Program-made: the position numbers and the translations under genes
NCBI GenBank assembly: GCA_035706005.1
Contig: DASSVO010000038.1
Coordinates: 1,192 to 65,191, forward strand
Length of the DNA stretch: 64,000 nt
Direction: 5' to 3'
DNA from: Gaiellaceae bacterium
GTDB lineage: Bacteria > Actinomycetota > Thermoleophilia > Gaiellales > Gaiellaceae
Shown: positions 1 through 64,000 of the stretch, piece by piece
Position numbering within the stretch: position 1 is the first letter of the stretch
How the letters are laid out: every line of letters begins with the position of its first letter
Notes under the pieces: generated by a model
Databases searched by the model: none
What the model saw: the letters and a program-made list of their open reading frames with translations, nothing else
Told to the model about the DNA's origin: nothing

Positions 1-1
1 C

Positions 2-145
2 AACTCGTTCGCCGGCGTCACCGGCTACTCGGCCGGCCCGGGGTACGACCTCGCGAGCGGCCTGGGGACGATCGACGCCTCGAAGTTCGTCCCGGCACTA
101 GCGAACGCGGACGAACAAGGCGACCAGGACGGCAACAGCCAGTAG
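2..145 (+). CDS. 3' end of a peptidase gene cut by the window edge (S8/S53 sedolisin-like C-terminus)
   Basis: Frame open from the window edge to TAG 143-145. It translates NSFAGVTGYSAGPGYDLASGLGTIDASKFVPAL, which resembles the GYDLA[ST]GLG C-terminal block of S53 peptidases. Motif recalled from memory only. Confidence 0.4.
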   Translation, partial: NSFAGVTGYSAGPGYDLASGLGTIDASKFVPALANADEQGDQDGNSQ

Positions 146-160
146 GGCTGTCGCATCTGT

Positions 161-192
161 ATGGCGGCGCCTGCCTCGGCGGGCGCCGCCAT
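161..192 (+). terminator. GC-rich hairpin after the peptidase stop
   Basis: Perfect 11-bp inverted repeat ATGGCGGCGCC (161-171) / GGCGCCGCCAT (182-192) with a 10-nt loop. No U-tail follows. Confidence 0.4.
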
Positions 193-542
193 GCCCGACG
201 GACCACGCGGGCGGGTGAGCGGCTTCTCCCTCTAGGGCGTCAACGGCACGGGCGCCGTCGCCGGAATCCTGACCGGCTGGCTCTGCGCCCGGGCGGAACT
301 GAGCTCGCGTTCGTCGTCGCGGGACTGATCGGCATCGTGGCGGTAGGCGCGACGGCACTGAGCCTCGGCTGGAGGCCGCGCCTCGTCGCGCGGCGCCGCG
401 CCAACCAGCCGCAGCACGCTTGGAGCGCGCCTCAAGCAGGTTCAGGCTCCTTTCGGACCCTAGGGCTACCAAGATTGATCGGCGCTGCCTCGACAGTCGA
501 TCAACCCTATCCGTGCGTCCCACAGTCAACTATGGGCCAAGC

Positions 543-624
543 GGGGTTAGCGGGGTTAGCGGTGTTAACGGTGCTATCGCGGGGTTATCGAGGTCATCGG
601 GTTATCGGAGCTAACGGGGCTAAC
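543..624. repeat. Degenerate 9-bp tandem repeat (about 9 units, GGNGYTANC)
   Basis: Units read GGGGTTAGC x2, GGTGTTAAC, GGTGCTATC, GGGGTTATC, GAGGTCATC, GGGTTATC, GGAGCTAAC, GGGGCTAAC. The array sits in a locally lower-GC non-coding stretch upstream of the 767 gene. Confidence 0.8.
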
Positions 625-766
625 GCGGTTGGCGAATCCCGCAACAGAAACCGACTATCGCTACTTATGCCATTTTTCGTCAAGCGTCAGTCGTACTTGC
701 AGAAGTCTGTCATAACCCCTAGACTTATGCGAGTCTTCTACTCGCAACGAAGGCGCTTTTCTATCT

Positions 767-2428
767 ATGGCATACAGTCGCAATCGATTACCTCTCTTCC
801 ATCCGGACTCACGAGCAGCCCTACCTGTCTCGATGACGGAAGAGGAGTTCGCCAGACACTTCCCTCGGGAGAGCGCCTACATCGAGTTCAAGGCCGGCGT
901 CGGTGGCCGCGCGATCCAGCGCACCGCAACGGCGTTCTCCAACTCCGACGGCGGGATCATTCTCTTTGGAGTGACTGATGGCGGCGAGGTCATCGGCAAG
1001 AGCCTCACTCCCGGCGTCGAGACCGTCATAACGCAAGCCCTGCTGGAGGTCCACGATCCCGGACGCTTCTGGCTTCACGAGGTCAGCGTTGACGATATCC
1101 CGGTAACGGTTCTGGCGGTTGCGAGGCGTACGCACGGGTTCGCTCAGACCTCCGACGGACAGGTGATGGTCCGACACGGTGCGCACACAGCCCCTTTGCT
1201 TGGTGCCGAACTCCTGCAGTTCCTCGGGGAGAGGCAGCTAACAAGGTTCGACTCGACCGCTGCCCATATTCCTGTCGAGGACATCGACGAGGACGCAGTC
1301 GACAGCGTGAAACGGGCGTATGGTTGGCGCCGCGTATCAACCGAGCGACTGCGAAACGAGGGACTCGTCATCGGGGATGACGACGTGGCCGAGTTGACGG
1401 TCGCAGGCGTGCTGACACTGACTGCCGAGCCCGAGGATGTCCTCGGCAAAAGCTTCGTCGAGGTCCTCAGATATCCCGACGAGGGCGTCGACTACAACCG
1501 CCGAATCGAGATCACCGGCCCTGTCCAGGATCAGGTAGCGCGCGCAACTGAAGAAGTCATGGACGAACTCGGAACCGATCTTGTCATCAGCGGCATAAGA
1601 CGCTTGGAACTGCCGAAGCTCCCCCGTGTCGTGGTCCGCGAGGCGGTCGCCAATGCTGTCGCTCATCGAAGCTACGAAGAGCATGGACGGGCGATCCGCA
1701 TTGAGCTCCGCCCTGACCGGGTCGTCATCCAATCGCCTGGCGGCCTGCCCGAACCTGTTACCGAAGAGAACATCCGAGAGACGCAGTTCGCGCGGAACAT
1801 CAATGTCATCAAAGTCTTGCGTCGCGTTGGTCTCGCTGAGGACAGCGGGCGCGGCGTCGATGTGATGATCGACTCGATGGCCGAGGCGCTTCTAGACCCT
1901 CCCACCTTCCGCGACCAGGGGCATTCAGTTGAGGTTGTCCTTCCCGTCCGTGGAGCGATCAGCCCACAGGAGAGGGCCTGGATTCTCGAGATCGAGCAAC
2001 GTGGCGTTATCGGCCCGCGCGATCGACTTGTGCTCGTCCACGCGGCTCGTGGGGAGGAACTGACAAACGAGGACGTCCGCGAAATGCTGGGCGTCGACAG
2101 TCGGGACGCTCGGGCCGCGCTGCGCCGTCTCAGGGACGCAGGATTCCTTGAGCAGCTAGGCGAACGCGGGGGATCGCGGTACGTGCTCGCCGAGTCCGTG
2201 GGGGCGCCGCTCGCGTTGCGGATGAGTCCGCACGCACTCCGTCGGCTGGTCCTCTCACTCGCAGAAGATGGGCCAATTACGAACACGTCCGTGCGCGAGG
2301 CAACCGGACTTGATCGCACGGAAGCGCTCAGACTGCTAGAGGCGCTCGTCCGCGAAGGGAAGATCGTTCGACGTGGCGAGCGCCGGGGTTCCTACTACCT
2401 TCTGGCGTCGCAGCGTCTGCCTAGTTAA
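767..2428 (+). CDS. AlbA_2 (Schlafen-like) + HATPase_c_4 + winged-helix putative DNA-binding ATPase/regulator
   Basis: 553-aa ORF. N-terminus ESAYIEFKAG...GGIILFGVTDGGEVIG matches the AlbA_2 style, a central block reads REAVANAVAHRSY...GGLP, and there are C-terminal wHTH-like repeats. The start may instead be ATG 833 (MTEEEF). Confidence 0.7.
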   Translation: MAYSRNRLPLFHPDSRAALPVSMTEEEFARHFPRESAYIEFKAGVGGRAIQRTATAFSNSDGGIILFGVTDGGEVIGKSLTPGVETVITQALLEVHDPGRFWLHEVSVDDIPVTVLAVARRTHGFAQTSDGQVMVRHGAHTAPLLGAELLQFLGERQLTRFDSTAAHIPVEDIDEDAVDSVKRAYGWRRVSTERLRNEGLVIGDDDVAELTVAGVLTLTAEPEDVLGKSFVEVLRYPDEGVDYNRRIEITGPVQDQVARATEEVMDELGTDLVISGIRRLELPKLPRVVVREAVANAVAHRSYEEHGRAIRIELRPDRVVIQSPGGLPEPVTEENIRETQFARNINVIKVLRRVGLAEDSGRGVDVMIDSMAEALLDPPTFRDQGHSVEVVLPVRGAISPQERAWILEIEQRGVIGPRDRLVLVHAARGEELTNEDVREMLGVDSRDARAALRRLRDAGFLEQLGERGGSRYVLAESVGAPLALRMSPHALRRLVLSLAEDGPITNTSVREATGLDRTEALRLLEALVREGKIVRRGERRGSYYLLASQRLPS

Positions 2429-3434
2429 CGACCCAGGTCTCGCCGGAGTGGAGTAGCTCGGCGAGATCGCCCTTGCCCTTCTTCTCCTCGGCGGCCTTCA
2501 GCTGCTCCGCCATCAGGTCGTCGTAGACCGGGCGCTCGACGTTGCGGAAGATCCCGACCGGCGTGCCTCCGTGCGTCGCCTGCGTCACGCGCGACAGCGC
2601 GAACGCGACCGACGGGAACTCGTGCTCCGTGTCGTGCACGAGCACGCCCGCGTCCTCGGACGCACACGCCTCGATCGAGCCGTCCGAACGCTGCCGCAAC
2701 GCCTTATCGCCGTCCTTGCCCCACGTGATCGGCTCGCCGTGGCGGAGGGCGATCCGATTCACGCCCTCCTTGTCGTCGCGGACGTAGTCGAAAGCGTCGT
2801 CGTTGAAGATCGGGCAGTTCTGGAAGATCTCGACGAACGCGCTGCCGCGGTGCTGGGCCGCGGCGCGCAGCACCTCGGTCATCCCCTTCTTGTCGGTGTC
2901 GATCGCGCGCGCGACGAACGTCGCCTCGGCGCCGACCGCGAGCGAGATCGGGTTGAAGGGCCAGTCGATGGAGCCCATCGGCGTCGACTTCGTCCGCATC
3001 CCGAGCTCGCTCGTCGGCGAGTACTGCCCCTTCGTCAACCCGTAGACTCGGTTGTTGAAGAGCAGGATCTTGAAGTTGACGTTGCGCCGGAGCGCGTGGA
3101 TCAGGTGGTTGCCGCCGATCGAGAGCGCGTCGCCGTCGCCCGTCACGACCCAGACCGACAGGTCGGCCCGCGTCGTCGCGAGGCCGGTCGCGATCGCCGG
3201 CGCGCGGCCGTGGATCGAGTGCATCCCGTACGTGTTCATGTAGTACGGGAAGCGCGCCGCGCAGCCAATCCCGCTGATGAAGACGGTGTTCTCGCGCTCG
3301 ATCCCGAGCTCGGGCATGAACGACTGGAGCGCGGCGAGGATCGCGTAGTCGCCGCAGCCCGGGCACCAGCGCACCTCCTGGTCGGTGCGGAAGTCCTTCG
3401 CGGTCAGCTGGCCGTTGCCGTTGCCCTCGGTCAT
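2421..3434 (-). CDS. korB: 2-oxoglutarate:ferredoxin oxidoreductase beta subunit
   Basis: MTEGNGNGQLTAKDFRTDQEVRWCPGCGDYAIL...GDGDALSIGGNHL carries the TPP-binding motif. The ATG at 3434 overlaps the korA stop (ATGA). The rest of track ORF 2421..4766 is off-frame junk. Confidence 0.9.
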   Translation of the reverse strand: MTEGNGNGQLTAKDFRTDQEVRWCPGCGDYAILAALQSFMPELGIERENTVFISGIGCAARFPYYMNTYGMHSIHGRAPAIATGLATTRADLSVWVVTGDGDALSIGGNHLIHALRRNVNFKILLFNNRVYGLTKGQYSPTSELGMRTKSTPMGSIDWPFNPISLAVGAEATFVARAIDTDKKGMTEVLRAAAQHRGSAFVEIFQNCPIFNDDAFDYVRDDKEGVNRIALRHGEPITWGKDGDKALRQRSDGSIEACASEDAGVLVHDTEHEFPSVAFALSRVTQATHGGTPVGIFRNVERPVYDDLMAEQLKAAEEKKGKGDLAELLHSGETWVVN

Positions 3435-5287
3435 GCCGCGTCCACCAGGGCCTCGGCCGCCTCCGCCACCTCCGCCGCGCGCAGCGGGAAGCCGCGGACG
3501 TGGTTGTAGCCGATCGCATCGACGAGGAACTGCGACCGGACGAGCTGGAGGAGCTGGCCGAGGTTCATCTCCGGGATGAGCACCTTGTCGTAGCGGCGCA
3601 GCACCTCGCCGGTGTCGCGCGGGAACGGGTTGACGTGGCGCAGGTGCGCGTGCGCGACCTGCTTGCCGTTCGCGCGGACGCGCCGCGCGGCCGCCGCGAC
3701 CGGGCCGTACGTGCCGCCCCAGCTGAGCACGAGCAGCTTCGCCTCCCCGCTCGGGTCGTCCACCTCGAGCTCCGGGATGTCGCCGGCGATCCCCGCGACC
3801 TTCTGCGCGCGCAGCCGCGTCATCAGGTCGTGGTTCTCGGGGTCGTAGGAGATGTTGCCGGTGCGGTCCGCCTTCTCGAGGCCGCCGATCCGGTGCTCGA
3901 GCCCCTTCGTCCCGGGCAGCGCCCACGGCCGCGCGAGCGTCTGCTCGTCGCGCAGGTACGGCAGAAACTCCTCGCCGGCATTGGGCTCGGTCGCGAAGGT
4001 CGGAGTCAGGTCGGGCAGCGAGTCGAGATCGGGGAGGAGCCACGGCTCGGAGCCGTTCGCGAGATAGGCGTCGGAGAGGAGGTAGACCGGCGTCCGGTAT
4101 TTGAGGGCGATCCGCACCGCCTCGATCGCGGCGTGGAAGCAGTCGGAGGGCGAGCCGGCCGCGACGACCGGCACCGGCGACTCGCTGTTCCTGCCGTACA
4201 TGACCATGAGCAGGTCGCCCTGCTCCGGCTTCGTCGGCATCCCGGTCGACGGGCCGGCGCGCTGGATGTCGCAGATCACCAGCGGCAGCTCGAGCATGAT
4301 CGCGAGGCCCACCGTCTCGGCCTTGAGGACGATGCCCGGTCCCGCCGACGTCGTGACGCCGAGCGCGCCGCCGAACGCGGCTCCGACAGCGGCGCCCGCA
4401 GCTGCGATCTCGTCCTCCGCCTGGAAGGTGCGGACGCCGAAGTGCTTGTAGCCCGCGAGCTCCTCGAGGATCGAGCTCGCCGGCGTGATCGGGTAGGCGC
4501 CGAGGAAGAGCGGCAGCCCGGACAGCCGCGACGCGGCGACGAGGCCGAGCGAGAGCGCCTGGTTGCCCGTGATGTTCCGGTACGTCCCCGGCGCGAGCTG
4601 CGCCGGCTTGACCTCGTAGGTGACCGCGAAGGACTCCGTCGTCTCGCCGAACGCGTAGCCGGCGCGGAGGGCCTTGACGTTGGCGGCCGCGATTTCGGGC
4701 CGCTTCGCGCCGAACTTCGCCTCGAGGAACTCGATCGTCGGCTTGATCGAGCGCCCGTACAGCCACGACATGAGCCCGAGCGCGAACATGTTCTTCGAGC
4801 GCTCGGCCTCGCGCGGCGTCACGCCTTCGATCTCCTTCAGCGCGCCGACGGTCAGCGACGTCAGCGGCACCTCGTGCACCTGGTACTCGTCGAGCGAGCC
4901 GTCCTCGAGCGGGCTCTGCGCGTACCCGGCCTTCTGCAGGTTCCGCTCGGTGAAGGCGTCGGCGTCGACGATCAGCGTCCCGCCCCTCGGCAAGTCGGCG
5001 AGGTTCGTCTTCAGCGCCGCCGGGTTCATCGCGACGAGCACGTTGGGCGCGTCGCCCGGCGTGAGGATGTCGTGGTCGGCGAAGTGGAGCTGGAAGCCCG
5101 AGACGCCGGGCAGCGAGCCGGCAGGCGCGCGGATCTCGGCCGGGAAGTCCGGCAGCGTCGAGATGTCGTTGCCGAGCAGCGCCGCCTCGTTGGTGAACTG
5201 CGAACCGGTGAGCTGCATGCCGTCGCCGGAGTCGCCCGCGAACCGGACGATGACCTGGGAGAGCTGCTCGACGGGCTTGCTGCTCAT
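3431..5287 (-). CDS. korA: 2-oxoglutarate:ferredoxin oxidoreductase alpha subunit
   Basis: 618 aa beginning VIVRFAGDSGDGMQLTGSQF..., typical of actinobacterial KorA. Confidence 0.9.
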   Translation of the reverse strand: MSSKPVEQLSQVIVRFAGDSGDGMQLTGSQFTNEAALLGNDISTLPDFPAEIRAPAGSLPGVSGFQLHFADHDILTPGDAPNVLVAMNPAALKTNLADLPRGGTLIVDADAFTERNLQKAGYAQSPLEDGSLDEYQVHEVPLTSLTVGALKEIEGVTPREAERSKNMFALGLMSWLYGRSIKPTIEFLEAKFGAKRPEIAAANVKALRAGYAFGETTESFAVTYEVKPAQLAPGTYRNITGNQALSLGLVAASRLSGLPLFLGAYPITPASSILEELAGYKHFGVRTFQAEDEIAAAGAAVGAAFGGALGVTTSAGPGIVLKAETVGLAIMLELPLVICDIQRAGPSTGMPTKPEQGDLLMVMYGRNSESPVPVVAAGSPSDCFHAAIEAVRIALKYRTPVYLLSDAYLANGSEPWLLPDLDSLPDLTPTFATEPNAGEEFLPYLRDEQTLARPWALPGTKGLEHRIGGLEKADRTGNISYDPENHDLMTRLRAQKVAGIAGDIPELEVDDPSGEAKLLVLSWGGTYGPVAAAARRVRANGKQVAHAHLRHVNPFPRDTGEVLRRYDKVLIPEMNLGQLLQLVRSQFLVDAIGYNHVRGFPLRAAEVAEAAEALVDAA

Positions 5288-5369
5288 GTCCTACCGGCAG
5301 GTATAGCGCACGTCCCGGCCTCTCGGGACATGTAGCGCAGGAGACCGCCGAATCCGGGCGGCCTTCGAG

Positions 5370-5603
5370 CTAGTGGCAGTCGGGCAGGTCCTCGAGACTG
5401 CTGCGATCGGTGAGGTCGATCTCCGCCTGCTCGCCGGTCACCGGGCTGACGACGTAGAGGCGATGTCCCGCTTCGATCGCGTGCCGGGCCTGTTCGAGAG
5501 TCCAGCGGTCGTCGTAGATGGCCCCGTTCCCCGATTCGGAGTACCCGACGGCTTCGACCCCCTCGTTGCCGAGGACGACGCAGATGATCCGGTACTCGGC
5601 CAA
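5370..5603 (-). CDS. DUF3892-like small protein
   Basis: 77 aa ending in LEDLPDC. Paralogue of the adjacent ORF. Confidence 0.6.
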   Translation of the reverse strand: MAEYRIICVVLGNEGVEAVGYSESGNGAIYDDRWTLEQARHAIEAGHRLYVVSPVTGEQAEIDLTDRSSLEDLPDCH

Positions 5604-5610
5604 CGGTCTG

Positions 5611-5883
5611 TCAGCGACGGCAGTCCGGCAGCGCCAGCAGGTTGTCGGGCACGTAGTCGTCGATCGTGGTCTTCAGGTACTTCCGCCCCCGGTGGGTCGA
5701 GACGGCGACCTGCACGGCGCGGGAACCGACGGTCACGAAGTACGAGTTCGTCCAGCGCTCGATGTCGCGGATGACCTCGTCCTCGGCCTTGTACCACCCG
5801 CTGCCACCGAGGGCCCGGATCCTCTCGTGCGGGTCGTAGTGGTCGGGCATCTTCGTGATGCAGGTCACCTCGAGATGCGCCAC
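5611..5883 (-). CDS. DUF3892 domain protein
   Basis: 90 aa: VTCITKMPDHYDPHERIRALGG...YFVTVG...YLKTTIDDYVPDNLLALPDC, the DUF3892 pattern as I recall it. Confidence 0.7.
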   Translation of the reverse strand: MAHLEVTCITKMPDHYDPHERIRALGGSGWYKAEDEVIRDIERWTNSYFVTVGSRAVQVAVSTHRGRKYLKTTIDDYVPDNLLALPDCRR

Positions 5884-5994
5884 GCCGTCCTCCCTCTCCG
5901 CCGCATTCAGACATTAGACACTACATCCGAGAGCGTTTCTAGACTCCTGTCACCCTGGCCGGGGCTGTAGCCAAACGAGCGAAAGGACAGTCCC

Positions 5995-6081
5995 GTGAAG
6001 GCACGGATTACCTTCCTGGCCGTCATCCTCGGCGCGGTTGCGCTCGCGCTGATCGTGGCCGACGGCACCGTCTGGCCCTAG
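5995..6081 (+). CDS. 28-aa signal-peptide-like small ORF (candidate pro-peptide)
   Basis: GTG 5995 lies 7 nt after AAAGGA. It translates (M)KARITFLAVILGAVALALIVADGTVWP and ends at TAG 6079-6081. An in-frame stop lies upstream at 5968. Too short for the ORF track. Confidence 0.35.
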   Translation: MKARITFLAVILGAVALALIVADGTVWP

Positions 6082-6099
6082 GCGTCCAGACAGATCGCA

Positions 6100-6129
6100 G
6101 GCGGCGGCGAGCAATTCGGCGCCGCCGCC
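6100..6129 (+). terminator. 10-bp GC hairpin between the small ORF and the regulator
   Basis: GGCGGCGGCG (6100-6109) / CGCCGCCGCC (6120-6129), followed by GCTCTCCTT. Confidence 0.35.
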
Positions 6130-6174
6130 GCTCTCCTTGAGGACCGACTGTGCTGACTGTAGTCTCCAAGCGAG

Positions 6175-7467
6175 ATGCCGAGGCGACCCTCAACGCACGT
6201 CGACAGTGCGGCTGCAGTCGGGGAGCGGCTTGCGGCAGCGAGGAACGCTGCGGGGCTGACGCAGCGCCAGCTTTCGTTCCCCGGCTGCACTGCGGCCTAC
6301 ATCTCGCGGATCGAGGCGGGAGCCCGAATTCCCTCGTACCAGATCCTGCGCGAGTTCGGAAAGCGGCTCGGTGTCAGTGCGGACTACCTGGCGACCGGCG
6401 TCGAGGAGGCCGGGCTCGTGGACGAGCTGTTCGAGGCGGAGGTCGCGCTTCGGCTCGACGACCTCGAGCAGGCGGAGCGTCTGTATCGACGCCTCCGGCG
6501 GAGCTCCGAGCCCGACGCGGTCGCCGTCGCGCAGGCCGACGCGGGCCTCGGGCAAGTCGCGTTGCGCCGCGGAGAGACGAGCGAGGCTATCGACCTGCTC
6601 GAGGCAGCGTCTGCAGCCGCGCTCCCGGCTCGCGAGGCGGAGACGGTGGCCGAGGCGCTGGGCAGGGCGTATGCAGCGCAAGGGCGCTTCGCGGACGCGT
6701 TCGACGTCTTCGGCCGCACCCTCGACTCGGCCAAGGAGCGGAAGGACCGCATGCTGATGCTCCGCTTCAGTGTGCTGCTCGCAAACGCCCTGATCGACTG
6801 CGGCCGCTTCGACCATGCCGAGGAGGTGCTCGGCGACGCGGTCGATCTCGCGCGGCGGACCCTCGACCCGAGGCTCAGGGCGGATCTGTACTGGTCGCAG
6901 TCGCGCCTCTACTCCTCCGAGGGGAGCCCCGATCTCGCTGCCCGGTACGCGCAGCTGACGATCTCGACGCTCCAGGACACCGAGCACACGGTGCAGGCCG
7001 CGCGCGCGCTCTTGCTCCTGGCGCAGATCGAGAACGACCGCGACCACGCGCAGGAGGCGCTCGACCTTCTCGAGGAGGGGGAACCGGCAATCCGAGCGGC
7101 GGGGAGCGCCGCGGACCGGGCGATGGTCGTGTTCGAACGCGCCCGCGCGCTCGAGGGCCTCGGCGAGGCCGAGGAGGCAGCGAGCCTCGTGCTCGGCTCG
7201 GTCGCTGCGCTTGCAGAAGCATCCCCGGTCACCGCCGCTCGCGGCTACGCCGGCGCGGCCGGCTTCTTCCGCTCGCGCGGAGACGACGCCAAGGCGCTGG
7301 AGCTCTACGAGCTCGCGGCCGAGCAGTTCCCCGCGCGCGACCGGCACCTCGCGGACGTCCTGACCGCGATGGCGGAGATCCACGAGGCGCGCGGCGACAC
7401 GGCGGAGGCGCTGCGCCTGCTCAAATCCGCGATGGCCGCGAGAAGCGGCTTGCGCAGCGACGAGTAG
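6175..7467 (+). CDS. HTH-XRE + TPR transcriptional regulator
   Basis: 430 aa. N-terminal GERLAAARNAAGLTQRQLS...YISRIEAGARIPS is an XRE-type HTH. The remainder is Ala/Leu/Glu-rich TPR-like repeats. Paralogue of 21406..22755. Confidence 0.85.
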   Translation: MPRRPSTHVDSAAAVGERLAAARNAAGLTQRQLSFPGCTAAYISRIEAGARIPSYQILREFGKRLGVSADYLATGVEEAGLVDELFEAEVALRLDDLEQAERLYRRLRRSSEPDAVAVAQADAGLGQVALRRGETSEAIDLLEAASAAALPAREAETVAEALGRAYAAQGRFADAFDVFGRTLDSAKERKDRMLMLRFSVLLANALIDCGRFDHAEEVLGDAVDLARRTLDPRLRADLYWSQSRLYSSEGSPDLAARYAQLTISTLQDTEHTVQAARALLLLAQIENDRDHAQEALDLLEEGEPAIRAAGSAADRAMVVFERARALEGLGEAEEAASLVLGSVAALAEASPVTAARGYAGAAGFFRSRGDDAKALELYELAAEQFPARDRHLADVLTAMAEIHEARGDTAEALRLLKSAMAARSGLRSDE

Positions 7468-7482
7468 GCCGGACCACGGCGC

Positions 7483-8172
7483 TCAGCCCGGCGTCCGCGC
7501 GCGTAGGCACAAGCGGTAGCGGAACGTCTGGAAGCGGCGACCCAGGACCTTCTCGACGGGCTTCAGAACACGGAAGAAGCTCGCCTTCCACGCGGACCGC
7601 TCGACGACGAACCCGCAGGCCTGCAGGACCCCGACGAGCTCCGCGGCCGTCCGCAGGCCGATGTGCGTCGGATTCTGCGCCAGCACGAGGTTGCGCGCCT
7701 TGAGCCGCTCGATCAGATGGAGCGGGTTCGGCGTGTAGATCGAGAGGCTTCCGCCGGGAACGAGCACCCGCTGCAGCTCTCCCAGCATCGCGCGGAACGT
7801 CGAGTCGTCGAGATGCTCCACTAGGTCCCCGGCTACGGCCTTGTCGAAGGAGGCCGCCGCGAAGGGCAGCTCCGCGACACTCGCCTGCTCGAACTCGAGC
7901 TCGGGGAACAGCGATCGCGCCCTGACGATCGCTCGCTCCTCCGAGTCGACGCCGACCACCGTCGCGCCGAAGCCGGAGAAGTAGTGCGTGAGCGCGCCCG
8001 CGGCGCAGCCGAGATCGACGATCCGGTCGCCCGCCGCCGGCTCGACGAGCTCGCGCAGCGCTCCGAGCCTTAGCTCCGTCCACGGAGTCTGTTCCAGATA
8101 CTCGCTCGCCATCGTGTCCATGAAGGTCTCGTCGTACTCCGACGGGGACCGTCGAAAGGCGAGGCGGCGCAT
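7483..8172 (-). CDS. Class I SAM-dependent methyltransferase
   Basis: Motif I reads DRIVDLGCAAGALT. The ATG at 8172 (MRRLAFRR) is in frame with track ORF 7483..8574. An alternative ATG lies at 8121. Confidence 0.8.
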   Translation of the reverse strand: MRRLAFRRSPSEYDETFMDTMASEYLEQTPWTELRLGALRELVEPAAGDRIVDLGCAAGALTHYFSGFGATVVGVDSEERAIVRARSLFPELEFEQASVAELPFAAASFDKAVAGDLVEHLDDSTFRAMLGELQRVLVPGGSLSIYTPNPLHLIERLKARNLVLAQNPTHIGLRTAAELVGVLQACGFVVERSAWKASFFRVLKPVEKVLGRRFQTFRYRLCLRARTPG

Positions 8173-8217
8173 CGGCGCACGGTATCCGGGATCGCTCTGC
8201 AGGAGTACGATCGCCGC

Positions 8218-8733
8218 GTGGAACCGACTCCTGCTCCGACCGAGGCGACGCCCCGCCCGATCGATCCCGGCGTGGACATCGGCCATGTTCATCTGAAGGT
8301 GTCGGACATCGACCGGGCGCTCGAGTTCTACTGCGGCGTGCTCGGTTTCGAGGTCATGGCCCGCATGGGCGACCAGGCGGCCTTCATCTCCGCGGGCGGC
8401 TACCACCACCACCTCGGTCTGAACACGTGGGAGTCGAAAGGCGGCGCACCCCCGCCGCCCGGCACGACGGGCCTGTACCACACGGCGATTCGCTACCCCG
8501 ACCGGCGCACGCTCGCGGATGCGCTGCAGCGCGTGCTCGACGCCGGTGTCCCGCTCGACGGAGCGAGCGATCACGGCGTCAGCGAGGCCCTCTACCTCCG
8601 CGATCCCGACTCGAACGGCGTCGAGCTCTACCGCGACCGGCCGCAGGAGGAATGGCCGCGCACGGAGGACGGCGAGTTCACGATGTTCACGAAGCCGCTC
8701 GACCTGGGCGGCCTCCTCGCCGAGCTCGGCTAG
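8218..8733 (+). CDS. VOC (glyoxalase/dioxygenase) family protein
   Basis: IGHVHLKVSDIDRALEFYCGVLGFEV...GYHHHLGLNTW...SEALYLRDPDSNGVELY. GTG start. Confidence 0.85.
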   Translation: MEPTPAPTEATPRPIDPGVDIGHVHLKVSDIDRALEFYCGVLGFEVMARMGDQAAFISAGGYHHHLGLNTWESKGGAPPPPGTTGLYHTAIRYPDRRTLADALQRVLDAGVPLDGASDHGVSEALYLRDPDSNGVELYRDRPQEEWPRTEDGEFTMFTKPLDLGGLLAELG

Positions 8734-8736
8734 CTC

Positions 8737-9261
8737 TCAGCCCTCCCTGTGCTTCAGGTCGCCCTCGCGCTGCTGCGCCTCGGCAAGCGTCAGCCGTCCC
8801 GAGCAGACCTCGTCGTTGAGCTCGTTCTCGATCCTGTCCACGTCGGCCGCACGCGGGTAGGGCTCCGGCCAGAGGTTACGCGGGTCGGTCGGGTGGCCGC
8901 CGAGCTCGAGGCTGATCAGGTGATCCTCCTGGTAGTCGGAGAGCGAGCCCGTCTCTCGGTACTGGCGCATCTGCTTCCGCTTCAGGTCGTTCGTGTACGA
9001 GGTCGGCGGGCGGATCGTCGACGTCCAGCCGTGACGGCAGATCGTGGAGCGGATGTTCGCCTGCGTCACGTCCGGATTGAGGACGCCCGGCGTGCGCACC
9101 GGATCGGCGAGGATCGCGGGCTTCGCGCGCGCATGGCCGCGCGTCAGCACGAGCACGACGGCCGCGACGAGCAGCAGTCCGATGAGGAAGTCGACCGGGG
9201 TGAGCGGCCTCGTCACCCGGGCGACGGTAGGTCGCCCGCCGAGACGCCGCAAGACGCTCAT
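8737..9261 (-). CDS. Membrane-anchored HNH-nuclease-like protein
   Basis: Starts MSVLRRLGG at 9261 (in frame), followed by one TM helix. The C-terminal block reads YQEDHLISLELGGHPTDPRNLWPEP...DEVCSG. Confidence 0.6.
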   Translation of the reverse strand: MSVLRRLGGRPTVARVTRPLTPVDFLIGLLLVAAVVLVLTRGHARAKPAILADPVRTPGVLNPDVTQANIRSTICRHGWTSTIRPPTSYTNDLKRKQMRQYRETGSLSDYQEDHLISLELGGHPTDPRNLWPEPYPRAADVDRIENELNDEVCSGRLTLAEAQQREGDLKHREG

Positions 9262-9297
9262 CGAGCCGTGTCCAGGCGAGGCAGTACGCTCGCGGAC

Positions 9298-10143
9298 ATG
9301 GTCGAGCTGGTCGTTCGCCCCCGCGGTCCGTACTCGCTCGCGCTCTCGGCGCGCCTCGCCGGCGACGCAACGCGCCGGATGCGGGAGGGGCTCGTCACCG
9401 CCCGCTGCGGCGGCGGCGTGGCCTGCGCATGGCAGTCGCCGGACGGCACGGTGACGATCAGATCCGAGTCCCGGGCTGCAGCGGAGAAGCTGCGCTGGAT
9501 GCTCGCGGTCGACGACGACCACTCCGAGTTCCTGCGGCGCTTCGCCGACGACCCGCTGCTCGGCCGCGCCTCCAAGCACCTACGCGGCCTACGGCCGGTG
9601 CGGACGGCGACCGTCGCGCAGGCTCTCCTGCGTGCAGTCTGCGGGCAGCTCGTCGACTGGAAGACGGGACGAAGTCTCGAACGACGTGTGATCCGGGCGC
9701 TCGCGCCGGCCGACGAAGCCGGGCTCAGCGAGGCGCCGTCCTGCACCGCCCTCGCGGCCGTGGCGCCCTTCGAGCTGAGGCGTCTCGGTCTGCACGAGCG
9801 GCGTGGTGCGGCCGTCGTCCGCCTCTGCCGCGGCCTCGAGCTCGAGCGCCTCCACGAGCTGCCGACCGATGCCGTGGTCCGCCGGCTCGAGCGAGAGCGC
9901 GGGCTCGGCCCGTGGTCCGCCGGTGTCGTCTGTCTCGAGGGACTGGGCCGCTACGAGCACGGCCTCGTCGGCGACCTCGGGCTCGTGAAGCTCCTGCGGG
10001 CGCTGCGCGGCCGGCCGGTGGAGGCCTGGGAGACGGCGGAGCTGCTCGAGCCGTACGGCGAGTGGGCAGGTATCGCGAGCGTCTATCTGCTCGCGGGCCT
10101 CGGCCGCGGCCTGATCCCGCTGCCCGCGGCGCGCGCCGCCTAG
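9298..10143 (+). CDS. DNA-3-methyladenine glycosylase II (AlkA-like, HhH-GPD)
   Basis: ATG 9298 (MVELVVRPRGPYSL). Contains GLGPWSAGVVCLEGLGRYEHGLVGDLGLVKL. The upstream part of track ORF 8749..10143 is junk. Confidence 0.75.
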   Translation: MVELVVRPRGPYSLALSARLAGDATRRMREGLVTARCGGGVACAWQSPDGTVTIRSESRAAAEKLRWMLAVDDDHSEFLRRFADDPLLGRASKHLRGLRPVRTATVAQALLRAVCGQLVDWKTGRSLERRVIRALAPADEAGLSEAPSCTALAAVAPFELRRLGLHERRGAAVVRLCRGLELERLHELPTDAVVRRLERERGLGPWSAGVVCLEGLGRYEHGLVGDLGLVKLLRALRGRPVEAWETAELLEPYGEWAGIASVYLLAGLGRGLIPLPAARAA

Positions 10144-10153
10144 GCTTTCCGGC

Positions 10154-10966
10154 ATGAACAGGAAGGTTGCGATCCTCGGCGGCGGCCGGATTGGGGAAGC
10201 CCTGCTCTCCGGCCTGCTCAGCTCCGGGTGGCGCGACACCGCCGAGATCGTCGTCACCGACCGTGGCGAGGAACGCGCCGCAGAGCTGCGCGAGCGGTAC
10301 GGCGTGGACGCGACCGGGGACAACGTCGCCGCCGTTACCGGCGCCGGCCTCGTCGTCGTCGCGGTCAAGCCGCAGGACATCGACGGCTTGCTCGAGACGG
10401 TCGGCGCCCACCTGAGGCCGGAGCAGACGGTCGTCTCGGTCGCGGCCGCCATCCCCACGGCGCACATCGAGGAGCGGATCGCCGAGGGCGTCCCGGTCGT
10501 GCGCGCGATGCCGAACGCGCCGGCGACCGTGCACGAGGGCATGGCCGGCATCTGTGCCGGTGCGCACGCGAGCGACGCGCAGCTCGCGCTCGCGGAAGAG
10601 TTGCTCGCGCACCTCGGCCGCGTCGTGCGTGTGCCGGAGACGGGGATGGACGCGATCACCGCGGTCTCCGGCTCCGGCCCCGCCTACTTTGCGCTGCTCG
10701 CCGAGGCGATGATCGAGGCGGGCATCCTGCTCGGGCTGTCGCGTGAGGTCTCGACGACCCTCGTGGTGCAGACGATGTTCGGGACCGCGAAGCAGCTCCG
10801 CGACCAGGGCATGCATCCGGTCGAGCTGCGCGAGTCGGTCACGTCCCCCGGCGGCACGACGATCGCCGCGATTCGCGAGCTCGAGCAGGCGGGTGTGCGC
10901 GCGGCGTTCCTCAACGCGATCCAGGCGGCCATGGATCGCGCCCGCGAGCTCGCCGAAGGCGGATGA
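10154..10966 (+). CDS. proC: Pyrroline-5-carboxylate reductase
   Basis: KVAILGGGRIGEAL...RAMPNAPATV...SGSGPAYF...SPGGTT. Confidence 0.9.
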   Translation: MNRKVAILGGGRIGEALLSGLLSSGWRDTAEIVVTDRGEERAAELRERYGVDATGDNVAAVTGAGLVVVAVKPQDIDGLLETVGAHLRPEQTVVSVAAAIPTAHIEERIAEGVPVVRAMPNAPATVHEGMAGICAGAHASDAQLALAEELLAHLGRVVRVPETGMDAITAVSGSGPAYFALLAEAMIEAGILLGLSREVSTTLVVQTMFGTAKQLRDQGMHPVELRESVTSPGGTTIAAIRELEQAGVRAAFLNAIQAAMDRARELAEGG

Positions 10967-11646
10967 GCGCGGTCGACATCACGGTCGTCGGGGAGGCGGA
11001 GGAAGCCGCTCGCGTCGTCGCAGAACGGCTCGCCGAACAGGCGCGCGCCGGCGGCAGCATCGTCCTCACCGGCGGCTCGACCCCGCGCCGCGCCTACGAG
11101 CTCGCCGCCGAGCTCGAGCCGGACTGGAGCGGCGTCGAGCTCTGGTGGGGAGACGAGCGCTGCGTTCCGCCCGACGACGAGAACTCGAACTACGCCATGG
11201 CGAATGCGGCGCTACTCGACCGGCTCGCCGCGCAACCGGCCGCTGTCCACCGCATGCAGGGCGAGCTCGGCCCAGAGGCCGGCGCCGAGGAGTACGCGAG
11301 TGAGCTCGGTGGGGTGGGCACGTTCGACCTCGTCCTGCTCGGCCTAGGCCCCGACGGACACATCGCGTCCCTCTTCCCGAACTTCCCCACCCTCGACGTG
11401 ACCGACCGCGACGTCCTCGGCTCCGAAGCGGGGCACGAGCCGTTCGTGGACCGGATCTCCATGACGCTGCCGCGGCTCAGCGCGACGCGCGAGCTGCTCT
11501 TCCTCGTCGCGGGCGGGGACAAGGCCGACGCTGTCGCGCGAGCGCTCGCCGGAGAGCCGTCCCACGCGACGCCGGGCAGCCTCGCGCGTGCGGCCGACGG
11601 GTTGACGCGCGCGATCCTCGACCGCGCGGCCGCCGCGGAGCTCTAG
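10963..11646 (+). CDS. pgl: 6-phosphogluconolactonase
   Basis: LTGGSTPRRAYE...WWGDERCVPPDDENSN...LGLGPDGHIASLFP. ATGA overlap with proC. Confidence 0.9.
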   Translation: MSAVDITVVGEAEEAARVVAERLAEQARAGGSIVLTGGSTPRRAYELAAELEPDWSGVELWWGDERCVPPDDENSNYAMANAALLDRLAAQPAAVHRMQGELGPEAGAEEYASELGGVGTFDLVLLGLGPDGHIASLFPNFPTLDVTDRDVLGSEAGHEPFVDRISMTLPRLSATRELLFLVAGGDKADAVARALAGEPSHATPGSLARAADGLTRAILDRAAAAEL

Positions 11647-12239
11647 ACGAGGCCGCGGGCGGTCGCGAGCGCGTCGAGCGCGAGCGCCGTGTCGGGGACC
11701 GGGACGTCCTCGAGCCAGGCGTCCCGCTCCTCGAACGAGCGCCGCACCGCGGCGACCGCAACGCGGTAGCCCTCCGCGTCGTGCGCGGCGAGCGCCGCAA
11801 GCGAGGCGGCGACGTCGCTCGGGAATCCCTCGCCGAGGCTCGCCGCGAGGGCGCCTGCCTCCGCGTCCCGACCGAGCACGAGGAGCGCGAGTGCGCCTGC
11901 GTAACGGCCAATCGCCGAGCCCGCCCGCACGGCTCCCGCGTCGAGCGCCCAGCGGGCCGCCTCGGTCGCGTCCTCCCCGGCGACGAGCAGCGCCTTCGTC
12001 GCACCGATCAGCCGTCCCCACGCGTCCGTCGCCTCGCCGGCGTCCCAGCTCTCGCGATACCGCGTAGCCGACCGCACCAGCCACGTGCGAGCGCCCTCGC
12101 GGTCGCCGGTCATGAGCAGCGAGAGGCCGGCCGCCCAGGCCGCGTTCGCGAGCTGCACGAGCTGCCGCTCGTCGAGCTCGCGCGTCTCCCCGCCGGCATA
12201 GCGCGCCGCCGCGCTCTCGTACCGCTCGCGCCATTCCAC
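11643..12239 (-). CDS. Hypothetical Ala-rich helical protein
   Basis: 198-aa ORF with strong GC3 bias and a non-junk composition. I recognise no domain. Confidence 0.5.
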   Translation of the reverse strand: MEWRERYESAAARYAGGETRELDERQLVQLANAAWAAGLSLLMTGDREGARTWLVRSATRYRESWDAGEATDAWGRLIGATKALLVAGEDATEAARWALDAGAVRAGSAIGRYAGALALLVLGRDAEAGALAASLGEGFPSDVAASLAALAAHDAEGYRVAVAAVRRSFEERDAWLEDVPVPDTALALDALATARGLV

Positions 12240-12264
12240 CCGCGCAGACTAGGCTCGACCGCAC

Positions 12265-12855
12265 ATGGCCGACGACGACTGGCGCATCCGCATCGAGGTC
12301 GAGGAGGAGGAGCACGCCGCCGGCCTGCTCGAGCGGCTCGCGGGCGAGCTCGACTCCGAAGCGCGGGAGCTCGCACAGGATCTCGAGGCACGCCGGCTCG
12401 CGGTCTCGCGCGACGGCGACACCGTCTTCGTCTACGCCGCGACTCGCGCCGCGGCCGAGAGCGCGCATGCGGTCGCCGAGGCCGAGCTGCGGAAGCAGGG
12501 CTTCGCCGCTCGCGCGAGCCGGATCGAGCACTGGGTCGACGAGGAGGATCGCTGGGACGACGAGCCGCCGGGCGAGACGTGGGAGGAGGAAGAGCTCGAG
12601 CGGGGCTTCGCCCCCTGGGAGGTGCGCGTCGAATCCTCGTCGCGGCAGGAGGCGCGTGAGCTCGCTGAGCGGCTCGAGGGCGAGGGCTACAAGCCCGAAC
12701 GACGCTTCAACTACGTGATCGTCGGCACCGCGAGCCGCGAGGACGCGGACGCGCTGGCGGCCCGCCTCCACGGCGAGGTCGAGGGAGGAGGCGAGCTCGT
12801 CTGGGAGGCGAGCCGCGCCAATCCCTTCGCCGTATTCGGCGGCCTGGGCCTGTAG
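12265..12855 (+). CDS. Hypothetical acidic protein
   Basis: 196 aa with coding-like GC3 bias. I recognise no domain. Confidence 0.5.
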   Translation: MADDDWRIRIEVEEEEHAAGLLERLAGELDSEARELAQDLEARRLAVSRDGDTVFVYAATRAAAESAHAVAEAELRKQGFAARASRIEHWVDEEDRWDDEPPGETWEEEELERGFAPWEVRVESSSRQEARELAERLEGEGYKPERRFNYVIVGTASREDADALAARLHGEVEGGGELVWEASRANPFAVFGGLGL

Positions 12856-12970
12856 TCGGCATTGACGACGGCCCGAGAGCGGGTATTCTTCAGAAGCGCC
12901 GCTCGCCCAGGGGAAGTCAGCCGAGCGCGCATCTCTTGAAGGACGGGCAGCACCGAAGCGTGCTGCGCAT

Positions 12971-15490
12971 ATGCAGGAAGCGATTCAGCAGCCGACCAGC
13001 TCAACACTGGAGGCGGCAGACCCCGTAGTTGCCGCCGCCGTCCGCGCGGAAGCGTGGGCGGGAGAGCCGTTCGTCCGTGAGGGCGAGGATCCTGCCGAGG
13101 CGCTCGCGGAGGGCACAGCGCGCCGTCGTGCGCTCGACGAGGCGCTCGCCGAGATCGACGCCGGGCGGAAGACGCCGTCGCCCCAGTGGAAGGTCCGCTA
13201 CGGCCTCCTCCTCGGTCTCGAGCGCGTCCTCGCCGAGCCCGAGCCTCGCACCGCCACCGGCACCGCGCTCCGCCGCCACCAGGTCGACGCGCTCGCCGGG
13301 ATGCTCACCGAGCTGATCGCCGCGAGCCAGCGTTACGACGAGGCAAACGGAAACGGGAACGGCAACGGCCACACGGCAAGCGCCGAGGAGCTCGAGCTGC
13401 AAAAAGTCGAGGACGAGGACGAGGACTCGACCCTCGTCGTCGAGATCGAAGACGCGGAGCTCCCGGAGGAGCCGGAGCAGGACGACCCGGGGGCCGTGCG
13501 CCGCTACCGGTTCCGCCACCCGACCGCGTCGGGGAAGACGATCGCCGCGGCGGGCTTCGTCGAGGCGGCCCGCACGCTCGGTGTGCTGATCCTCACGCAC
13601 CGCCGCCTGCTCGTCTCCCAGTTCACGCGCGACCTCACGACCGAGGGCTACGGCAAGCGCCTCACCGACGTGATCACGCGCGACAGCCGCAGCGCCAAGA
13701 AGGCCCCGCTCACGATCCAGACGTACGCCTGGTTCGCACGGCATGTCGAATCGGTCGAGCGCGACGCCTACCAGCTCGTGATCTGCGACGAGGCGCACAC
13801 GGCCCTCGGTGAGAAGACCTCGGCGGCGATCCGCTCCTTCCCCGAGCCGATCTACATCGGCATGACGGCGACCGAGCAGCTGATCGCGAAGCAGGTCTCC
13901 GACGTCTTCCCCGCCTCGGTCGACGACCTGCCGCTGCAGGACGCGGCGCGCCGCGGCCTGATCGCGCCGCTCCGCGACCTGCGCGTGCCGCCGGTGGCGG
14001 CGATCAACTCCGTGCCGATCGTCGGCGGCGACTTCGACCAGGAGATCCTCGCCAAGACCCTCGACCACCAGGCGCTCAACCAGGCCGCCGCGAGCCTCTA
14101 CCGCGACCGCTTCGACAACACGCCGGGCATCGTCTACGCCGCCGGCGTCGACCACGCGTACAACCTCGCGACGGAGTTCCGCGCGGCCGGGCTGAAAGCG
14201 GAGGCGGTCTCGGGACGGACGCCGCCGGTGCGCCTCGCCGAGACGCTCGCCGCCTACGAGCGCGGCGAGATCAACGTGCTCATCAACGCGCAGCTGCTCG
14301 CGGAGGGGTGGAACTCCCCACGCGCGACCGTCTGCATGCACCTCGCTCCGACCGCTTCGCGCCGTGTGTACCAGCAGCGGATCGGCCGCATCATGCGCCT
14401 CCACCCGCGCAAGGAGGCGGGCATCGTCGTCGACTTCGTCCCGAAGGGCGCGACGCACAACGAGAGGGTGGTCTCGCTCCACTCGCTCCTCGACGCCGAC
14501 TTCTACCGCGAGGGTGCCCGCGTCACCCCGGCTCCCCGCCGCCGCTCCCAGAGACGCGCCCGCCGCCGGCTCACCCCGGCACCGTGGCTCGTGCCGGTCA
14601 CACCCGACGTCCGCCGCCGCATCGGCGTCATCCAGCGCGAATGGCAGCGCATCGATCCCAAGTACCTCGACGAGGACGAGCAGCGCTACTGGGCGACGAT
14701 CGCCGGACGCCAGATCCGTTTCGACGAGCGCGCGTCCTTCGTCCAGAAGCTGACCGACCGGAGCGCGAGCAAGGCGGCGCTCGAGCAGTTCCTGACGACG
14801 GCCGCCGCCGAGAACCCGAACCGGCGGCTGCGGATGATGGCGCTGCAGGACCGCGTCTCGATGCGCGTCGAGCGCGCCGACTTCGACGACCTCGTCACGC
14901 TCGTGACGCAGGCGCCGACATGGGAGAAGGAGCGGCTGCCGGGCATCCGCACCCTTCTGCGCGCAATCGGCGAGGAGAAGCCGGACGCGCCCGAGCAGAT
15001 CCTCGCCCGCTGGACGTGGCGGCTCGCACGTGCGACGAGGAAGGTGCAGGACCGCCGCGCGTCGGCGGAGTATCCGGAAGCGAAGCGCCTGCTCGGCGCG
15101 CTCGCGAACTCGCGCGGGCATCGGCACGAGGAGAACGCCGCGAAGCTCGTCCAGGCGGCGCTCGAGCTGCCGCTGCAGGTGGGCGCCGCGCTTCTCGCCT
15201 CGGCGGAGGGCTACACGCCGCGCGCGGCGAAGCTCATCGACGAGGCACGGGAGCGGCTCGGCTCGATCCAGGAGGTCGCGGTCGCGCTGTCGGAGAACCT
15301 GCCCGCGCCGAAGCAGGGCGGCGGCCGCAGCAGGCGGCGCCGGCGGCGGAGGCGGAAGGGCGGCGCCGGGAACGCGGCAGCGTCGGCGGCGAAGCCGAAG
15401 CAGGAGAAGCAGCAGAAGCAGGACAAGCCTGCCAAGACAGCGCCGGCCGCCGACAAGGCCGCCGCCGAAGATACTCGGTCATCGAGCTAG
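12971..15490 (+). CDS. SF2 DEAD/DEAH-box (ResIII-type) helicase with a long C-terminal extension
   Basis: Motif I HPTASGKT, motif II VICDEAHT, motif III MTATEQ, motif VI QRIGRIMR. Lys/Arg/Ala-rich tail [16 protein letters not shown]...KPKQEKQQKQDKPAK. Confidence 0.85.
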   Translation: MQEAIQQPTSSTLEAADPVVAAAVRAEAWAGEPFVREGEDPAEALAEGTARRRALDEALAEIDAGRKTPSPQWKVRYGLLLGLERVLAEPEPRTATGTALRRHQVDALAGMLTELIAASQRYDEANGNGNGNGHTASAEELELQKVEDEDEDSTLVVEIEDAELPEEPEQDDPGAVRRYRFRHPTASGKTIAAAGFVEAARTLGVLILTHRRLLVSQFTRDLTTEGYGKRLTDVITRDSRSAKKAPLTIQTYAWFARHVESVERDAYQLVICDEAHTALGEKTSAAIRSFPEPIYIGMTATEQLIAKQVSDVFPASVDDLPLQDAARRGLIAPLRDLRVPPVAAINSVPIVGGDFDQEILAKTLDHQALNQAAASLYRDRFDNTPGIVYAAGVDHAYNLATEFRAAGLKAEAVSGRTPPVRLAETLAAYERGEINVLINAQLLAEGWNSPRATVCMHLAPTASRRVYQQRIGRIMRLHPRKEAGIVVDFVPKGATHNERVVSLHSLLDADFYREGARVTPAPRRRSQRRARRRLTPAPWLVPVTPDVRRRIGVIQREWQRIDPKYLDEDEQRYWATIAGRQIRFDERASFVQKLTDRSASKAALEQFLTTAAAENPNRRLRMMALQDRVSMRVERADFDDLVTLVTQAPTWEKERLPGIRTLLRAIGEEKPDAPEQILARWTWRLARATRKVQDRRASAEYPEAKRLLGALANSRGHRHEENAAKLVQAALELPLQVGAALLASAEGYTPRAAKLIDEARERLGSIQEVAVALSENLPAPKQGGGRSRRRRRRRRKGGAGNAAASAAKPKQEKQQKQDKPAKTAPAADKAAAEDTRSSS

Positions 15491-15840
15491 ATCACGTCCA
15501 GCTCGCGGCCCCGCCCGGCTGCGAGGCCGAGGCGCGGCGGTTCTTCGGCGAGCTCCTCGGCCTCGCCGAGGTGGACAAGCCCGAGCCGCTGCGTTCGCGG
15601 GGCGGCGTCTGGTTCGCCCTCGGCGGCGGTGGTCAGCTCCACGTCGGCGTGGCGGAGCCGTTCGCGCCGGCGCGCAAGGCGCATCCCGCGTTCCGACTCC
15701 CTGCCGAGCAGCTCGACGAGCTCGCACGCCGGTTGGAGGCTGCGGGCGAGCGCGTCGAGTGGGACGAGACGCTTCCAGGCACGCGCCGCTTCTACACGGC
15801 GGATCCCTGGGGCAACCGGCTCGAGCTGCTGGCCGGCTAG
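15481..15840 (+). CDS. VOC/glyoxalase family protein (start codon unresolved)
   Basis: The domain IELDHVQLAAPPGCEAEARRFFGELLGL...ADPWGNRLELL begins at 15481. There is no ATG/GTG/TTG between the helicase tail and the first beta-strand. 15481 is ATC. Confidence 0.65.
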   Translation: MELDHVQLAAPPGCEAEARRFFGELLGLAEVDKPEPLRSRGGVWFALGGGGQLHVGVAEPFAPARKAHPAFRLPAEQLDELARRLEAAGERVEWDETLPGTRRFYTADPWGNRLELLAG

Positions 15841-16733
15841 GAGGCCGGCCCGCCGGCGCTCTCGCCGGCGTCGTCGCCATCCTGCTCCCGTTCGCGGAGG
15901 AAGCGGGTCAGCTCGGCGGCGAGGCTCTCACCCGACGGAAGTTCCTCGGCCGCTTCCATCATGTCGACGCGCTGCTCGAGCTCCTCGACGTACGCCGCGG
16001 TCTCGGCGTCGGAGGCGACCGCCTCGGTGACCTGCTCGCTGTATTCCTCTGCCGCCTGCTCGAGCTCGGCGAGGTCGATCTCGGTCTCGACCAGCTCGCC
16101 GAGGCGGCGGCAGAGCGCGAGCGCGGCGCGGGGGCTCGGGGCGAGCGAGACGTAGTGCGGCACGGCCGCCCACAGGCTCACCGACGCAATGCCCTCCTTC
16201 CGGCAGGCGTCGAGGAGCACGCCGACGATCCCGGTCGGCCCTTCGTAGCGCGACGGCTCGACCCCGAGCTCCTCGACGAGGGCGGGATCACTCGCGGCTG
16301 CGCTCACCGGAGCCGGCCGCGTGTGCGGCACGTCGGCGAGCAGCGACCCGAGGGTGACGACGAGCTCGACGCCGACGTCTTGCACCAGCTCGAGCACGAG
16401 GTTCGCGTACGTCTTCCAGCGGAGGTTGGGCTCGACCCCGAGCAGGATCACGGCGTCGCGGTCGAGGCCTGGGATCGGCGCGTGCATGAACGTGTTCGCG
16501 GGCCATTCGAGCTTCCGCGTCAGCCCGTCCTCGAGCGAGACGTGCGGCCGGACGGCCTGGAAGTCGTAGAAGTTCTCGGGGTCGATCTCCGCGAACGACT
16601 CGGCGCCCCATTGCCGTGCGAGGTACCCACCGCCGAGCGTCGCCCCCTGGCCGCCGTCGTTCCAGCCCCGGAACGCAGCGACGAGGACCGGACGGCGAAG
16701 GTCGGGCCGCGCGGAGACGATCAGCTCCGACAT
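15837..16733 (-). CDS. PAC2 family (proteasome assembly chaperone-like) protein
   Basis: 298 aa: VLVAAFRGWNDGGQGAT...YEGPTGIVGVL, followed by an acidic tail. Confidence 0.8.
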   Translation of the reverse strand: MSELIVSARPDLRRPVLVAAFRGWNDGGQGATLGGGYLARQWGAESFAEIDPENFYDFQAVRPHVSLEDGLTRKLEWPANTFMHAPIPGLDRDAVILLGVEPNLRWKTYANLVLELVQDVGVELVVTLGSLLADVPHTRPAPVSAAASDPALVEELGVEPSRYEGPTGIVGVLLDACRKEGIASVSLWAAVPHYVSLAPSPRAALALCRRLGELVETEIDLAELEQAAEEYSEQVTEAVASDAETAAYVEELEQRVDMMEAAEELPSGESLAAELTRFLREREQDGDDAGESAGGPAS

Positions 16734-16742
16734 TCTCGGAGT

Positions 16743-17675
16743 CTAGTCCGCAGCTACCGGGCGCCAGAGGCGCGCGACGAGGCCCACCGTCCAGCCGACC
16801 AGGGTCGCCGCCGTTGCGACGTGCAGGAGGACGAGCCACCACGGCACGTCTCCGTAGGTTCGGTACTGCACCTCGCCGATCACCAGCTGCGCGGCGAGGA
16901 TCGCAATCAGCCCGACGCAGCCGCGGAGCAGCCAGGGATACGCCTGACGCCGGGTCCACGCCCAGCCCGCGAGGACGAGGAAGACAATCCCGAACACGGC
17001 GACGGCACGCACGTGCCAGTAGACCGCGGGGTAGAAGTGGCCGAGCCGCGGCACGACCTTCGTGCCCGAGCTGCCCGGGAAGCGGCCCGCGGCGGTCGCC
17101 GCCGTTCCGCTCACCGCGAGCACGACCACGGACGTGACGAGGACGAGCCCGCCGAGCCGCGCGATCGCGGGCAGCGCGCTCCCGCCGCCGCGGGCGAGGC
17201 GCGACGCTTCGAGCAGCGTGACCACCGCGAGCGAGACGAGCGTGAACGAGAGCAGGAGATGCGTGATCACGAGGTACGGGTTCAGGTCGTAGTAGACGGT
17301 GATCGCGCCGAGCGGCGCCTGCGCGAGCGTCCCCACAAAGACGGCGGTCGCCAGCCACCGCCCGCGGCGCCCCAGTCCGCGCGTGCGCCACGCAGCGACG
17401 CCGAGAGCGAGAGTCGTGAACACCGTGATCGCGGAGACGACACGGTTTCCGAACTCGATGTACGAGTGGTAGGTCTGAGGCAGAGCATGCTGTGTCGTAC
17501 AGGTCGGCCATTCGGGACAGCCGAGCCCGGACCCCGTGAGGCGGACGGTCGCTCCCGACCCGACGATGAGGATGAGCACGCCGACCGCCGCGAGCGCGAC
17601 GCGACGGAAGACGACCGGGGAGACCGTCAGGGCAAGCCGGCGCGGCAATGCAGCCGATACGGACCCCGTGTCCAC
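16743..17675 (-). CDS. ctaA: Heme A synthase (COX15/CtaA)
   Basis: Multi-TM protein with VRLTGSGLGCPEWPTC and HSYIEFGNR motifs. Confidence 0.85.
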   Translation of the reverse strand: MDTGSVSAALPRRLALTVSPVVFRRVALAAVGVLILIVGSGATVRLTGSGLGCPEWPTCTTQHALPQTYHSYIEFGNRVVSAITVFTTLALGVAAWRTRGLGRRGRWLATAVFVGTLAQAPLGAITVYYDLNPYLVITHLLLSFTLVSLAVVTLLEASRLARGGGSALPAIARLGGLVLVTSVVVLAVSGTAATAAGRFPGSSGTKVVPRLGHFYPAVYWHVRAVAVFGIVFLVLAGWAWTRRQAYPWLLRGCVGLIAILAAQLVIGEVQYRTYGDVPWWLVLLHVATAATLVGWTVGLVARLWRPVAAD

Positions 17676-17705
17676 GACCTGAGTGTAGAGCGCTTTCTCC
17701 GCTCG

Positions 17706-18719
17706 CTACGGCTCGAGCACGACGCCGGCGCCTTCCTCCACCACACCCACCCGGGCGAGGAAGAGGCCCGCGCGCCCGAACTCCGCCTCGAGCGAAAGAG
17801 CCTTCTCGGCCGGCAGCGTCACGAGCAACCCGCCCGCGGTCTGGGCGTCGTAGGCGAGTGCGAGCAACTCGTCCGGCACGCCGTCGCTCGCCACGTGGGC
17901 GCCTGCGAAGTCGCGGTTCCGGGGATCGCCGCCGGTGCGGACGCCGTCACGCGCAGCCTCCACCGCTCCTTCGAGGGCCGGCAGCGCGGAGGCACGGAGC
18001 CGGATACGAACGCCGCTCCGTTCCGCCGTCTCGTGCGCGTGGCCGAGCAGCCCGAAGCCGGTGACGTCGGTCACCGCGTGCGGCGAGAAGGACCGCAGGA
18101 TCTCGGCCGCGCGATCGTTGAGCGTCGTCATCCAGCGCGCCGCCTCCGCAAGATCCCCCTTCGTCGCCAGCACGAGCCCGGTGCCGAGCGGCTTGGTCAG
18201 GAAGACGGCGTCTCCGGGCCGGGCGCCGCTCTTGACCCACACGCCGTCCGGATGCACCGTGCCGACCACCGCGAGGCCGTACTTCGGTTCGACGTCGCGA
18301 ATCGTGTGGCCGCCGGCGAGGATCGCACCTGCGGCCCGCACGGCCTCGTCCGCCCCCCTGAAGACCGCCGAGACGAGGTCGGTCGCGAGCTCCTCCGGAA
18401 AGGCCGCGATCGAGAGCGCGAGCAGCGGCGTCCCGCCCATTGCGAAGACGTCGTTGAGCGCGTTCGTCGCGGCGATCCGGCCGAACAGCGCGGGATCGTC
18501 GACGAGAGGCGGGAAGAAGTCCACGGTGAAGACGAGCGCGCGCTCGGCGTCGAGCCGGTAGACGGCGGCGTCGTCGGCGGGATCGAGGCCGACGAGGAGG
18601 TCCTCCGCCTCCGCCGGGACGAAGCCTTTCAGCAGCTCCTCGAGCCGCGCGGCGGAGTACTTCGCCGCACATCCTCCGCCGACGGTGAGGCTCGTCAGTC
18701 CGGCCGCTTCGGTCTCCAC
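17706..18719 (-). CDS. selD: Selenide, water dikinase (Cys-type)
   Basis: GTG 18719 is in frame. N-terminal LTSLTVGGGCAAKYS has Cys at the Sec/Cys position. Also DPALFGRIAATNALNDVFAMGG and TDVTGFGLLGHA. A longer start would overlap the divergent SDR gene. Confidence 0.9.
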   Translation of the reverse strand: METEAAGLTSLTVGGGCAAKYSAARLEELLKGFVPAEAEDLLVGLDPADDAAVYRLDAERALVFTVDFFPPLVDDPALFGRIAATNALNDVFAMGGTPLLALSIAAFPEELATDLVSAVFRGADEAVRAAGAILAGGHTIRDVEPKYGLAVVGTVHPDGVWVKSGARPGDAVFLTKPLGTGLVLATKGDLAEAARWMTTLNDRAAEILRSFSPHAVTDVTGFGLLGHAHETAERSGVRIRLRASALPALEGAVEAARDGVRTGGDPRNRDFAGAHVASDGVPDELLALAYDAQTAGGLLVTLPAEKALSLEAEFGRAGLFLARVGVVEEGAGVVLEP

Positions 18720-18738
18720 GCCGTTTACTGTAGGCCGA

Positions 18739-19434
18739 ATGGCTCGGGCTGCACTCGTCACCGGCGGCTCGTCGGGCATCGGCCTCGCGATTGCACGGAT
18801 GCTCCGGGACGAAGGCTTCGACCTCACCCTCGTCTCGCGGACGCCCGAGAAGGTCGAAGCCACGGCCGCCGAGCTCGGCGCCGCAGCCGTCGCTGCGAAC
18901 GTCGCCGAGGCGGAGGACTGCGAGCGAATCGTCGCGGAGCACCGCGACCGCTACGGCCGCCTCGACGTGCTCGTCAACTCGGCCGGAGTCGGTGTCGGCG
19001 GCCGGGTCGAGGAGCTACCCGTGAAGCACCTCGACCTCCAGCTCGACGTCAACCTGCGCGGGCTCTTCCTCGTCACGCAGGCGGCGATCCCGCTCCTGCG
19101 GGAGTCCCGCGGATGGATCGTCAACCTCGCCTCGATCTCGGGCACCCTGCCGACCCCATGGCTCGCAACCTACGGCGCCACGAAGGCGGCCGTGATCGCG
19201 CTCACCCGGTCGCTCAACGAGGAGCTCGACGGCGACGGCGTCCGGGCCATCGCGCTCTGTCCCGGCTTCGTCGACACGGCGATGGCGCAGTGGTCGGGAA
19301 TCGAGCCGAGCGAGATGATCCGGCCCGAGGACTGCGCGGAGGTGGTGCGCATGTGTCTCCGGCTCAGCCCGACGGCGCGGATTCCGTCTGTCGTCGTCGA
19401 GCGGATGGGCTCCCGCAACGGGGACGTCCACTGA
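18739..19434 (+). CDS. SDR family oxidoreductase
   Basis: ATG 18739 (MARAALVTGGSSGIGLA). Contains the YGATKAAV catalytic motif. Confidence 0.85.
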   Translation: MARAALVTGGSSGIGLAIARMLRDEGFDLTLVSRTPEKVEATAAELGAAAVAANVAEAEDCERIVAEHRDRYGRLDVLVNSAGVGVGGRVEELPVKHLDLQLDVNLRGLFLVTQAAIPLLRESRGWIVNLASISGTLPTPWLATYGATKAAVIALTRSLNEELDGDGVRAIALCPGFVDTAMAQWSGIEPSEMIRPEDCAEVVRMCLRLSPTARIPSVVVERMGSRNGDVH

Positions 19435-19466
19435 TGCCGCACTCGGGGCCGCGACCAACTACCCAA

Positions 19467-19481
19467 GTAACAGCCTGTTAC
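19467..19481. promoter_or_regulatory. Perfect 15-bp palindrome GTAACAGCCTGTTAC
   Basis: Lies in the lower-GC convergent intergenic region. The 1-nt centre is too tight for an RNA hairpin, so a dimeric protein site is more likely. First of two copies. Confidence 0.45.
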
Positions 19482-19546
19482 TTAGTTGGACAGCGGCACG
19501 ATCGGACCTGTCCGGCGACTGGTCGCAAGCATCTCCAGGACAGCTT

Positions 19547-19561
19547 GTAACAGTCTGTTAC
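19547..19561. promoter_or_regulatory. Second copy of the palindrome, GTAACAGTCTGTTAC
   Basis: Lies 80 bp from the first copy. Both copies are followed by T(T)AG-N5-GACAG. Confidence 0.45.
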
Positions 19562-19615
19562 TAGCAAAGACAGGCCAGCCACGGCCATGCTGCGCCCCGT
19601 GTTCTTGCCGGCTCC

Positions 19616-21214
19616 CTACAACTCGCCGGGGGTGCGGATGATCTTCCAGATCATGTAGAGCCCGAGCACTCCGGCGAGGCAGAACCCGGCGACGCCGAGC
19701 CACTCGACCCGGTGCGCGTTCACGAGCAGCGACGAGGAGAGCAGTAGCGCTCCGACGATCATCGCCGCGCCGATCCTGTTCGCGATCGACCGGAGGTTGT
19801 GCTCGAGCTCGTCCAGGCCGGTCGGAGTGACGCCGATCGTCAGCGTGCCCTGCTCGAGCTCGGCCGCAAGATGCCCGACGCGGCCCGGCAGCCGGGAGAG
19901 CGGAGCCAGCTGCGTGAAGGCGTAGGCGGCGAGCCGGTTCGGCTCGAGTCGCCGCTCGGCCTCACGCGTCATCACCTCGAGCGACTGCTCCTCGATCAGG
20001 GCTATCGGATCGAGCTCGGGATCGAGCAGCCGCGCGATCGAGTCGGCCTGAGCGAGCGTCTTGCCGACGAGCGCGAACGAGGTGGGCAGCCGGATGTCGC
20101 GTTGGATCGCGGCCCGCTGCAGGTCTGCGAGCGCCTGGCCGGCCTCGATCGACGCGAGTGGACGGTGGTGGAAGCGAGGCAGCTTGCGCCGCACGTCCTG
20201 CACGAATCCAGCCTGGTCGGAGCGCGTCGAGGTGAGCGAGAGCGAGACGACGAGGTCGGCGACGTCGTCGGCTCGGTTCTGGGCGAGGGCGAGGAGGAGC
20301 AGCCCGAGGCCCGTGCGGGTGTCCTCGTCGAGCCTGCCGAGCAGCCCGAAGTCGAGCAGTGCCAGCCTCCCGTCCTCGGTCAGGAGGACGTTCCCGTGGT
20401 GCGGGTCGGCGTGGTAGACGCCCTCGACCACGACCTGGAACACGTAGGCGCGGAAGAACTCGCGTGCGAGCAGCGCGGCGCGTTCCGAGTCGAGCCCGTG
20501 CCCCGACTCGACCTTGCCGCCGGCGATCCGCTCCAGGACGAGGGCGCGCTCGGTCACGTACGGCCGGATCACACGCGGCACGACGAGCCCCTCGAACGGC
20601 TCGACGAGGCTCCGCACGAGCTCCGTGTTGTGCGCTTCCTCGAGGAAGTCGAGCTCGGCCCGGAGGTGAACCTCGAGCTCGTCCGCGAGCTCCTCGAGCT
20701 GAATCCGCTGCGCCGCCTCGAAGCGCCGCGCCGCGAAGCGCACGGTCGAGCGAAGCACCGCGAGGTCGAGGTCGACCTGCTCGACCACGCCTGGCCGCCG
20801 CACCTTGACGACGACGTCGTGTCCCGTGACCAGCAGTCCGCGATGCGTCTGCGCGATCGAGGCCGTGGCGAGCGGCTCCGGATCGAGGCTCACGAACGCG
20901 TCCTCGCCGAAGTCGGCCCGCACCACGGCCTCGATCTCCGCGAAGGGCACCGCGGGCACGGCGTCGACCAGCCGCCCGAGCTCCTCGATGTAGACGTCGG
21001 GCAGGAGGTCGGGACGCGACGAAAGGAGCTGCCCGAGCTTGATGAACGTCGTCCCGAGCTCCTCCAGGCCACAGCGAAACGCCCGCGCGGTCTCGCGCGT
21101 GGCCTCGCGGCGGCCGGTCACACCGATCTCGCCGAGGATCCGCCGCAGCCCACTCTGGTGTGCGACCCGCCCGACGGTCAGCGCGCGGCGAGCGCGCTCG
21201 AGTCGTGCACCCAC
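19616..21214 (-). CDS. ABC1/UbiB-family atypical kinase with C-terminal TM helices
   Basis: 532 aa: FIKLGQLLSSRPDLLP, ASIAQTHRG, HADPHHGNVLL, LDFGLLGRL. Confidence 0.85.
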   Translation of the reverse strand: MGARLERARRALTVGRVAHQSGLRRILGEIGVTGRREATRETARAFRCGLEELGTTFIKLGQLLSSRPDLLPDVYIEELGRLVDAVPAVPFAEIEAVVRADFGEDAFVSLDPEPLATASIAQTHRGLLVTGHDVVVKVRRPGVVEQVDLDLAVLRSTVRFAARRFEAAQRIQLEELADELEVHLRAELDFLEEAHNTELVRSLVEPFEGLVVPRVIRPYVTERALVLERIAGGKVESGHGLDSERAALLAREFFRAYVFQVVVEGVYHADPHHGNVLLTEDGRLALLDFGLLGRLDEDTRTGLGLLLLALAQNRADDVADLVVSLSLTSTRSDQAGFVQDVRRKLPRFHHRPLASIEAGQALADLQRAAIQRDIRLPTSFALVGKTLAQADSIARLLDPELDPIALIEEQSLEVMTREAERRLEPNRLAAYAFTQLAPLSRLPGRVGHLAAELEQGTLTIGVTPTGLDELEHNLRSIANRIGAAMIVGALLLSSSLLVNAHRVEWLGVAGFCLAGVLGLYMIWKIIRTPGEL

Positions 21215-21275
21215 GAGGGCGTCATCCCACCGTTAGCGACGTGGGAAACGCCGGTGCGGGTCGCCGCAGGGTTCC

Positions 21276-21383
21276 CTAGAAACCGCCCCCGCTGCTCATT
21301 CCGAAGCCGGGGTGACCGCAGGCCAGGATGAAGGCGAAGAGCGACGCGATGAACAAGAGAGAGATGAGCCGTGCTTTCGTCAA
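21276..21383 (-). CDS. 35-aa lipobox-like small secreted peptide ORF
   Basis: TTG 21383 lies 7 nt after GGAGG (the SD region reads AAAGGAGGTGAC) and 22 nt after the regulator stop. It translates (M)TKARLISLLFIASLFAFILAC|GHPGFGMSSGGGF. It is the 3' part of track ORF 21276..21461. Confidence 0.45.
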   Translation of the reverse strand: MTKARLISLLFIASLFAFILACGHPGFGMSSGGGF

Positions 21384-21405
21384 GTTGTCACCTCCTTTCC
21401 GGTGT

Positions 21406-22755
21406 CTAGAAGCGGACGTCCTGAAGTGCCTCTGCAGCCCTGCGATAGAGCTCGGCTGCACGTGCGTGATCCCCCTGGCGGGCAGCGAGGTCGCCGCGCG
21501 CCATCCAGGCTGCGGCGCGGTGACTGCCTGACCCCAGCGTGCCGAAGCAGGCTTCGGCGTCGCGGAACGCAGCCTCGGCCTCGTCGAGCCGGTCTTGCTC
21601 GAGCAGTGCCCGGCCGAGCACGAGCTGCGCGTTTCCCATCTCGTCGACGTAGTCGACCCGGCCGTCGAGCAGCTCGAGCGCGTGACGCGCCTGCTCCTCT
21701 GCCTGATCGACGTTGCCCGTGCGCAGATGAACCTGCGCGAGGGACGAGACGGCGCGCCCGGCGTCGGCGTCCTGGCCGGCCTCGAGCGCGATCGAGAACG
21801 CCTCCTTGAGCAGCTCGACGGCGTCCTCCGTGTTCCCGAGCAGGAAGTTGAGTCCGCCGAGGTTGTTAGTCAGCTGCCCGACGTGGACGCGGTCGGCGAG
21901 CGCCGCGTACGCCTCGCGGGCCCGCTCCGCGTAGTTGCGCGCGAGCACCCAGCGGCCCTCGCGGTCGGCGACGAGCGAAGCCTGGAAGTAGGCGGCGCCG
22001 ACGGTGCGGAGGTCGTCGACGGCGTGGGCAAGCTCGAGCGCACGCTCCACGTCCTCCTTCGCCGCCTCGTAGTCGCGCTGGATGAGCCAGCAGCGGGCGC
22101 GCCAGGAGAGGATGTTCGCCTTCAGCGCATCGCACGGCAGGCCCGAGCGCTCCGCGAGCGTGAACGCCTCGTTGAGCAGGCCCAGCGCGGTCTGGATGCT
22201 GTTGAGCTGGACGCGGCAGCCGCCGAGCCGGAGCAGCACGTCCGCCCGCTCGACGTCGGAGAATGCCTCGGCCTCCGAGATCGCGCGCGCCTCGTTGAGG
22301 AGCACGAGGGCGGTGCGGTGCTGGCCGATGCGCATCTTCGCGAGCCCGGCCCCGACCAACGCGCGCACCTGCAGCTCGGGCACCCCGGTCGCGCGGGCAG
22401 CCGCGGGGAGCGGCTCGAACGCATCCGCCGCCTCCTCGTCCTCCTGCGCCTCGTACAACGCCTCGGCACGCGTAAGGGCCCCTTCGAGCCTGGCGCGCTC
22501 GTCGGTCGCAACGCCGTTCGCGAGAAAGCCTGCGTCGACTCCGAGACGGCCGGCGAGCCACTTGATCGTCTCCGCGGTCGGCCGCGTCTTGCCGCGCTCG
22601 ATCTGCGAGACGTATTCCTTGGAGAAGCGATCGCCGGCGAGCTCGCTCTGCGTCAGCCCGGCGGCAACGCGCAGCTGGCGAAGCCGTTCACCGAGGCGAA
22701 CGCCCTCGGGGCTGGTCCTGCGAGTGGTGCGGCTGGCTGTCTCTCGGATCGGCAT
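21406..22755 (-). CDS. HTH-XRE + TPR transcriptional regulator
   Basis: 449 aa. LGERLRQLRVAAGLTQSELA...YVSQIERGKTRPT is an XRE-type HTH, followed by multiple TPR-like repeats. Confidence 0.85.
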   Translation of the reverse strand: MPIRETASRTTRRTSPEGVRLGERLRQLRVAAGLTQSELAGDRFSKEYVSQIERGKTRPTAETIKWLAGRLGVDAGFLANGVATDERARLEGALTRAEALYEAQEDEEAADAFEPLPAAARATGVPELQVRALVGAGLAKMRIGQHRTALVLLNEARAISEAEAFSDVERADVLLRLGGCRVQLNSIQTALGLLNEAFTLAERSGLPCDALKANILSWRARCWLIQRDYEAAKEDVERALELAHAVDDLRTVGAAYFQASLVADREGRWVLARNYAERAREAYAALADRVHVGQLTNNLGGLNFLLGNTEDAVELLKEAFSIALEAGQDADAGRAVSSLAQVHLRTGNVDQAEEQARHALELLDGRVDYVDEMGNAQLVLGRALLEQDRLDEAEAAFRDAEACFGTLGSGSHRAAAWMARGDLAARQGDHARAAELYRRAAEALQDVRF

Positions 22756-22887
22756 GTCTCGGCGCGCCTAGTCAAGCGCATACTTCACTGAAGCGCAAGT
22801 TCAGGGGCTTGAACATCCCCCATTCGAGCGTATCCATCGGGAAAGTCGGTCAACCATGCGAACTGCACAATCACTTGACCGAGCTAC

Positions 22888-22916
22888 TTGACGAGTGCCG
22901 CAACCGCTCCTATAGT
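22888..22916 (+). promoter_or_regulatory. Near-consensus sigma-70 promoter (TTGACG-17 nt-TATAGT)
   Basis: -35 box at 22888-22893 and -10 box at 22911-22916 with an exact 17-nt spacer. This stands out in a 70% GC background. Confidence 0.5.
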
Positions 22917-22920
22917 GAGC

Positions 22921-23085
22921 GCACCTTGCAACCAGGCCGGACGCCAGGCCGAGGTTCGCAGGGGGTGCGCCGGGGCTCCCGGTAAGGACGGAAGCGGATG
23001 GGCCGCAGATCCGCCTCCACAATCCCGCCGAGAGTGGCGCACCTCTCGAGAAGGCCCCGGAGCCGCAGCCGGGGCCTTTTCTTTT
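22921..23085 (+). ncRNA. Candidate orphan small RNA (about 165 nt, family unknown)
   Basis: Bounded by the promoter above and an intrinsic terminator. Predicted helices are GGTGCGCC (22964-22971) / GGCGCACC (23036-23043) and GGAAGCGGAT (22990-22999) / ATCCGCCTCC (23009-23018). There is no credible ORF and no downstream plus-strand gene. Confidence 0.4.
23053..23085 (+). terminator. Intrinsic terminator
   Basis: GGCCCCGG (23053-23060), an 8-nt loop, CCGGGGCC (23069-23076), then TTTTCTTTT. Confidence 0.65.
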
Positions 23086-23220
23086 GGGCGCCTCGCCCGC
23101 TTCGCTTGCCCGGGCGCGCGCGCTTCGCGCGCGGGCGCGGGCTGCGCTGTGCTTTCCGCTCGCGCCGTGTGCCGCGCCCCGCGCATGTCGGTGCGCGGCA
23201 CGGAGCGGCGAAGCTCTAGC

Positions 23221-23817
23221 TCAACCTTTTAGCCAGGCGAGGCGGGCGGTTCGGATTGCCTGGAGCTCTCCGTCGTCGAGGAGGCCCACTCTTCTGCCGA
23301 CCATGCCGAGGATGCCGCCCGCGAGCATGATCCATGCCTCCGAGTCGGCGTCGCGCTCGCCGGCGATTGCTCCCTGCGTCTGGCCGCGGCGGATGAGGTC
23401 TGCGACGAAGTCGTGCACCTCGCGCATGTGGCGGCGCAGATGGCGGCGCAGGTCCGGGTCCTCCGAGGCCTCGCTCAGCGCCTGTACCCACAGCTCCGCG
23501 AGCTGGAGCTTCGGCGACCGGACCGACACGTGCCCCTTGCCGATCGCTTCGACGGCCGCGCACGCGTCGGGAGCCTCGTCGAGCGTCCGCTCCCAGGTTT
23601 CCCGGGTTTTCGCCCAGACGTGCTCGAGCGCCGCGAGGTAGAGGTCGCGCTTCGACGCGAAGTGGCGGTAGAGGATCGGCTCCGAGACGCCGGCGGCGCG
23701 CGCGATCTCCGCGGTCGTCGTGCCGTGGTAGCTCCCGTCGGTGAAGAGGCGGATCGCGGTCTCGACGAGATGCCGCCGCCGGTCGGCCGCCGCCATCCGC
23801 GGCGCCGCAGCTGTCAT
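23221..23817 (-). CDS. TetR/AcrR family regulator
   Basis: ATG 23817 overlaps the MFS stop (ATGA). The HTH reads TTTAEIARAAGVSEPILYRHFASKRDLY. Confidence 0.9.
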   Translation of the reverse strand: MTAAAPRMAAADRRRHLVETAIRLFTDGSYHGTTTAEIARAAGVSEPILYRHFASKRDLYLAALEHVWAKTRETWERTLDEAPDACAAVEAIGKGHVSVRSPKLQLAELWVQALSEASEDPDLRRHLRRHMREVHDFVADLIRRGQTQGAIAGERDADSEAWIMLAGGILGMVGRRVGLLDDGELQAIRTARLAWLKG

Positions 23818-25262
23818 GCCGCCATCTCCGCGAGGTGCTCCCGCACTACCTCGGGCCGCGTCCGCACGAGAACGATCGCAAGCGCAGCCGCGACGAACGT
23901 GATCGCTGCTCCGACCGCGAAGCCTGCGTGGAGGCCGTTGACGAAGTCCTGGGCGGCCGCCGGGCTCTGCGTCGGATGACGCTGGTACGCGGCGACGATC
24001 GCGCCCATCAACGCAATTCCGAGCGAGCCACCGACCTGGCGGAAGCTGTTGAGGACACCCGATCCCACCCCGGCCTTGTCGACCGGCACCGCCGCCATCG
24101 CCGCAGCGGTCATCGGCGACATCGTCATCGCCATCCCGACACCGCCGAGGAGCATCTGTGGCAGCAGCGTCCAGAAGTCGGAATGGACCGTGACGCGCTC
24201 GTAGAGCAGGAGCGAGATACCGACGAGCGTCATCCCGCCGCCCATCAGCCAGCGCGAGCCGAGGCGGTCCGAGAGCCTCCCCGCGAGCGGCGCGACGACG
24301 ATGATCAAGGTCGTCATCGGCAAGAACATCGCGCCCGCCTGGATCGCCGAGTAGCCGAGGATGCTCTGCACGTACAGGGACACGAAGAAGAAGACGCCGA
24401 ACATCGCGAGCGAGACGAGCATCGCCACGAGGTTCGCGCCCGTAAACGCGCCGATCCGGAATAGCGACAGGTCGAGCATCGCCAGGCGTTGCCGGAACTC
24501 GACGAGCACGAAGGCCCCGAGCAGAACCGCTGCCACGACGAAGAGGCCGAGGATCTCGGGCGAGGTCCACCCGTGACCGTTGCCCTCGATGAGAGCGTAG
24601 CTCAGCGCGAAGAGAAATCCGATCGACGTGACGAGCCCCGGAAGGTCGATGCTCTGCTCGGCAGACGTGTCGCGCGACTCGCGGATGACGAGCTGCGAGA
24701 CGAGGATGGCGAGCGCGCCGACCGGGACGTTGACGAAGAAGATCCAGTTCCAGTTCAACTTCTCGGCGATCAAGCCGCCGACGAGCGGGCCGATGGCGAG
24801 CGCGAGCGCCGATACGCCCGCCCAGATTCCGATCGCCTGCCCGCGCTGTCGCGGTGGGAAGGTGGCGGTGATGATCGAGAGCGTCGCCGGGTTCATGAGC
24901 GCGGCGCCGACGCCCTGCACCGCGCGCGCGCCGATGAGGAAGCCGGCGCTGGGAGCGAGGCCGCAGGCAAGCGACGAGAGCGTGAAGATCGCAAGGCCGA
25001 GCACGAAGATGCGCCGGCGGCCGTAGAGATCCGCGAGCTTGCCGCCGGTGATCAGGAGCGCCGCGAACGTCAGCGCGTACGCGGTGACGATCCACTCGAG
25101 CGACGACACCGACATGTGGAGGTCGCTCTTGATCGTCTGCAGCGCGACGTTCACGACCGTGTTGTCGAGCATGATCATGAAGAGGCCGAACGCGACCGCG
25201 AACAGCGTCCACCACTTCCGGTTCTCCTCTGCCGCCAGCGCGGCCAGCATCCTCGCTCTCAC
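23814..25262 (-). CDS. MFS transporter, DHA2 (EmrB/QacA-like, 14-TMS)
   Basis: 482 aa: LDNTVVNVALQTI, GKLADLYGRRR and many TM segments. GTG start. Confidence 0.9.
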   Translation of the reverse strand: MRARMLAALAAEENRKWWTLFAVAFGLFMIMLDNTVVNVALQTIKSDLHMSVSSLEWIVTAYALTFAALLITGGKLADLYGRRRIFVLGLAIFTLSSLACGLAPSAGFLIGARAVQGVGAALMNPATLSIITATFPPRQRGQAIGIWAGVSALALAIGPLVGGLIAEKLNWNWIFFVNVPVGALAILVSQLVIRESRDTSAEQSIDLPGLVTSIGFLFALSYALIEGNGHGWTSPEILGLFVVAAVLLGAFVLVEFRQRLAMLDLSLFRIGAFTGANLVAMLVSLAMFGVFFFVSLYVQSILGYSAIQAGAMFLPMTTLIIVVAPLAGRLSDRLGSRWLMGGGMTLVGISLLLYERVTVHSDFWTLLPQMLLGGVGMAMTMSPMTAAAMAAVPVDKAGVGSGVLNSFRQVGGSLGIALMGAIVAAYQRHPTQSPAAAQDFVNGLHAGFAVGAAITFVAAALAIVLVRTRPEVVREHLAEMAA

Positions 25263-25282
25263 GCACTCTCCCTCGTCCCGAA

Positions 25283-25313
25283 GTTAGCGTGCACTAGGTT
25301 AGCGGTCGCTAAC
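25283..25313. promoter_or_regulatory. Candidate TetR operator
   Basis: Half-site GTTAGCG at 25283-25289, plus the perfect palindrome GTTAGCG-GT-CGCTAAC at 25298-25313. Lies in the 77-bp divergent region between the MFS-TetR operon and the SDR gene. Confidence 0.5.
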
Positions 25314-25339
25314 TTGCCTCGGCAAACTAGAGTTGCGCC

Positions 25340-26089
25340 GTGATCGAGCTGGCGGGGCAGCGAGGGTTCGTCACCGGAGGCGGCCGCGGTGTCGGCGAGA
25401 GCATCGCCCGCGAGCTCGCGGCGGCAGGGATGGAGGTCGCCGTCAGTGGGCGCACCGCCGAGCAGGTCGAAGTCGTCGCCGCGGCGACCGGCGGCCACGC
25501 GCTCGTCGGCGACGTGACCGCGCGCGAGGACGTCGAGCGTTGGTTCGCCGAGGCCGGCCCGATCGATCTCCTGGTCGCGAACGCGGGGACCGGCAATGCC
25601 GGCGGGCCTCCCTGGGAGGTCGACCTGGACGACTGGTGGAGGACGCACGAGGTGAACGTCCTCGGCGTCCATCTCTGCTGTCGCGCGGCCATCCCGGGCA
25701 TGCTCGAGCGAGGATCCGGCCGGATCGTGATCGTCGGCAGCGGCTCGGCGTACCTGCCGGGGGCGAGCGAGACCGCGTACACCTCCTCGAAGGCCGCCGT
25801 CTGCCGCTACGGCGAGACGCTCGCGAACGCGCTGCGCGACCGGATTCCGGTGTTCGTGATCAGCCCGGGCCTCGTGAAGACCGCGATGACCGGCGCCTTC
25901 CCGGACGATGCGCCGTGGACGCCGCCCGAGTGCGCGCCCCAACTGGTGCGAGCGCTCGCGTCGGGAGAGTTCGATGCTCTCGCCGGCCGGTATATCCACG
26001 CCGAGCACGACCCGCCCGAGTCTCTCCGGGGCAGGATCGACGAGATCCTCGAGCACGACTGGAACGCGATTCGGCTGCGGCGTCCGTAG
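25340..26089 (+). CDS. SDR family oxidoreductase
   Basis: GTG start. Contains VTGGGRGVGESIA and YTSSKAAV. Confidence 0.85.
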   Translation: MIELAGQRGFVTGGGRGVGESIARELAAAGMEVAVSGRTAEQVEVVAAATGGHALVGDVTAREDVERWFAEAGPIDLLVANAGTGNAGGPPWEVDLDDWWRTHEVNVLGVHLCCRAAIPGMLERGSGRIVIVGSGSAYLPGASETAYTSSKAAVCRYGETLANALRDRIPVFVISPGLVKTAMTGAFPDDAPWTPPECAPQLVRALASGEFDALAGRYIHAEHDPPESLRGRIDEILEHDWNAIRLRRP

Positions 26090-26114
26090 GTTTTCGCCTG
26101 TTAGGCTGAAACCT

Positions 26115-27713
26115 GTGAGGTTGGCGCTGGCACAGGTGAATCCGGTCGTCGGCGACCTCGAGGGCAACCGCAACCTCATCGTTCGGAGGATCGCGGAGGC
26201 CCGAGACGCCGGCGCCGACCTCGTCGTCCTCCCCGAGCTCGCGATCACCGGATACCCGCCCGAGGATCTCCTGCTGCGGCCGGGGTTCGTGCGCGCGGCG
26301 CGCGCCTCGCTCGAGACCATCGCGGCCGAGACGCGGGAGATCGTCGCGCTCGTGGGCGTGCCGCTGTTCGACGGCGCTCTGTACAACGCATGCGCGATCT
26401 GCGCCGACGGCGGATTGACCGGCTGGGCGAGGAAGTGGCATCTGCCGAACTACGGCGTCTTCGACGAGAAGCGCTACTTCGCCTCTGGTGACGAGCCGGC
26501 GGTCGTCGGTGTCGCAGGCACGAAGGTCGGGATCACGATCTGCGAGGACATGTGGGTGCCCGGGCCACCGACGACCGAGCTCGTCTCGGCGGGCGCTGAG
26601 CTCGTCGTCAACCTCTCGGCCTCCCCGTTCCACGTCGGCCGAGCGGAGGAGCGCGAGGCCATCTTCTCCGCGCGCGCACGAGAGAGCGGCGTGCGCGTCG
26701 CCCTTTGCAACACCGTCGGCGGCCAGGACGAGCTCGTCTTCGACGGACACTCGCTCGTCATCGAGAGCGACGGCACCGTGGTGGCGCGCGCACCCGGCTT
26801 CGAGGAGACACTCCTCGTGGTCGATCTCGACCGGCCGGAAGCGGCGGTGCTCGCGCCGCTCGGCGACGACCTCGAGCAGATGCGGCGCGCTCTCGTCCTC
26901 GGGTTGCGGGACTACGTCGGCAAGAACGGGTTCGAGGACGTCGTCGTCGGGGTTTCGGGCGGGATCGACTCGGCCGTCACCGCCGCGCTCGCCGCCGAGG
27001 CCCTCGGGCCCGAACGGGTGCACTGCGTCTCGATGCCGTCCCGCTACTCCTCCGAGGGGACACGGAGCGATGCGCGCCGGCTCGCCGAGAACCTCGGCTG
27101 CGACTTCCGCGAGCTCCCGATCGAGCCCGTCGTCGAGACCTTCGGAGCCGTGCTCGCGGAGCCGTTCGCCGGCCGCGAGCCCGACCTCGCGGAGGAGAAT
27201 CTGCAGGCGCGGATCCGCGGGACGCTGCTCATGGCGCTGTCGAACAAGTTCGGCTGGCTGCTGGTCGCGACCGGCAACAAGTCCGAGCTGTCGGTGGGTT
27301 ACGCGACGCTGTACGGGGACATGGCCGGCGGCTTCGCGCTGCTCAAGGACGTCTTCAAGACCGACGTGTTCCGGCTGGCGCGCCACCTGAACGACCGCGC
27401 GGGCCGCGAGCTGGTACCCCGGTCGACGATCGACCGCCCGCCGACCGCCGAGCTGCGAGAGGGTCAGCTCGACGAGGACTCGCTGCCGCCGTACTCCGAG
27501 CTCGACCGCGTGCTCGAGGCGTATGTCGAGGACGACCGTTCGCTCGACGAGCTGGGCGCCGACGGGTTCGATCCGGAGGTCGTGGCGCGCGCGGTCGCGC
27601 TCATCGACCGGGCGGAGTACAAACGGCGGCAGGCGCCGCCGGGAGTGCGGCTGCGGCCGAAGGCGTTCGGCCGCGACCGGCGGACTCCGATCACCAATCG
27701 CTGGCGGAGCTGA
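26115..27713 (+). CDS. nadE: Glutamine-dependent NAD+ synthetase
   Basis: GTG 26115 is in frame (VRLALAQVNPVVGDL). An N-terminal CN-hydrolase domain is followed by a synthetase domain with GVSGGIDSAV. Confidence 0.9.
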   Translation: MRLALAQVNPVVGDLEGNRNLIVRRIAEARDAGADLVVLPELAITGYPPEDLLLRPGFVRAARASLETIAAETREIVALVGVPLFDGALYNACAICADGGLTGWARKWHLPNYGVFDEKRYFASGDEPAVVGVAGTKVGITICEDMWVPGPPTTELVSAGAELVVNLSASPFHVGRAEEREAIFSARARESGVRVALCNTVGGQDELVFDGHSLVIESDGTVVARAPGFEETLLVVDLDRPEAAVLAPLGDDLEQMRRALVLGLRDYVGKNGFEDVVVGVSGGIDSAVTAALAAEALGPERVHCVSMPSRYSSEGTRSDARRLAENLGCDFRELPIEPVVETFGAVLAEPFAGREPDLAEENLQARIRGTLLMALSNKFGWLLVATGNKSELSVGYATLYGDMAGGFALLKDVFKTDVFRLARHLNDRAGRELVPRSTIDRPPTAELREGQLDEDSLPPYSELDRVLEAYVEDDRSLDELGADGFDPEVVARAVALIDRAEYKRRQAPPGVRLRPKAFGRDRRTPITNRWRS

Positions 27714-28647
27714 GCCGCTCGGCAAGGTCCGGCGGGCGCGTCGACACGTGCTCCAGCTCGGTGGGCGCAAACCAGCGGAGCTCGTCGGCCTCGGTGAGGT
27801 GCGGAGGCTCGAAGCGTTCGACGCGGACGAGGTAGACGCGAGACAGAAAGCTCCCGAAGCCGGGCTCCTCGAGCGTCCAGCCGCCGAGCTCCCAGAGTCG
27901 CGGGCCGAGCTCGAACTCGACGAGTCCGACCTCCTCCTCGAGTTCGCGGCGCAGCGTCTGCTCGTCGTTCTCTCCGTCCTCGCGGCCGCCGCCGGGCGTG
28001 ATCCACCAGTCGCCGTACTCGTCGCCGTAACGGAGGAGCAGGATGCGGTTTTGTGCGTCTACGACCGCGGCACGCACGGTCTCGCGCTGCGGACGCTCGC
28101 TTGCACGGCCGGCGAGCTCCTGGAACCAGCGGAGCCGCTCCCGCCACGGCACCGCCGCGTTCGCGGGCGAGGTCGAGGGAAGGACGAAGAGCTTCGTCTC
28201 GTCGAGGGTCCGCTCCTGCAGGCCGAGCTCGGGACGCAGGCCGAAGGCGCCGCGGTACGCCTCCTTGCCCACGAACGCGAGCCAGCCGGGCCGGAGGTCG
28301 CGGGCGATCCGCTCGAGCCGCCCGGCGGAGCCGGCGAAGTCGGCGCGGCGGAGGTCACCGGAGCCGGGAGTCGTGCGATACGCGGCGTTCGTGACGCCGA
28401 TCCCCTCCTCGATCAGCGCGAGCTGCTCGTGCGGCTCGTAGAGGCGAGAGGTCAGCCGGGCCGCGTGGAGAAGGCGCCAGAAGTCGTTCCGTGGGTTCGC
28501 GAAGTGAGCTCGAGCAGCAGCGGAGACGCGGCCCGGATTGATGCCGACGAAGACGATGCGGAGGCCCGGCGCGAGGACATCCGGGACGTCACTCGGAGTC
28601 GCGTCCGCTTCGGTCATGTCCCTTGCGTGAGCCACGTATTCCCCCAT
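27691..28647 (-). CDS. Mug-type (family 2) uracil/mismatch DNA glycosylase fused to a NUDIX hydrolase domain
   Basis: The N-terminal half has IVFVGINPG...NPRNDFW...LPSTSPAN. The C-terminal half has the NUDIX box GGGREDGENDEQTLRRELEEEVGL. The gene's 3' end overlaps the convergent nadE by 23 nt. Confidence 0.8.
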   Translation of the reverse strand: MGEYVAHARDMTEADATPSDVPDVLAPGLRIVFVGINPGRVSAAARAHFANPRNDFWRLLHAARLTSRLYEPHEQLALIEEGIGVTNAAYRTTPGSGDLRRADFAGSAGRLERIARDLRPGWLAFVGKEAYRGAFGLRPELGLQERTLDETKLFVLPSTSPANAAVPWRERLRWFQELAGRASERPQRETVRAAVVDAQNRILLLRYGDEYGDWWITPGGGREDGENDEQTLRRELEEEVGLVEFELGPRLWELGGWTLEEPGFGSFLSRVYLVRVERFEPPHLTEADELRWFAPTELEHVSTRPPDLAERLSSASDW

Positions 28648-28733
28648 GGGGGGAGCGAGGCTCCCTTTGCGAACGGTAGGCGACGAGCCGTCACTCGGAC
28701 GTCACAACTTCGCGTCAGAACGTCGGCCGCGCG

Positions 28734-29036
28734 CTATGCAGCCTCGGCGGCGGCCTCGGCCGCATCGAGCTCGGCCGCGAGCTCCTCGGTCCGCGCTTCG
28801 ATGCGGGCTTCGAACTCCCGGCGCAGATCCTCGCCCGACACCGCCAGCTCGTACCTCGGAAGCCGCGGCTCGACCTTCATCACGGTCACCGTGGGGTCCC
28901 AGCCGCCGTAACAGCGGACATAGCATTCGTCCTCCGACAGCGTACGCAGCCGTCGCACGTACGGCAGCGTACGAGCCGTCTCGGACGGACCCGCGAGACG
29001 CTCGTAAACGGCGCTCCGGCGGCGATCTGAGACCAT
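28734..29036 (-). CDS. Hypothetical protein
   Basis: ATG 29036 is in frame (MVSDRRRSAVYERLAG...). 100 aa with coding-like GC3 bias. I recognise no domain. Confidence 0.4.
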   Translation of the reverse strand: MVSDRRRSAVYERLAGPSETARTLPYVRRLRTLSEDECYVRCYGGWDPTVTVMKVEPRLPRYELAVSGEDLRREFEARIEARTEELAAELDAAEAAAEAA

Positions 29037-29463
29037 GGGAGCGATGCCCGTCAAGGCGAAGGAGCTGCGGTTCGCGGTCGACCTCACGAGTGCGGGCCGG
29101 CTCACGGAGGAGAACGGCGTCCCCCTCGAGGTACCGGACGGCTGGTCGCCCGAGCACCTGCTGCTCGCGGCGCTCATCCGCTGCTCGCTCAAGAGCCTCC
29201 GCTTTCACGCAAGGCGGCGCGGCGTCGAGGTTCGCTCCGCGTCCGGCAACGGCCGGACGCTCGTGACGAAGCGCGAGACGGACGGGCGGTACGCCATGGT
29301 CGAGACGAGCCTCGACCTCGCCGTGCAGGTCGAGCGCGAGCCGGAACAGGCGGCACTTGGCGAGCTGCTCGCACTCGCCGAGCGCGACTGCTTCGTCGGC
29401 TCCTCCCTCACCGCCAAGCCGAGCTATCGGTGGACCGTGAACGGCCGGGCGACCGTTCCGTGA
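29035..29463 (+). CDS. OsmC family peroxiredoxin-like protein
   Basis: 142 aa: SPEHLLLAALIRCSLKSL...LALAERDCFVGSSL, giving the two OsmC-type Cys contexts. Confidence 0.75.
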   Translation: MGAMPVKAKELRFAVDLTSAGRLTEENGVPLEVPDGWSPEHLLLAALIRCSLKSLRFHARRRGVEVRSASGNGRTLVTKRETDGRYAMVETSLDLAVQVEREPEQAALGELLALAERDCFVGSSLTAKPSYRWTVNGRATVP

Positions 29464-29756
29464 GCAGCACCCTGACCCCGCCGCGCGAGCGGCTCGACCG
29501 CGGCGAGAACAGCGGCCTGGGCCGCCCCTGGCTCGTGATCGTCCTCAACGACGACCACAACACGTTCGAGGGCGTCGCCTTCGCCCTCTCGACCGTCATC
29601 CCGAGCGTCTCGTACGACGACGGAATGCGGTTGGCGAGCCGGATCCACAACTCCGGCCAGGCGGTCGTCTGGTCCGGGCTCCGCGAGCAGGCCGAGCTGT
29701 ACTGGGAGCAGCTGAACGGGCAAGGTCTCACGATGGCGCCGCTGGAGCAGGGCTAG
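29430..29756 (+). CDS. clpS: ATP-dependent Clp protease adaptor ClpS
   Basis: PWLVIVLNDDHNTFEGVAFAL...IHNSGQAVVW. The start is either GTG 29430 or GTG 29460, the latter forming a GTGA overlap with the OsmC stop. Confidence 0.85.
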   Translation: MDRERPGDRSVSSTLTPPRERLDRGENSGLGRPWLVIVLNDDHNTFEGVAFALSTVIPSVSYDDGMRLASRIHNSGQAVVWSGLREQAELYWEQLNGQGLTMAPLEQG

Positions 29757-30920
29757 ATGACCGCCGAGATCCTCGACCTCGAAGGCGTGCGCGCACGCTT
29801 CCCGGCGCTCGCGTCGGGTGTCGCGTTCCTCGACGGACCAGGAGGCACGCAGTGCCCCCTGACCGTGATCGACGCGATCGCCGCCTACCTGCGCGACTCG
29901 AATGCCAACCTCGGTGGAGCGTTCGCGGCCAGCCGCCGCAGCGACGAGCTCGTCGAGCGGGTGCACGAGACAGCCGCAGGTCTCCTCGGGTGCAGGCCCG
30001 AGGAGACGATCTTCGGCCAGAACATGTCGACGCTGAACTTCGCGCTGACCCGCTGCCTGGGCCGGACGCTTTCCGCAGGAGACGAGATCCTCCTCACCCG
30101 TCTCGACCACGACGGCAACGTCGCGCCGTGGCTCGAGCTTGCCGCCGATCTCGACCTGCGGGTCGACTTCGTCGAGATCCGCGAGGACACCACTCTCGAC
30201 CTCGACGACCTCGAGCGGAAGCTGACCGAGCGCACTCGCGCCGTCGCGTTTCCGCTCGCCTCCAACGCCTTCGGCACCGTGCCGGATGCCGCACGCGTCG
30301 TCGAGCTCGCACATGCCGCGGGAGCGCTCGCGTGGGCGGACGCCGTCCACTACGCCCCGCACCGGCCGATCGACGTCGCAGCCCTCGGCGTCGACGTCCT
30401 CCTCTGCTCGCCGTACAAGTTCTTCGGCCCGCACCTCGGCCTCGCCTTCGGACGCGAGGAGCTGCTCCGCGCGTGGCGGCCGTACAAGGTGCGGCCGGCG
30501 GCCGACGAGCCGGTCGGCCACCGGTTCGAGACCGGGACGCTCGCGCACGAGCTCCTGGCGGGTTTCGTCGCGGCGGTCGACTACCTCGCGGAGCTCGGCT
30601 GGAGCGCGATCGAGTCGCACGAGAGGGAACTCGGCGAGCGCTTCCTCGCCGGACTGCCGGATCGCTGCACGCTCTACGGGCTCGCGACGATGGAGGGACG
30701 AGTGCCGACGTTCGCCTTCCGGGTCGACGGCGTACCGCCGCGCGAGGTGTCCGCGCGGCTGGCCGCACGCGACATCGCAGTCTGGGACGGCGACTACTAC
30801 GCCGTCGAGGGAATGGAACGGCTCGGCCTCCAGCCCGACGGCGCAGTCCGGGCGGGCTTCGTCCACTACAACACGTTCGACGAGGTCGACCGGCTCCTCG
30901 ACGCGCTGACGGACCTGTAG
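29757..30920 (+). CDS. Class V aminotransferase, cysteine desulfurase-like protein
   Basis: 387 aa: FPALASGVAFLDGPGGTQ..., SNAFGTV, CSPYKFFGPH. Confidence 0.8.
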   Translation: MTAEILDLEGVRARFPALASGVAFLDGPGGTQCPLTVIDAIAAYLRDSNANLGGAFAASRRSDELVERVHETAAGLLGCRPEETIFGQNMSTLNFALTRCLGRTLSAGDEILLTRLDHDGNVAPWLELAADLDLRVDFVEIREDTTLDLDDLERKLTERTRAVAFPLASNAFGTVPDAARVVELAHAAGALAWADAVHYAPHRPIDVAALGVDVLLCSPYKFFGPHLGLAFGREELLRAWRPYKVRPAADEPVGHRFETGTLAHELLAGFVAAVDYLAELGWSAIESHERELGERFLAGLPDRCTLYGLATMEGRVPTFAFRVDGVPPREVSARLAARDIAVWDGDYYAVEGMERLGLQPDGAVRAGFVHYNTFDEVDRLLDALTDL

Positions 30921-30924
30921 CCGG

Positions 30925-31806
30925 TCAGGCCGCGTTGTCCGCCTTCGCAGCGCTCGCCGCGGCGGCCCAGCGCGGATCGTGGCGACGGATGCGATCCGGC
31001 TCGCGCCCGCGCGCCTCGGCGAGCTCGACCGTCAACCGCTGGAAGAGCACGATGTCGACGACCGGGTGCCGCGTCGGCAGGAGGTCGACCTCGCAGCCGA
31101 GCTCGCGCAGCGCCGCCGCCGCCGCGGCCGCCCGCTCGCCCGCCAGGCCTTCGCCCTCGAGGACGAACGCGCGGACGGATTCGTCGACCGCGGCGAGGTA
31201 GCCGTGGAGAAGCTGCTCCGTCTCGTACGCCTCCGCCGCGACCCAGGCTCCTTCGCGCAGCTTCAGCACCGCCTCGTGTGCGGTCGCCAGCTGGCGTCCC
31301 GCGCCGGCCACGAGGAACCGCTCCTGCTCCCCCACTTCCGGCACGGGCGCCGTCAGGGCATCTGCGACGGCCCCGGGCAGCCACGAGACATCCTCTCCGA
31401 GCAGGGCGGCGATCGCCGCCACCGCGCATGTGTAGCTCGCGGTGTGGCACCAGCTCGCCTCGATCTCCGGCGTGCAGACGACGACCTCGTCGCACAGCTC
31501 CGCAATCGGCCCGTCCGCGCGCCCGGTGACGAGCCACCGCGCCCCGCGCCACGCGCGCGCCGCCTCGAGCGTCAGCGGCGTCTCGCCCTCGTGCGAAACG
31601 AGGACGAGCAGGTCGGCGTCGCGCCCGGGGCGCAGCGCAAGCTCGAGCGCCTGCGCTGCGTCGCCACCGGTCATGGCCGCGTGGAACGAGGTTCCGCAGC
31701 CGGTGAAGAGGAGCCGCGCGCCGTCGGGGAAGCGCCGGTCCGTCGGCACCTGCGCCAGCCATTCCGGTTGCGCAGCGATCGCCCGCCTGGTCTCCTCTCC
31801 ATACAC
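30925..31806 (-). CDS. SIS-domain sugar-phosphate isomerase/aminotransferase-like protein
   Basis: GTG 31806 (VYGEETRRAIAAQPEWL) avoids overlap with the divergent peptidase gene. Contains FTGCGTSFHAA and VSHEGET. The track start at 31866 is also possible. Confidence 0.65.
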   Translation of the reverse strand: MYGEETRRAIAAQPEWLAQVPTDRRFPDGARLLFTGCGTSFHAAMTGGDAAQALELALRPGRDADLLVLVSHEGETPLTLEAARAWRGARWLVTGRADGPIAELCDEVVVCTPEIEASWCHTASYTCAVAAIAALLGEDVSWLPGAVADALTAPVPEVGEQERFLVAGAGRQLATAHEAVLKLREGAWVAAEAYETEQLLHGYLAAVDESVRAFVLEGEGLAGERAAAAAAALRELGCEVDLLPTRHPVVDIVLFQRLTVELAEARGREPDRIRRHDPRWAAAASAAKADNAA

Positions 31807-31834
31807 GAGCGGTAGGTCTATACGATCGGGCGGC

Positions 31835-33100
31835 GTGACGATCTTCGAACGACACACGCTCGACAACGGTCTGCGCGTCCTGACGGCCGACCTTCCGCAC
31901 GCGCAGTCGGTCGCGGTGATGGTGATGCTCGCCGCCGGCTCCCGCTACGAGACCGCGGAGACGAGCGGGATCGCGCATTTCGCCGAGCACATGTTCTTCA
32001 AGGGGACCGAGCGGCGGCCGAGCGCCCGCCAGATCGCGGGCGAGATCGACGCGATCGGCGGTGAGTTCAACGCCTTCACCGGCAAGGAGAACACGACGTA
32101 CTACGTCAAGTGCGCTGCCGATCACCGTGACATCGCGCTCGACGTCGTCGTCGACATGCTGCGCAACTCCCGCTTCGCCGAGGAGGAGATCGCGCGGGAG
32201 AAGGGCGTGATCATCGAGGAGATGAACATGTACTTCGACACGCCGCGCGATTTCATCGGCGGCGTCTACGAGGAGCTCCTCTGGGGAGACCAGCCTCTGG
32301 GCTGGGACATCATCGGCCGCAAGGAGACGATCCACGACGCGACCCGGGACACGTTCCTGGGCTACCTCGGCCGTTGGTACAAGCCCTCGCGGATGGTGCT
32401 CGGCGTCGCAGGCCGGATCGGCGACGGCCTACTCGAGCGCGCGCAGGAGCTGCTCGGCGACCTCGACGACGCCGAAACGGGCGAGCCGGAGCCCGCGGCT
32501 CCGTATGCGAACGGCCGCGTGCGCGTGTTCACGAAGCAGTCGGAGCAGGCGCACGTCTCCCTCGGCGTGCACAGCCGGCCGCTCGACCATCCGGACCGCT
32601 ACGCCATCCAGCTCCTCGCGACCGCTCTCGGAGGCGGGATGTCCTCGCGCCTCTTCACCGAGGTCCGCGAACGGCGCGGTCTCGCCTACTACGTCTACGG
32701 GCTCAACCACAGCTACACGGACGCCGGCACGCTCTACTCGCAGGCAGGCGTGGACATCACCAGGATCGACGACGCGGTGTCGACGATCGCGGCCGAGCTG
32801 CGCAAGATCGCGGCCGAGCCGCTCCCGGCCGAGGAGCTCGAGAAGGCACGCAATTTCGCGAAGGGGCGCTTCGTCCTTCAGCTCGAGAGCCCGCAGGGGC
32901 TCATGATGTTCGGGCTGCGGAAGGAAGTGCTCGAGCGGAAGCTTCCCGATCCGGAAGAGGTGGTCCGCGGGCTCGACGCCGTGACGAGCGACGACGTCGC
33001 CCGCGTCGCGTCCGAGCTCATCGCGCCCGATCGTCTCCGGCTCGCGGTGATCGGGCCCTTCGACGACGCCTCTCGCTTCGAAGCGCTCCTCGACGGCTAG
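31835..33100 (+). CDS. M16 (pitrilysin/insulinase) family zinc peptidase
   Basis: GTG 31835 is in frame. Contains the HFAEH zinc motif (GIAHFAEHMFFKGT). Confidence 0.85.
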   Translation: MTIFERHTLDNGLRVLTADLPHAQSVAVMVMLAAGSRYETAETSGIAHFAEHMFFKGTERRPSARQIAGEIDAIGGEFNAFTGKENTTYYVKCAADHRDIALDVVVDMLRNSRFAEEEIAREKGVIIEEMNMYFDTPRDFIGGVYEELLWGDQPLGWDIIGRKETIHDATRDTFLGYLGRWYKPSRMVLGVAGRIGDGLLERAQELLGDLDDAETGEPEPAAPYANGRVRVFTKQSEQAHVSLGVHSRPLDHPDRYAIQLLATALGGGMSSRLFTEVRERRGLAYYVYGLNHSYTDAGTLYSQAGVDITRIDDAVSTIAAELRKIAAEPLPAEELEKARNFAKGRFVLQLESPQGLMMFGLRKEVLERKLPDPEEVVRGLDAVTSDDVARVASELIAPDRLRLAVIGPFDDASRFEALLDG

Positions 33101-33413
33101 CTCCGCAATCGGCTCTTGCGGCACGCCGAGCAGATCGTGCCCGGCGTGTAATCAAGAGGACGAGCGGTGCCTTTCCGTAGGTCGGCGGTCCAGTTGGCAC
33201 CTGACCCGGATCCCGCCCGTTGGAGTGCCTTCGACCTCCGCAGCCGCTCGTACGCGAGGTTTCTAACATTCCCCCCGGACGGATCTTCTCCTCGTTCAAC
33301 CAGAGCGCGGCCCAAGGCCGGAGGCCGGACCGCGCTCGCGCCGGCCTCTGCCGCGCGCGAGCGCACAACAGCGGCCACTCGCCCAGGGACCGACCAAACA
33401 GGAACAGCACGGA

Positions 33414-33443
33414 GGGCCGGGGAGATCGCGCTCTCCCCGGCCC
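33414..33443 (-). terminator. Probable acs terminator hairpin
   Basis: Perfect 12-bp stem GGGCCGGGGAGA/TCTCCCCGGCCC. On the minus strand it is followed by UCCGUGCUGUUCCUGUUUGG. A second 12-bp hairpin at 33459-33486 abuts the acs stop. Confidence 0.5.
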
Positions 33444-33485
33444 GTAGTTCCGTCCCCAGCTCGCGAGACCGCAAGGTCTCGCGAG

Positions 33486-35465
33486 CTAGGACTCCGCCTC
33501 CTGCGCCTTCTCGTCGGCCGCCCGCTTCGAGATCTCGTCGACCACGGTCGGATCGGCCAGCGTCGTCGTGTCGCCGAGCTGGCGGTCGTTCGCGACGTCC
33601 CGCAGCAGACGGCGCATGATCTTGCCGCTGCGGGTCTTCGGCAGCTCGGGCGTGAAGACGATGTTCGCGGGCTTCGCGATCGGCCCGATCTTCTGCGCGA
33701 CGTGGTTGCGCAGCTCCTCGAGCTTCTCGACGCTGCCCTCGCCGCCGCCCTTCAGCGTCACATAGGCGACGATCGCCTCGCCCGTCACCGAGTCGGCGCG
33801 CGAGCACACCGCCGCCTCGGCGACCTCGAGATGGTCGACGAGCGCCGACTCGACCTCGATCGTCGAGATGCGGTGCCCCGAGACGTTCATCACGTCGTCG
33901 ATCCGGCCGAGGAGCCAGTAGTCGCCGTCCTGGTCGATCCGGGCGCCGTCCCCGGCGAGGTAGATGTCGTCGTACTTCGACCAGTACGTGTCGCGGTAGC
34001 GCTGGTCATCGCCGAAGATGCCTCGCAGCATCGCCGGCCACGGACGCTTGAGGACGAGGTAGCCGCCCCCACCGGGACCGACCTCGTTGCCCTGCTCGTC
34101 GTACACCGCAGGCACGACGCCGGGGAACGGCTGGGTCGCCGAGCCCGGCTTGAGCGTCGTGATCCCGGGCAGCGGCGTGATCAGGATCATCCCGGTCTCC
34201 GTCTGCCACCAGGTGTCGACGACCGGAGTCCGGTCGCCGCCGATGTTCTCGCGGTACCAGATCCACGCCTCAGGGTTGATCGGCTCGCCGACGGAGCCGA
34301 GCAGGCGCAGGGACGACAGGTCGTGCTTCTGCGCGTGCTCCGGCCCCCACTTCATGTGCGAGCGGATGGCGGTCGGCGCCGTGTACAGGATCGTCACCTT
34401 GTACTTCTCGACGATCGACCACCAGCGGTCCTTGTCGGGGAAGTCGGGCGTCCCCTCGTAAAGGACCGACGTCGTCCGGTTGCACAGTGGGCCATACACG
34501 ATGTAGCTGTGGCCGGTGATCCAGCCGATGTCCGCAGCGCACCAGTAGACGTCCTCGTCCCGCTTCAGGTCGAAGATGTAGTGGTGCGTCGACGCCGTGC
34601 CGATGAGGTAGCCGGCCGTCGTGTGGATGATCCCCTTCGGCTTCGCGGTCGTACCGCTCGTGTACATGAGGAAGAGCAGGTCCTCGCTGTCCATCGGCTC
34701 GCACGGACACGACTCCGGATCGTCCGACACGTCGCTCTCGAGGTCGTGCCAGTAGTGGTCACGGCCCTCCTTCATCGGCACCTCACCGCCCGTGCGGCGG
34801 AGGACGACGCAGTGCTTCACGCCGGGTGCTGCGGCCATCGCCTCGTCAGCGACTGCCTTCAGCCCGATCTTCGAGCCGCGACGCCAGGCCTCGTCCTGCG
34901 TGATGACGACCTCGCACTCCATGTCGTTCATCCGGCCCGATAGCGAGTCGGCCGAGAACCCGCCGAAGACGACCGTGTGCGGCGCTCCGATCCGCGTGCA
35001 CGCGAGCATGGCCACCGGCAGCTCCGGGACCATGCCCATGTAGATCCCGACCGGCGTCCCCTTCTTCACTCCGAGCTTCTTCAGCCCGTTCGCGAAGCGG
35101 ACGACGTCCTTCTGGAGATCCGCGTACGTGATCGTGCGCGTCTCCCCTTCGGGCTCGCCCTCCCAGTGGTACGCGACGACGCCCCCGTCGCCCGCCTCGA
35201 CATGCCGGTCGACACAGTTGAAGCAGACGTTCAGCTTGCCGCCGAGGTACCACTTCGCGTACGGCGGCTCCCACTGGTAGAGCTCGGTGAACGGCTCGAA
35301 CCACGCGACCCGATCGCGGCCCTCCCGCTCCCAGAACTCCTCGAACGGGACGTCGTAGATGTCGGGCTGCGCATTCGCCTTGGCCGCGAAGTCCTCGGGC
35401 GGCGGATACGTCCGCTCCTCGAGGAACATCGTGTCGATCGCGTGGTGGCTCGCCTCTGTTGCCAA
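33486..35465 (-). CDS. acs: Acetyl-CoA synthetase
   Basis: 659 aa: YTSGTTAKPKG, WWQTETG, PKTRSGKIMRRLLR. Confidence 0.95.
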   Translation of the reverse strand: MATEASHHAIDTMFLEERTYPPPEDFAAKANAQPDIYDVPFEEFWEREGRDRVAWFEPFTELYQWEPPYAKWYLGGKLNVCFNCVDRHVEAGDGGVVAYHWEGEPEGETRTITYADLQKDVVRFANGLKKLGVKKGTPVGIYMGMVPELPVAMLACTRIGAPHTVVFGGFSADSLSGRMNDMECEVVITQDEAWRRGSKIGLKAVADEAMAAAPGVKHCVVLRRTGGEVPMKEGRDHYWHDLESDVSDDPESCPCEPMDSEDLLFLMYTSGTTAKPKGIIHTTAGYLIGTASTHHYIFDLKRDEDVYWCAADIGWITGHSYIVYGPLCNRTTSVLYEGTPDFPDKDRWWSIVEKYKVTILYTAPTAIRSHMKWGPEHAQKHDLSSLRLLGSVGEPINPEAWIWYRENIGGDRTPVVDTWWQTETGMILITPLPGITTLKPGSATQPFPGVVPAVYDEQGNEVGPGGGGYLVLKRPWPAMLRGIFGDDQRYRDTYWSKYDDIYLAGDGARIDQDGDYWLLGRIDDVMNVSGHRISTIEVESALVDHLEVAEAAVCSRADSVTGEAIVAYVTLKGGGEGSVEKLEELRNHVAQKIGPIAKPANIVFTPELPKTRSGKIMRRLLRDVANDRQLGDTTTLADPTVVDEISKRAADEKAQEAES

Positions 35466-35498
35466 GAGCGGCCTCCTTCCTTTTCGCCTACCGGGATC

Positions 35499-36167
35499 CT
35501 AGGCCGTCGCCGCCACGCGAGATTCGGTTACGAACGGCCTCCCGACCGGCAGAAGCACTCGGCCTGCGACGCCGTTCCAGACGCCCGCGGCCGAGGTGTA
35601 CCAGGCGACAGCCGCCGTGACGACGCCCGCCCATCCGCCCGCGTGCAGCCACCAGTTGTTCGTGGTGGGACTGATGTGCGAACCGTTGAAGAATCCAATC
35701 ACGAGCAGGATCTCGGTGATCTGCAGCGTGAGAAAGACCCCGAATACGGCCGCGTTCACGCGCATGCTGCCGATCAGCATGTAGAGGTTGAAGACGGCGA
35801 ACGCGAACAGGAACCAGGCGACCGAGTTGTCGATGTTGTGCGGGCCCACGCCGGCGAACCAGTTCTTCGTGACGACGCCGAGGGTGATGAATAGGCCGAG
35901 GCCCATCCAGAAGCCTCCGTACGTCGAGAACGCGGTCGCGCCGAACACGTTCCGGTTGCGGAACTCCCACATTCCGGCGCAGAACTGAGCGAGGCCGCCG
36001 TAGAAGATCGCGGGGCCGACCCAGATCAGGTCGGGAATGAACGACGCGTTGTGCCCGCTGAGCAGGAACGTCGTCAGTGCGAATCCCGCGAGACCCAGCG
36101 GCGCGGGGTCGGCGGCCGGTGTGCCCTCAACCAACTGCACCGGCCGGTCGGAAGACAGTGCGCTCAT
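35499..36167 (-). CDS. GPR1/FUN34/YaaH (SatP/AceTr) acetate channel
   Basis: 222 aa: DPAPLGLAGFALTTF, YGGFW and six TM segments. Lies 33 nt upstream of acs on the same strand. Confidence 0.85.
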   Translation of the reverse strand: MSALSSDRPVQLVEGTPAADPAPLGLAGFALTTFLLSGHNASFIPDLIWVGPAIFYGGLAQFCAGMWEFRNRNVFGATAFSTYGGFWMGLGLFITLGVVTKNWFAGVGPHNIDNSVAWFLFAFAVFNLYMLIGSMRVNAAVFGVFLTLQITEILLVIGFFNGSHISPTTNNWWLHAGGWAGVVTAAVAWYTSAAGVWNGVAGRVLLPVGRPFVTESRVAATA

Positions 36168-36265
36168 CCAGCCCTCCTAGCTAGGAGGCGGCGGAAGCGC
36201 CCCTTGGCCGTCCCCTCGCCTCCCGATCTATTTGGGCAGCCTTTACCCGCTTTCGGGCGAATTAG

Positions 36266-37456
36266 TCAGGGTTCGAGGTCGTACGGGTAGTTCGTGAGCA
36301 CGTCGGCGCCCTGCTCGGTCACGAGGACGACGTCCTCGAGCCGGACGCCGCCGTAGCCGACGCGGTAGAGCCCCGGCTCGACGGTGACCACGTCACCTGC
36401 GAGGAGCTTCTTCCGCGACAACCGTCCCATCCCGGGCTCCTCGTGCACCTCGAGGCCGACGCCGTGGCCGAGTCCGTGGAAGAACCCGTCGCCCAGCGTC
36501 TCACCGGGAGTCTTCGTGCGCTGGGTCGGCTCGCCCGCCGCCTCGAAGATGTCGCAGGTGACGTCGAAGACCGCGCGCGCGTCCGCGCCGGCACGAATCC
36601 CCGCCACGGCGGCGTCGAGCGCCTCCTTGACGAGGCGATGCCATTCGCGCACGTGATCGGGCACCTCGCCGACGACGAAGGTCCGCGTCATGTCCGTGTA
36701 GACGGCGGAAGCATTGTCACGGGGCCAGATGTCGACGACGAGCGGCGTGCCGGGCGGAATCGGCCCCGAGCCCATGTCGTGACCGACGGCGCCCTGGGCG
36801 CCCGGCGCGACGATGTACTCGTCGGCGGTCGTGTCGTGCCTGGCGAATGCCACGCTCATGTCCGCCTTCACCCGCTCCACCGTGAGCTGCTCGCCGTCGA
36901 GGAGCAGCGCGTCACCGCGGATCTCCGCCCGCCGGAGGAGCTCGCGGCACGCGTCCATCGCCGCCTCGGCTGCGCGCTGTGCCCGCCGCATCCCCGCAAG
37001 CTGCGCCTCGGTCTTGGCGCGCCGGCGTGCGTCGAAGAGATCCTGGTCGACCTCGAGCTCGACCCCGTCGCCCCGGAGCCGGTCGGCGAGCCAGACAGGG
37101 AAGTTCTCGGGCACTGTCGCCCGCTTCAGGCCGAGGCTTCCGGTGGCCCGAAGCGCAAGCTGCGCGTCCAGCTCCCGGCGCTCGATCCCCGACGCGATCA
37201 GCTCGTCGGCGCCGAACTCCTCGTGCACGTGCACGTCGAAGAGCCCGAGCTCGCGTAGGCGACCTGCTTCCATCGAGCTGGCGAACACGTGCCGGTCGCC
37301 GTTCCGCTCCGCGTAGAGAAACGGGTCCGGGACCCCGAGAGGCACCGCGTGGCGCATGTCGGCGGACCGGAACGAGTCGCCGTAGATGAGAACCGCGTCG
37401 GCCACGAGCGCCACCGATGCTAGCGATCCGATGCCGGTTCCTTCGGCGCTTCTCAT
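36266..37456 (-). CDS. M24 family Xaa-Pro aminopeptidase
   Basis: The ATG at 37456 was placed by residue count. Contains HGLGHGVGLEVHEEP and VEPGLY. The upstream part of track ORF 36266..37645 is Arg-rich junk. Confidence 0.85.
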   Translation of the reverse strand: MRSAEGTGIGSLASVALVADAVLIYGDSFRSADMRHAVPLGVPDPFLYAERNGDRHVFASSMEAGRLRELGLFDVHVHEEFGADELIASGIERRELDAQLALRATGSLGLKRATVPENFPVWLADRLRGDGVELEVDQDLFDARRRAKTEAQLAGMRRAQRAAEAAMDACRELLRRAEIRGDALLLDGEQLTVERVKADMSVAFARHDTTADEYIVAPGAQGAVGHDMGSGPIPPGTPLVVDIWPRDNASAVYTDMTRTFVVGEVPDHVREWHRLVKEALDAAVAGIRAGADARAVFDVTCDIFEAAGEPTQRTKTPGETLGDGFFHGLGHGVGLEVHEEPGMGRLSRKKLLAGDVVTVEPGLYRVGYGGVRLEDVVLVTEQGADVLTNYPYDLEP

Positions 37457-37485
37457 CGCGAACGTGGATACTCGCGGGTCGAGTG

Positions 37486-38913
37486 ATGGCGGCCATCGGC
37501 GAAAGAGACGATCCGGCCTTCCCGGTCGGAGCGGTGTGCCGGATCGACTCGCGCGCGCCGTGGCGGCAGGTCGCGGAGATCCCGGTCGGCCTCGACCCGG
37601 AGGGAATCGCCGTCGACGTCGCGCGGCGGCGCGCGTTCGTCGCATGCTCGCGCAGCGACTTCGTCTCGGTCGTCGACCTCGACTCGCACGAGGTCGTCGC
37701 GGAGATCGCGACCGGCGCCGAGCCGATCGACATCGGACTCGACGAGCAGACAGGCCGCGTCTTCACTGCCGACGCACACTCCGACCAGGTGACGATCATC
37801 GACTCGGCGACACTCGAGGTGGAGACCGCCCTGCCGGTCGGCGGCTATCCATCCGGCCTCACGCACGTCCCCGAGTACCGTCGGCTCTACGTCGGCAACT
37901 CGCTCGGGTCGACGATGAGCGTGATCGACCTCGACACGCTCGAGACCGTCGCCACCGTCGACGCCGAGCCCGGCGCCGGCGCGATCGGCGTCGACTCGAC
38001 ACGGCGCCTCGTCGTCTGCGTCAACTTCGTCGCCGCCTCCGCGAACTTCTACGACGTCGACTCCTTCGAGGAGATCGCGCGGCTTGAGCTCGGCACCGGC
38101 ACGTGCGCGATCGGGATCGTCCCCGAGCGCGGCGAGGCCTTCATCGTCAACTCGATCGCCGGCACCGTCTCACGCGTCGACCTCGAATCGATCGAGGTCG
38201 TGGAGGAGATCCGCACCGGCCAGGCACCGGTCGGACTCACGGTCGCGCCGGCGCACGACCGGATCTACGTCACGAACCGGGGCGCCGGCACCGTGAGCGT
38301 GCTCGGCGTCGCCGATCGGTGCGAGTGGTCGCAGATCCCGGTCGGCAACGGCCCCGGCGGAGTCGTCGTCGACCCGCACGACGGCCGCATCCTCGTCGCC
38401 AATGCGGGCAGCCAGACGATGTCGATCGTCGAGGACCTGCTCGCCGCGAAGCCGCCGGCCCCGGTCGTCGAGGAGTCGAGCCCGTGGCTCGGGAACCGGC
38501 TGCCGGCGTTCGCGCTCGAGGACTACTGGACGGGCGAGCGGCGCACCAATCACGACTGGGCGGAGAAGAAGTACATCCTCAACTTCTTCGCCTCGTGGTG
38601 AGGACCGTGCAACGCGGAGGCGCCGTTCCTCGAGGAGCTGCGCGTTCGCGAGGAGGCCCGGTCGGGCCTCGAGGTCGTGCTCGTCGACATCTGGGAAGGG
38701 ACGGAGCCTCGCCCCGAGGTTGAGCGGTTCTGCGACATGTGGGGCATCAAGGGGCCGATCCTCCTCGACCCGGGTGGCGAGCTCGCCACGACGCTCGGCG
38801 TGCGCGGCGTGCCGACGAACGTCGTCGTCGACTCGGACGGGACGATCCGCGCCTTCGGGGCAGCGCGGCTCGATGAGCTCGAGCAAGCGATCGACAGCCT
38901 CTACGGCCGGTAG
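37486..38913 (+). CDS. Predicted selenoprotein: YVTN beta-propeller repeats fused to a TlpA/ResA-like redoxin with W-U-G-P-C (Sec at 38599-38601)
   Basis: Track ORF 37417..38601 ends at ...YILNFFASW-TGA. The same frame continues GPCNAEAPFLEEL...RGVPTNVVVDSDGTIRAF to TAG 38913. Track ORF 38677..38913 is in frame. The TGA sits exactly at the first Cys of the redoxin CxxC. Confidence 0.75.
38609..38649 (+). promoter_or_regulatory. Candidate SECIS hairpin
   Basis: Lower stem GCAACGCG (38609-38616) pairs with CGCGTT(C)GC (38641-38649). Upper stem GAGG/CCTC closes the loop CGCCGUU at 38621-38627, 20-26 nt after the UGA. The structure is imperfect, and an alternative 7-bp hairpin lies at 38652-38669. 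Confidence 0.35.
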
Positions 38914-38918
38914 GGCGG

Positions 38919-39560
38919 ATGGCGCTGCTGCGCGCCGAAGAAGAGACCAGGGTCCGGGAATGGTTCGCCGAACTCGAGCGGCCGGTGGAGCTCCTCGTGG
39001 CGGTCGGTCCCGAGGAGACGCCGCTTCCCGGTGCGGGTGACGTCGACTTCGGCGCGGAGATGATGCGCGTGTGCGAGGGGCTGGCGGAGCTCGGCGAGGC
39101 CGTGACCTGCCGTCGGGAGGAGGAGCCGGACGGCTTCCCCCGCTTCCCGGCCGTCTCCATCCGTCCCGAGGGGCGCGATTCCGGAGTCCGGTACGACGGG
39201 CTGCCGTGGGGTTACGAGCTCGGCTCGCTCGTCGGCGCGATCGTCGAGGCCGGCCGCGCCGAGCCCTCGCTGCGTCCCGAGTCGCTCGCGGCCTTGGGCG
39301 AGCTCGACCGCGACCTCGCGCTCGACGTCTTCGTCACGCCGACTTGACCGCACTGCCCGCCGGCCGTGCTGCTGGCGTTTCGGTGCGGCTTCGCTTCGGA
39401 GCGGGTGGCGGCGACCGCGATCGAGGCCAACGAGTTCCCGCAGCTCGCGCAGGAGATGCAAGTCTGGGCGGTGCCGCGCATCGTCGTCGACGGCGTACCG
39501 CAGTGGGACGGGGCGGTGCCCGAGCCCGAGTTCCTCCGCCGGATCCTCTCGGCCGCCTAG
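38919..39560 (+). CDS. Predicted selenoprotein: PDO/AhpF-N-terminal-like glutaredoxin-type protein with T-U-P-H-C (Sec at 39345-39347)
   Basis: Track ORF 38919..39347 ends at ...LDVFVTPT-TGA. The same frame continues PHCPPAVLLAF...EANEFPQLAQEMQVWAVPRIVVDG to TAG 39560. Track ORF 39366..39560 is in frame. This matches the vfvTptCPyCp...efp.la..y.V..VP pattern with U at the first Cys. Confidence 0.75.
39348..39388 (+). promoter_or_regulatory. Candidate SECIS hairpin
   Basis: Outer stem CCGCAC (39348-39353) / GTGCGG (39383-39388). Inner 7-bp stem CGCCGGC/GCTGGCG closes the loop CGUGCU at 39365-39370, 18-23 nt after the UGA. Confidence 0.45.
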
Positions 39561-39718
39561 CCGGTCAGCTTGACGGCGAGCCAGAGCCCGGCGAGGCCGC
39601 CGAGGCAGCCGAGCGCGAGCGAGGCGACGCCGAATGCGCTCCCACCCCAGGCTTCCGGGAGGAACCCGCCGACCGTGGTGCCGACACCGACGAAGATCCA
39701 GACAACGCGTCTGTCCAT
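39557..39718 (-). CDS. 53-aa two-TM small membrane protein
   Basis: ATG 39718 gives MDRRVVWIFVGVGTTVGGFLPEAWGGSAFGVASLALGCLGGLAGLWLAVKLTG. Lies 32 nt downstream of the preceding minus-strand gene. Below the track length cutoff. Confidence 0.4.
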   Translation of the reverse strand: MDRRVVWIFVGVGTTVGGFLPEAWGGSAFGVASLALGCLGGLAGLWLAVKLTG

Positions 39719-39750
39719 GGGCGCTCTATCGGCTTACGCCTCTGGGATCT

Positions 39751-40512
39751 TCACAGGCGTACGCGGAACGAGCGCCGCCGGCCGCCCACGGACGTCGGCA
39801 GCTCGACTCGCGCGACGACCGTTCCATGCACACGCCCGCGGTACGTGAACTCGGCGATGCCGGTGCTGCGCGGAAGAAGCTCGCGCCGTCGCGGCCTCAG
39901 CCTTGAGAGCACGCGGCCGTGCCGGAACAGCACGAGCCGCAACGCGGCGCCGCCGAGCCGCTCCGTCACATTGCCGCGGTTGACGAGACGCAGCTCGAGC
40001 AGCTGCCGCGCTCCGACCCGGCGAACCGTGAGGGCGCGCGTGTCGAGCCGTCGCACGACCCGGCCGCGGACGTGGAGGACGACGAGGACGCCGACACGTA
40101 CGCGCACCCGGACTCGCCGCACGCTGAGGGGGCGTGTCGTCAGGAGCACCAGGGCCGGGTGGTCTCCCGGCTCGGCGCGCCGCGGCACCGCGACACGGAC
40201 GTGGAGCATCGCCTTCGCTCCCGGTGCGATGCGGATCCTGCGCGGACGCAACCGCAGCCAGGTCGCCGCGCCGCGCGCCGGTCGCACCCGCGGTTTCCCA
40301 CGCAGGGAGCGCGCGAAGCCGGCGCGCGAGACGTCGACGATCAACGTCCTACGGCCGGGATTCCGCACCCCGATAGCGGCCGCCGATGCGCCTTCGAGCC
40401 TCAGGCGGAGCGGGCTCGCGCTGAGCCCGATGCCGGGGCCGGGAGCGGCCGCGGCACCCGGGATGGATGCCGCGGCCATTGCAAGGGCGAGAGCCGCAAC
40501 GGCGCTCTTCAC
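39751..40512 (-). CDS. Secreted, extremely Arg-rich two-domain beta-sandwich protein (PapD/DUF916-like, uncertain)
   Basis: GTG 40512 is in frame and overlaps the upstream stop (GTGA). Signal peptide VKSAVAALALAMAAASIPGAAAAP, then ...AEPGDHPALVLLTT... Confidence 0.55.
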   Translation of the reverse strand: MKSAVAALALAMAAASIPGAAAAPGPGIGLSASPLRLRLEGASAAAIGVRNPGRRTLIVDVSRAGFARSLRGKPRVRPARGAATWLRLRPRRIRIAPGAKAMLHVRVAVPRRAEPGDHPALVLLTTRPLSVRRVRVRVRVGVLVVLHVRGRVVRRLDTRALTVRRVGARQLLELRLVNRGNVTERLGGAALRLVLFRHGRVLSRLRPRRRELLPRSTGIAEFTYRGRVHGTVVARVELPTSVGGRRRSFRVRL

Positions 40513-41564
40513 CCGCCGATCACCGTGAACGTGAGCGTCGCGGAGTAGTGCCCGGCCGGGACGACCGGCAGTGGGGAGACGAACCCGACGCTCGTGGCCC
40601 AGGCGTCGCCACCGCCTGCGCTGGGGCCACTCGCGCTTCCCAGGAGCAGGTCGGCCGCAGGTGCGACCGGCACGGCCACGAGACCGGCGTCCCCGACGCC
40701 GATGCCGAGCGGCAGATCGTGCGGCGAGAACGCCGTCCGGTGGACGGTGAGCGTGTAGCCGCTCGGGTCGTTGCTCGTCACCGTGACGTTCTCGGGGAGC
40801 GGGGCGGGCGTCGTGCCGGGCACCGCCGCCGGGAAGCTCAGCGTCGGATGATCGAGCGCGATCGAGAGCACCGGCTGGACGTCGACGTCGACCCCGGCCG
40901 ACGCGCTTGTTCCGTTCGGCGGCGGCGACACCTCGCAGGCGCTCGCCGGCGCAGACGAGTTCCGCGGATCGGGCGCCGCGGTGGCGAAGTCGGCCGCATT
41001 GTCGTCGCTGTCGGTGCAGCCACCGCCCGCGCGCGCGATCGCCGTCGTCGCGCTCGGAGCCGGAGCGGTAGCAGTTCCTTCGTAGTCGGTGGCACTGCCA
41101 TAGCCGATGAGATCCTCGACCGTGGAAACCGCCGAACAGCTTCCGGCGGTCGCGCCGCACGAGAGCGCAGTCGCATCGTGAACGAGCGCGACCTTGCCGC
41201 CCGTGGCGGCGAGGTTCGAGGTACCGGTCGCGTCGGGCGTCGGCAGCGGCGCGCCGTTCGTTCCGCCGGAGGCGAGCTGGACGAGGTACCGGCCGCCGGC
41301 CGGGATGGTGCCGCTGAGCGCGGTCGCCTGCCACGTGGTGCTCGAGGCGGAGGCGTACTGGACCGTCCAGCCGTCGATGGCGACGGCACCCGCGCCTCGG
41401 TTGAACAGCTCGACGTAGTCGTTGGCGTACACGGCGCCGCTGTTGCCGCCGGAGGCGTAGACCTCGGCGACGACGAGGCTGCCCGAGCCGCTGCCGCGCG
41501 CCGAAGCCGCAGCGAGCGAGAGGGCAACGGCCGTGAGCAGGACGAGCACGTGGAATCGCTTCAT
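40509..41564 (-). CDS. Secreted lamin-tail-domain (LTD) protein with a C-terminal beta-rich surface domain
   Basis: ATG 41564 follows GGAGG. Signal peptide MKRFHVLVLLTAVALSLAAASA. The LTD block reads LVVAEVYASGGNSGAVYANDYVELFNRG...IDGWTVQY. Confidence 0.75.
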   Translation of the reverse strand: MKRFHVLVLLTAVALSLAAASARGSGSGSLVVAEVYASGGNSGAVYANDYVELFNRGAGAVAIDGWTVQYASASSTTWQATALSGTIPAGGRYLVQLASGGTNGAPLPTPDATGTSNLAATGGKVALVHDATALSCGATAGSCSAVSTVEDLIGYGSATDYEGTATAPAPSATTAIARAGGGCTDSDDNAADFATAAPDPRNSSAPASACEVSPPPNGTSASAGVDVDVQPVLSIALDHPTLSFPAAVPGTTPAPLPENVTVTSNDPSGYTLTVHRTAFSPHDLPLGIGVGDAGLVAVPVAPAADLLLGSASGPSAGGGDAWATSVGFVSPLPVVPAGHYSATLTFTVIGG

Positions 41565-41709
41565 GGAGCCTCCGATCGGGGACGACTTGACGGCCCCCTT
41601 GCTACCGCCCGCCGCGCGGCGCCGACAGTGTCCTTTGCCGATTCGGCACGGAATCGGCACACTTCCGCGCGCTCCGCGCGGCCCGGCGGCGGGCGGCTAG
41701 ATTCCGCCT

Positions 41710-42858
41710 GTGGAGGCGCTCGAGCGAGCACGGCAGGTCGCAGCGACGTGGGACGAGCGCCTGCGCGCCGACCTTCCCGGCGAGCTCGACATCTTCGACG
41801 CCCACACGCACCTCGGCACCGACATCGACGGGATGGTGGGCCGCTATGAGGAGCTCGTCGGCTCGATGGACCGCTACGGCTTCTCGCGGGCGTTCGTGTT
41901 CTGCCTCGACGAGCCCGACCGACACCCGGGGTTCCGTGCCGGCAACGACCGGACACTCGAGTTCGCAGCGCGCTCGGAGGGGCGGCTGATCCCGTTCGTC
42001 CGCCTCGCGCTCGACGAGGGACCGATCGAGGAGGCTCGCCGCTGCCTCGATCTCGGCGCACGCGGGATCAAGCTCCACCCGCGGGCCCAAAAGTTCCTGC
42101 TGAACGACGAGCGGCTCGCACCGGTGTTCGCCCTCGCAGCCGAGCGAGGCGTCCCGATCCTCGTCCACGCGGGCCGCGGACTGCCGCCGATCGCGGCCGA
42201 GCTGGAGCGTCTCGTCGACTCGCATCCCGGCGCGCAGCTCATCCTCGCTCACGCCGGCATCGCAGATCTCGCGAACCTCGCACATCGCTTCTCGGGCAAG
42301 CGCGGCGTCTTCTTCGACACCTCCGTGTGGAGCGCGATCGACCTGCTCGGACTACTGCGGCTCGTCCCGCCCGAGCAGATCGTCTACGCCTCCGACTACC
42401 CGTACGGCCAGCAGCCGGGCTCGCTTCTGCTCTCCCTCCGCGTCGCGCGAGCCTCCGGCTTCGACGAGCAGCAGCTGCGGGACATGTTCGCCGGCAACGC
42501 GATCCGCATCGCTGCGGGGGAGAAGCCCCTCGAGCCCTCGCAGCCGCGCGGCTCCGACATCCTCGAGCAGCCACTCGCACAGGCGCGCATCCACCAGTAC
42601 CTCTCGATGGCGATGCCGCTCCTCTTCGTCCGGCAGCCGGACGCCTTCGGCGCGCTCGGGCTCGCGCTCAACGCGACGGAGGAGCCCAACGGCGCTCACC
42701 GGAGCGAGCTCGGGCAGATCCGCGAGCTGCTCGAGGCGGCACGCGACCTGTGGCGCACGCTGCCGGAAGCCGAGGACGACAGCGAGCGCCGGCTCGTCGC
42801 ACGCACCGCCGTTCGGCTGATTCAGATTGCGGACACCGTGGCAGTGACCTCCGTATGA
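41710..42858 (+). CDS. Amidohydrolase-2 (TIM-barrel metal-dependent hydrolase) family protein
   Basis: 382 aa: IFDAHTHLG, GIKLHP, LVHAG, ILAHAG. GTG start. The stop overlaps the next start (ATGA). Confidence 0.75.
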   Translation: MEALERARQVAATWDERLRADLPGELDIFDAHTHLGTDIDGMVGRYEELVGSMDRYGFSRAFVFCLDEPDRHPGFRAGNDRTLEFAARSEGRLIPFVRLALDEGPIEEARRCLDLGARGIKLHPRAQKFLLNDERLAPVFALAAERGVPILVHAGRGLPPIAAELERLVDSHPGAQLILAHAGIADLANLAHRFSGKRGVFFDTSVWSAIDLLGLLRLVPPEQIVYASDYPYGQQPGSLLLSLRVARASGFDEQQLRDMFAGNAIRIAAGEKPLEPSQPRGSDILEQPLAQARIHQYLSMAMPLLFVRQPDAFGALGLALNATEEPNGAHRSELGQIRELLEAARDLWRTLPEAEDDSERRLVARTAVRLIQIADTVAVTSV

Positions 42859-43295
42859 GCGAGCTCCGCCTCACCGTCAACGGCGAGCACCACGTCCTCG
42901 ACGCGCCGGTCGGGGCGAGCCTCGCCCACGTCCTGCGCGAGGAGCTCGGCCTGACGGGGACGAAGGTCGCCTGCAACGAGGGGCACTGTGGCGCTTGCAC
43001 CGTTCAGGTCGACGGCGTGCCGCGGCTCTCGTGCATCACCCTCGCGCACGCGGTCGAGGGAGAGGTGACGACGATCGAGGGTCTGCGGGAGCATCCGCTC
43101 GTCGAGGCGTTCGTCCGCGCCGACGCGGTCCAGTGCGGCTACTGCACGCCCGGACAGGTGGTGTCGGCGGCCGCACTCGTCGCGGCGAACCCGCAGCCGA
43201 CGCGCGAGGAGATCCGGCACGCGATGGCCGGGAACATCTGCCGCTGCGGCACGTATCCGAAGATCGAGGAGGCGATTCTCAGTTGGCAAGGCTGA
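42855..43295 (+). CDS. (2Fe-2S)-binding small subunit of a molybdenum hydroxylase (CoxS/XdhC-type)
   Basis: CNEGHCGACTV and QCGYCTPGQ...CRCGTY motifs. ATG 42855 is in frame. Confidence 0.9.
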   Translation: MSELRLTVNGEHHVLDAPVGASLAHVLREELGLTGTKVACNEGHCGACTVQVDGVPRLSCITLAHAVEGEVTTIEGLREHPLVEAFVRADAVQCGYCTPGQVVSAAALVAANPQPTREEIRHAMAGNICRCGTYPKIEEAILSWQG

Positions 43296-45553
43296 TCCGC
43301 ACCGAGAAGGAGGTCGAAGGGCGCTTCGAGGAGGTGTGGATCGTCGTCGAGGAGGATCCGCTCGAGCAGTGGCCCGCGGGGCCGCTCACCGTCGTGGGCC
43401 GTCCGGCGCCCCGCAAGGACGGGGCCGAGCGCGTGCGGGGCGAGGCGCGCTACACGGCCGACATCCGGCTGCCCGGGATGCTCCACGCCGCAGTCCTCCG
43501 CTCCCCGCACGCCCATGCCCGCGTGCGGCGGATCGACCTCGCGCCCGCGCTGGCGCTACCGGGCGTGCGAGCGGCGATCGGCCCCGGCGAAGCGCACGGG
43601 CTCGAGGCAGAGGCGGGATTCTCCGGCGCGCCCGTTGCCGCGGTCGCCGCCGACACCTTCGACCAGGCGCGGGCGGGGGTCGAGGCGATCGAGGTCGAGT
43701 GGGAGGAGCTCGAGGTCGTGCTCGATCCCGACGAGGCCGTCCGGCGGGGGCTCCTCAACGACGAGCCGCGCCGCACCGAGCGAGGCGACGTCGACCGGGC
43801 GCTCGCCGAGGCCGACGTCGTGGTGGAGGCGACCTACCGGACGCAGACCGTCCTTCACAACTCGCTCGAGACGCACCAGGCCGTCTGCGAATGGCAGGGC
43901 GACACGCTCCACGTCTACATCTCGACACAGTTCATCTGGGGCGTCCGTCAGGCGGTCGCCGAGACCCTCGGCCTGCCCGAGGACAAGGTGCGCGTCGTGT
44001 GCGAGTTCATGGGCGGCGGTTTCGGCTCGAAGAACGGGCCCGACGAGTACACGTTCGTGGCGGCCGAGCTGGCGAGGCGGACGGGCCGCCCGGTCCGCTG
44101 CGCGCTCACGCGACGCGAGGAGCACACCTCCGCCGGGAACCGCAACGCGACGATCCAGCGCCTTCGCGCCGGGGCACGCAGCGACGGGACGATCGTCGCC
44201 CTCGACGGCGAGTTCACGAACTCCCTCGGCTGGTCGGGCTGGAACGCCTCCACCGAGGGCCCAATGAAGATGCTCTACGACTGCGAGAACGTCCGCACGG
44301 TCACCTACGGCACCAAGCTCAACACGCCGCCGATGAAGGCGTTCCGGGCGCCCGGCTTCGTCGAGGGGACGTTCGGCCTCGAGTGCCTGATCGACGAGCT
44401 CGCCGCCAAGCTCGACGTCGACCCGCTCGAGCTCCGGCGTCGCAACTACGCGAGCTCGAACGAGGGGACGCCGTTCTCCTCGAAGAACCTCGAGGACTGC
44501 TACCGCCGCGCGGAGCCGCACTGGGAGCGGCGCCACGAGGTGCATGCACGATCCGATGCCGTCTGGAAACGCGGGGTCGGGATGGCGAGCCAGATCTGGT
44601 ACGGCGGCGGCGGACCTCCCTCCTACGCTTGGGTGCGGCTCGGCTCCGACGGACGCGCGACCGTGATCACGGCGATGCAGGACATCGGCACCGGCACGCG
44701 CACCGCAATGGCGCAGATCGCAGCCGAGGAGCTCGGCCTGCCGATCGAGCACGTCGAGGTCGTGCTCGGAGACTCGGCCCGCGGGCCGTACGCCTCGGTC
44801 TCCGCGGGCTCCTCGACCCTGCCGTCGATGGGGCCGGCGGTGCGCGCAGCTGCGGCAGACGCGAAGCGGCAGGTGATCGAGATCGCCGCTCAGCGCTACC
44901 ACCTCGAGGAACGCGTGCTCGACATCCGCGACGGCGCGGTGCTCTCCGCGGACGGCAATCTCTCTGCACCGGTCCACGAAGTCGTAGGCCTGCTCGAGGA
45001 GGCGCAGATCCTCGGAAAGGGGGCTCGCGGCCCCAACCCGACCGGGATGAGCGTCCTGACGTTCGGCGTCCACGTCGTGGAGGTCGCGGTCGATGTCGAG
45101 ACCGGCGAGGTGCGCGTCGAGCGCGTCGCCGCGATCCACGACGTCGGCCGGATCGTCAACCCGCTCGGCGCCTCGAGCCAGGTCGAGGGAGGCGTCATCC
45201 AGGGGATCGGCCATACGCTCTCGGAAGACCGGCTGCTCGACCCGGAGACCGGGCGCATCCTCACCACCTCGCTCGACGCGTACCGGATGCCCACCATCGC
45301 CGACGTGCCGCCGGAGATCGTCTGCGAGTTCGTCGACCGGCCCGACGAGCACCTCACGAACCTCGGCTCGAAGGGGCTTGGTGAGCCGCCGATCGTGCCG
45401 ATCGCAGCCGCGATCGCGAACGCGATCCGCGACGCGACCGGCGCGGACGTGCACGAGCTGCCGATCTCCCGCGAGGAGATGCTCCGCGCGCTGCGCGAGG
45501 CCGAGACCCGGCAACGCGAGAAGGAGAAGCGTGGAGCTCCTGCGGCCGTCTAG
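43283..45553 (+). CDS. Molybdopterin-binding large subunit (xanthine dehydrogenase/aldehyde oxidase family)
   Basis: TTG 43283 lies about 10 nt after GAGGAGG. Contains GGGFGSKNG and a typical a/b-hammerhead N-terminus. Confidence 0.9.
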   Translation: MARLIRTEKEVEGRFEEVWIVVEEDPLEQWPAGPLTVVGRPAPRKDGAERVRGEARYTADIRLPGMLHAAVLRSPHAHARVRRIDLAPALALPGVRAAIGPGEAHGLEAEAGFSGAPVAAVAADTFDQARAGVEAIEVEWEELEVVLDPDEAVRRGLLNDEPRRTERGDVDRALAEADVVVEATYRTQTVLHNSLETHQAVCEWQGDTLHVYISTQFIWGVRQAVAETLGLPEDKVRVVCEFMGGGFGSKNGPDEYTFVAAELARRTGRPVRCALTRREEHTSAGNRNATIQRLRAGARSDGTIVALDGEFTNSLGWSGWNASTEGPMKMLYDCENVRTVTYGTKLNTPPMKAFRAPGFVEGTFGLECLIDELAAKLDVDPLELRRRNYASSNEGTPFSSKNLEDCYRRAEPHWERRHEVHARSDAVWKRGVGMASQIWYGGGGPPSYAWVRLGSDGRATVITAMQDIGTGTRTAMAQIAAEELGLPIEHVEVVLGDSARGPYASVSAGSSTLPSMGPAVRAAAADAKRQVIEIAAQRYHLEERVLDIRDGAVLSADGNLSAPVHEVVGLLEEAQILGKGARGPNPTGMSVLTFGVHVVEVAVDVETGEVRVERVAAIHDVGRIVNPLGASSQVEGGVIQGIGHTLSEDRLLDPETGRILTTSLDAYRMPTIADVPPEIVCEFVDRPDEHLTNLGSKGLGEPPIVPIAAAIANAIRDATGADVHELPISREEMLRALREAETRQREKEKRGAPAAV

Positions 45554-46355
45554 CGTCGAGCAGCTCGACGGCGGCGTGATCGTCCACGGGGGGACGGAGG
45601 TCGTGCCGCTCCTACGTGAGGGCTTGCTCGATGCGGAGCGACTCGTCGACGTGCGCGGCGTCGTGCCCCGCGGCATCCGGGAGGGAGTGATCGGCGCAGG
45701 AACGATGCTCGCGGAGATCGAGGTCGAGCCCGCGATCCCGGAGGCGCTGCGCGAGGCATGCCGGCTCGCGGCTTCGCCCCAGCTCCGGAGCATGGGCTCG
45801 CTCGGCGGCAATCTCCTGCAGGCGACGCGCTGCTGGTACTGGCGGCTCGGTTACCCGTGCCGTCTCCACGGCGGAGAGCGCTGTCACGCGCGCGACGGCG
45901 AGCACCGCGAGCACGCGATCTTCGCGAACGGCTTCTGCGCCTCCGCGCACCCCTCCGACGTGGCGGCCGCGCTCGTCGCACTCGGCGCTCGGCTGCGGAC
46001 GGACCGCCGCGAGTTCGCAGTCGAGGAGCTCTACCGGCTTCCGGACGAGGCAGACCGGAGCACGACGACGCTCGAGGGCGGCGAGCTCCTCCTCGAGGTC
46101 GAGCTGCCGCCGGTGGAGGCGAGCGCGTACCTCAAGGCGATGGACCGCAAGCGATGGTCGTTCCCGCAGGTCGGCGTGGCCGCAGCGCGTCACGCCGACG
46201 GCTCGACGCGGATCGCGCTCGCCGGCGTGGCGCCGATCCCGTGGCGGATCGGGGGCCTCGAGGAGCTCGAGCAGGCGACCCCGCTCCCCCGAACGGAGTG
46301 GAAGGTGCCGCTCGCGCAGGCGCTCGTGCGCCGCGCGCTCGCAGCGCTGGCGTGA
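45531..46355 (+). CDS. FAD-binding medium subunit (CoxM-like)
   Basis: GTG 45531 is in frame. Contains GGTEVVPLL and SMGSLGGNL. Confidence 0.85.
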   Translation: MELLRPSSVEQLDGGVIVHGGTEVVPLLREGLLDAERLVDVRGVVPRGIREGVIGAGTMLAEIEVEPAIPEALREACRLAASPQLRSMGSLGGNLLQATRCWYWRLGYPCRLHGGERCHARDGEHREHAIFANGFCASAHPSDVAAALVALGARLRTDRREFAVEELYRLPDEADRSTTTLEGGELLLEVELPPVEASAYLKAMDRKRWSFPQVGVAAARHADGSTRIALAGVAPIPWRIGGLEELEQATPLPRTEWKVPLAQALVRRALAALA

Positions 46356-46837
46356 TCGCGGCGGTGGTGCTCGCCGCGGGCGCTTCGTCCCGCTACGGGA
46401 CGGAACCGCCGAAGCAGGTCGAGCTGCTCCCGAGGGTCCTGGCTGCGCTGCGGGAGAGCTGCGTCGACGAGATCGTCGTCGTGAGCGGGGCGCACCCACT
46501 CCCCGTCGAAAGTGTCTCCTGCCCCGACTGGGAGCGAGGCCCCGGCGCCTCGCTTCGCTGCGGCCTCGCCGCTCTCCCCGCGGACGCGGAAGCGGCGCTG
46601 GTCGTCCTCGCCGACGGTCCCGACCTCGACGCCCGCGCGGTCGACCGGGTCGTCGCGGAGTGGCGGGCGAACGACGGCGACGCGGTCGCCGCGACGTACG
46701 GAGGCGTACGCCTGCATCCGGTCCTGCTCGCCCGTTCGGTCTGGGACGACGTGCCCGACGAGGGCGCGAAGTCGCTGCCCGCGAGGCTCGTCGCCTGCGA
46801 CGACCTGACCCCGCCCGGCGACGTCGACGTCGCATAG
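46352..46837 (+). CDS. MobA-like nucleotidyltransferase (MocA-type molybdenum cofactor cytidylyltransferase)
   Basis: GTG 46352 forms a GTGA overlap. Contains AAVVLAAGASSRYG and VLADGP. Confidence 0.7.
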   Translation: MIAAVVLAAGASSRYGTEPPKQVELLPRVLAALRESCVDEIVVVSGAHPLPVESVSCPDWERGPGASLRCGLAALPADAEAALVVLADGPDLDARAVDRVVAEWRANDGDAVAATYGGVRLHPVLLARSVWDDVPDEGAKSLPARLVACDDLTPPGDVDVA

Positions 46838-47002
46838 CGCGTTCCTCGGGCGTCGCTGGCAAAGGAGGCAAGCGCGCGTCGCGCAGGACAGTACGCCGCT
46901 GTACGGACCAGCGGCGCGCGCGCAGCCTCCTGCCGCCAGCGGCGGCAGGCGTCGGCGGAGCCGGGCTTCGCCCGGCGGGAGCCGTCGCCGGCGAGGAGCG
47001 CG

Positions 47003-47233
47003 CTATTCCAGCGGGATCCTGAGGGCGGCGAGCTTCTGCCGGAGCTCCGCCGGCATCGGCTCGTTCGCCGCCTTGCGCACGTAGACGCGCAGGCTCTCCT
47101 CGAACCGATAGCGCCTGCGACAGTACTCGCACTCGTCGAGATGCGCCTCCGCCTCGACCCGCTCCGCCTCGGTGAGGACGTGGTCGAGGTACGGCTGCAT
47201 CATCTCCTCGCAGTGCGCGCAGGGATCCTTCAT
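47003..47233 (-). CDS. Zinc-binding anti-sigma factor (ZAS, RsrA-like)
   Basis: 76 aa with CAHC and the H-x3-C-x2-C motif (HLDECEYC). Lies directly downstream of the ECF sigma gene, with its start overlapping that gene's stop (ATGA). Confidence 0.8.
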   Translation of the reverse strand: MKDPCAHCEEMMQPYLDHVLTEAERVEAEAHLDECEYCRRRYRFEESLRVYVRKAANEPMPAELRQKLAALRIPLE

Positions 47234-47814
47234 GTTTCCTCCTCCACTGCGGCCTCGGCGAGCTCCCGCTTCAGGATGCGGCGCCCCCGGTGCAGCCTCG
47301 ACATCACCGTGCCGACCGGGATGTCGAGGATCTGGGCCGCGTCCGCGTAGCTGAAGTCGCCGAGGTCGACGAGCACGATCACGTCACGGAAGTCGTGCGG
47401 CACCGCCGAGAGGGCCGACACGATGTCGTCCTGTGACAACCGCTCCACGACCCGGTCCTCGTCGGAGACGCCGTCCCCGTTTTCGGCGAGCCGGTCGTAG
47501 AGGAAATAGTCGTTCGCTTCGAGCGGCTGCATCTGCGGCGAGCGCTGCTGCCTCCGCCCCCGGTCGATGTTGAGGTTGGTGAGGATCCGCAGGAGCCACG
47601 CGCGCATGTTCGTCCCGGGCTGGAACGAGCGCCAGCTGCGGAACGCCCGCGCGTACGTCTCCTGCACGAGCTCTTCGGCGTCCTCGCGCGAGTTGGCGAG
47701 GTGGCGCGCCACGCGGTAGACCTGGTCGGAGAGCGCGAGCGCGTCCTCCTCGAACCTCACGCGGTCCCGCGCCTCGGTCGCGAGCCGCTGTCCCTCCTCC
47801 GGCTCCGCCTCCAT
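47230..47814 (-). CDS. ECF sigma-70 factor (SigR/SigE-like)
   Basis: ATG 47814 was placed by residue count. Region 2 reads DAEELVQETYARAF and region 4 reads SYADAAQILDIPVGTVMSRLHRGR. Confidence 0.85.
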   Translation of the reverse strand: MEAEPEEGQRLATEARDRVRFEEDALALSDQVYRVARHLANSREDAEELVQETYARAFRSWRSFQPGTNMRAWLLRILTNLNIDRGRRQQRSPQMQPLEANDYFLYDRLAENGDGVSDEDRVVERLSQDDIVSALSAVPHDFRDVIVLVDLGDFSYADAAQILDIPVGTVMSRLHRGRRILKRELAEAAVEEET

Positions 47815-47899
47815 GCGGTCCACCGTACCAGCGAGTGCCACTCTCTCCCGAACGGCGCCTAGGACGTTGCTATTCCGGGCGGGCGGGTAGCGAAGAGCC

Positions 47900-48061
47900 A
47901 TGGAAGAGAGACCCGAGACCGAGGAACACCCCGAGAGCGAGCCGACCTCGCTCGAGGACGGCGAGTCGATGGAGCCCGGCAAGGGGCCGCTGGACAAGCA
48001 CCCGGAGCTCGAGCAGCTGCACGGCGTCCCGACCGACCGCCGGCAGGACGAGGACCGCTAG
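47900..48061 (+). CDS. 53-aa acidic small protein (hypothetical)
   Basis: ATG 47900 gives MEERPETEEHPESEPTSLEDGES...RRQDEDR. Strong GC3 bias. Below the track length cutoff. Confidence 0.35.
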   Translation: MEERPETEEHPESEPTSLEDGESMEPGKGPLDKHPELEQLHGVPTDRRQDEDR

Positions 48062-48280
48062 CTAGACCGCTGCCAGCTCGGGGAAGCCGGCTTTCGAGAG
48101 CCGCTCGACGATCGCCTCGCGGCTCGTCTGCTCGTCGTCCCAGGCGAGCGACACCTGCCCCATCAGGTTCGCGTTCGCGCCCTCGAGGCCCTCGTGGCCC
48201 TCGAGCGCATGGGCGAGGCGCATCACGCACCGCTCGCAGCGGACGCCGGCGACCTGGATCGTCTCGTTGCGCGTCGCCAT
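48062..48280 (-). CDS. Heavy-metal-associated (HMA) domain protein
   Basis: 72 aa: MATRNETIQVAGVRCERCVMRLAHALEG... The fold pattern is CopZ-like with a C-x2-C. Confidence 0.65.
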   Translation of the reverse strand: MATRNETIQVAGVRCERCVMRLAHALEGHEGLEGANANLMGQVSLAWDDEQTSREAIVERLSKAGFPELAAV

Positions 48281-48285
48281 CGACC

Positions 48286-49191
48286 TCAGCCTAGCGTCGC
48301 CGCGGCGATCTCCCGCACGGCAGCCTCCGGCCCGAGCTCCAGCTGGCGCTCCGCCTCCGCCCCTCCGCCCTCTCGGCCGGCGACGTCCCGCTGTGCCGCG
48401 TACTCGTCGCGGTCGTAGGGCTCGCCGTCCGCCTCGGCGGCCTGCCGGACGAGTTGTTGCACCTCGGCGGCGATCTGAGCCGTCCGCCGCACCGACGTCG
48501 GCTGGTCCATGACCCGGACCTCGAGCGTCCCGTATTCCGGCCGCGGCCAGGCATCCCAGTGGCGGCGGGTGCTGTCGTCCCTGCTCGCCGCCTGCCAGTC
48601 GTCCCAGCTGCGCAGCACGGGGGGCGTGCCTCCGGTCGGCATCTCGAGCAGGATCTGGGAGCGGATCGAGCGCCAGCCGCTGTCCGCGGCGTCCCAGTAC
48701 GGCGAGTTCGCGGAGGCGGCGAGGAGCCCCGGCAGCCGCGGCACGACGCCCTCGAAGGCGCGGAGGCACGTGTCCGGATCCGGCACCGAGACGTGCACGT
48801 GGAGGCCGCAGACCTGCTGGCGGTAGAGGCGCGGCCCGAGCTCGGCCTTCAGCCGCCGGTAGCGGTCGACAGGAACGATCGGCACGCGCCCGCGTGCGGT
48901 CGGATGCGAGCCGGTGGCAAGTACCGCGAACCCCTCCCCGGCCGCACGCTCTCCCACCTCGTTGCGCAGCTCCCGCAGCTCGGCCTCGACCTCGTCCGGC
49001 GTCTCGACGACGGTCGTCGTGATCTCGACGAACGACTCGAACAGCTCGGGCTTGATCCGCTCCGTCGCATCGCCGAACACGCGCGAGAACCCGTCCCGCG
49101 CCGGCTCGAGCGTCTCCGCGTCGACGAGCATCAGCTCCTCCTCGACCCCGAGCGACCACGCCGGAGCCGAGCCGAAGCGGCTGAGATCCAT
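48286..49191 (-). CDS. Carboxylate-amine ligase, YbdK/GCS2 family
   Basis: ATG 49191 was placed by residue count. Contains LGVEEELMLVD, CGLHVHVSV and SANSPYW. Confidence 0.85.
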   Translation of the reverse strand: MDLSRFGSAPAWSLGVEEELMLVDAETLEPARDGFSRVFGDATERIKPELFESFVEITTTVVETPDEVEAELRELRNEVGERAAGEGFAVLATGSHPTARGRVPIVPVDRYRRLKAELGPRLYRQQVCGLHVHVSVPDPDTCLRAFEGVVPRLPGLLAASANSPYWDAADSGWRSIRSQILLEMPTGGTPPVLRSWDDWQAASRDDSTRRHWDAWPRPEYGTLEVRVMDQPTSVRRTAQIAAEVQQLVRQAAEADGEPYDRDEYAAQRDVAGREGGGAEAERQLELGPEAAVREIAAATLG

Positions 49192-49193
49192 GG

Positions 49194-49556
49194 CTACTTG
49201 CCGCGGACGCCGTGCACCGGCCGGCCCGCCGCCTCCCACGCGTAGTACGAGGCGCTCGGCCCGAAGTCGGCCTCGTAGGAGATGATCCGCGGGTTGCGGC
49301 CCACCTCCTTCGCGCGTTGCGCGTGACGGAGGAGGTTCGGGTCGTCCTGCTCCTCCCAGACGAGCACCAGATGCGCGGCCGTCATGAACACGGCCACGAA
49401 CGCGCAGCCGGGGGCCGGGCACGGGAACGGATCGGTCCGGACGCAGAACCAGCCGACGTGCTCCTGGCCGTCCTCCGTCCAGAGCTCCTCGGCCTCTTCG
49501 GGGACGGCATGCTCGACGGTTCGGGCGATGCCCGGCTGGATCTCCTCCCGCCTCAC
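49194..49556 (-). CDS. Hypothetical protein
   Basis: GTG 49556 is in frame. 120 aa with coding-like GC3 bias and a CPAPGC motif. I recognise no domain. Confidence 0.4.
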   Translation of the reverse strand: MRREEIQPGIARTVEHAVPEEAEELWTEDGQEHVGWFCVRTDPFPCPAPGCAFVAVFMTAAHLVLVWEEQDDPNLLRHAQRAKEVGRNPRIISYEADFGPSASYYAWEAAGRPVHGVRGK

Positions 49557-49590
49557 CGGCTCAAAGGTAGCGCCAGCCCGCGAGCGGTCG

Positions 49591-51408
49591 CTACCCGTGC
49601 AGAAGAAGGGCCCAGACACCTCCCGTGACGGCCGTGCCCACCGCAACCCAGGTCACGTAATCCCCCACCACCCCGCTGTGCAGCGCATGGAGGACGCGAA
49701 TCGGCGGCGCGATGGTCCGTTCGGCCGCGACCGCGACGATGCGGGGGAGTCGCCGTCGATAGAGACCGACGACCCCGAGCCCGAGCGCGAGGATCGTTGC
49801 GCTCACTCCGTAGAGGATCGACTCGAGCGACGTGTGGCGGATGGTGACCGGCAGGCTCGTAGGCGGGGACATCGCCTTCGCGTGGAGGACGCGCGCGGCG
49901 TAGCCGCTGGTGTCGCGGAAGCGCTCGGCGGCGTACTCGGCCCGCTGGCCGAGACCGGGGACGACGCTCATGGCGATCCCGAGGACGACTGCGGCCACGG
50001 CGACGGCGACGAGCAGAGGACGCAGGACGTGCCGCTCGAGCGGATCCTCCTCGATCGCCTTCCCGAGCAGCTCGTCCTCCTCGTCGCCCCAGCCCAGGAA
50101 GATGCGGGCGCCCGCGCGGAAGAGGGCTGCTCCGGCGAGCGCGGAGCCGAGCCACAGCAGAGCGGGTACCCACGGCCGGCCGAGCTCGGTGGCGCTCTCG
50201 TCGATCAGCCCGTGACCGAGATAGATGCCCACGTACGGCGTCCCCACGAGGCCGATCGTCCCCGCGAACCACGCGAGAGCGGGTACCCAGCAGCCGCGCG
50301 CCCGCCCGCGCAGGTGCAGCTCGTCGATCAGGCCGTGGTCGGAGTGCAGGATCCCCCCGACGAAGAACAGGCCCGCGGTGAGGAGCGCGTGCGCAAGGAA
50401 CATCAACTCGGCGCCGGCGAGCCCCGATGAGCCGAGCAGGCCGATCCCGGCCAGCATGATCCCGATGTGGCAGACGACGGAATAGGCGAGCATCCGTTTC
50501 AGATGCCGCTGGAGGAACGCCATCGTCCCCGCTAGCACGGCGGTGACGATCCCGAGCCAGAGGAGCACGTCCCCCACCGCGTGGCCGTGCCCGAAGGGCA
50601 CCGCAAAGATGGTCCAGTAGAGGCGGGCGACGCCGATGAGGCCGATGTCCGTCATCACGCCGCCGAGCACCGCACAGACGGGCGCCGGCGCGACCGCGTA
50701 GGCATCGGCCGCCCAGAGGTGGAACGGGACGACCGCTCCCTTCACGAGGAACCCGCAGAGCAGGAGGGTCATGGCGACGATCACGAGCCCGCCGGCCGGC
50801 CCGTGCGACAGGGTCGTCCCGATCTGGGCGAGGTTCAGCGCGCCCGTGCGGGCATAGAGCAGGGCGATCCCGACGGCGAAGAGGTAGCCGCCGAGGCTGT
50901 TCGTGATGGCGAAGTTGACGGCGCCCTGGACGGGCCCCAGCCGCTCCACCTGAAAGCCGGTGAGCGCATACGCCGCAACGCCCATCAACTCCAGCCAGAC
51001 GAAGAGGTTGAAGAGGTCGCCCGACATCGCGAAGCCGCACATCGCTCCGAGCGCGACGAGCATCAGAGCGTCGTAGAGCCGAGCGGCCTCGGGCAGAAAC
51101 GTGAGCGAGTAGAGAAGCGCGAGAGTGACGACGAGGCCGATGACCGCGCACATCCCGGCGGCGAGCGGTCCCACCGCGAAGTCGATCCCGAGCGCGACTC
51201 CGTGGCGCGGCTGCCAGCCGCCGAACCAGTGGACCGCCTCGTGGCTGTACACCTCCCAGAGCAGGACGAAGGAAAGCGCGGCGGTGGCCGCGGACGAGGC
51301 GATGACGATCGCGTCCTGGACGGGCCGAGGCGTGATGTGGTCCAGACCGGCCGTCACGGCGGCGGCGACCAGCGGGATCGCGACGAGCAAGGGCGGGATC
51401 CAGCTCAT
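49591..51408 (-). CDS. Mrp/Mbh antiporter-like subunit (MrpD/MbhH/NuoL-N family)
   Basis: 605-aa polytopic protein: GDLFNLFVWLELMGVAAYALTGF, which is proton-conducting-membrane-transporter-like. Confidence 0.85.
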   Translation of the reverse strand: MSWIPPLLVAIPLVAAAVTAGLDHITPRPVQDAIVIASSAATAALSFVLLWEVYSHEAVHWFGGWQPRHGVALGIDFAVGPLAAGMCAVIGLVVTLALLYSLTFLPEAARLYDALMLVALGAMCGFAMSGDLFNLFVWLELMGVAAYALTGFQVERLGPVQGAVNFAITNSLGGYLFAVGIALLYARTGALNLAQIGTTLSHGPAGGLVIVAMTLLLCGFLVKGAVVPFHLWAADAYAVAPAPVCAVLGGVMTDIGLIGVARLYWTIFAVPFGHGHAVGDVLLWLGIVTAVLAGTMAFLQRHLKRMLAYSVVCHIGIMLAGIGLLGSSGLAGAELMFLAHALLTAGLFFVGGILHSDHGLIDELHLRGRARGCWVPALAWFAGTIGLVGTPYVGIYLGHGLIDESATELGRPWVPALLWLGSALAGAALFRAGARIFLGWGDEEDELLGKAIEEDPLERHVLRPLLVAVAVAAVVLGIAMSVVPGLGQRAEYAAERFRDTSGYAARVLHAKAMSPPTSLPVTIRHTSLESILYGVSATILALGLGVVGLYRRRLPRIVAVAAERTIAPPIRVLHALHSGVVGDYVTWVAVGTAVTGGVWALLLHG

Positions 51409-51749
51409 CCCTTGACGTCCGCGAGGCCGTCCGGGTCGACGGTCCCGGACAGCCGGTGCGCGTCCAGAGCCAGCGCGAGGATGAGCGCGACCACGACCAC
51501 GCTGACGACGATGTCCGTCAGTGTGAGGGCCTGTACGACCGGGTCGACGGCAGGCGTGCCGAGCTTGATGCCCTTGAAGATTGGCGCTCGCCCGTGCTTC
51601 ACGTATCCGACCGTGAGCAGGAGAACGTAGCTCGACGACTGCGTCACCGTCAGGCAGACCGCCAGGTGGATGAGGTTCCGGCTCGTCGCAACGCCGGCGA
51701 GACCGACGAGGCAGAGCCAGGCAGCGACCGCATACGGGAGATAGCTCAA
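51405..51749 (-). CDS. MrpC/MnhC (NuoK-like) subunit
   Basis: 114 aa with three TM segments: SRNLIHLAVCLTVTQSS...LTDIVV. Confidence 0.8.
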   Translation of the reverse strand: MSYLPYAVAAWLCLVGLAGVATSRNLIHLAVCLTVTQSSSYVLLLTVGYVKHGRAPIFKGIKLGTPAVDPVVQALTLTDIVVSVVVVALILALALDAHRLSGTVDPDGLADVKG

Positions 51750-52495
51750 GACGCCGCGTCCTCCGGCTCGAGCGGGATGACGTAGGTCTCGAGAAACTCC
51801 GCGAAGAGCAGCAGCATCGCGAAGGCGACCGCGAGCCCCGCTGCCGCGTTCAGGATGCCGATGCTGCCGCCCGAGAGCAGCGTGCCGGTCGTGCCCTTGC
51901 CGAAGAGGTTGGCGAGGAACGGCAGCCCGGACGCGAGCGCGGCAAGGCCGGTTACGACGTAGCCGCCTGCCCCGATCCCCTCGAACGGATCGAGCGCGTG
52001 CTCGTTGCGAAATGGGCGGTAGTCGCGATGGCTACCGACGAGATAGAGCACCAGGATCGCGCCGGCCAGGACGACGCCTCCCGGGAAGCCACCGCCCGGG
52101 GTGATGTAGCCGAACGCCACGAGCCAGAGGCCGACGAGGAGACCGCCGCCGACCATGCCGACACCGACGAGCCGGACGGCGTCGCTTCGGAGCCGCCGCG
52201 TCTTTCGCTCCACCCGGCGGGCCCCCGACTCGTCCCGCAGCAGGAGCGTGACGCCGATGACCGCGGCGTAGAGGATGAACTCCTCCCCCATCGTGTCGAC
52301 CCCGCGCACGTCGAAGGTCGTCGCCATTACGACGTTCGTCGTATGACGCAGCGGGACGACGATCCGGTTGAGCACGTAGCCATATGGGCCGCGGTAGTCG
52401 CCGAACGCCGGCAGTCCTGCGATCGCCCAGGCAAAGAGCGCGCCGAGCCCGAGCAGGGCCGGTCCGAGGACCGCCATCCGCACGCGCCTAGTCAT
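51746..52495 (-). CDS. MrpB/MnhB-domain subunit
   Basis: ATG 52495 is in frame. Contains VMATTFDVRGVDTMGEE and GGGFPGG. Confidence 0.75.
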   Translation of the reverse strand: MTRRVRMAVLGPALLGLGALFAWAIAGLPAFGDYRGPYGYVLNRIVVPLRHTTNVVMATTFDVRGVDTMGEEFILYAAVIGVTLLLRDESGARRVERKTRRLRSDAVRLVGVGMVGGGLLVGLWLVAFGYITPGGGFPGGVVLAGAILVLYLVGSHRDYRPFRNEHALDPFEGIGAGGYVVTGLAALASGLPFLANLFGKGTTGTLLSGGSIGILNAAAGLAVAFAMLLLFAEFLETYVIPLEPEDAAS

Positions 52496-52769
52496 CCGAC
52501 GTCTTCTTCGATCGACGGCGCTCGCCACGCACGCGTGCGACGGCGGCGAGGATCACGAGCGGGTAGGCGATGCCCGAGACGACGAGCATCGAAAGCGCAG
52601 GGTCGGGCGCCGCGAGCACGACGAAGAGCAGCACGAGCGAGACGCCGTAGACGCCGTTGACGAGCGCCTGACGGAGCGGGTCGCGCGTGAGGACGACGAG
52701 CGGAGCGCCGAGAGCGACGAGCGCGAACGCCACAACCTGCAGGGGCACGAGAGTTCCGGCGACGATCAT
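52488..52769 (-). CDS. MbhD/DUF4040 (MrpA C-terminal-like) subunit
   Basis: 93 aa with three TM segments: LTRDPLRQALVNGVYGVSLVLLFV. Confidence 0.7.
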   Translation of the reverse strand: MIVAGTLVPLQVVAFALVALGAPLVVLTRDPLRQALVNGVYGVSLVLLFVVLAAPDPALSMLVVSGIAYPLVILAAVARVRGERRRSKKTSDD

Positions 52770-53065
52770 GCGCTCGAGTCGGGGTCGTCCGCCCGATGGG
52801 CTGCGCGAGCCGTCGTGATCACGAGGGCCGGATTGAGGAAGAAGAGCAACGCGACCGCTGCGATCGCCTGGATCCCTCCCGAGGTCAGGTGCTCGCGGAT
52901 GAGAACGGCCGCGAGCACGAGGAAGGCGGGGACCGTCGTGCAGGCGGCGGCGTAGTGCAAGCGGTCGAGCGTCGTCCGCATGACGAGAATCCCCGCCACG
53001 CAGAAGAGCTCGGCAAGCACCCCGAGCGCGAGCAGAACGTCGACGGCGAGGTCTGCCGACTGCAT
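52766..53065 (-). CDS. MrpG/MnhG subunit
   Basis: 99 aa placed by residue count: MQSADLAVDVLLALGVLAELFCVAGILVMRTTLDRLHY. Confidence 0.7.
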   Translation of the reverse strand: MQSADLAVDVLLALGVLAELFCVAGILVMRTTLDRLHYAAACTTVPAFLVLAAVLIREHLTSGGIQAIAAVALLFFLNPALVITTARAAHRADDPDSSA

Positions 53066-53316
53066 CAGGTCCAGCGGCCGAGGAAGCGGGCGAACACGAG
53101 GCAGCCGATCCAGGACGTGACCGCGGCGATGATCGGCACCGTGAAGAACGTCGACTGACCGAGGCCCACGGAGAGACAGAGCAGGATCAACGTGGCGATT
53201 GCCCCGACTGCCTCCAGCGCGACGAGCCCGTCGATGGGGGGGCGCACCGAAGCGACGACCAGAAGCGGCGCAAGCGCGGCGATCAGGACCGTTGCTGCGA
53301 CGAGGAACGCATTCAC
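53065..53316 (-). CDS. MrpF/MnhF subunit
   Basis: 83 aa with a GTG start and three TM segments: RPPIDGLVALEAVGAIATLILL. Confidence 0.7.
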   Translation of the reverse strand: MNAFLVAATVLIAALAPLLVVASVRPPIDGLVALEAVGAIATLILLCLSVGLGQSTFFTVPIIAAVTSWIGCLVFARFLGRWT

Positions 53317-53780
53317 GCGGGACGCTCCGAGCTGCGGTTCGGGACGAGATCGTGGAGGAGAACGGTGCCTGTCTCGGGATCGACGTCGATCGGATACGCA
53401 TTCGGGCTGTAGCAGGCGAGGAGAACCCTCAGCGCGCGGGGCCCGACGCCGCAGGCGGCGGCCACTCCGCCCTCCAGCTCCCGCGACACGAGGCGGCCCC
53501 GGACGACGCGACGGCGGGCGGCGCTCGTGACCAGCGCCCACGCGACGATGCCGAAGTCCGCCACGACCATGCCGAAGGCCTGAGGCAGATCGGCGAGCCC
53601 GCGAAGCGGCACGCGCGCATGGAAACCGGTTCGCGTGCGCGCGTACTCGGCGAGGCTCGCGGCGATCGTCGACGCGACCGCAGCAGCCACCAGCTCCTGC
53701 ACATTCCACTCGCCGACGAGCAGGAACCAGAGCCAGAAGAGGGTGAGCCACCACGCGACCCAGGCGACGACGTGCTTCAC
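53313..53780 (-). CDS. MrpE/MnhE subunit
   Basis: 155 aa with a GTG start: VAWWLTLFWLWFLLVGEWNVQELV. Confidence 0.65.
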   Translation of the reverse strand: MKHVVAWVAWWLTLFWLWFLLVGEWNVQELVAAAVASTIAASLAEYARTRTGFHARVPLRGLADLPQAFGMVVADFGIVAWALVTSAARRRVVRGRLVSRELEGGVAAACGVGPRALRVLLACYSPNAYPIDVDPETGTVLLHDLVPNRSSERPA

Positions 53781-53887
53781 GCCGCGCGTATCCCCGCCTG
53801 GCGACAGCGCCAATCGTTCCACGCAGAACGAGGGCCCGCCGTCCGGGCGGGCCCTCGTCTCTCGGGCGAGGCGATGTGGCTGCTGTG

Positions 53888-54655
53888 TTACTGGCCCTGC
53901 TTGATCCCAGGCTCCGCCCACGGAAGCTCGACTGCCTCGAGCGGTTGCCTGCCCGGGACGTTCGCCGCCTTCTTGTACTCGAACAGCGGCAGGATGGTGC
54001 GCTTCGTGACCGAGGTGAGGCATAGCGCCGTCACCACGTAGGCCGCGAGGCCTGCCGAGATTACGAACAGGACTCCCCCGGCGCCGAGCCAGCCACTGCC
54101 GATTCCGCCCATGAACCAGCCGGCGCACGAGAGGGCCGAGCCGGCCGCGAGCGTCCACAGCACTGCCGAGACGGCGAGATTGTGGCCCATCGCGGCCACT
54201 GCCGGGATGAACGTGATGTAGGCGAGACCGAAGAACCACAGCCCGAGAGCCGTGTTCGACACGCCGGGTGCGGGCGCCGGCAGCTTGCCGACGAGGATGA
54301 AGATGTTCAGGAGCCCGAAGGCGATCCAGAACGCTCCCCACGCACCGTGTGCGAGCGTCGCGACGACGTCGCGTGCCTTGTAGGACCACATTCCGGCGGC
54401 GAACTGCGCGATGCCGCCGAAGGTCAAGGCGAACAAGGCGATGACGGGCATGTCGGACCATGCCCCCCACCATCCGGCCTGAATGACTGCCACCATGAAC
54501 GTCGCCACCGAGAAACCCGCGAGGCCGAGCGCGGACGGTGCCGCAATCGGCTGGAGGAACACGCGCGGGCGGGCGAAGCCGTCGCGCCACGCCTCCTCCT
54601 CGCGGAGCGCGACGCCGGCAGAAGCGTGTTGTCTGCGCTCGTCGATCGTGCTCAT
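53888..54655 (-). CDS. Divergent GPR1/FUN34/YaaH-family channel (second paralogue)
   Basis: ATG 54655 was placed by codon count. Contains APSALGLAGFSVATF and FGGIAQFAAGMW with six TM segments. It has a C-terminal extension absent from the 35499 paralogue. Confidence 0.7.
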   Translation of the reverse strand: MSTIDERRQHASAGVALREEEAWRDGFARPRVFLQPIAAPSALGLAGFSVATFMVAVIQAGWWGAWSDMPVIALFALTFGGIAQFAAGMWSYKARDVVATLAHGAWGAFWIAFGLLNIFILVGKLPAPAPGVSNTALGLWFFGLAYITFIPAVAAMGHNLAVSAVLWTLAAGSALSCAGWFMGGIGSGWLGAGGVLFVISAGLAAYVVTALCLTSVTKRTILPLFEYKKAANVPGRQPLEAVELPWAEPGIKQGQ

Positions 54656-54758
54656 AAAGCAACGACCCCTTTCTGCGTCGTGTCCTTTAGTTCGTATTGC
54701 GTTGCTCCTTTCGCCTGCCCGCTTGCGGCGGGGGAAAACCTCAAGAATCCCCGCGACT

Positions 54759-54772
54759 GCGATGTACATCGC
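54759..54772. promoter_or_regulatory. Perfect 14-bp palindrome GCGATGTACATCGC
   Basis: Lies in the 159-bp divergent region between the channel/mrp operon and the fdh operon. Confidence 0.35.
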
Positions 54773-54814
54773 ACCCCGTTTACACGCTCGCGTGGATCGG
54801 AAGAAACAACAGCA

Positions 54815-57800
54815 ATGGCGCTCGCGAAGCTCCTCGACTCGTGGCCTGCGCTGCGGCAGCTGCGGGAGGGCGATCCCCTCGGCCTGGGCAAGTCGGTGCA
54901 ATCGCCGCGCTCCCAGCGCCTCGTGCCGCGCCTCGACGAGGCCGAGCACGTCGTCCACTCGATCTGTCCCTACTGCGCGGTCGGCTGCGGCCAGCTCGTC
55001 TACGTCAAGGACGGCGACGTCACCCACATCGAGGGCGATGCGGCGAGCCCGATCTCACGTGGCCGGCTCTGCCCGAAGGGACAGGCGTCGAAGAGCTTCG
55101 TCCAGAGCCCGCTGCGCGAGTACAAGGTCAAGTACCGGCGGCCCTACGGCACCGCGTGGGAGGAGCTGTCGCTCGACGACGCGATGGACATGATCGCCGA
55201 GCGGATCGTCAGGACGCGCGCCGACACGTGGCGCAAGCGGACGGAGGGCGGCGCACCCGCGAACCGCACGATGGCCATCGGCAATCTCGGCGGCGCGACG
55301 CTCGACAACGAGGAGAACTACCTCATCAAGAAGCTGATGACGGCGCTCGGCATCGTGCAGGTCGAGAACCAGGCCCGCATATGACACAGCTCCACGGTGC
55401 CCAGTCTGGGCACCTCGTTCGGACGAGGCGGCGCGACGACCTTCCAGCAGGACCTGCAGAACGCGGACTGCATCGTGATCATGGGCTCGAACATGGCCGA
55501 GAACCACCCGGTCGGATTCCAGTGGGTGATGGAGGCCAGGGAGCGCGGCGCGAAGGTGATCCACGTCGATCCGCGCTTCACGCGCACGAGCGCGATGGCG
55601 ACGAAGCACGTCGGCATCCGCGCCGGTAGCGACATCGCCTTCCTCGGCGGCATCGCCAACTACCTCCTGCAGAACGACCTCTACTTCCGGGAGTACGTCG
55701 AGAAGTACACGAACGCGCCCGTCATCATCGACGAGCGCTTCGTCGGCCCCGAGGATGCGGACGGACTGTTCTCGGGCTGGGATCCGGAGTCCGGGCGCTA
55801 CGACATCGAGTCGTGGCGCTACGAAGGGATGGAGGTTCACGGTGCAGCCGGACAGCGCGGCGAAGGCTTCGAGCCGAGCGGCGAGCAGTCCGGCCACGGG
55901 GCCGCCGGCGGCGGGCTGCATCACGGCGAGCCGCCGGCCGAGGATCCCGAGCTCAACCATCCGCGCTGCGTCTTCCAGATCCTGAAGCGCCACTACCAGC
56001 GCTACACGCCCGAGTTCGTGGCCGAGACCTGCGGCTGCTCGGTGGAGGACTTCGTCGAGGTCTGCGAGACCCTGGCGGCGAACTCCGGCAGGGAGCGGAC
56101 GAGCGCCTTCTGCTACGCGGTCGGCTGGACGCAGCACACCGTCGGCGTGCAGATGATCCGCTCGGCCGCCGTCGTGCAGCAGCTGCTCGGCAACATCGGC
56201 CGTCCCGGCGGCGGGATCATGGCGCTCCGCGGCCACGCGTCGATCCAGGGCTCGACCGACATCCCGACGCTGTTCAACATCCTGCCCGGCTATCTGCCGA
56301 TGCCGCACACGCTGAGCTACCACACCCTCGACAACTTCGTCGACTCGAACACGTCGCCGACGGGCTGGTGGGGGAAGTTCGAGTCGTACTGGGTCAGCCT
56401 GATGAAGGCCTACTTCGGCGAGCACGCGACCGCCGAGAACGACTGGCTGTTTGACCACATGCCGCGCGTCGACAGCGACAACTCCGCCTACTTCACCGTC
56501 CAGCAGATGCTCGAGGGAAACGTGAAGGGCTACATCATCGCCGGCGAGAACCCGGCCGTCGGCCACGCGAACGGCAGGGCCCACCGGCTCGGGCTCGCGA
56601 AGCTCGACTGGCTCGTCGTGCGCGACGTCGTCGAGATCGAGTCGGCGTCCTTCTGGTACGACAGCCCCGAGGTCGAGTCGGGCGAGCTGAAGCCCGAGGA
56701 GATCCCGACCGAGATCTTCTTCCTCCCGGCCGCCGCGCACACGGAGAAGGACGGCTCCTTCACGAACACGCAACGCCTGCTGCAGTGGCACTGGCAGGCG
56801 GTCGAGCCGAAGGAGGACTGCCGTTCGGAGCTCTGGTTCTACTTCCACCTCGGCCGCCGGATCAAGCAGAGGCTCGAGGACTCCGAGGAGGAGCGCGACA
56901 CGCTCATCAAGGCCCTGCGGTGGGAGTACCCGACCCACTCGGCGATCCAGGAGCCCGACGCCGAGGCCGTCCTCCAGGAGGTCAACGGCTGGGAGATCGA
57001 GAGCGGCAAGTTCCTCAGCGGGTATCCGGAGTTGAAGGACGACGGCTCCACCCTGTGCGGCTGCTGGATCTACTGCGGCTGCTTCAAGGACGGGATCAAC
57101 CAGACGGCGCGCAAGAAGCCGCACTGGGAGCAGGAGAGCTACGTCGCGCCCGAGTGGGCCTGGGCCTGGCCGGCCAACAGGCGGCTGATCTACAACCGCG
57201 CCTCGGCGGATCCCGACGGGAACCCGTGGTCGGAGCGGAAGCGCTACGTGTGGTGGGACGAGAGCGAGGGCAAGTGGACCGGCCTCGACGTCCCGGACTT
57301 CAAGGAGGACAAGGAGCCGCACTACGTGCCGCCCGACGACGCGAAGGCCGAGGACGCGATCGCCGGCGCTCACCCGTTCGTCATGCAGGCGGACGGCCGC
57401 TCGTGGCTGTACGTCCCGCAGGGTCTCGAGGACGGACCGCTCCCGACGCACTACGAGCCGCACGAGTCGCCGTTCGACAACCCGCTGTACTCGCAGCGGG
57501 CGAACCCGCGCCGCCAGCAGAACAAGGACCTCGCCGAGGATCCGTACAACCCGGTCGCCGACGAGCCGGGCGCCGAGGTCTATCCGTACGTCGTGACCAC
57601 CTACCGCTTGACCGAGCACCACACCGCCGGCGGAATGACGCGCTCCGTCCCCTACCTCGCGGAGCTCCAGCCGGCGATGTTCTGCGAGGTGCATCCCGAC
57701 CTCGCGCGGGAGGTCGGGCTCGAGCACGGCGGCTGGGCGACGATCTACACGTCCCGGTCGGCGATCGAGGCGCGCGTGCTCGTCACCGAGCGCATGCGGC

Positions 57801-58087
57801 CCCTCCGCAGGAAGGACGGCCGCAGCGTCCACCAGGTGGGGCTGCCGTACCACTGGGGCAAGCGCGGCCTCGTCACCGGCGACTCCGCAAACGACCTCGC
57901 GCACATGGCGCTCGACCCGAACGTCCACATCCAGGAGGTCAAGGCGTTCACCTGCGGGATCCGGCCGGGCCGCCGGCCGCGCGGCCCGGAGCTGCCCCGC
58001 TTCGTCGCCGAGCTGCGCGACCAGGCGCATTCGCGCCGCGAGCAGGAGCCTCGCGTCGAGCCCGAGGAAGTGAGGAAAACGACGTGA
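54815..58087 (+). CDS. Formate dehydrogenase alpha subunit (FdnG/FdoG-type), selenocysteine at 55382-55384
   Basis: Track ORFs 54182..55384 and 55397..58087 share one frame. The junction reads VENQARI-U-HSSTVPSLGTSFGRGG, compared with QARVUHGPTV in E. coli FdnG. The N-terminal 4Fe-4S motif is CPYCAVGCG. The ATG at 54815 is in frame, and there is no RRxF Tat motif. Confidence 0.9.
55396..55414 (+). promoter_or_regulatory. SECIS-like hairpin of the fdh alpha gene
   Basis: GGTGCCC-AGTCT-GGGCACC forms a perfect 7-bp stem. The loop lies 19-23 nt after the UGA. The GUCU-containing loop recalls the E. coli fdhF SECIS. Confidence 0.55.
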
Positions 58088-58989
58088 ACGGTCCTCTCGG
58101 GAGCCTGATGGAGCCCACCGGCATCCCCGCCGGTTGGGAGGCATACGGGGACGAGAAGAAGGAGCGCGTCGGCTTCTTCACCGACACCTCCGTCTGCATC
58201 GGCTGCAAGGCGTGCGAGGTCGCCTGCAAGGAGTGGAACCTCATCCCGGAGGACGGCCGCGCCTGGACCGGCGAGTCGTACGACCACACCTCGCAGCTCG
58301 ACGCGAACTCGTGGCGCCACGTCGCGTTCATCGAGCAGGAGAAGCCGCTCTTCAACAATGGCGACGGCAGCACGGGACTTCGCTGGCTCATGGAATCGGA
58401 CGTCTGCAAGCACTGCACTCACGCCGCGTGTCTCGACGTCTGTCCGACCGGCTCCCTCCTCCGCACCGAGTTCGGCACCGTCGTCGTCCAGCAGGACATC
58501 TGCAACGGCTGCGGCTACTGCGTCCCTGCCTGTCCCTTCGGCGTCCTCGACAAGCGGCACCTGCCGGCCACGACCGACCCGCCGCCGGCGTTCCTCGGCC
58601 GCAAGGAGGACGGCCGCGTCTGGAAGTGCACGCTCTGCTACGACCGTCTGAAGGGTGGCCACGAGCCGGCCTGCGCCAAGGCGTGCCCGACGAAGTCGAT
58701 CCAGTTCGGCCCGCTCGAGGAGCTCCGCGAGCGCGCCGACGCGCGGCTGGCGAAGCTCGAGGCCGAGAACTGGAACGGCGCGCAGCTGTATGGCCGCGAC
58801 CCGGACGACGGCGTGGGAGGCTTCGGCGCCTTCTTCCTCCTGCTCGACGATCCCGAGGTCTACGGGCTGCCGCCGGATCCGGTCGTGACGACGCGCGACC
58901 TGCCGGAGATGTGGACGAACATGCTCGCCGCGGCGGGCGCCCTGCTCGCGGGCGTGACGGCCCTGACGCTCCTCGGAGGCCGGAGATGA
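58084..58989 (+). CDS. Formate dehydrogenase beta subunit (FdnH-like 4x[4Fe-4S], C-terminal TM anchor)
   Basis: GTG 58084 forms a GTGA overlap, and an alternative ATG lies at 58108. Contains CIGCKACEVACKEWN, CKHCTHAACLDVCP and CNGCGYCVPACP, with a hydrophobic tail. Confidence 0.9.
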   Translation: MNGPLGSLMEPTGIPAGWEAYGDEKKERVGFFTDTSVCIGCKACEVACKEWNLIPEDGRAWTGESYDHTSQLDANSWRHVAFIEQEKPLFNNGDGSTGLRWLMESDVCKHCTHAACLDVCPTGSLLRTEFGTVVVQQDICNGCGYCVPACPFGVLDKRHLPATTDPPPAFLGRKEDGRVWKCTLCYDRLKGGHEPACAKACPTKSIQFGPLEELRERADARLAKLEAENWNGAQLYGRDPDDGVGGFGAFFLLLDDPEVYGLPPDPVVTTRDLPEMWTNMLAAAGALLAGVTALTLLGGRR

Positions 58990-59972
58990 CGGAGGCGTTC
59001 CGGCTCGACGGAAAGCCTTCGATCACCGCGGCCGGCAACGACATGCGCTCGTACTACGGGCGTCCGGTGATCAAGGAGCCGGTCTGGACGTGGGAGATCC
59101 CCACCTACTTCTTCACCGGCGGCCTCGCCGGCGCCTCCGCGGTGCTGAGCTCGGCGGCGAGGCTGACGGGGAACGAGAAGCTGGCGCGGACGGCGCTCTA
59201 CGTCGGCGCCGCCGCAGATCTCGTCTCCCCTGCACTCCTCGTCTCGGACCTCGGACGGCCCGAGCGCTTCCACCACATGCTCCGCGTCGTCAAGGTCACG
59301 TCGCCGATGAACCTCGGCTCCTGGGTCCTGCTCGTAAGCGGAGGAGCCTCGACGACCGCGGCGCTGCTCCAGCTCCTCGGCCGCTGGAAGCCGGTGCGGA
59401 TCGCGGCGTCGATCGTCGCCGCGCTGGCGGGTCCGCCACTCGCGACGTACACCGGCGTCCTCATTGCGGATACGGCCGTGCCGGTGTGGCACGACGGGCG
59501 CCACGAGCTGCCGTGGATCTTCGGCGCGAGCGCGGCTGCCAGCTCCGGGGCCGCCGCGTGCGTGTTCGTGCCCCCCGAGGACGCCGGCCCCGCCCGGCGG
59601 GTCGCGATCGCCGGTGTTCTCGCCGAAGGCGCGCTCATGCAGTTGATGGAGCTCCGGCTGGGAACGGTCGGCGAGGTCTACCACCAGGGGCCGGCCGGGA
59701 AGCTCTCCTGGGCGGCGAAGGGGCTCGCGGCCACGGGCGCCGCGGTGCTCGCGAAACGCGGCCGGAAGAGCCGCGGTGCCGCAGTCCTCGGCGGAGCGCT
59801 CGTCTGCGCCGGCGAGCTGTGCCTCCGCTGGTCCGTGTTCAAGGCGGGCTTCCAGTCGGCGCGCGATCCGAAGTACGTCGTCGAGTCGCAGCGGCGACGC
59901 GTCGAGCAGCAGGGGACGAAGGCGACGACGAAGCCCGGCGAGAGCCCGGGCTCCGCGAGCCGCGGCGCATGA
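58986..59972 (+). CDS. NrfD/PsrC-family integral membrane subunit
   Basis: ATG 58986 forms an ATGA overlap. Contains YYGRPVIKEPVWTWEIPTYFFTGGLAG and multiple TM segments. Confidence 0.85.
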   Translation: MTEAFRLDGKPSITAAGNDMRSYYGRPVIKEPVWTWEIPTYFFTGGLAGASAVLSSAARLTGNEKLARTALYVGAAADLVSPALLVSDLGRPERFHHMLRVVKVTSPMNLGSWVLLVSGGASTTAALLQLLGRWKPVRIAASIVAALAGPPLATYTGVLIADTAVPVWHDGRHELPWIFGASAAASSGAAACVFVPPEDAGPARRVAIAGVLAEGALMQLMELRLGTVGEVYHQGPAGKLSWAAKGLAATGAAVLAKRGRKSRGAAVLGGALVCAGELCLRWSVFKAGFQSARDPKYVVESQRRRVEQQGTKATTKPGESPGSASRGA

Positions 59973-59978
59973 GGGCGC

Positions 59979-60335
59979 TCAGCCGCCGCTGACGGTGTCG
60001 AGGTCGGGCACCTGCCCGCTCTCCGGGTGCGGCTGCGTGTACGCCTCGCGGCCGGGCGGGTCGCCGCTCTCCTCGCGGGGCGAGTGCGGCACCTCGTGTT
60101 CGTCGGCTGGCTGGACACGGAGGAGCTGCTCCGCCACCTCGTCGATGTTGTCGTAGCGCCGCTCGGGCAGCCGCTGGAGCAGCGCCAGCTGCTCTCCGCT
60201 CGCCCCCTCCCGCAGGGCGTACTTCAGGAGGGCGGAGCGCTCGTTGGGAAGGGCCACGCCCTCCAGTAGCGTCTGAAGCTCGGCGACGGTCGCGAAGTCC
60301 ACGAGGATTCGGTGCCTCGTTTGGCGCCGCAGCAA
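59979..60335 (-). CDS. DUF2795 domain protein
   Basis: LLEGVALPNERSALLKYALREGASGEQLALLQRLPERRYDNIDEV. GTG 60302 is an alternative start. Confidence 0.65.
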   Translation of the reverse strand: MLRRQTRHRILVDFATVAELQTLLEGVALPNERSALLKYALREGASGEQLALLQRLPERRYDNIDEVAEQLLRVQPADEHEVPHSPREESGDPPGREAYTQPHPESGQVPDLDTVSGG

Positions 60336-60352
60336 ACAGGTACTCGGGCTGG

Positions 60353-61303
60353 ATGGAGCTCGGCTTCGCCCTCTCCTCGGAAGACCACCCGCCGAACGAG
60401 CTCGTCCGCCAGGCGCAGAGCGCAGAGCGGGCCGGCTTCACGTTCGCGCTCATCTCCGACCACTTCCATCCCTGGGTCGGCGAGCAGGGCCACAGCCCGT
60501 TCGTCTGGTCGACGCTTGGCGGCATCGCGCAGGCGACCGAGAAGATCCGCGTCGGTACCGGTGTGACCTGCCCGCTCATCCGCATCCATCCGGCAATCGT
60601 GGCGCAGGCAGCCGCGACGGTCGCCTGCATGATGCCCGGCCGCTTCTTTCTCGGAGTCGGCACGGGCGAGAACCTCAACGAGCACGTGACGGGAGCGCGC
60701 TGGCCGCTGCCATGGGAGCGGCTCGAGATGCTCGAGGAGGCGGTCGAGGTCATCCGCCCGCTCTGGACCGGCGAGGAGATCACGCATCGCGGCGAGCACT
60801 ACACCGTGGAGGAGGCCCGCCTCTACACGGTTCCCGACGAGCGGCTCGAGATCTACGTCGCCGCTGCCAAGCCGCAGGCCGCGGAGGTCGCCGGGCGGAT
60901 CGGTGACGGGTTCATCTCGACCGCGCCCGACGAGGAGCTCGCCGAGACGTTCGAGTCGGCCGGCGGGCGCGGTAAGCCGAAGGTCGGGATGATCCACGTC
61001 GCGTACGACGCGGACGAGGAGGCGGGACACGAGCGCGCACACCGCATGTGGCCGAACCTCGCGCTGGCCGGCCCGGGCGGCCAGGAGCTGCCCGCGCCCC
61101 GCGACTTCGAGGAGTCCGCCGCGAACGTCACGGTCGAGGACGTCGCCTCCTCGACGCCGGCCGGGCCCGACCCGGAGCCGTACCTCGAGCTGATCCGGAA
61201 GTACGAGGAGGCAGGCTTCACGCACGTCTACGTCCATCAGATCGGGGAGAACCAGGAGGAGTTCGCCGAGTTCGCCGCCCGCGAGCTGATCGGCTCTCTC
61301 TAA
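60353..61303 (+). CDS. LLM-class F420-dependent oxidoreductase (G6PDH-family type)
   Basis: 316 aa: [15 protein letters not shown]...[11 protein letters not shown]. Luciferase-like TIM barrel. Confidence 0.8.
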
Positions 61304-61313
61304 GATCGAAGAC

Positions 61314-64000
<2,687 letters not shown>

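Follow-up and report, generated by a model that had tools for sequence, protein, structure and literature searches.

In the DNA analysed here, a 64,000-nt stretch of a Gaiellaceae genome (hereafter the window), a gene for a transcriptional regulator with an XRE-type helix-turn-helix (HTH) and a tetratricopeptide-like (TPR) domain is preceded by a small gene for a 28-residue hydrophobic peptide. We slightly favour reading this locus, from its sequence, as a two-gene peptide-receptor module that would work like the RRNPP, Rgg-SHP or ComRS quorum-sensing systems of Firmicutes. A quorum-sensing-like pair is suggested because the small ORF is real, is conserved with the regulator across Gaiellaceae and co-varies with it. 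The first-pass annotation had proposed the ORF as a conserved partner of the regulator, a proposal that hinged on its conservation, and this is borne out: of 79 Gaiellaceae loci from species representatives, at least 68 have a homologous ORF of 22 to 31 aa beside the regulator (tandem in 38, divergent in 30), with an invariant Trp and a pooled dN/dS of 0.51. The features of the locus are collected in Table 1.

Table 1. Features of the peptide-regulator locus and of the second cassette, with positions in the window.
Feature	Position	Strand	Basis or remark
Putative peptide-gene promoter, -10-like hexamer TAGACT	5940..5945	+	putative
GC palindrome CCCTGGCCGGGG, imperfect; putative operator or RNA element	5953..5964	+	
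5′UTR stem-loop, GGGGCUGU paired with ACAGUCCC	5960..5995	+	predicted fold
Shine-Dalgarno AAGGA	5983..5987	+	7 nt 5′ of the GTG of the 28-aa ORF
Small ORF	5995..6081	+	MKAR basic N-terminus, ITFLAVILGAVALALIV hydrophobic core, A followed by DGTVWP tail
10-bp GC hairpin, terminator-like	6100..6129	+	no U-tract; 3′ of the 28-aa ORF
Candidate own promoter of the regulator, -10-like TAGTCT	6160..6165	+	9 nt before regulator ATG; putative
XRE-HTH + TPR transcriptional regulator, 430 aa	6175..7467	+	Pfam
HTH_XRE DNA-binding domain, residues 15-72	6217..6390	+	HTH_31/HTH_3 (PF13560 + PF01381); many invariant columns
TPR-like superhelix, residues about 84-424, 17 helices	6424..7446	+	Pfam, AF2, Foldseek
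Leu280 codon, helix AARALL[L/Q]LAxIENDR	7012..7014	+	helix conserved
Second XRE-TPR + small-peptide cassette	21276-22755	-	regulator 449 aa, ORF 35 aa

The small gene and its leader

The GTG-initiated ORF, its Shine-Dalgarno sequence, the spacing to the regulator and the hairpin in between had all been described in the first-pass annotation, and each is present. The ORF, whose translation reads (M)KARITFLAVILGAVALALIVADGTVWP, specifies the 28-aa product MKARITFLAVILGAVALALIVADGTVWP, and 93 nt separate its stop (6081) from the regulator ATG (6175). In 37 independent tandem loci, ORF, Shine-Dalgarno and start are all kept 5′ of the orthologous regulator, and the stretch GAAAGGACAGTCC(C) followed by GTG or ATG is nearly invariant. 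The peptide frame contains no internal stop in these 37 loci, whereas frame +1 is interrupted in 37/37. Diversity at the three codon positions of the ORF is 0.38/0.25/0.45, and the in-frame dN/dS compares with 0.93 and 1.90 in the shifted frames. Reading-frame conservation, codon-position diversity and dN/dS together rule out a chance ORF, and this comparative evidence indicates that the small gene is translated, from a ribosome-binding site of its own. The peptide matched no Pfam or NCBIfam family, and its exact sequence was not found in a collection of 15 billion proteins. Genes of this kind, 25 to 31 aa long, are mostly absent from annotations.

Several elements of the leader are conserved with the ORF. 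At the aligned position of the TAGACT hexamer, the 37 tandem loci carry TA[GC]AAC, TAGACT or TAGCCT; we call this -10 box putative because a consensus sigma-70 scan found no promoter there. The GC palindrome, in the forms CCCGGCCGGG, CCCGGCGCCGGG and CCCGGGCCCGGG, occupies the same spot relative to the peptide gene in tandem and divergent clades alike. Motif searches within the window for extra copies of the palindrome or of the -10 region revealed no regulon, and an Rfam search of positions 5850-6200 returned sub-threshold chance matches only. In the predicted 5′UTR stem, the pairing of the two arms given in Table 1 would occlude the Shine-Dalgarno sequence. Both the MFE and the centroid fold contain the stem, and so does the consensus that RNAalifold derives from 34 tandem loci; RNAalifold predicted no structure for the mixed tandem and divergent alignment. 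When the helix was named and its pairs counted over 32 tandem and divergent sequences, the same sequences from which it had been derived, 87.4% of cells were paired, versus 82.5% in shuffles (0/500) and 31 to 64% in slid controls, and five pairs showed changes on both sides. As predicted from these alignments, the ribosome-binding site of the peptide gene is embedded in a conserved stem.

Downstream of the peptide gene, the arms GGCGGCGGCG (6100-6109) and CGCCGCCGCC (6120-6129) form a hairpin with a 10-nt loop, which a consensus terminator scan missed because no T-run stands behind it. In 34 of the 37 tandem loci, the stretch from peptide stop to regulator start contains a stem of 8 bp or more without interruption; the stem sequences differ, and nine of these 34 have at least five T within 14 nt. 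The order of ORF, strong hairpin and regulator looks attenuator-like, and the ORF could on that account be a cis-acting leader (a uORF or attenuator) that governs read-through of the hairpin into the regulator, its amino-acid sequence being irrelevant. We find this scarcely credible, given the selection at the amino-acid level (the low dN/dS and the invariant Trp) and the position of the window stop codon, 18 nt ahead of the hairpin. The regulator also has a conserved -10-like box of its own: TAGTCT (23 loci), TATAGT (9 loci) or a close variant stands 5 to 12 nt (mode 8 to 9) before its start in 37/37 tandem loci. The consensus promoter scan returned no sigma-70 consensus promoter; if TAGTCT does serve as one, the regulator mRNA that starts from it is probably leaderless. 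Finally, 30 loci have the peptide gene in divergent orientation, and attenuation of the regulator is therefore impossible there, on which ground we reject an attenuator leader peptide.

Linkage and covariation of peptide and regulator

The distance between the two genes is 42 to 120 nt in tandem loci and about 60 to 105 nt, start codon to start codon, in divergent ones. Four further loci have variant peptides with IWP at the end, in three cases RGPIWP; in L047, L054 and L075, RGPIWP is kept while the N-terminal part gains charges. A peptide HMM run on 29,514 stop-to-stop ORFs from 200 loci and the window gave 106 matches, one of them in the window, and every one adjoined an XRE-TPR gene or lay at a contig end. 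The prior concern that the peptide might be a generic small protein occurring independently of XRE-TPR genes is thus answered, in that no copy apart from such a regulator was found among these ORFs, contig ends excepted. A metagenome scan, which used a DNA pattern of ribosome-binding site plus start codon and is biased toward the ribosome-binding site of this peptide family, likewise found the regulator downstream of each peptide ORF behind which about 300 nt or more of DNA was available. In the genome scan there were 534 confirmed matches, placing the cassette in hundreds of Gaiellaceae species representatives. No other conserved neighbour was found across the regulator loci, which suggests that the peptide gene is the sole constant neighbour of the regulator across clades, whether tandem or divergent.

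No exporter, protease or Opp gene linked to the locus was found either, which weighs against the peptide-receptor reading. Another reading takes the ORF for a RiPP-like natural-product or bacteriocin precursor whose core ends in WP, with the TPR protein acting in production or immunity. The peptide is short and its C-terminal core conserved, as such a precursor would be, and the regulator of the second cassette has a weak NCBIfam match to the RiPP-associated TPR protein HaaT, far below threshold (E=1.5e-7, 29.9 bits, cut-off 1125). Nearby, however, no gene for a modifying enzyme, a dedicated transporter or immunity is conserved, the hydrophobic N-terminal part is unlike typical leader peptides and the partner has an XRE DNA-binding domain. 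We consider a RiPP precursor very unlikely and reject it for want of conserved enzymes near the locus.

The tail is the most constrained part of the peptide. Trp is invariant in 94/94 distinct peptides, WP forms the C-terminal end in 84/94, and a small residue (A/G/S) precedes the D/E of the tail. The hydrophobic stretch of about 18 residues is fairly conserved too (LAVVLG..LLAL), a point against the peptide-receptor reading, and peptides of 22 to 26 aa occur in the divergent clade. Among 40 distinct, closely related clade-B peptide-regulator pairs, TPR residue 280 (Leu or Gln) agrees in 40/40 with whether or not the residue before Trp (W-1) is Pro: it is Leu with xPWP peptides (27/27) and Gln with non-Pro peptides (13/13; Fisher 8e-11). 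This trait has switched about four to five times on a neighbour-joining (NJ) tree (bootstrap range 2 to 6), figures that concern one column pair on that tree. The top mutual-information partners of the tail positions also fall for the most part in the TPR domain rather than in the HTH. Because they are 7 residues apart, residue 280 would share a helix face with the invariant Asn287, by an argument that is structure-free. Hydrogen bonding of the peptide backbone by a conserved Asn is described as "usual for TPR domains" (PMC5131891). Taken together, these alignments suggest that a peptide-tail residue co-varies with a TPR-domain residue. The tail had been likened beforehand to mature PapR- or NprX-type signals and its covariation with the TPR groove put forward as a check; its constraint and its covariation, the latter in all 40 pairs, are what a PapR-, NprX- or SHP-type signal would lead one to expect. 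The mature heptapeptide ADGTVWP, in contrast, was a guess, and the small residue before D/E would rather give DGTVWP.

Two alternatives to a secreted signal bear on these observations. The small gene may be only a regulated target or co-regulated neighbour, coding for a small membrane or stress peptide that makes no direct contact with the receptor. Small genes adjoining regulators are often members of the regulon, the peptide leader contains conserved cis elements, and the regulator fold is a generic TPR. A mere target would not be expected to give a 40/40 match between W-1 and residue 280 over several independent switches, nor a pairing that persists when the gene order changes and the remaining neighbours all differ, and we judge this alternative quite improbable. 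Somewhat less so, although still unlikely, is a resident, unsecreted small membrane protein that tethers or sequesters the TPR regulator at the membrane or serves as an intracellular co-factor. A stable membrane anchor would likewise be consistent with a hydrophobic stretch of about 18 residues; this segment is conserved and as long as a transmembrane helix, and the genetic coupling and TPR-residue covariation would suit any direct physical partner. The MKAR start and acidic tail, however, predict an N-in/C-out orientation by the positive-inside rule, and the co-varying WP tail would therefore lie outside the cell, with only 3 to 4 residues in the cytoplasm. Moreover, the short peptides of the divergent clade could barely span the membrane and still show a tail, and variants with charges in the "transmembrane" part retain RGPIWP.

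Under the favoured peptide-receptor reading, the propeptide, with its basic N-terminus and about 18 hydrophobic residues, would enter the membrane N-in/C-out, and either signal peptidase or an intramembrane protease would cut it behind the conserved A/G/S. These three features are compatible with export and no proof of it. The released peptide would have 6 to 9 residues around an invariant Trp-Pro core (here DGTVWP), build up outside the cell and be taken up via an oligopeptide permease. We speculate that it would then dock on the concave face of the TPR superhelix near Asn287 and residue 280, and that the peptide-bound regulator would have altered DNA binding by its XRE domain. The likely targets would be the peptide gene itself, whose leader contains the conserved GC palindrome, as well as the divergent DUF3892-like genes.

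Relation to known peptide receptors

More than 2,600 homologues of the regulator were found, mostly 427 to 432 aa long and several from named Gaiellaceae; all named relatives belong to Gaiellaceae / Thermoleophilia in the phylum Actinomycetota, and identity among orthologues is 57 to 90%. The TPR part matches Pfam TPR_12, TPR_7, TPR_2 and others, and the AF2 model is all-helical (pLDDT 88.9). PlcR (2qfc) is the sole solved HTH + TPR protein colinear with the family profile (E=1e-11, residues 13-241, covering the HTH and first TPRs). Similarity to PlcR past the HTH is weak, and a single-sequence PDB search with the N-terminal half of the regulator aligned residues 14-67 only. In a Foldseek search of the PDB, Rap proteins took ranks 27 to 50, with LGN and designed CTPR proteins above them, a generic TPR result that cannot decide family membership. 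No RRNPP-receptor-specific Pfam or NCBIfam model matched the regulator; TIGR01716 (Rgg C-terminal) and ComR_TPR, either of which would mark the Rgg/SHP subfamily, were absent from NCBIfam matches at E<=1 and Pfam matches at E<=0.01. The NsdA family of Streptomyces TPR-like regulators (NF053720) was reached with 47 bits over residues 159-249 only, below its cut-off of 75.

By the published signature, an RRNPP pair comprises a secreted propeptide of 10-100 aa and a receptor of 250-500 aa with C-terminal TPRs, from genes -60 to 400 bp apart (PMC10075063). Reference receptors are Rap, Rgg, NprR, PlcR, PrgX and AimR, and secretion is judged as Sec/SPase I by SignalP or, for SHP/PrgQ-like peptides, as PptAB (PMC10075063). 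Re-import through an oligopeptide permease and binding of the mature peptide to the TPR domain of its receptor also belong to such systems. Four of the five signature features are present here (a 28-aa peptide, a 430-aa receptor, C-terminal TPRs and adjacent genes), as is the basic N-terminus and long hydrophobic centre that the same source requires of the propeptide. The systems are regarded as confined to Firmicutes / Bacillota and mobile elements (PMC10075063), whereas the present host belongs to Actinomycetota.

Among the closest known systems are Rgg/SHP and ComR/ComS (XIP) of streptococci, which share a receptor whose TPR-like domain comes after an XRE-type HTH, a propeptide of about 17 to 35 aa with a basic N-terminus and hydrophobic body, and a peptide gene divergent from or adjoining the receptor gene. 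Aromatic residues close to the peptide C-terminus are a further likeness, XIP having WW motifs there. The signal in those systems is the propeptide's C-terminal portion (PMC5131891). The Gaiellaceae receptor differs in length (about 430 aa with about 8 to 9 repeat pairs, against about 285 to 300 aa), in lacking the subfamily model matches at the thresholds given above and in its phylum, Actinomycetota rather than Bacillota, and the tail motif [DE]G..WP is new relative to these systems. PlcR/PapR and NprR/NprX of the Bacillus cereus group share the HTH_XRE + TPR architecture and a mature signal that is a C-terminal oligopeptide, as we propose for the Gaiellaceae peptide; NprR is also close to the Gaiellaceae receptor in length. 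PapR and NprX, however, are 40 to 50 aa long and include a hydrophilic pro-region as well as a Sec signal peptide, while the Gaiellaceae peptide has almost nothing between hydrophobic core and tail. Their genes lie downstream of the receptor gene, and the Gaiellaceae peptide gene lies upstream with its own terminator-like hairpin.

A second cassette and what the pair would mean

The second cassette in the window consists of a regulator (21406-22755) and, downstream of it, a peptide ORF (21276-21383). This small ORF, too, is real, as it is conserved in orthologous loci. Both cassettes combine an XRE-TPR regulator with a peptide that has a KAR start (M-TKAR in the second), a hydrophobic core and a short conserved tail. 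The alignment of the two regulators, noted by eye in the HTH region, is confirmed: 138 residues at the N-terminus are 35% identical (E=1e-11). Orthologues of the second regulator are 84 to 95% identical, against the wider range of the first. The two peptides show no detectable homology: the WP-peptide HMM does not match the second, and its tail motif is GMS[SD]GGGF versus [DE]G..WP. The idea that regulator and peptide were duplicated as a unit stands only in part. WP-family cassette paralogues do occur within single genomes, namely L022 with L039 and L025 with L038, with differing tails. For the two window cassettes it is not supported, given that regulator identity is N-terminal only, the HMM misses the second peptide and both tails and gene order differ. 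Both cassette types also occur together on one 2.83-Mb contig (L003 and L201). The paired cassettes with differing tails resemble, by analogy, pherotype divergence.

Cytoplasmic peptide-receptor (RRNPP) signalling is regarded as a hallmark of Firmicutes with their phages and plasmids, and Actinobacteria are thought to use small molecules (PMC10075063). We regard it as an even call whether Gaiellaceae use gene-encoded oligopeptide pheromones sensed by cytoplasmic XRE-TPR receptors. Such an RRNPP-type system outside Firmicutes would combine a Trp-Pro-anchored signal with a tail and pocket (residue 280) that co-diversify in a pherotype-like way, several parallel cassettes in each genome and a Shine-Dalgarno-sequestering stem that gates translation of the pheromone gene. 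It would offer a testable specificity rule, by which xPWP peptides pair with L280 and those of the G[IV]WP type with Q280, and candidate signals short enough for synthesis. A conserved, co-evolving pair, accompanied in these genomes by an analogous second cassette, would alter the Firmicutes-only picture. If true, the logic of peptide-receptor signalling reaches another phylum and a dominant, poorly known soil lineage, the Gaiellaceae being an abundant and almost uncultured family of soil Actinomycetota.

A small gene upstream of the regulator

The 28-aa ORF that precedes the 430-aa regulator is almost certainly a real gene. Every element read there by the first-pass annotation proved correct, from the ORF, its Shine-Dalgarno (SD) sequence, spacing and hairpin to the regulator with its helix-turn-helix (HTH) and TPR domains and its resemblance to the regulator at 21406. 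Homologues of the regulator number in the thousands and are nearly constant in length, the named ones being from Gaiellaceae, and a species-level scan (one genome per species) gave 534 confirmed matches, of which the best 80, at 46-63% identity, were kept. Coding tests were made on 37 distinct tandem loci, in which the small ORF and the regulator share a strand, with the ORF 42-120 nt 5′ of the regulator. The start codon of the ORF, GTG or ATG, comes after a nearly invariant GAAAGGACAGTCC(C), and its product has the pattern M[KRN]x[RK], about 18 hydrophobic residues, [AGS], [DE]G..WP and 0-4 further residues. The frame is open in 37/37 loci and frame +1 stops in 37/37; codon-position diversity is 0.38/0.25/0.45, and pooled dN/dS is 0.51, as against 0.93 and 1.90 for the same bases read in other frames. 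The ORF is conserved in these loci. The exact 430-aa regulator is present in public protein collections, the exact 28-aa peptide was not found in them, and no Pfam or NCBIfam family matched the peptides.

Features of the two cassettes and their surroundings in the window
Feature	Position	Strand	Details
2-oxoacid:ferredoxin oxidoreductase pair	upstream of small ORF	other strand	
DUF3892-type genes (two, small)	5611-5883 and 5370-5603	-	upstream of peptide gene, divergent from it
Peptide leader, -10-like			TAGACT / TA[GC]AAC
GC palindrome	5953-5964	+	CCCGGCCGGG / CCCGGCGCCGGG / CCCGGGCCCGGG; directly 5′ of the putative SD-sequestering stem; kept in tandem and divergent clades (homologous loci L001-L080)
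Leader stem			GGGCUGUUC, able to pair with SD region GGACAGUCC
Shine-Dalgarno	5983-5987	+	AAGGA, 7 nt 5′ of GTG of small ORF
Small ORF	5995-6081	+	GTG start; product (M)KARITFLAVILGAVALALIVADGTVWP, 28 aa
Perfect 10-bp stem	6100-6109 / 6120-6129	+	GGCGGCGGCG / CGCCGCCGCC; loop 10 nt; 18 nt past small-ORF stop
Regulator ORF	start 6175	+	430 aa; 93 nt past small ORF, frame shared with it
Methyltransferase and glyoxalase-family gene	downstream of 430-aa regulator		
Second small ORF	21276-21383	-	TTG start; 22 nt past regulator stop; SD GGAGGTGA; product MTKARLISLLFIASLFAFILACGHPGFGMSSGGGF
Second regulator	21406-22755	-	

Pfam places HTH_31/HTH_3 at residues 15-72 of the regulator, followed by many TPR families, and a confident AlphaFold2 model built with 24 homologues (mean pLDDT 88.9) has the HTH and then 17 helices in TPR-like pairs to residue 424. 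The N-terminal arm MPRRPSTHVDDP (residues 1-12, 6175-6210, 5′ of the HTH) is nearly invariant family-wide, with M1, H8 and D10 invariant; N-terminal extensions are not usually so well kept, and leaderless translation or contacts with DNA may have a part in this. Of the two DUF3892-type genes, the 77-aa one has a homologue in 16 tandem loci, as the first upstream gene and in divergent orientation, and is therefore a candidate target of the regulator; the 90-aa one looks like an additional insertion in the window genome.

Leader and intergenic elements

In a window of about 70% G+C, the DNA around the peptide gene holds several elements that recur across the family. The region 5′ of the gene is strongly conserved in tandem loci, and its GC palindrome could be the operator of the regulator or else contribute to an alternative RNA fold. 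In the window, both the MFE and the centroid fold contain the stem that pairs with the SD region, and RNAalifold recovers it as a consensus for 34 tandem loci. The named helix was then counted on an alignment extended to the divergent clade, in which neither arm keeps its sequence (GGACCUCCC/GGGAGGUCC in the divergent locus L045, for instance): 87.4% of its cells pair, compared with 82.5% in shuffles (0/500), both partners have changed in five pairs, and controls slid by 1-3 columns are only 31-64% paired. Together, the pairing, the two-sided changes and the slid controls argue for an SD-sequestering stem that probably gates peptide translation.

In 34/37 tandem loci the stretch from the peptide stop to the regulator start contains a GC-rich stem of 8 bp or more without interruption (10 bp or more in 33), the sequence of which differs from locus to locus. 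We read this hairpin as a terminator insulating the peptide transcript, a reading weakened by the window copy, which has no U-tract; at least five T occur within 14 nt past the stem in 9/34 loci. TAGTCT, TATAGT or a close variant stands 5-12 nt (mode 8-9) before the regulator start codon in all 37 tandem loci, none of which has a Shine-Dalgarno sequence there. This -10-like box so close to a start without an SD suggests that the regulator has a promoter of its own and a leaderless mRNA. In divergent loci, where the peptide gene lies on the strand opposite the regulator (L032-L080), a TAGTATA some 15-25 nt ahead of the regulator start can be read as a -10-like hexamer in either direction, TAGTAT towards the regulator and TATACT towards the peptide gene, which suggests overlapping back-to-back promoters in an intergenic region of 75-80 nt.

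Association and covariation of peptide and regulator

The first-pass annotation had allowed that the peptide might turn up independently of such regulators. A peptide HMM run on 29,514 stop-to-stop ORFs of 200 loci and on the whole window gave 106 matches, within the window at one place only, and across these ORFs the peptide occurs exclusively with the regulator, an association that outlasts a change in gene order. In the more distant of the regulator clades, the gene of the peptide homologue is divergent, the two start codons lying about 60-105 nt apart, and the tails are G-P-[IVMF]-W-P, GTPWH or GTPWS. The 80 loci comprise 38 tandem, 30 divergent and 12 without an HMM match, one of these 12 having no upstream DNA. 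Four of the 12 carry variant peptides with an IWP end (RGPIWP in L047, L054 and L075, GSIWP in L074) and charged residues gained in the N-terminal part. The peptides of L047, L054 and L075 (minus strand, about 2840-2920) have D/E there and are no longer uniformly hydrophobic, with the RGPIWP end kept; these three suggest a tail under tighter constraint than the hydrophobic segment. The gene is truly lost in three loci (L011, L018 and L019), where the DNA upstream of the regulator (before position 3001) holds an rmlD-like gene whose end is 35-65 nt away, and these closely related regulators could be "orphan" receptors. A metagenome scan by an RBS-plus-start DNA pattern gave 120 places, of which about 40 encode peptides with the Trp-Pro tail (WP family), the others being chance matches in unrelated DNA; wherever the DNA downstream of a metagenome peptide ORF extends for about 300 nt or more, the regulator follows. 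When all neighbouring ORFs were clustered, no other gene accompanied the regulator in both clades. Locus L034 (JAICUZ010000003.1) is titled a Burkholderiales MAG yet carries a typical Gaiellaceae-type cassette (MRTKLYLPAVLAAALALAALIAEGTIWP and regulator), and its contig is probably mis-binned. In the metagenome locus L169 (plus strand, about 1385), an ORF starting MKARIVF after the conserved RBS extends to 144 aa and is followed by a regulator with only 35% identity to that of the window; a frameshift, decay of the cassette or faulty assembly may account for this.

In a set of 94 distinct peptides, 67 tandem and 27 divergent, the Trp is invariant (94/94), Pro directly follows it in 84/94, and Gly three positions before it (W-3) is invariant in the divergent ones (27/27). 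In tandem peptides, A, G or S precedes the acidic position; the species-variable residues lie between D/E and W and after WP. Tail types track the clades of the regulator tree, and two genomes hold two cassettes from different clades with unlike tails: ...DGTGWPGG (L022) and ...DSPWPPI (L039) on one contig, and ...DGSGWGP (L025) and ...DLPWPGK (L038) in one MAG.

The proposal that the tail covaries with its cognate TPR domain found support in the family of the first cassette. When 40 distinct pairs, chosen for regulators with 68% or more identity to that of locus L009, are scored for Pro or not at W-1, residue 280 (window numbering) is Leu in 27/27 Pro-type pairs and Gln in 13/13 others (Fisher 8e-11), a single perfect column pair for which block recombination is a possible alternative source; columns 172 and 278 are the runners-up. 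The trait changes five times on the NJ tree, residue 280 following every time; in 100 bootstraps it changes twice in 2 trees, three times in 11, four in 40, five in 37 and six in 10. Two loci with DGPWPGV tails and L280 (L157 and L166) branch within a group of sequences that have Q280 and G[VA]WP tails. Residue 280 is part of the most conserved TPR helix, AARALL[L/Q]LAxIENDR, seven residues before the invariant N287 and therefore facing the same side of that helix. In the paper on the ComR-XIP structure, a conserved Asn hydrogen-bonding the peptide backbone is called usual for TPR domains (PMC5131891). We infer that residue 280 and N287 line the ligand groove. For the other tail positions, the regulator columns with the highest mutual information (246, 247, 284, 311, 347 and 391) are mostly in the TPR part. 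A direct interaction between tail and TPR domain is likely.

The second cassette and known peptide-receptor systems

The second small ORF recurs in four orthologous loci (L201-L204), where its frame with respect to the regulator stop takes three different values, so that the ORF is kept independently; its conserved tail is GMS[SD]GGGF, and the orthologous regulators are 84-95% identical. Conserved as it and its tail are, this ORF too is real, and the cassette is built like the first with a different tail family. Its regulator shares the architecture of the first, aligning over the N-terminal 138 residues only (35% identity, E=1e-11). Duplication of regulator and peptide as a unit, as first proposed, holds within the WP family (L022/L039, L025/L038) and is not shown between the two cassettes of the window, the regulators of which are only remote paralogues; the WP-peptide HMM, searched over the whole window, does not match the second peptide.

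The signature used by RRNPP_detector for the RRNPP peptide-receptor quorum-sensing family has five parts: a small propeptide, its secretion, a receptor 250-500 aa long, TPRs and gene adjacency. A propeptide profile goes with it, basic at the N-terminus and hydrophobic over a long central part (PMC10075063). Four of the five parts are found outright in the window pair, and the fifth, secretion, is a putative step there. Rgg/SHP and ComR/ComS are most like the Gaiellaceae pair in their very short propeptide, with almost nothing between hydrophobic core and tail, and in the divergent arrangement seen in half of the Gaiellaceae family. Receptor size and a colinear match to PlcR (profile E=1e-11, residues 13-241) recall PlcR and NprR. 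A fold search with the regulator returned generic TPR proteins first and Rap proteins at ranks 27-50, and no RRNPP-specific or other curated family model reached threshold, the best being NsdA_fam with 47 of 75 bits. The host phylum is Actinomycetota, and the RRNPP literature consulted, which treats RRNPP as a Firmicutes system, offers no actinobacterial example. Given this mixed likeness, the lack of a family-model match and the different phylum, we file the pair as RRNPP-like, one that would work as such systems do, and do not claim membership by descent as proven. The main rival, in which the peptide is a non-secreted membrane partner of the regulator, we regard as improbable. A full quorum-sensing cycle of export and re-import, unproven as it is, would be the best mechanism for the Gaiellaceae pair, and we hold its chances to be somewhat better than even.

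Follow-up and report, generated by a model that had tools for sequence, protein, structure and literature searches.

Peptide quorum sensing through cytoplasmic receptors, as carried out by RRNPP systems (Rap, Rgg, NprR, PlcR, PrgX, AimR), is treated in the literature as a Firmicutes speciality, and as far as the searchable literature shows these systems have been described only for Firmicutes and their mobile elements (PMC10075063, PMC9765709, PMC13220807). In contrast, Actinomycetota are said to communicate with small molecules such as butyrolactones (PMC10075063; PMC13220807). The mature RRNPP peptides, including those of PapR, Phr, AimP, and SHP, come from the C-terminus of a pro-peptide. 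The published RRNPP signature, as formalized in RRNPP_detector, consists of a pro-peptide of 10-100 aa, a Sec/SPI export tag or SHP-like export by PptAB, a receptor of 250-500 aa, tetratricopeptide (TPR) repeats detectable by HMMs, and receptor and pro-peptide genes that are direct neighbours separated by -60 to 400 bp (PMC10075063). An older question in actinobacterial biology concerns Streptomyces, which reportedly needs the BldK oligopeptide permease to import an extracellular signal whose gene and receptor were never identified (Nodwell et al. 1996 and 1998, as listed in PMC11303876). Against this background, a locus resembling a peptide-signalling cassette was examined in a 64,000-nt stretch of DNA (hereafter the window) from a Gaiellaceae bacterium (Thermoleophilia, Actinomycetota; assembly GCA_035706005.1, contig DASSVO010000038.1, positions 1,192 to 65,191).

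The initial annotation of this locus described an XRE-HTH and TPR regulator followed by a 35-aa ORF for a secreted peptide, and this observation was confirmed. Both genes lie on the minus strand. The regulator (regulator 1; 21406-22755) extends from an ATG at 22755 to a TAG at 21408-21406 and encodes 449 aa. Pfam searches place HTH_31 (1.5e-11) and HTH_3 at residues 20-76 and TPR_12 (1.6e-24), TPR_2 (4.2e-18), TPR_1, TPR_16, and TPR_MalT over residues ~90-447. The AlphaFold2 model, with a mean pLDDT of 90, is all-helical and predicts a five-helix XRE-type HTH (residues ~16-80) followed by ~18 TPR helices, corresponding to about nine repeats arranged in a superhelix, without a membrane segment. 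Thousands of orthologues were found in Gaiellaceae metagenome-assembled genomes (MAGs) and soil metagenomes. All close relatives are Gaiellaceae, Thermoleophilia, or Actinomycetota MAGs, and none was found in the viral contigs of IMG/VR; one homologue comes from Nocardioides antri (P0468). The small ORF (small ORF 1; 21383-21276) begins with a TTG at 21383 and encodes the 35-aa peptide MTKARLISLLFIASLFAFILACGHPGFGMSSGGGF, a candidate pro-peptide in which MTKAR is followed by ~18 hydrophobic residues, a linker, and the C-terminal motif GMSSGGGF. Its Shine-Dalgarno (SD) sequence, AAAGGAGGTGAC, lies at 21398-21387 and the GGAGG core ends 7 nt before the TTG. The initial annotation had placed the SD 22 nt after the regulator stop; the 22 nt is instead the gap between the stop and the TTG, while the SD itself starts 7 nt after the stop.

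Comparison of orthologous loci indicates that the small ORF is more than a chance reading frame. That it should be conserved beside orthologous regulators had been set beforehand as the key test, and it was found at the same place in 78 of 80 orthologous loci with regulator identities of 64-95%, the other two being contig ends. A stricter SD-anchored rule recovered it in 74 loci. The sequence GGAGGTGA(C) is conserved 6-9 nt before the start codon, and ATG, GTG, and TTG interchange at the same start position. Within the motif, Gly codons vary only at the third position and Ser switches between AGC and TCT, which shows selection at the level of the protein. Orthologues are called as genes by several annotation pipelines, although the exact peptide of the window is absent from the protein collection searched. 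Across the whole window, only two SD-preceded ORFs of 22-70 aa combine a basic N-terminus with at least 15 hydrophobic residues, and both sit next to an HTH-TPR gene. Four more distant loci (L084-L087), with regulator identities of 57.5, 55, 47, and 47%, retain a small SD-preceded ORF with a signal-peptide-like N-terminus, and macro-synteny (MFS, PAC2, helicase, NAD synthase) shows that these loci are orthologous. The most distant regulator clade, at 33% identity, lacks the ORF.

The peptides of these orthologues range from 23 to 64 aa and share a basic N-terminus, 16-20 hydrophobic residues, and a variable linker. The motif G[MFLP][SNC][DSNG]GG is present in 65 of the 74 peptides recovered by the strict rule. 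The C-terminal motif is constant within clades and differs between deep clades, with the forms GMSDGGGF, GMNDGGYW, GFFDGH.., GGWSWPDGL, and HGAPR... These comparisons run against the expectation, set out in the initial annotation, of a variable C-terminal tail, as it is the linker that varies while the tail carries the most conserved motif within clades. The lipobox-like ILA|C site that had been noted in the window peptide is likewise not a conserved feature, as L[AGS]-C occurs in only 23 of the 74 peptides. Export-type features were assessed by inspection of sequence only. Textbook AxA sites are present in L086 and L087 (AAA|K, ASA|S), whereas the -3/-1 site in module 1 (regulator 1 and small ORF 1) is poor (F/Y-L-A).

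The regulator-peptide pair is a vertically inherited locus in a housekeeping neighbourhood, not a mobile or fast-evolving cassette, as regulator identity tracks that of the neighbouring MFS, SDR, and ABC1 genes. The ABC1 kinase gene was considered as a conserved downstream partner but is present in only 33 of 80 loci, so it is not part of the module. Two regulator copies assigned to one MAG (loci L052 and L070, CAVPQJ01) share the same MFS-TetR synteny, so that a mixed-strain bin is as likely as paralogy, and they were not used as evidence. Neither an ABC-transporter signature nor a Walker A motif occurs in any frame of the window, in agreement with the statement in the initial annotation that no Opp importer is present there; Opp genes are normally unlinked.

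A second regulator-peptide pair lies on the plus strand of the same window, with the gene order inverted. Small ORF 2 (5995-6081) starts with GTG, is preceded by the SD sequence GAAAGGA, and encodes the 28-aa peptide MKARITFLAVILGAVALALIVADGTVWP, a candidate pro-peptide. It is followed after a 93-nt gap by regulator 2 (6175-7467), a 430-aa protein with Pfam HTH_31 and TPR_12 matches. Although BLASTP detects only the HTH as similar between the two regulators, profile-profile alignment with hhalign gives a probability of 99.6% and an E value of 5.8e-24 over 373 columns, identifying regulator 2 as a full-length, distant paralogue of regulator 1. The second peptide is conserved 80-100 nt upstream of regulator-2 orthologues in 20 metagenome loci, in the form MKAR, ~20 hydrophobic residues, and [VLA]A-DG..WP. 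In this family a -3/-1 small-residue site directly precedes the invariant DG, which predicts a product of 6-9 aa.

The region upstream of regulator 1 contains further conserved elements, whose regulatory functions are inferred only. An imperfect palindrome, GTGAAGT-AT-GCGCTTGAC (22771-22789, minus strand), lies just upstream of the regulator start and represents a candidate operator; its consensus in an alignment of 34 loci is GTGAAGC-AT-GCTTCAC. Farther upstream, between 22848 and 22892, are an invariant direct repeat, GTCAAGT-N6-GTCAAGTGAT (22892-22870, read on the minus strand), and a third TTGAC (22848-22853), which are candidate regulator binding sites and are also present in L084-L087. 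The first copy of the repeat is the -35 element of a divergent, sigma-70-like promoter, TTGACG-17-TATAGT (22888-22916, plus strand), which matches at 10 of 12 positions where 0.1 such occurrences are expected, and whose -35 and -10 elements are invariant while the spacer is variable in 39 loci. This promoter precedes a candidate sRNA of ~165 nt (22922-23090, plus strand; ends inferred). Two predicted hairpin loops of the sRNA both display GCCGCAG, and the second hairpin is the intrinsic terminator (23048-23081, followed by TTTTCTTTT). The sRNA sequence is conserved in all 80 loci at 72-94% nucleotide identity. RNAalifold predicted 33 pairs, 18-19 of which show compensatory changes, and 95.4% of cells were paired compared to 40-60% in slid controls, a value reached by 0 of 500 shuffles. 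No Rfam family was matched at E <= 1.

The interpretation offered by the initial annotation, an RRNPP-like signalling cassette, is partly supported, and the second, paralogous regulator-peptide pair in the same window strengthens the case. Peptide lengths of 35 and 28 aa, receptor lengths of 449 and 430 aa, HMM-detectable TPRs, and gaps of 22 and 93 nt all fall within the limits of the published signature, whereas the export tag rests on inspection of the sequence only. On the other hand, no specific relationship of the regulator to the TPR domain of any RRNPP subfamily (Rap, NprR, PlcR, Rgg, PrgX, or AimR) was detected in sequence or fold. Phmmer and profile searches of the PDB matched PlcR and ComR in the HTH only, while the TPR region matched LGN, KLC, and designed TPRs. 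No RRNPP model was among the NCBIfam hits, and a structural search of BFVD returned no AimR-like match. Foldseek ranked PlcR 39th, behind generic TPR proteins such as LGN and CTPR, although the PlcR-PapR7-DNA structure was the first match to the full HTH and TPR architecture and the top hits, LGN/Pins, are TPRs that bind extended peptides in the groove. One homologue is automatically named NprR by JGI, which is weak evidence.

The explanation that we tentatively favour, with a probability somewhat short of even, is a two-gene regulator-peptide module that works like an RRNPP cassette, as a plausible convergent analogue that is probably of independent origin and not a demonstrable family member by homology. 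In this view, the small ORF would be translated from its own strong SD, inserted or exported through its basic and hydrophobic N-terminus, and cleaved to release a short C-terminal peptide carrying the conserved motif, GMS(D/S)GGGF in this clade and DG..WP in the second module. At high concentration the peptide would be taken up and would bind the concave face of the TPR superhelix of the adjacent regulator, changing its activity at the GT[CG]AAG repeats and thereby controlling the divergent sRNA and the regulator-peptide operon itself. The comparative data establish the existence of the genes, protein-level selection on the peptide, adjacency maintained in two ancient paralogous modules and down to 47% regulator identity, the clade specificity of the C-terminal motif, the character of the regulator as a soluble HTH and TPR protein, and the conservation of the sRNA and repeats, while export, the cleavage site, release, re-import, binding to the TPR domain, and the regulatory targets are inferences from sequence, by analogy with known systems.

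The main competing explanation, less favoured but still possible, is that the small protein is a stable single-pass membrane or secreted micro-protein and not a diffusible signal, acting either as the regulated output of the HTH-TPR protein or as a membrane partner that modulates it or another envelope component in the manner of an MgrB- or AcrZ-like feedback peptide, with the TPR domain sensing something else, such as a metabolite or a protein. The hydrophobic segment is of membrane-spanning length and in module 1 looks as much like an anchor as a cleavable signal; the N-terminal MTKAR/MKAR is strongly conserved in both modules, unusually so for a signal-peptide n-region but as expected if the cytoplasmic end matters; and the near constancy of the C-terminal motif across a family, at a slowly evolving core locus, is unlike the pherotype diversification typical of many RRNPP systems. 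TPRs of the canonical TPR_12/AfsR/MalT type bind non-peptide ligands or proteins elsewhere, and the conserved adjacency is explained equally well by this reading. Nevertheless, classical cleavable signal peptides followed by quite different mature parts in orthologues at 47% identity are hard to reconcile with a conserved membrane-embedded function. Only 6-9 residues would remain outside in module 2, only about four cytoplasmic residues would be available to contact a cytoplasmic regulator, and clade-specific C-termini paired with diverging receptors fit a ligand-receptor pair better.

Other readings are less likely. The peptide of the window's own sub-clade could be a tiny lipoprotein, cleaved by signal peptidase II at ILA|C to leave a 14-residue lipid-anchored peptide, since FILAC fits the PROSITE-style lipobox rule and the L[AGS]-C sequence occurs mostly in the closest orthologues. 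However, the Cys is replaced by G, A, N, S, M, or K in most orthologues that keep every other feature and is absent from module 2 and the distant orthologues, so lipidation cannot be the conserved function, although it could be a clade-specific variation on either main model. A type I toxin-like membrane peptide, with the sRNA and/or the regulator as antitoxin or repressor, is very unlikely. While the ORF is short, hydrophobic, and single-helix, a conserved structured sRNA lies in the same locus, and XRE-HTH proteins are common antitoxins (weak HipB/HigA-type hits were found), the sRNA lies 1.5 kb away beyond the regulator and is not antisense to the ORF. The complement of its loop motif, CTGCGGC, lies after the ORF in the window but is present near it in only 13 of 74 loci, so that pairing of the loop with the peptide mRNA was rejected. 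The perfect, exposed SD is the opposite of the sequestered ribosome-binding sites of type I toxins, the locus is syntenic and vertically inherited across a family, no sRNA was noticed, without a dedicated search, next to module 2, and a 370-residue TPR sensor domain is not a feature of antitoxins. The possibility that the ORF arose by chance or is untranslated, which must be considered because high-GC genomes are full of spurious ORFs, is effectively refuted by its conservation, codon-level purifying selection, and an independent paralogous family.

A broader reading, possible but less probable than not, is that Gaiellales, among the most abundant uncultured soil Actinomycetota, use genetically encoded, exported oligopeptides sensed by cytoplasmic HTH-TPR receptors, with at least two orthogonal receptor-peptide channels per genome and the structured sRNA with repeated GCCGCAG loops as the direct regulatory output. 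This would be RRNPP-type quorum sensing evolved independently outside Firmicutes from AfsR/MalT-type TPR domains, a case of convergent assembly from a different TPR stock that would widen the phylogenetic range of this signalling logic. It would also provide synthesisable candidate signals (e.g., GMSDGGGF, GMNDGGYW, and DGIWPGVR, or fragments such as GMSSGGGF, CGHPGFGMSSGGGF, and DGTVWP) as possible growth or behaviour cues for organisms that are very abundant in soil and almost uncultured; a link to the BldK-imported signal of Streptomyces is speculative. Even if the small protein is a membrane or secreted micro-protein, the locus defines a new family of micro-proteins tied to a regulator and a new structured sRNA.

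Among described systems, NprR-NprX of the Bacillus cereus group is similar in receptor architecture and size class, with an N-terminal XRE HTH and about nine TPRs (NprR is ~420 aa), in the immediately downstream, co-directional gene for a pro-peptide of ~35-45 aa with an export-type N-terminus, and in its chromosomal location. It differs in phylum (Bacillota), in the lack of detectable TPR homology, and in the internal position of NprX, while the conserved part of the Gaiellaceae peptide is the extreme C-terminus; no evidence was found here for Opp import or a second, phosphatase-binding function. PlcR-PapR of the same group also combines an HTH-TPR receptor with a downstream co-directional small ORF, its active peptide is the C-terminal 7-8 residues of the pro-peptide, and it gave the best full-architecture structural match (3u3w_A; Foldseek E 3.7e-7, TMt 0.64 over the whole of PlcR, 280 columns). 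However, PlcR has five TPRs and 285 aa, and sequence similarity is confined to the HTH. The streptococcal Rgg-SHP and ComR-ComS systems share very short, hydrophobic peptides with a basic N-terminus and several paralogous receptor-peptide pairs per genome with variable gene order; their active part is the C-terminal 7-11 residues, often ending in aromatic or Gly residues, as is inferred for the peptides here. Rgg and ComR are ~285-320 aa with degenerate TPR-like repeats, and SHP export uses PptAB and Eep (PMC10075063). AimR-AimP-aimX, the arbitrium system of Bacillus phages, offers a parallel three-part logic of a TPR receptor with HTH, an adjacent small secreted pro-peptide whose C-terminal ~6 residues are the signal, and a noncoding RNA as the regulated output, although the sRNA considered here is divergent and upstream instead of downstream, its control by the receptor is only inferred, and the locus lies in a chromosomal housekeeping context and not in a phage. 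Small membrane feedback peptides of the MgrB and AcrZ type resemble the small ORF product as proteins of 30-50 aa with one N-terminal membrane helix and a short conserved extracytoplasmic tail, genetically tied to a regulator, but they act on membrane sensors or pumps, are not encoded next to a cytoplasmic TPR receptor, and show no sequence similarity, as the peptide had no Pfam or NCBIfam hit. The best family-level similarity of the C-terminal TPRs is to the actinobacterial AfsR/MalT-type (STAND/SARP) sensor domains (NCBIfam AfsR, E 3.8e-13 over residues 325-444; Pfam TPR_MalT, 45.8 bits against a cutoff of 45), which suggests that the receptor domain was recruited from the actinobacterial TPR pool. 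The regulator has no NB-ARC/ATPase or SARP domain; instead, a short XRE HTH is fused directly to the TPRs and a conserved small-peptide gene is attached, neither of which is a feature of AfsR or MalT.

Both genes of the regulator–peptide pair lie on the minus strand. The regulator (regulator 1) runs from an ATG at 22755 to the TAG at 21408-21406 and encodes 449 aa. It is followed by a small ORF that starts at a TTG at 21383, ends with the stop at 21276 and encodes the 35-aa sequence MTKARLISLLFIASLFAFILACGHPGFGMSSGGGF. The SD of the small ORF, AAAGGAGGTGAC, is located at 21398-21387, and its GGAGG core ends 7 nt before the TTG. The observation made in the initial annotation, that an XRE-HTH + TPR regulator is immediately followed by an ORF for a short secreted-type peptide, was upheld, although the distance of 22 nt that it had assigned to the SD is the gap between the regulator stop and the start codon of the small ORF. 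Pfam assigned HTH_31/HTH_3 to residues 20-76 of the regulator and several TPR families, including TPR_12 (1.6e-24) and TPR_MalT, to residues of about 90-447. An AlphaFold2 model built on 49 orthologues, with a mean pLDDT of 90, predicted a short helical HTH followed by about 18 helices of a TPR superhelix, in which only the first 19 residues are disordered and no membrane segment is present.

The regulator has thousands of close relatives, all of which come from Gaiellaceae, Thermoleophilia or Actinomycetota MAGs and soil metagenomes. Across 80 genome loci at 64-95% identity the neighborhood is stable and consists of an MFS transporter, TetR, the regulator, the small ORF, sometimes an ABC1 kinase (33/80), and then an SDR. 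Regulator identity tracks that of the neighboring housekeeping genes, and the wider window holds PAC2, CtaA, an AIR-synthase-like gene, NAD synthase and similar genes. This is a vertically inherited chromosomal locus rather than a mobile element, and no relatives were found in a search of viral contigs. Other genes of the window include an M16 (insulinase-type) zinc peptidase of 552 aa with an N-terminal extension of about 140 residues (31442-33100, plus strand), which lies 8.7 kb from the pair on the side of the regulator's start; enzymes of this family process small peptides in other systems, although a link to the pair would rest on this analogy alone. A 464-aa ORF at 8749-10143 (plus strand) has coding-like GC3 but matched no Pfam family at E <= 1e-5.

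The initial annotation had named conservation of a short signal-peptide ORF downstream of orthologous regulators as a test of its proposal, and such an ORF was found. In 78 of the 80 loci an ORF of 33-45 aa starts 10-45 nt after the regulator stop on the same strand, the two exceptions being contig ends, and a stricter SD-anchored call recovered 74 peptides. The SD GGAGGTGA and the start position are conserved, while the start codon itself alternates between TTG (29), GTG (26) and ATG (19). In the C-terminal motif the Gly codons vary only at the third base (GGA, GGC, GGG, GGT) and Ser switches between AGC and TCT, with mean entropies of 0.31, 0.36 and 0.89 at codon positions 1, 2 and 3, respectively. 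Orthologues are already called as "hypothetical protein" by several pipelines. The ORF is therefore a protein-coding gene under purifying selection. In four orthologous loci (L015, L050, L055 and L074) the small ORF is truncated or has lost the C-terminal motif (…PFGVTA; a degenerate hydrophobic part; a stop after the helix; …GLGEGKI), which could reflect MAG assembly errors or lineage-specific decay. A single MAG, CAVPQJ01, carries two copies of the module with different peptides (loci L052 and L070; …GGMSDGGFY and …GMNDGGYW), but both copies have the same MFS-TetR synteny, so that a mixed-population bin is as likely as a true duplication.

The peptides of this family begin with M-T-K-A-R, or a close variant, in 71 of 74 cases, followed by a hydrophobic run that is mostly 16-20 residues in length and a variable linker of 3-12 residues rich in H, G, P, K and R. 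The motif G-[MFL]-[SN]-D-G-G followed by GF, GL, YW or FW was found in 65 of 74. The lipobox-like ILA|C site described in the initial annotation exists in the window peptide, but L[AGS]-C occurs in only 23 of 74 peptides, so lipidation is not the conserved feature. Nor is the tail the variable part, as had been expected, since within Gaiellaceae it is the best-conserved part of the peptide.

An exhaustive search of representative sequences identified 236 clusters of regulator relatives at E < 1e-30. Orthologous loci, identified by shared synteny, at 57.5, 55, 47 and 47% regulator identity (L084-L087) still carry an SD-preceded small ORF right after the regulator, although the C-termini differ. 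The peptide of L084 ends in …GPLGFFDGPRGD and that of L085 is represented by MKPKLLLLLANLALLAAALGKGGWSWPDGL, whereas those of L086 and L087 are 60-64 aa in length, with textbook signal peptides (AAA|K, ASA|S), a Thr-rich spacer and a shared …HGAPR(M/R).. end. The most distant regulator clade (L081-L083, 33% identity) has different synteny, with a sortase upstream and a MarR gene downstream, and lacks a small hydrophobic ORF of this kind; in L083 a 91-aa SHOCT-domain protein overlaps the regulator stop instead. Among the loci that carry the ORF, the pattern is an export-type N-terminus that is always present, combined with a C-terminus that is constant within clades and different between them. 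Four relatives of about 389 aa (P0260, P0278, P0297 and P0303) keep the whole TPR region and the C-terminal ALQD..F motif but lack the XRE HTH, which recalls the split between Rap (no HTH) and NprR (HTH) in Firmicutes, although they could also be mis-called starts. One homologue, P0431 (45% identity to regulator 1), is automatically named "quorum sensing regulator NprR" by JGI, while all others are named "TPR repeat protein" or "helix-turn-helix transcriptional regulator".

Pfam annotation of the neighboring genes revealed a second XRE-HTH + TPR protein of 430 aa (regulator 2) at 6175-7467 on the plus strand. BLASTP against regulator 1 detected only the HTH, but profile–profile comparison with hhalign aligned 373 columns with a probability of 99.6% and E 5.8e-24, indicating that the two are ancient, full-length paralogues. 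Ninety-three nt upstream of regulator 2, on the same strand, lies a 28-aa ORF (5995-6081) that has its own SD and encodes MKARITFLAVILGAVALALIVADGTVWP, of the form MKAR...ADGTVWP. In metagenome orthologues of regulator 2 (51-77% identity) this ORF is conserved in 20 loci as MKAR, about 20 hydrophobic residues and [VLA]-A-D-G-x(0-3)-W-P-(G-x-x), again with third-position-biased variation. The small residues at -3/-1 directly before the invariant DG predict a released peptide of 6-9 residues. The interval between peptide 2 and regulator 2 (6082-6174, plus strand) contains a GC-rich hairpin, GGCGGCGGCG-AGCAATTCGG-CGCCGCCGCC, without a T-tract, which could be a partial terminator or attenuator that sets the peptide:regulator ratio. 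In the whole window only these two SD-preceded ORFs fit the format of a basic N-terminus plus at least 15 hydrophobic residues in 22-70 aa. The maintenance of adjacency in two paralogous lineages with opposite gene order is the strongest argument that regulator and peptide work together.

The 465-nt region upstream of regulator 1 contains a sigma-70-like promoter on the opposite strand (TTGACG-17-TATAGT at 22888-22916), a 10/12 match for which 0.1 would be expected, and about 130 nt further on there is a GC hairpin followed by TTTTCTTTT. Together these features (22888-23090, plus strand) define a structured candidate sRNA of about 165 nt with inferred transcript ends, divergent from regulator 1. 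The element is conserved in all 80 loci at 72-94% nt identity, and in an alignment of 39 loci the two promoter hexamers are invariant while the spacer is free. The consensus structure has 33 pairs, of which 18 or 19, in two separate analyses, show compensatory changes; 95.4% of cells are paired versus 40-60% in slid controls, and 0/500 shuffles reached the observed value. Two hairpin loops display the same GCCGCAG heptamer, and no Rfam family matched the element. On the regulator side (22771-22892) there is an invariant direct repeat, GTCAAGT-N6-GTCAAGTGAT, whose first copy is the sRNA -35, as well as a third TTGAC and a palindrome (GTGAAGC-AT-GCTTCAC consensus) next to the regulator start. 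The repeats and the sRNA, which has a third GCCGCAG hairpin in L086 and L087, are also present in the orthologues at 47-58% identity. The GT[CG]AAG sites are read here as candidate operators of the XRE-HTH regulator, although they might instead be stacked -35 boxes, and the sRNA is read as a candidate output; both assignments are inference only.

The interpretation offered in the initial annotation, an RRNPP-like peptide-signaling cassette, is supported in part. In the explanation that is tentatively favored, the small protein would be exported, and a short C-terminal peptide would be released, re-imported and bound by the TPR domain, whereupon binding would switch the HTH on the GT[CG]AAG sites and control the sRNA and the operon. 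The comparative data establish that the small ORF is a selected coding gene, that its adjacency to the regulator is maintained in two paralogous lineages, and that the structured element and the repeats are conserved, while export, release, re-import, binding and regulation of the proposed targets are inferred from sequence alone; no ABC transporter that might serve as an importer lies within the window. A somewhat less favored but possible alternative is that the product stays in the membrane or at the surface, as an output or a feedback micro-protein, and that the TPR domain senses something else. This alternative draws on the membrane-length hydrophobic stretch and poor cleavage site of module 1 (regulator 1 and its peptide), the conserved MTKAR N-terminus and the slow, family-wide conservation, but it is opposed by the cleavable signal peptides and unrelated mature parts in distant orthologues, and by the 6-9-residue predicted product of module 2. 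A type I toxin, a product that is solely a lipoprotein and a chance ORF are all unlikely readings. Against the toxin reading, the sRNA lies 1.5 kb from the peptide gene and is not antisense to it, and the complement of its loop motif is not conserved near the ORF (13 of 74 loci).

The searchable literature describes RRNPP systems only in Firmicutes and their mobile elements and states that Actinomycetota use small-molecule signals, and no report of such a cassette in Actinomycetota was found. The published operational signature of RRNPP systems has five criteria, namely a small pro-peptide, an export tag, a receptor of 250-500 aa, TPRs, and direct adjacency within -60 to 400 bp (PMC10075063). 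Four of these are satisfied outright, while a putative export tag was recognized by inspection of the sequence only. Membership by descent is not supported. Sequence and profile searches of the PDB matched PlcR and ComR only in the HTH, whereas the TPR part matched LGN/Pins, kinesin light chain and designed TPRs. Foldseek ranked generic TPRs first, with PlcR-PapR7-DNA at rank 39, although its E of 3.7e-7 and TMt of 0.64 over the whole of PlcR make it the first full-architecture match, and a search of BFVD showed no AimR-like match. The best family-level similarity of the C-terminal TPRs is to actinobacterial AfsR and MalT-type TPRs. The fair description is an RRNPP-like architecture assembled from a different TPR stock, which in size and layout is closest to NprR-NprX and PlcR-PapR, and which in having an RNA as its candidate output recalls AimR-AimP-aimX.

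What the first reader, a model, noticed from the sequence alone, without database searches (positions are those of the whole stretch)
22888..23085. Orphan structured small RNA candidate with a consensus promoter and intrinsic terminator
In the 465-bp gap between the XRE-TPR gene and the TetR gene, a TTGACG-17 nt-TATAGT promoter is followed after about 165 nt by a textbook terminator (GGCCCCGG-loop-CCGGGGCC-TTTTCTTTT). Both signals are conspicuous in 70% GC DNA.

The interval has no credible ORF and no plus-strand gene downstream, so it is not a leader or riboswitch. It can form an 8-11-bp closing helix (22961-22971 / 23036-23046) around two hairpins. The 5' GCGCACC (22919-22925) is an alternative partner for GGTGCGC.

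I could not match it to SRP, 6S, tmRNA, RNase P, 6C or tRNA-Sec by eye. It is transcribed divergently from the candidate quorum regulator.
Basis: seen in the sequence. Interest (0 to 1): 0.6.

Follow-up and report, generated by a model that had tools for sequence, protein, structure and literature searches.

The report
Regulator-coupled small RNA of Gaiellaceae
This is a real, undescribed ~165-base non-coding RNA gene that occurs once per genome in the soil actinobacterial family Gaiellaceae, always back to back with a peptide-sensor-type regulator gene, so it is probably that regulator's dedicated output.

Summary
Window 22888-23086 carries a TTGACG-17-TATAGT promoter, about 165 nt without a conserved ORF, and a hairpin plus U-tract terminator.

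The RNA has three hairpins. Compensatory changes support them, and their loops are almost invariant (GACGCCAG, uGGGCCGCAGa, AGCCGCAG). It matches no Rfam 15 family, and a separate 6S candidate lies elsewhere in the genome.

A covariance model finds one copy per genome in 108 of 150 Gaiellaceae genomes, a lower bound. It finds none in 105 genomes of four other families of the order.

In 99 of the 103 hits I compared, the XRE-TPR regulator gene lies divergently 87-321 nt away. Three of the other four were shown adjacent earlier. None of the 7 genomes without the regulator has the RNA.

A tandem box, ATCACTTGAC-N5-TACTTGAC, overlaps the -35 element. It occurs once per genome, only at this promoter. 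A sister family keeps the regulator and the box, spaced 10 bp wider, in front of a different structured RNA.

Best reading: a trans-acting RNA output of a peptide-signalling-like cassette.

The scan found this RNA before on other genomes (e1-3107465, e1-4074383, e1-4417508).

The parts
22848..22855 (-). Inverted TTGAC-type box (GGTCAACC; GGTTGACC on the minus strand). It is probably the -35 region of the XRE-TPR gene's own promoter and a third copy of the box motif.
   Evidence: It is conserved at about the same distance from the tandem box in the 48 loci. In several genera it reads as an exact inverted ACTTGAC. Its function is inferred.
22870..22879 (+). Upstream box ATCACTTGAC, the distal half of the tandem direct repeat. 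It is a candidate operator or activator site.
   Evidence: It is nearly invariant across 17 genera at a fixed 13-nt register from the -35 box. The tandem box is unique in the own genome and occurs once in each of four single-contig genomes, always at this promoter. In a scan of 185,579 species genomes, 77 of 80 fetched hits have the RNA just downstream.
22885..22893 (+). Proximal box TACTTGAC, overlapping the -35 hexamer TTGACG (22888-22893).
22911..22916 (+). -10 hexamer TATAGT. The start site is inferred at about 22921-22924.
   Evidence: The hexamer is conserved in nearly all homologues. The start site has not been mapped.
22924..22963 (+). Hairpin P1: CCUUGCAACC / GGUU(C)GCAGGG plus an inner GGCC/GGCC stem. 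The loop carries GACGCCAG (22940-22947).
   Evidence: In the 48-sequence alignment, 8 of 10 outer pairs and 3 of 4 inner pairs show double changes. GACGCCAG is present in 45 of 48 homologues.
22962..23046 (+). Hairpin P2, a long irregular hairpin of about 85 nt. Its closing helix is GGGGUGCGCC / GGCGCACCUC. The apical stem is GCGGAU / AUCCGC (22994-22999 / 23009-23014), with loop GGGCCGCAG (23000-23008).
   Evidence: Compensatory changes occur in the closing and apical helices on the MAFFT-only alignment and on the model-fitted alignment. 40 of 48 homologues fold independently to this topology.
23050..23086 (+). Hairpin P3, the intrinsic terminator. The stem is (AGAA)GGCCCCGG / CCGGGGCC(UUUU), the loop is AGCCGCAG (23062-23069), and the U-tract is 23078-23086.
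   Evidence: Stem and loop are nearly invariant, with double changes at 5 of 9 pairs. The loop with its flanking bases (RRGCCGCAGC) is present in 44 of 48 homologues.
21406..22755 (-). XRE-HTH plus TPR regulator gene (449 aa), the divergent partner of the RNA gene.
   Evidence: Pfam finds HTH_31/HTH_3 plus TPR families. The gene is adjacent and divergent in all 50 loci first examined and in 99 of 103 family hits.
21276..21383 (-). 35-codon ORF after the regulator gene (MTKARLISLLFIASLFAFILACGHPGFGMSSGGGF), preceded by the SD GGAAAGGAGG. It encodes a candidate exported signal peptide.
   Evidence: A small ORF with the same K-A-R-L plus hydrophobic N-terminus and a strong SD follows the regulator in 12 of 12 loci checked.

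Best explanation
Window 22921-23086 (+) encodes a stand-alone non-coding RNA of about 165 nt. A near-consensus promoter drives it and an intrinsic terminator ends it.

The RNA folds into three hairpins: P1, a long P2, and the terminator P3. Their stems vary by compensatory changes, while their loops stay fixed across the family Gaiellaceae (GACGCCAG, uGGGCCGCAGa, AGCCGCAG).

Its promoter carries a tandem direct repeat, ATCACTTGAC-N5-TACTTGAC, that overlaps the -35 element and is found nowhere else in the genome.

Inferred: the divergently encoded XRE-TPR regulator, which is co-transcribed with a small exported-type peptide gene, binds these boxes. The RNA would then be the dedicated output of that peptide-signalling-like cassette. 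Because the core promoter is already near-consensus, control by repression with peptide-dependent release seems likelier than activation.

Inferred more weakly: the RNA acts in trans through its three exposed invariant loops. They would pair with CUGCGGC-type sequences in target RNAs or dock a protein.

Shown: the gene, its structure, its conservation, the linkage, and the uniqueness of the box.
Not shown: transcription, regulator binding, and the target.
For: Promoter and terminator.

No known family: no Rfam match even at E up to 10. The best hit is 23 bits against a 50-bit cut-off and covers the terminator only.

Structure:
- On the MAFFT-only alignment of 19 genus sequences, 95.3% of cells are paired against 33-58% when partners are slid. 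11 pairs show double changes, and 0 of 500 shuffles reach the covariation score.
- On 48 sequences from 17 genera, 92.5% are paired against 32-54% slid, with 28 of 38 pairs showing double changes.
- 40 of 48 sequences fold independently to the same topology.
- Loops are invariant: GACGCCAG in 45 of 48 and two GCCGCAG motifs in 47 of 48.

Not coding: ORF frames and lengths are not conserved, and some homologues have no plus-strand ORF at all.

Distribution:
- One copy in the own genome.
- 24 of 24 genus genomes by DNA search.
- 108 of 150 family genomes and 44 of 64 genera under strict filters. Genomes without a hit still carry diverged copies.
- 0 of 105 genomes in four other families of the order.

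Linkage to the regulator:
- The gene is divergent and adjacent in all 50 loci and in 99 of 103 family hits, at 87-321 nt.
- The other flank changes between genera.
- None of the 7 family genomes lacking the regulator has the RNA. G097, 99% complete, lacks both.

Box:
- It is unique in the own genome.
- It occurs once in each of four closed genomes, always at this promoter.
- Of 80 loci picked by the box alone among 185,579 species genomes, 77 have the RNA about 27 nt downstream.
- In sister family f5, the orthologous regulator (44-49% identity, 43 of 45 genomes) faces the same box motif, spaced 23 instead of 13 nt, in front of a different structured RNA.
Against:
- Synteny in this family is conserved in general. 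TetR also stays downstream in about two thirds of loci, so adjacency alone is weaker than it looks.
- XRE/RRNPP regulators usually bind inverted repeats as dimers, not direct repeats.
- No conserved target was found. The best complementary site in the own genome, at the PPDK start codon, is not conserved in 29 relatives.
- The cassette's own mRNAs hold no conserved CUGCGGC.
- Tandem CUGCGGC sites are not enriched in the genome.
- The covariation counts rest on a model-fitted alignment.
Confidence: 0.55

Rival explanations
1. Protein-binding or sequestering RNA. The three hairpins display related invariant loops as repeated docking sites for one RNA-binding protein, as in CsrB/RsmZ, rather than pairing with mRNAs. 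The protein could even be the TPR regulator itself. The RNA would still be the regulator-coupled output.
For: Two loops share the exact heptamer GCCGCAG, and all three loops are invariant across 17 or more genera while the stems drift. No conserved complementary target was found. From general knowledge, untested here: Actinomycetota are reported to lack Hfq and CsrA, which leaves room for an unknown partner.
Against: No candidate RNA-binding protein is encoded in the conserved neighbourhood. Hairpins with a GCCGCAG loop are not enriched elsewhere in the genome (8.1% against 7.8-10.4% for control motifs), so there is no sign of a wider set of RNAs for such a protein. Loop-presented seeds of 7-10 nt are equally typical of base-pairing sRNAs.
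Confidence: 0.2
2. Housekeeping or otherwise regulator-independent RNA. Its position next to the XRE-TPR gene would be inherited synteny, and the boxes would be promoter elements for RNA polymerase or another factor.
For: It is single-copy, family-wide and has a near-consensus promoter that could be constitutive. Local synteny is conserved in general; TetR is also retained in many loci.
Against: - A separate 6S candidate exists (G000:C53:11228-11385; the G151 copy scores 59.2 bits, above the cut-off), and no Rfam family matches.
- The RNA is restricted to one family.
- It is never found without the regulator.
- It stays with the regulator when the other flank changes.
- The box is unique in the genome, so it is not a general promoter element.
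- The sister family keeps the regulator and the box but has a different RNA.
- A 1.9-Mb genome keeps a 76-nt version that lacks P2, which is unusual for an essential RNA.
Confidence: 0.12
3. Cis-acting element: a leader, attenuator or riboswitch for a downstream gene, or an antisense RNA to a neighbour.
For: In some genera a co-oriented gene follows (an AzlC-like gene 37 nt downstream in L039, an AMP-binding enzyme in L036). Paralogous copies in one genus lie upstream of sodA. Note e1-4050079 reports a YjbR-like gene 15 nt downstream in another genome.
Against: In this window, and by the tblastn strand in every locus where TetR was found (about two thirds of the 50), the next gene is convergent. 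The identity of the downstream gene varies. The transcript ends 135 nt before the TetR stop codon and does not overlap the XRE gene.
Confidence: 0.05
4. Small-protein gene, or no functional RNA at all. In the second case only the DNA signals would matter, for example divergent-promoter interference with the regulator gene.
For: ORFs of 30-58 codons can be drawn in this GC-rich stretch.
Against: ORF frame, start and length are not conserved; several homologues have none; and length differences are not multiples of three. Compensatory base changes preserve RNA helices, which a DNA-only or coding constraint does not explain.
Confidence: 0.03

Closest known systems
agr locus of Staphylococcus aureus (P2 agrBDCA / P3 RNAIII)
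   Same: A peptide-signalling operon and a structured regulatory RNA are transcribed divergently from one short control region that holds tandem direct-repeat regulator sites. The RNA is the main effector and uses C-rich hairpin loops. This comparison rests on established knowledge, not on a test here.
   Different: RNAIII is 514 nt, encodes delta-haemolysin and is activated by the two-component response regulator AgrA. Here the regulator is a cytoplasmic XRE-HTH plus TPR protein and the RNA is about 165 nt and non-coding. There is no sequence or structural homology (no Rfam hit).
Arbitrium AimR-AimP-aimX of SPbeta-group Bacillus phages (RRNPP family)
   Same: It has three parts: an HTH-TPR peptide receptor, a small exported pro-peptide gene directly after it, and a short non-coding transcript whose promoter is the receptor's single dedicated DNA target.
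   Different: aimX lies downstream and co-oriented, and the system is phage-borne in Firmicutes. Here the RNA is divergent and chromosomal, vertically inherited in Actinomycetota, and strongly structured with covariation. Peptide sensing has not been shown.
PrgX / prgQ-Anti-Q control region of Enterococcus plasmid pCF10
   Same: An RRNPP-type regulator gene is divergent from a promoter that makes a small regulatory RNA. The regulator has two binding sites, one of which overlaps the -35 element.
   Different: prgQ RNA encodes the inhibitor peptide and is countered by an overlapping antisense RNA. Here there is no overlap, no coding capacity, and the peptide gene follows the regulator gene.
Regulator-dedicated sRNAs with conserved upstream boxes (CiaR-csRNAs of streptococci; GacA-RsmY/RsmZ of pseudomonads)
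   Same: The sRNA promoters are marked by a conserved regulator box at a fixed register, a direct repeat in the case of CiaR. The sRNAs are the principal regulon output and carry repeated loop motifs.
   Different: Those regulators are two-component response regulators and the sRNAs occur in several copies. Here there is one copy, an XRE-TPR partner and a different loop motif.
6C RNA (RF01066) of Actinomycetota
   Same: A small actinobacterial RNA with conserved C-containing hairpin loops and an intrinsic terminator.
   Different: No match to the Rfam model even at E up to 10. The loops are GCCGCAG/GACGCCAG rather than C-runs. The RNA is restricted to one family and coupled to a regulator.

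Membership tests
Any Rfam 15 family (4227 models, including 6S, 6C, SRP, tmRNA, RNase P, ctRNA) | A score at or above the family's gathering threshold. | tested here: not met
   The best hit is ctRNA_p42d at 23 bits against a 50-bit cut-off, and it covers the terminator only. No family reaches its cut-off in 22000-24000, even at E up to 10.
6S RNA (RF00013) | It would be the genome's 6S homologue: a long closed helix with a central bubble, usually one per genome. | tested here: not met
   A different locus is the 6S candidate: G000:C53:11228-11385 at 32.9 bits over the full model length. The orthologous hit in G151 scores 59.2 bits, above the cut-off. This RNA folds as three separate hairpins.
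Independent bacterial sRNA gene | Its own promoter and a Rho-independent terminator, with no conserved ORF. | tested here: met
   Promoter, terminator hairpin plus U-tract, both conserved in homologues, and no conserved ORF.
Independent bacterial sRNA gene | A transcript of the predicted size is detected. | not testable with these tools
Structured RNA family (Rfam-type criterion) | A conserved secondary structure supported by compensatory substitutions across species. | tested here: met
   alignment not fitted to a model; 48 sequences, 28 of 38 pairs with double changes; independent folds.
RRNPP-type peptide-signalling cassette with an RNA output (arbitrium-like) | An HTH plus TPR cytoplasmic receptor with a small exported pro-peptide gene next to it. 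| tested here: met
   Pfam finds HTH_31/HTH_3 plus TPR families. A 35-codon ORF with an SD and a hydrophobic N-terminus follows the gene, and the same arrangement is conserved in 12 of 12 loci. Homology of the receptor to RRNPP proteins was not tested here.
RRNPP-type peptide-signalling cassette with an RNA output (arbitrium-like) | The receptor binds the RNA promoter and the peptide modulates that binding. | not testable with these tools
   There is indirect support only: a box unique in the genome that overlaps the -35 element, strict co-occurrence, and the box kept with the regulator in the sister family.
Riboswitch or cis-regulatory leader | It lies upstream of, and is co-oriented with, a consistent regulated gene, and has alternative terminator/antiterminator pairings. 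| tested here: not met
   The downstream gene is usually convergent and its identity varies. The proposed alternative pairing is not supported.

The most novel reading that the evidence does not exclude
The RNA is the sole direct target and effector of a peptide quorum-sensing-like circuit (an RRNPP-style HTH-TPR receptor plus an exported mini-peptide) that is native to and vertically inherited in uncultured soil Actinomycetota. Cell-cell peptide signalling there would be relayed entirely through one structured RNA with three invariant loops.

The module would also be evolvable by effector swapping. The sister family keeps the receptor and operator, re-spaced by one helical turn, but drives an unrelated structured RNA.
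Probability: 0.3. Interest if true: 0.8.

Novelty: new variant of a known kind. Interest (0 to 1): 0.6.

Why it matters
- Gaiellaceae are abundant soil bacteria, and the public genomes fetched here are all labelled as MAGs. I found no described regulatory RNA for them: there is no Rfam match, and two literature searches returned nothing relevant.
- Here a family-wide, single-copy, covariation-supported RNA is physically and evolutionarily locked to an HTH-TPR regulator and a mini-peptide gene. To my knowledge, that layout is so far described only in Firmicutes and their phages.
- If the link is functional, it would extend RRNPP-like peptide signalling with an RNA effector to Actinomycetota.
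- It offers a compact, testable circuit: one operator, one RNA and three loop motifs.
- It gives a natural example of a regulator keeping its operator while the RNA output is replaced.
- It also supplies a new RNA family for databases and for annotating soil metagenomes.

Tried and rejected
- **Known RNA family:** Rfam at E up to 10 gave nothing. 6S was rejected because another locus is the 6S candidate.
rejected.
- **Two hairpins inside the P2 closing helix:** a local CCGG...CCGG hairpin is possible by eye. However, 40 of 48 independent folds give one extended hairpin. I did not resolve whether both conformations exist.
- **PPDK target prediction:** the best complementary site to loop 2 in the own genome is AUCUGCGGCCCC directly before the PPDK start codon. 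It is not conserved in 29 relatives and was rejected.
- **Other candidate sites, not tested for conservation:** two CUGCGGCAC repeats in the 5' UTR of a secreted S8 protease (C5:14243), and GGAGCUGCGGCCC-AUG at C57:3966.
- **Enrichment tests:** tandem CUGCGGC sites are not enriched against control heptamers. No conserved CUGCGGC or CUGGCGUC occurs in the XRE-TPR/peptide mRNA. GCCGCAG-loop hairpins are not enriched genome-wide.
- **Homology of the sister-family RNA:** R1 with filters off finds nothing in 12 f5 loci. I therefore treat it as a positional analogue.
- **Coding potential:** rejected.
- **Literature:** no paper links RRNPP, Actinobacteria and small RNA, and none describes a Gaiella non-coding RNA.

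Full report
**What is there**

Between the start of the minus-strand XRE-HTH/TPR gene (21406-22755) and the stop of the minus-strand TetR gene (23221) lies a 465-bp gap.

On the plus strand it holds TTGACG (22888-22893), a 17-nt spacer and TATAGT (22911-22916). This is the only sigma-70-like site in 22000-24000, where shuffles give a mean of 0.1.

About 140 nt downstream lies a terminator: GGCCCCGG, loop AGCCGCAG, CCGGGGCC, then TTTTCTTTT (23054-23086). The consensus scanner did not list this terminator. RNAfold folds it as a 13-bp hairpin, and the whole transcript folds better than all 200 shuffles (z = -3.85).

**Not a known RNA**

cmscan against Rfam 15 at E up to 10 gives only sub-threshold hits. 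The best is ctRNA_p42d at 23 bits against a 50-bit cut-off, and it matches the terminator alone.

A separate 6S candidate lies at G000:C53:11228-11385. Its counterpart in relative G151 passes the Rfam cut-off at 59.2 bits. This RNA is therefore not the genome's 6S.

Two literature searches found nothing relevant.

**Conservation**

A DNA search of 40 relatives found the region in 24 of 24 genomes of the genus. The conserved block starts exactly at the upstream box and ends at the terminator.

I built covariance model R1 from 19 genus sequences. Its results:

| Search | Result |
|---|---|
| Own genome | one hit |
| Family genomes in an order-wide draw | 38 of 45 |
| Four other families of the order | 0 of 105 |
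| Family-wide draw, strict filters | 108 of 150 genomes, 44 of 64 genera |

Nearly every positive genome has a single hit. The family figure is a lower bound. Genomes with weak or no hits still carry recognisable diverged copies behind the same promoter. One of these is a 76-nt version without P2, in a 1.9-Mb genome (L054).

Record titles of loci found by the box pattern name Gaiellaceae, Gaiellales or Thermoleophilia MAGs.

**Structure**

The RNA has three hairpins.

- **P1 (22924-22963).** Its loop carries GACGCCAG.
- **P2 (22962-23046).** This is a long irregular hairpin with apical loop GGGCCGCAG.
- **P3 (23050-23086).** This is the terminator, with loop AGCCGCAG.

On the MAFFT-only genus alignment, 95.3% of cells pair, against 33-58% when partners are slid. 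Eleven pairs show changes on both sides, and 0 of 500 shuffles reach the covariation score.

On 48 sequences from 17 genera, an alignment fitted to the model and so biased towards it, 92.5% pair against 32-54% slid. 28 of 38 pairs have double changes, and these now include P1.

As a check independent of any alignment, 40 of 48 sequences fold on their own to the same three-hairpin topology.

The loops stay fixed while the stems drift. GACGCCAG is present in 45 of 48 and two GCCGCAG motifs in 47 of 48.

The "two inner hairpins" are better read as one long hairpin. The alternative 5' pairing has no support.

No ORF is conserved in frame, start or length.

**Coupling to the regulator**

- In all 50 loci first examined, the XRE-TPR gene is the divergent neighbour. 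Protein identity falls as low as 48%.
- TetR is downstream in only about two thirds of these loci, and the downstream gene otherwise varies.
- In the family-wide draw the regulator is present in 143 of 150 genomes.
- In 99 of the 103 RNA hits I compared, the regulator lies divergently 87-321 nt away. Three of the other four were shown adjacent earlier. The fourth sits at a contig end.
- None of the 7 genomes without the regulator has the RNA. G097, 99% complete, lacks both.
- A mini-peptide ORF with a strong SD follows the regulator gene in 12 of 12 loci.

**The promoter box**

Upstream of and overlapping the -35 element lies ATCACTTGAC-N5-TACTTGAC. It is invariant in register across genera.

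An inverted TTGAC-type box lies about 20 nt further upstream, probably at the regulator's own promoter.

- The tandem box occurs once in the own genome. No other ACTTGAC there has a -10 element at promoter distance.
- It occurs once in each of four single-contig genomes, always at this promoter.
- A scan of 185,579 species genomes with the box alone returned at least 120 loci, of which 80 were fetched. 77 of those 80 have the RNA starting about 27 nt downstream. Two of the remaining three are cut by the locus end.

**The sister family**

The regulator orthologue (44-49% identity) is also present in 43 of 45 genomes of family f5. It was not found in families f2-f4. Outside the order it is nearly absent in the class: 3 of 36 genomes in one family, at about 30% identity.

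In f5 the upstream region has TACTTGAT-N15-TACTTGAC-N17-TAnnnT. The same box motif is therefore spaced 23 instead of 13 nt, one helical turn more.

A different RNA of 135-210 nt follows. Its 3' hairpin covaries. It has no Rfam hit and is not detected by R1 with filters off.

The box thus travels with the regulator rather than with the RNA. This is the strongest indirect argument that the regulator acts at this promoter.

**Mechanism**

Shown: a structured, non-coding, single-copy RNA gene locked to the regulator, behind a box that is unique in the genome.

Inferred: the XRE-TPR protein binds the boxes. The core promoter is near-consensus and one box overlaps the -35 element, so repression relieved by the peptide seems likelier than activation.

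Inferred more weakly: the RNA acts in trans through its three invariant loops.

I could not find a target:
- The best complementary site, at the PPDK start codon, is not conserved.
- The cassette's own mRNAs have no conserved site.
- There is no enrichment of tandem sites or of GCCGCAG-loop hairpins.

A protein-docking role therefore remains a serious rival.

**Earlier work in this scan**

The same RNA family was flagged on other genomes and followed up with the same reading (e1-3107465, e1-4074383, e1-4417508). First readers alone noted it in three more genomes. Those notes are not independent evidence. I re-derived conservation, structure and linkage here.

- the genome-wide uniqueness of the tandem box;
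- the box-selected sample;
- the co-absence data;
- the re-spaced box with a different RNA in the sister family;
- the mini and paralogous variants.

**Verdict**

This is a new RNA family of a known general kind, a regulator-coupled sRNA, in an unusual setting.

My confidence in each part:

| Claim | Confidence |
|---|---|
| A real structured RNA gene | about 0.95 |
| Controlled by the neighbouring regulator | about 0.7 |
| Trans-acting through loop pairing | about 0.4 |

Noticed in passing
window 23089-23203: A GC-rich stretch of about 70-115 nt directly after the sRNA terminator is a dispersed repeat in the genus. Relatives hold up to about 14 copies per genome (for example G010). The incomplete own assembly holds only one.
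   Followed up: partly
L069-L080 (family f5 genomes, upstream of the XRE-TPR orthologue): A different structured RNA of 135-210 nt sits behind the same box motif, spaced 23 nt. It has a 5' ACAACGCGAnGACGGC, an optional CCGGUGGGCCGCCGG hairpin and a covarying 14-bp 3' hairpin with loop ACUGGAGCC. It has no Rfam hit and no obvious U-tract. In some genomes a plus-strand ORF follows.
   Followed up: partly
L082 (G087:C99) and L087 (G148:C5): Genus g17 carries a second XRE-TPR copy. It has a degenerate box and a shorter RNA that keeps the GGGCCGCAG-loop hairpin, directly upstream of a superoxide dismutase (sodA-like) gene.
   Followed up: no
L054 (G046:C1:179902-179977): A 1.9-Mb family genome has a 76-nt mini version of the RNA, with P1 and the terminator only and P2 deleted, behind the same promoter and regulator.
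   Followed up: partly
G000:C4:10647 and 11159 (minus strand): The 5' end and upstream region of the pyruvate phosphate dikinase gene is duplicated 512 nt apart, which may be an assembly artefact or a real tandem duplication. Across the family a conserved TGGGAAGAT motif lies about 10-25 nt upstream of the PPDK start.
   Followed up: no
G000:C53:11228-11385 (minus strand): A candidate 6S RNA (32.9 bits, full model length, below the Rfam cut-off). The orthologous hit in G151 passes the cut-off.
   Followed up: partly
G000:C8:24647 and G000:C65:15731: These are the only two other TTGACx-17-TATAGT promoters in the assembly. They could drive further unannotated RNAs or highly expressed genes.
   Followed up: no
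G000:C5:14243 (minus strand): The 5' UTR of a secreted S8 (subtilisin-like) protease gene carries two CUGCGGCAC repeats 11 nt apart, about 30-50 nt upstream of its SD. They are complementary to the GCCGCAG loops of the sRNA. Their conservation was not tested.
   Followed up: no
G000:C23:2722: GTAACAGACTGTTAC palindromes flank a short region containing CTGCGGCCCGCTGCGGC. This is the same motif another note reported at window 19467-19561.
   Followed up: no
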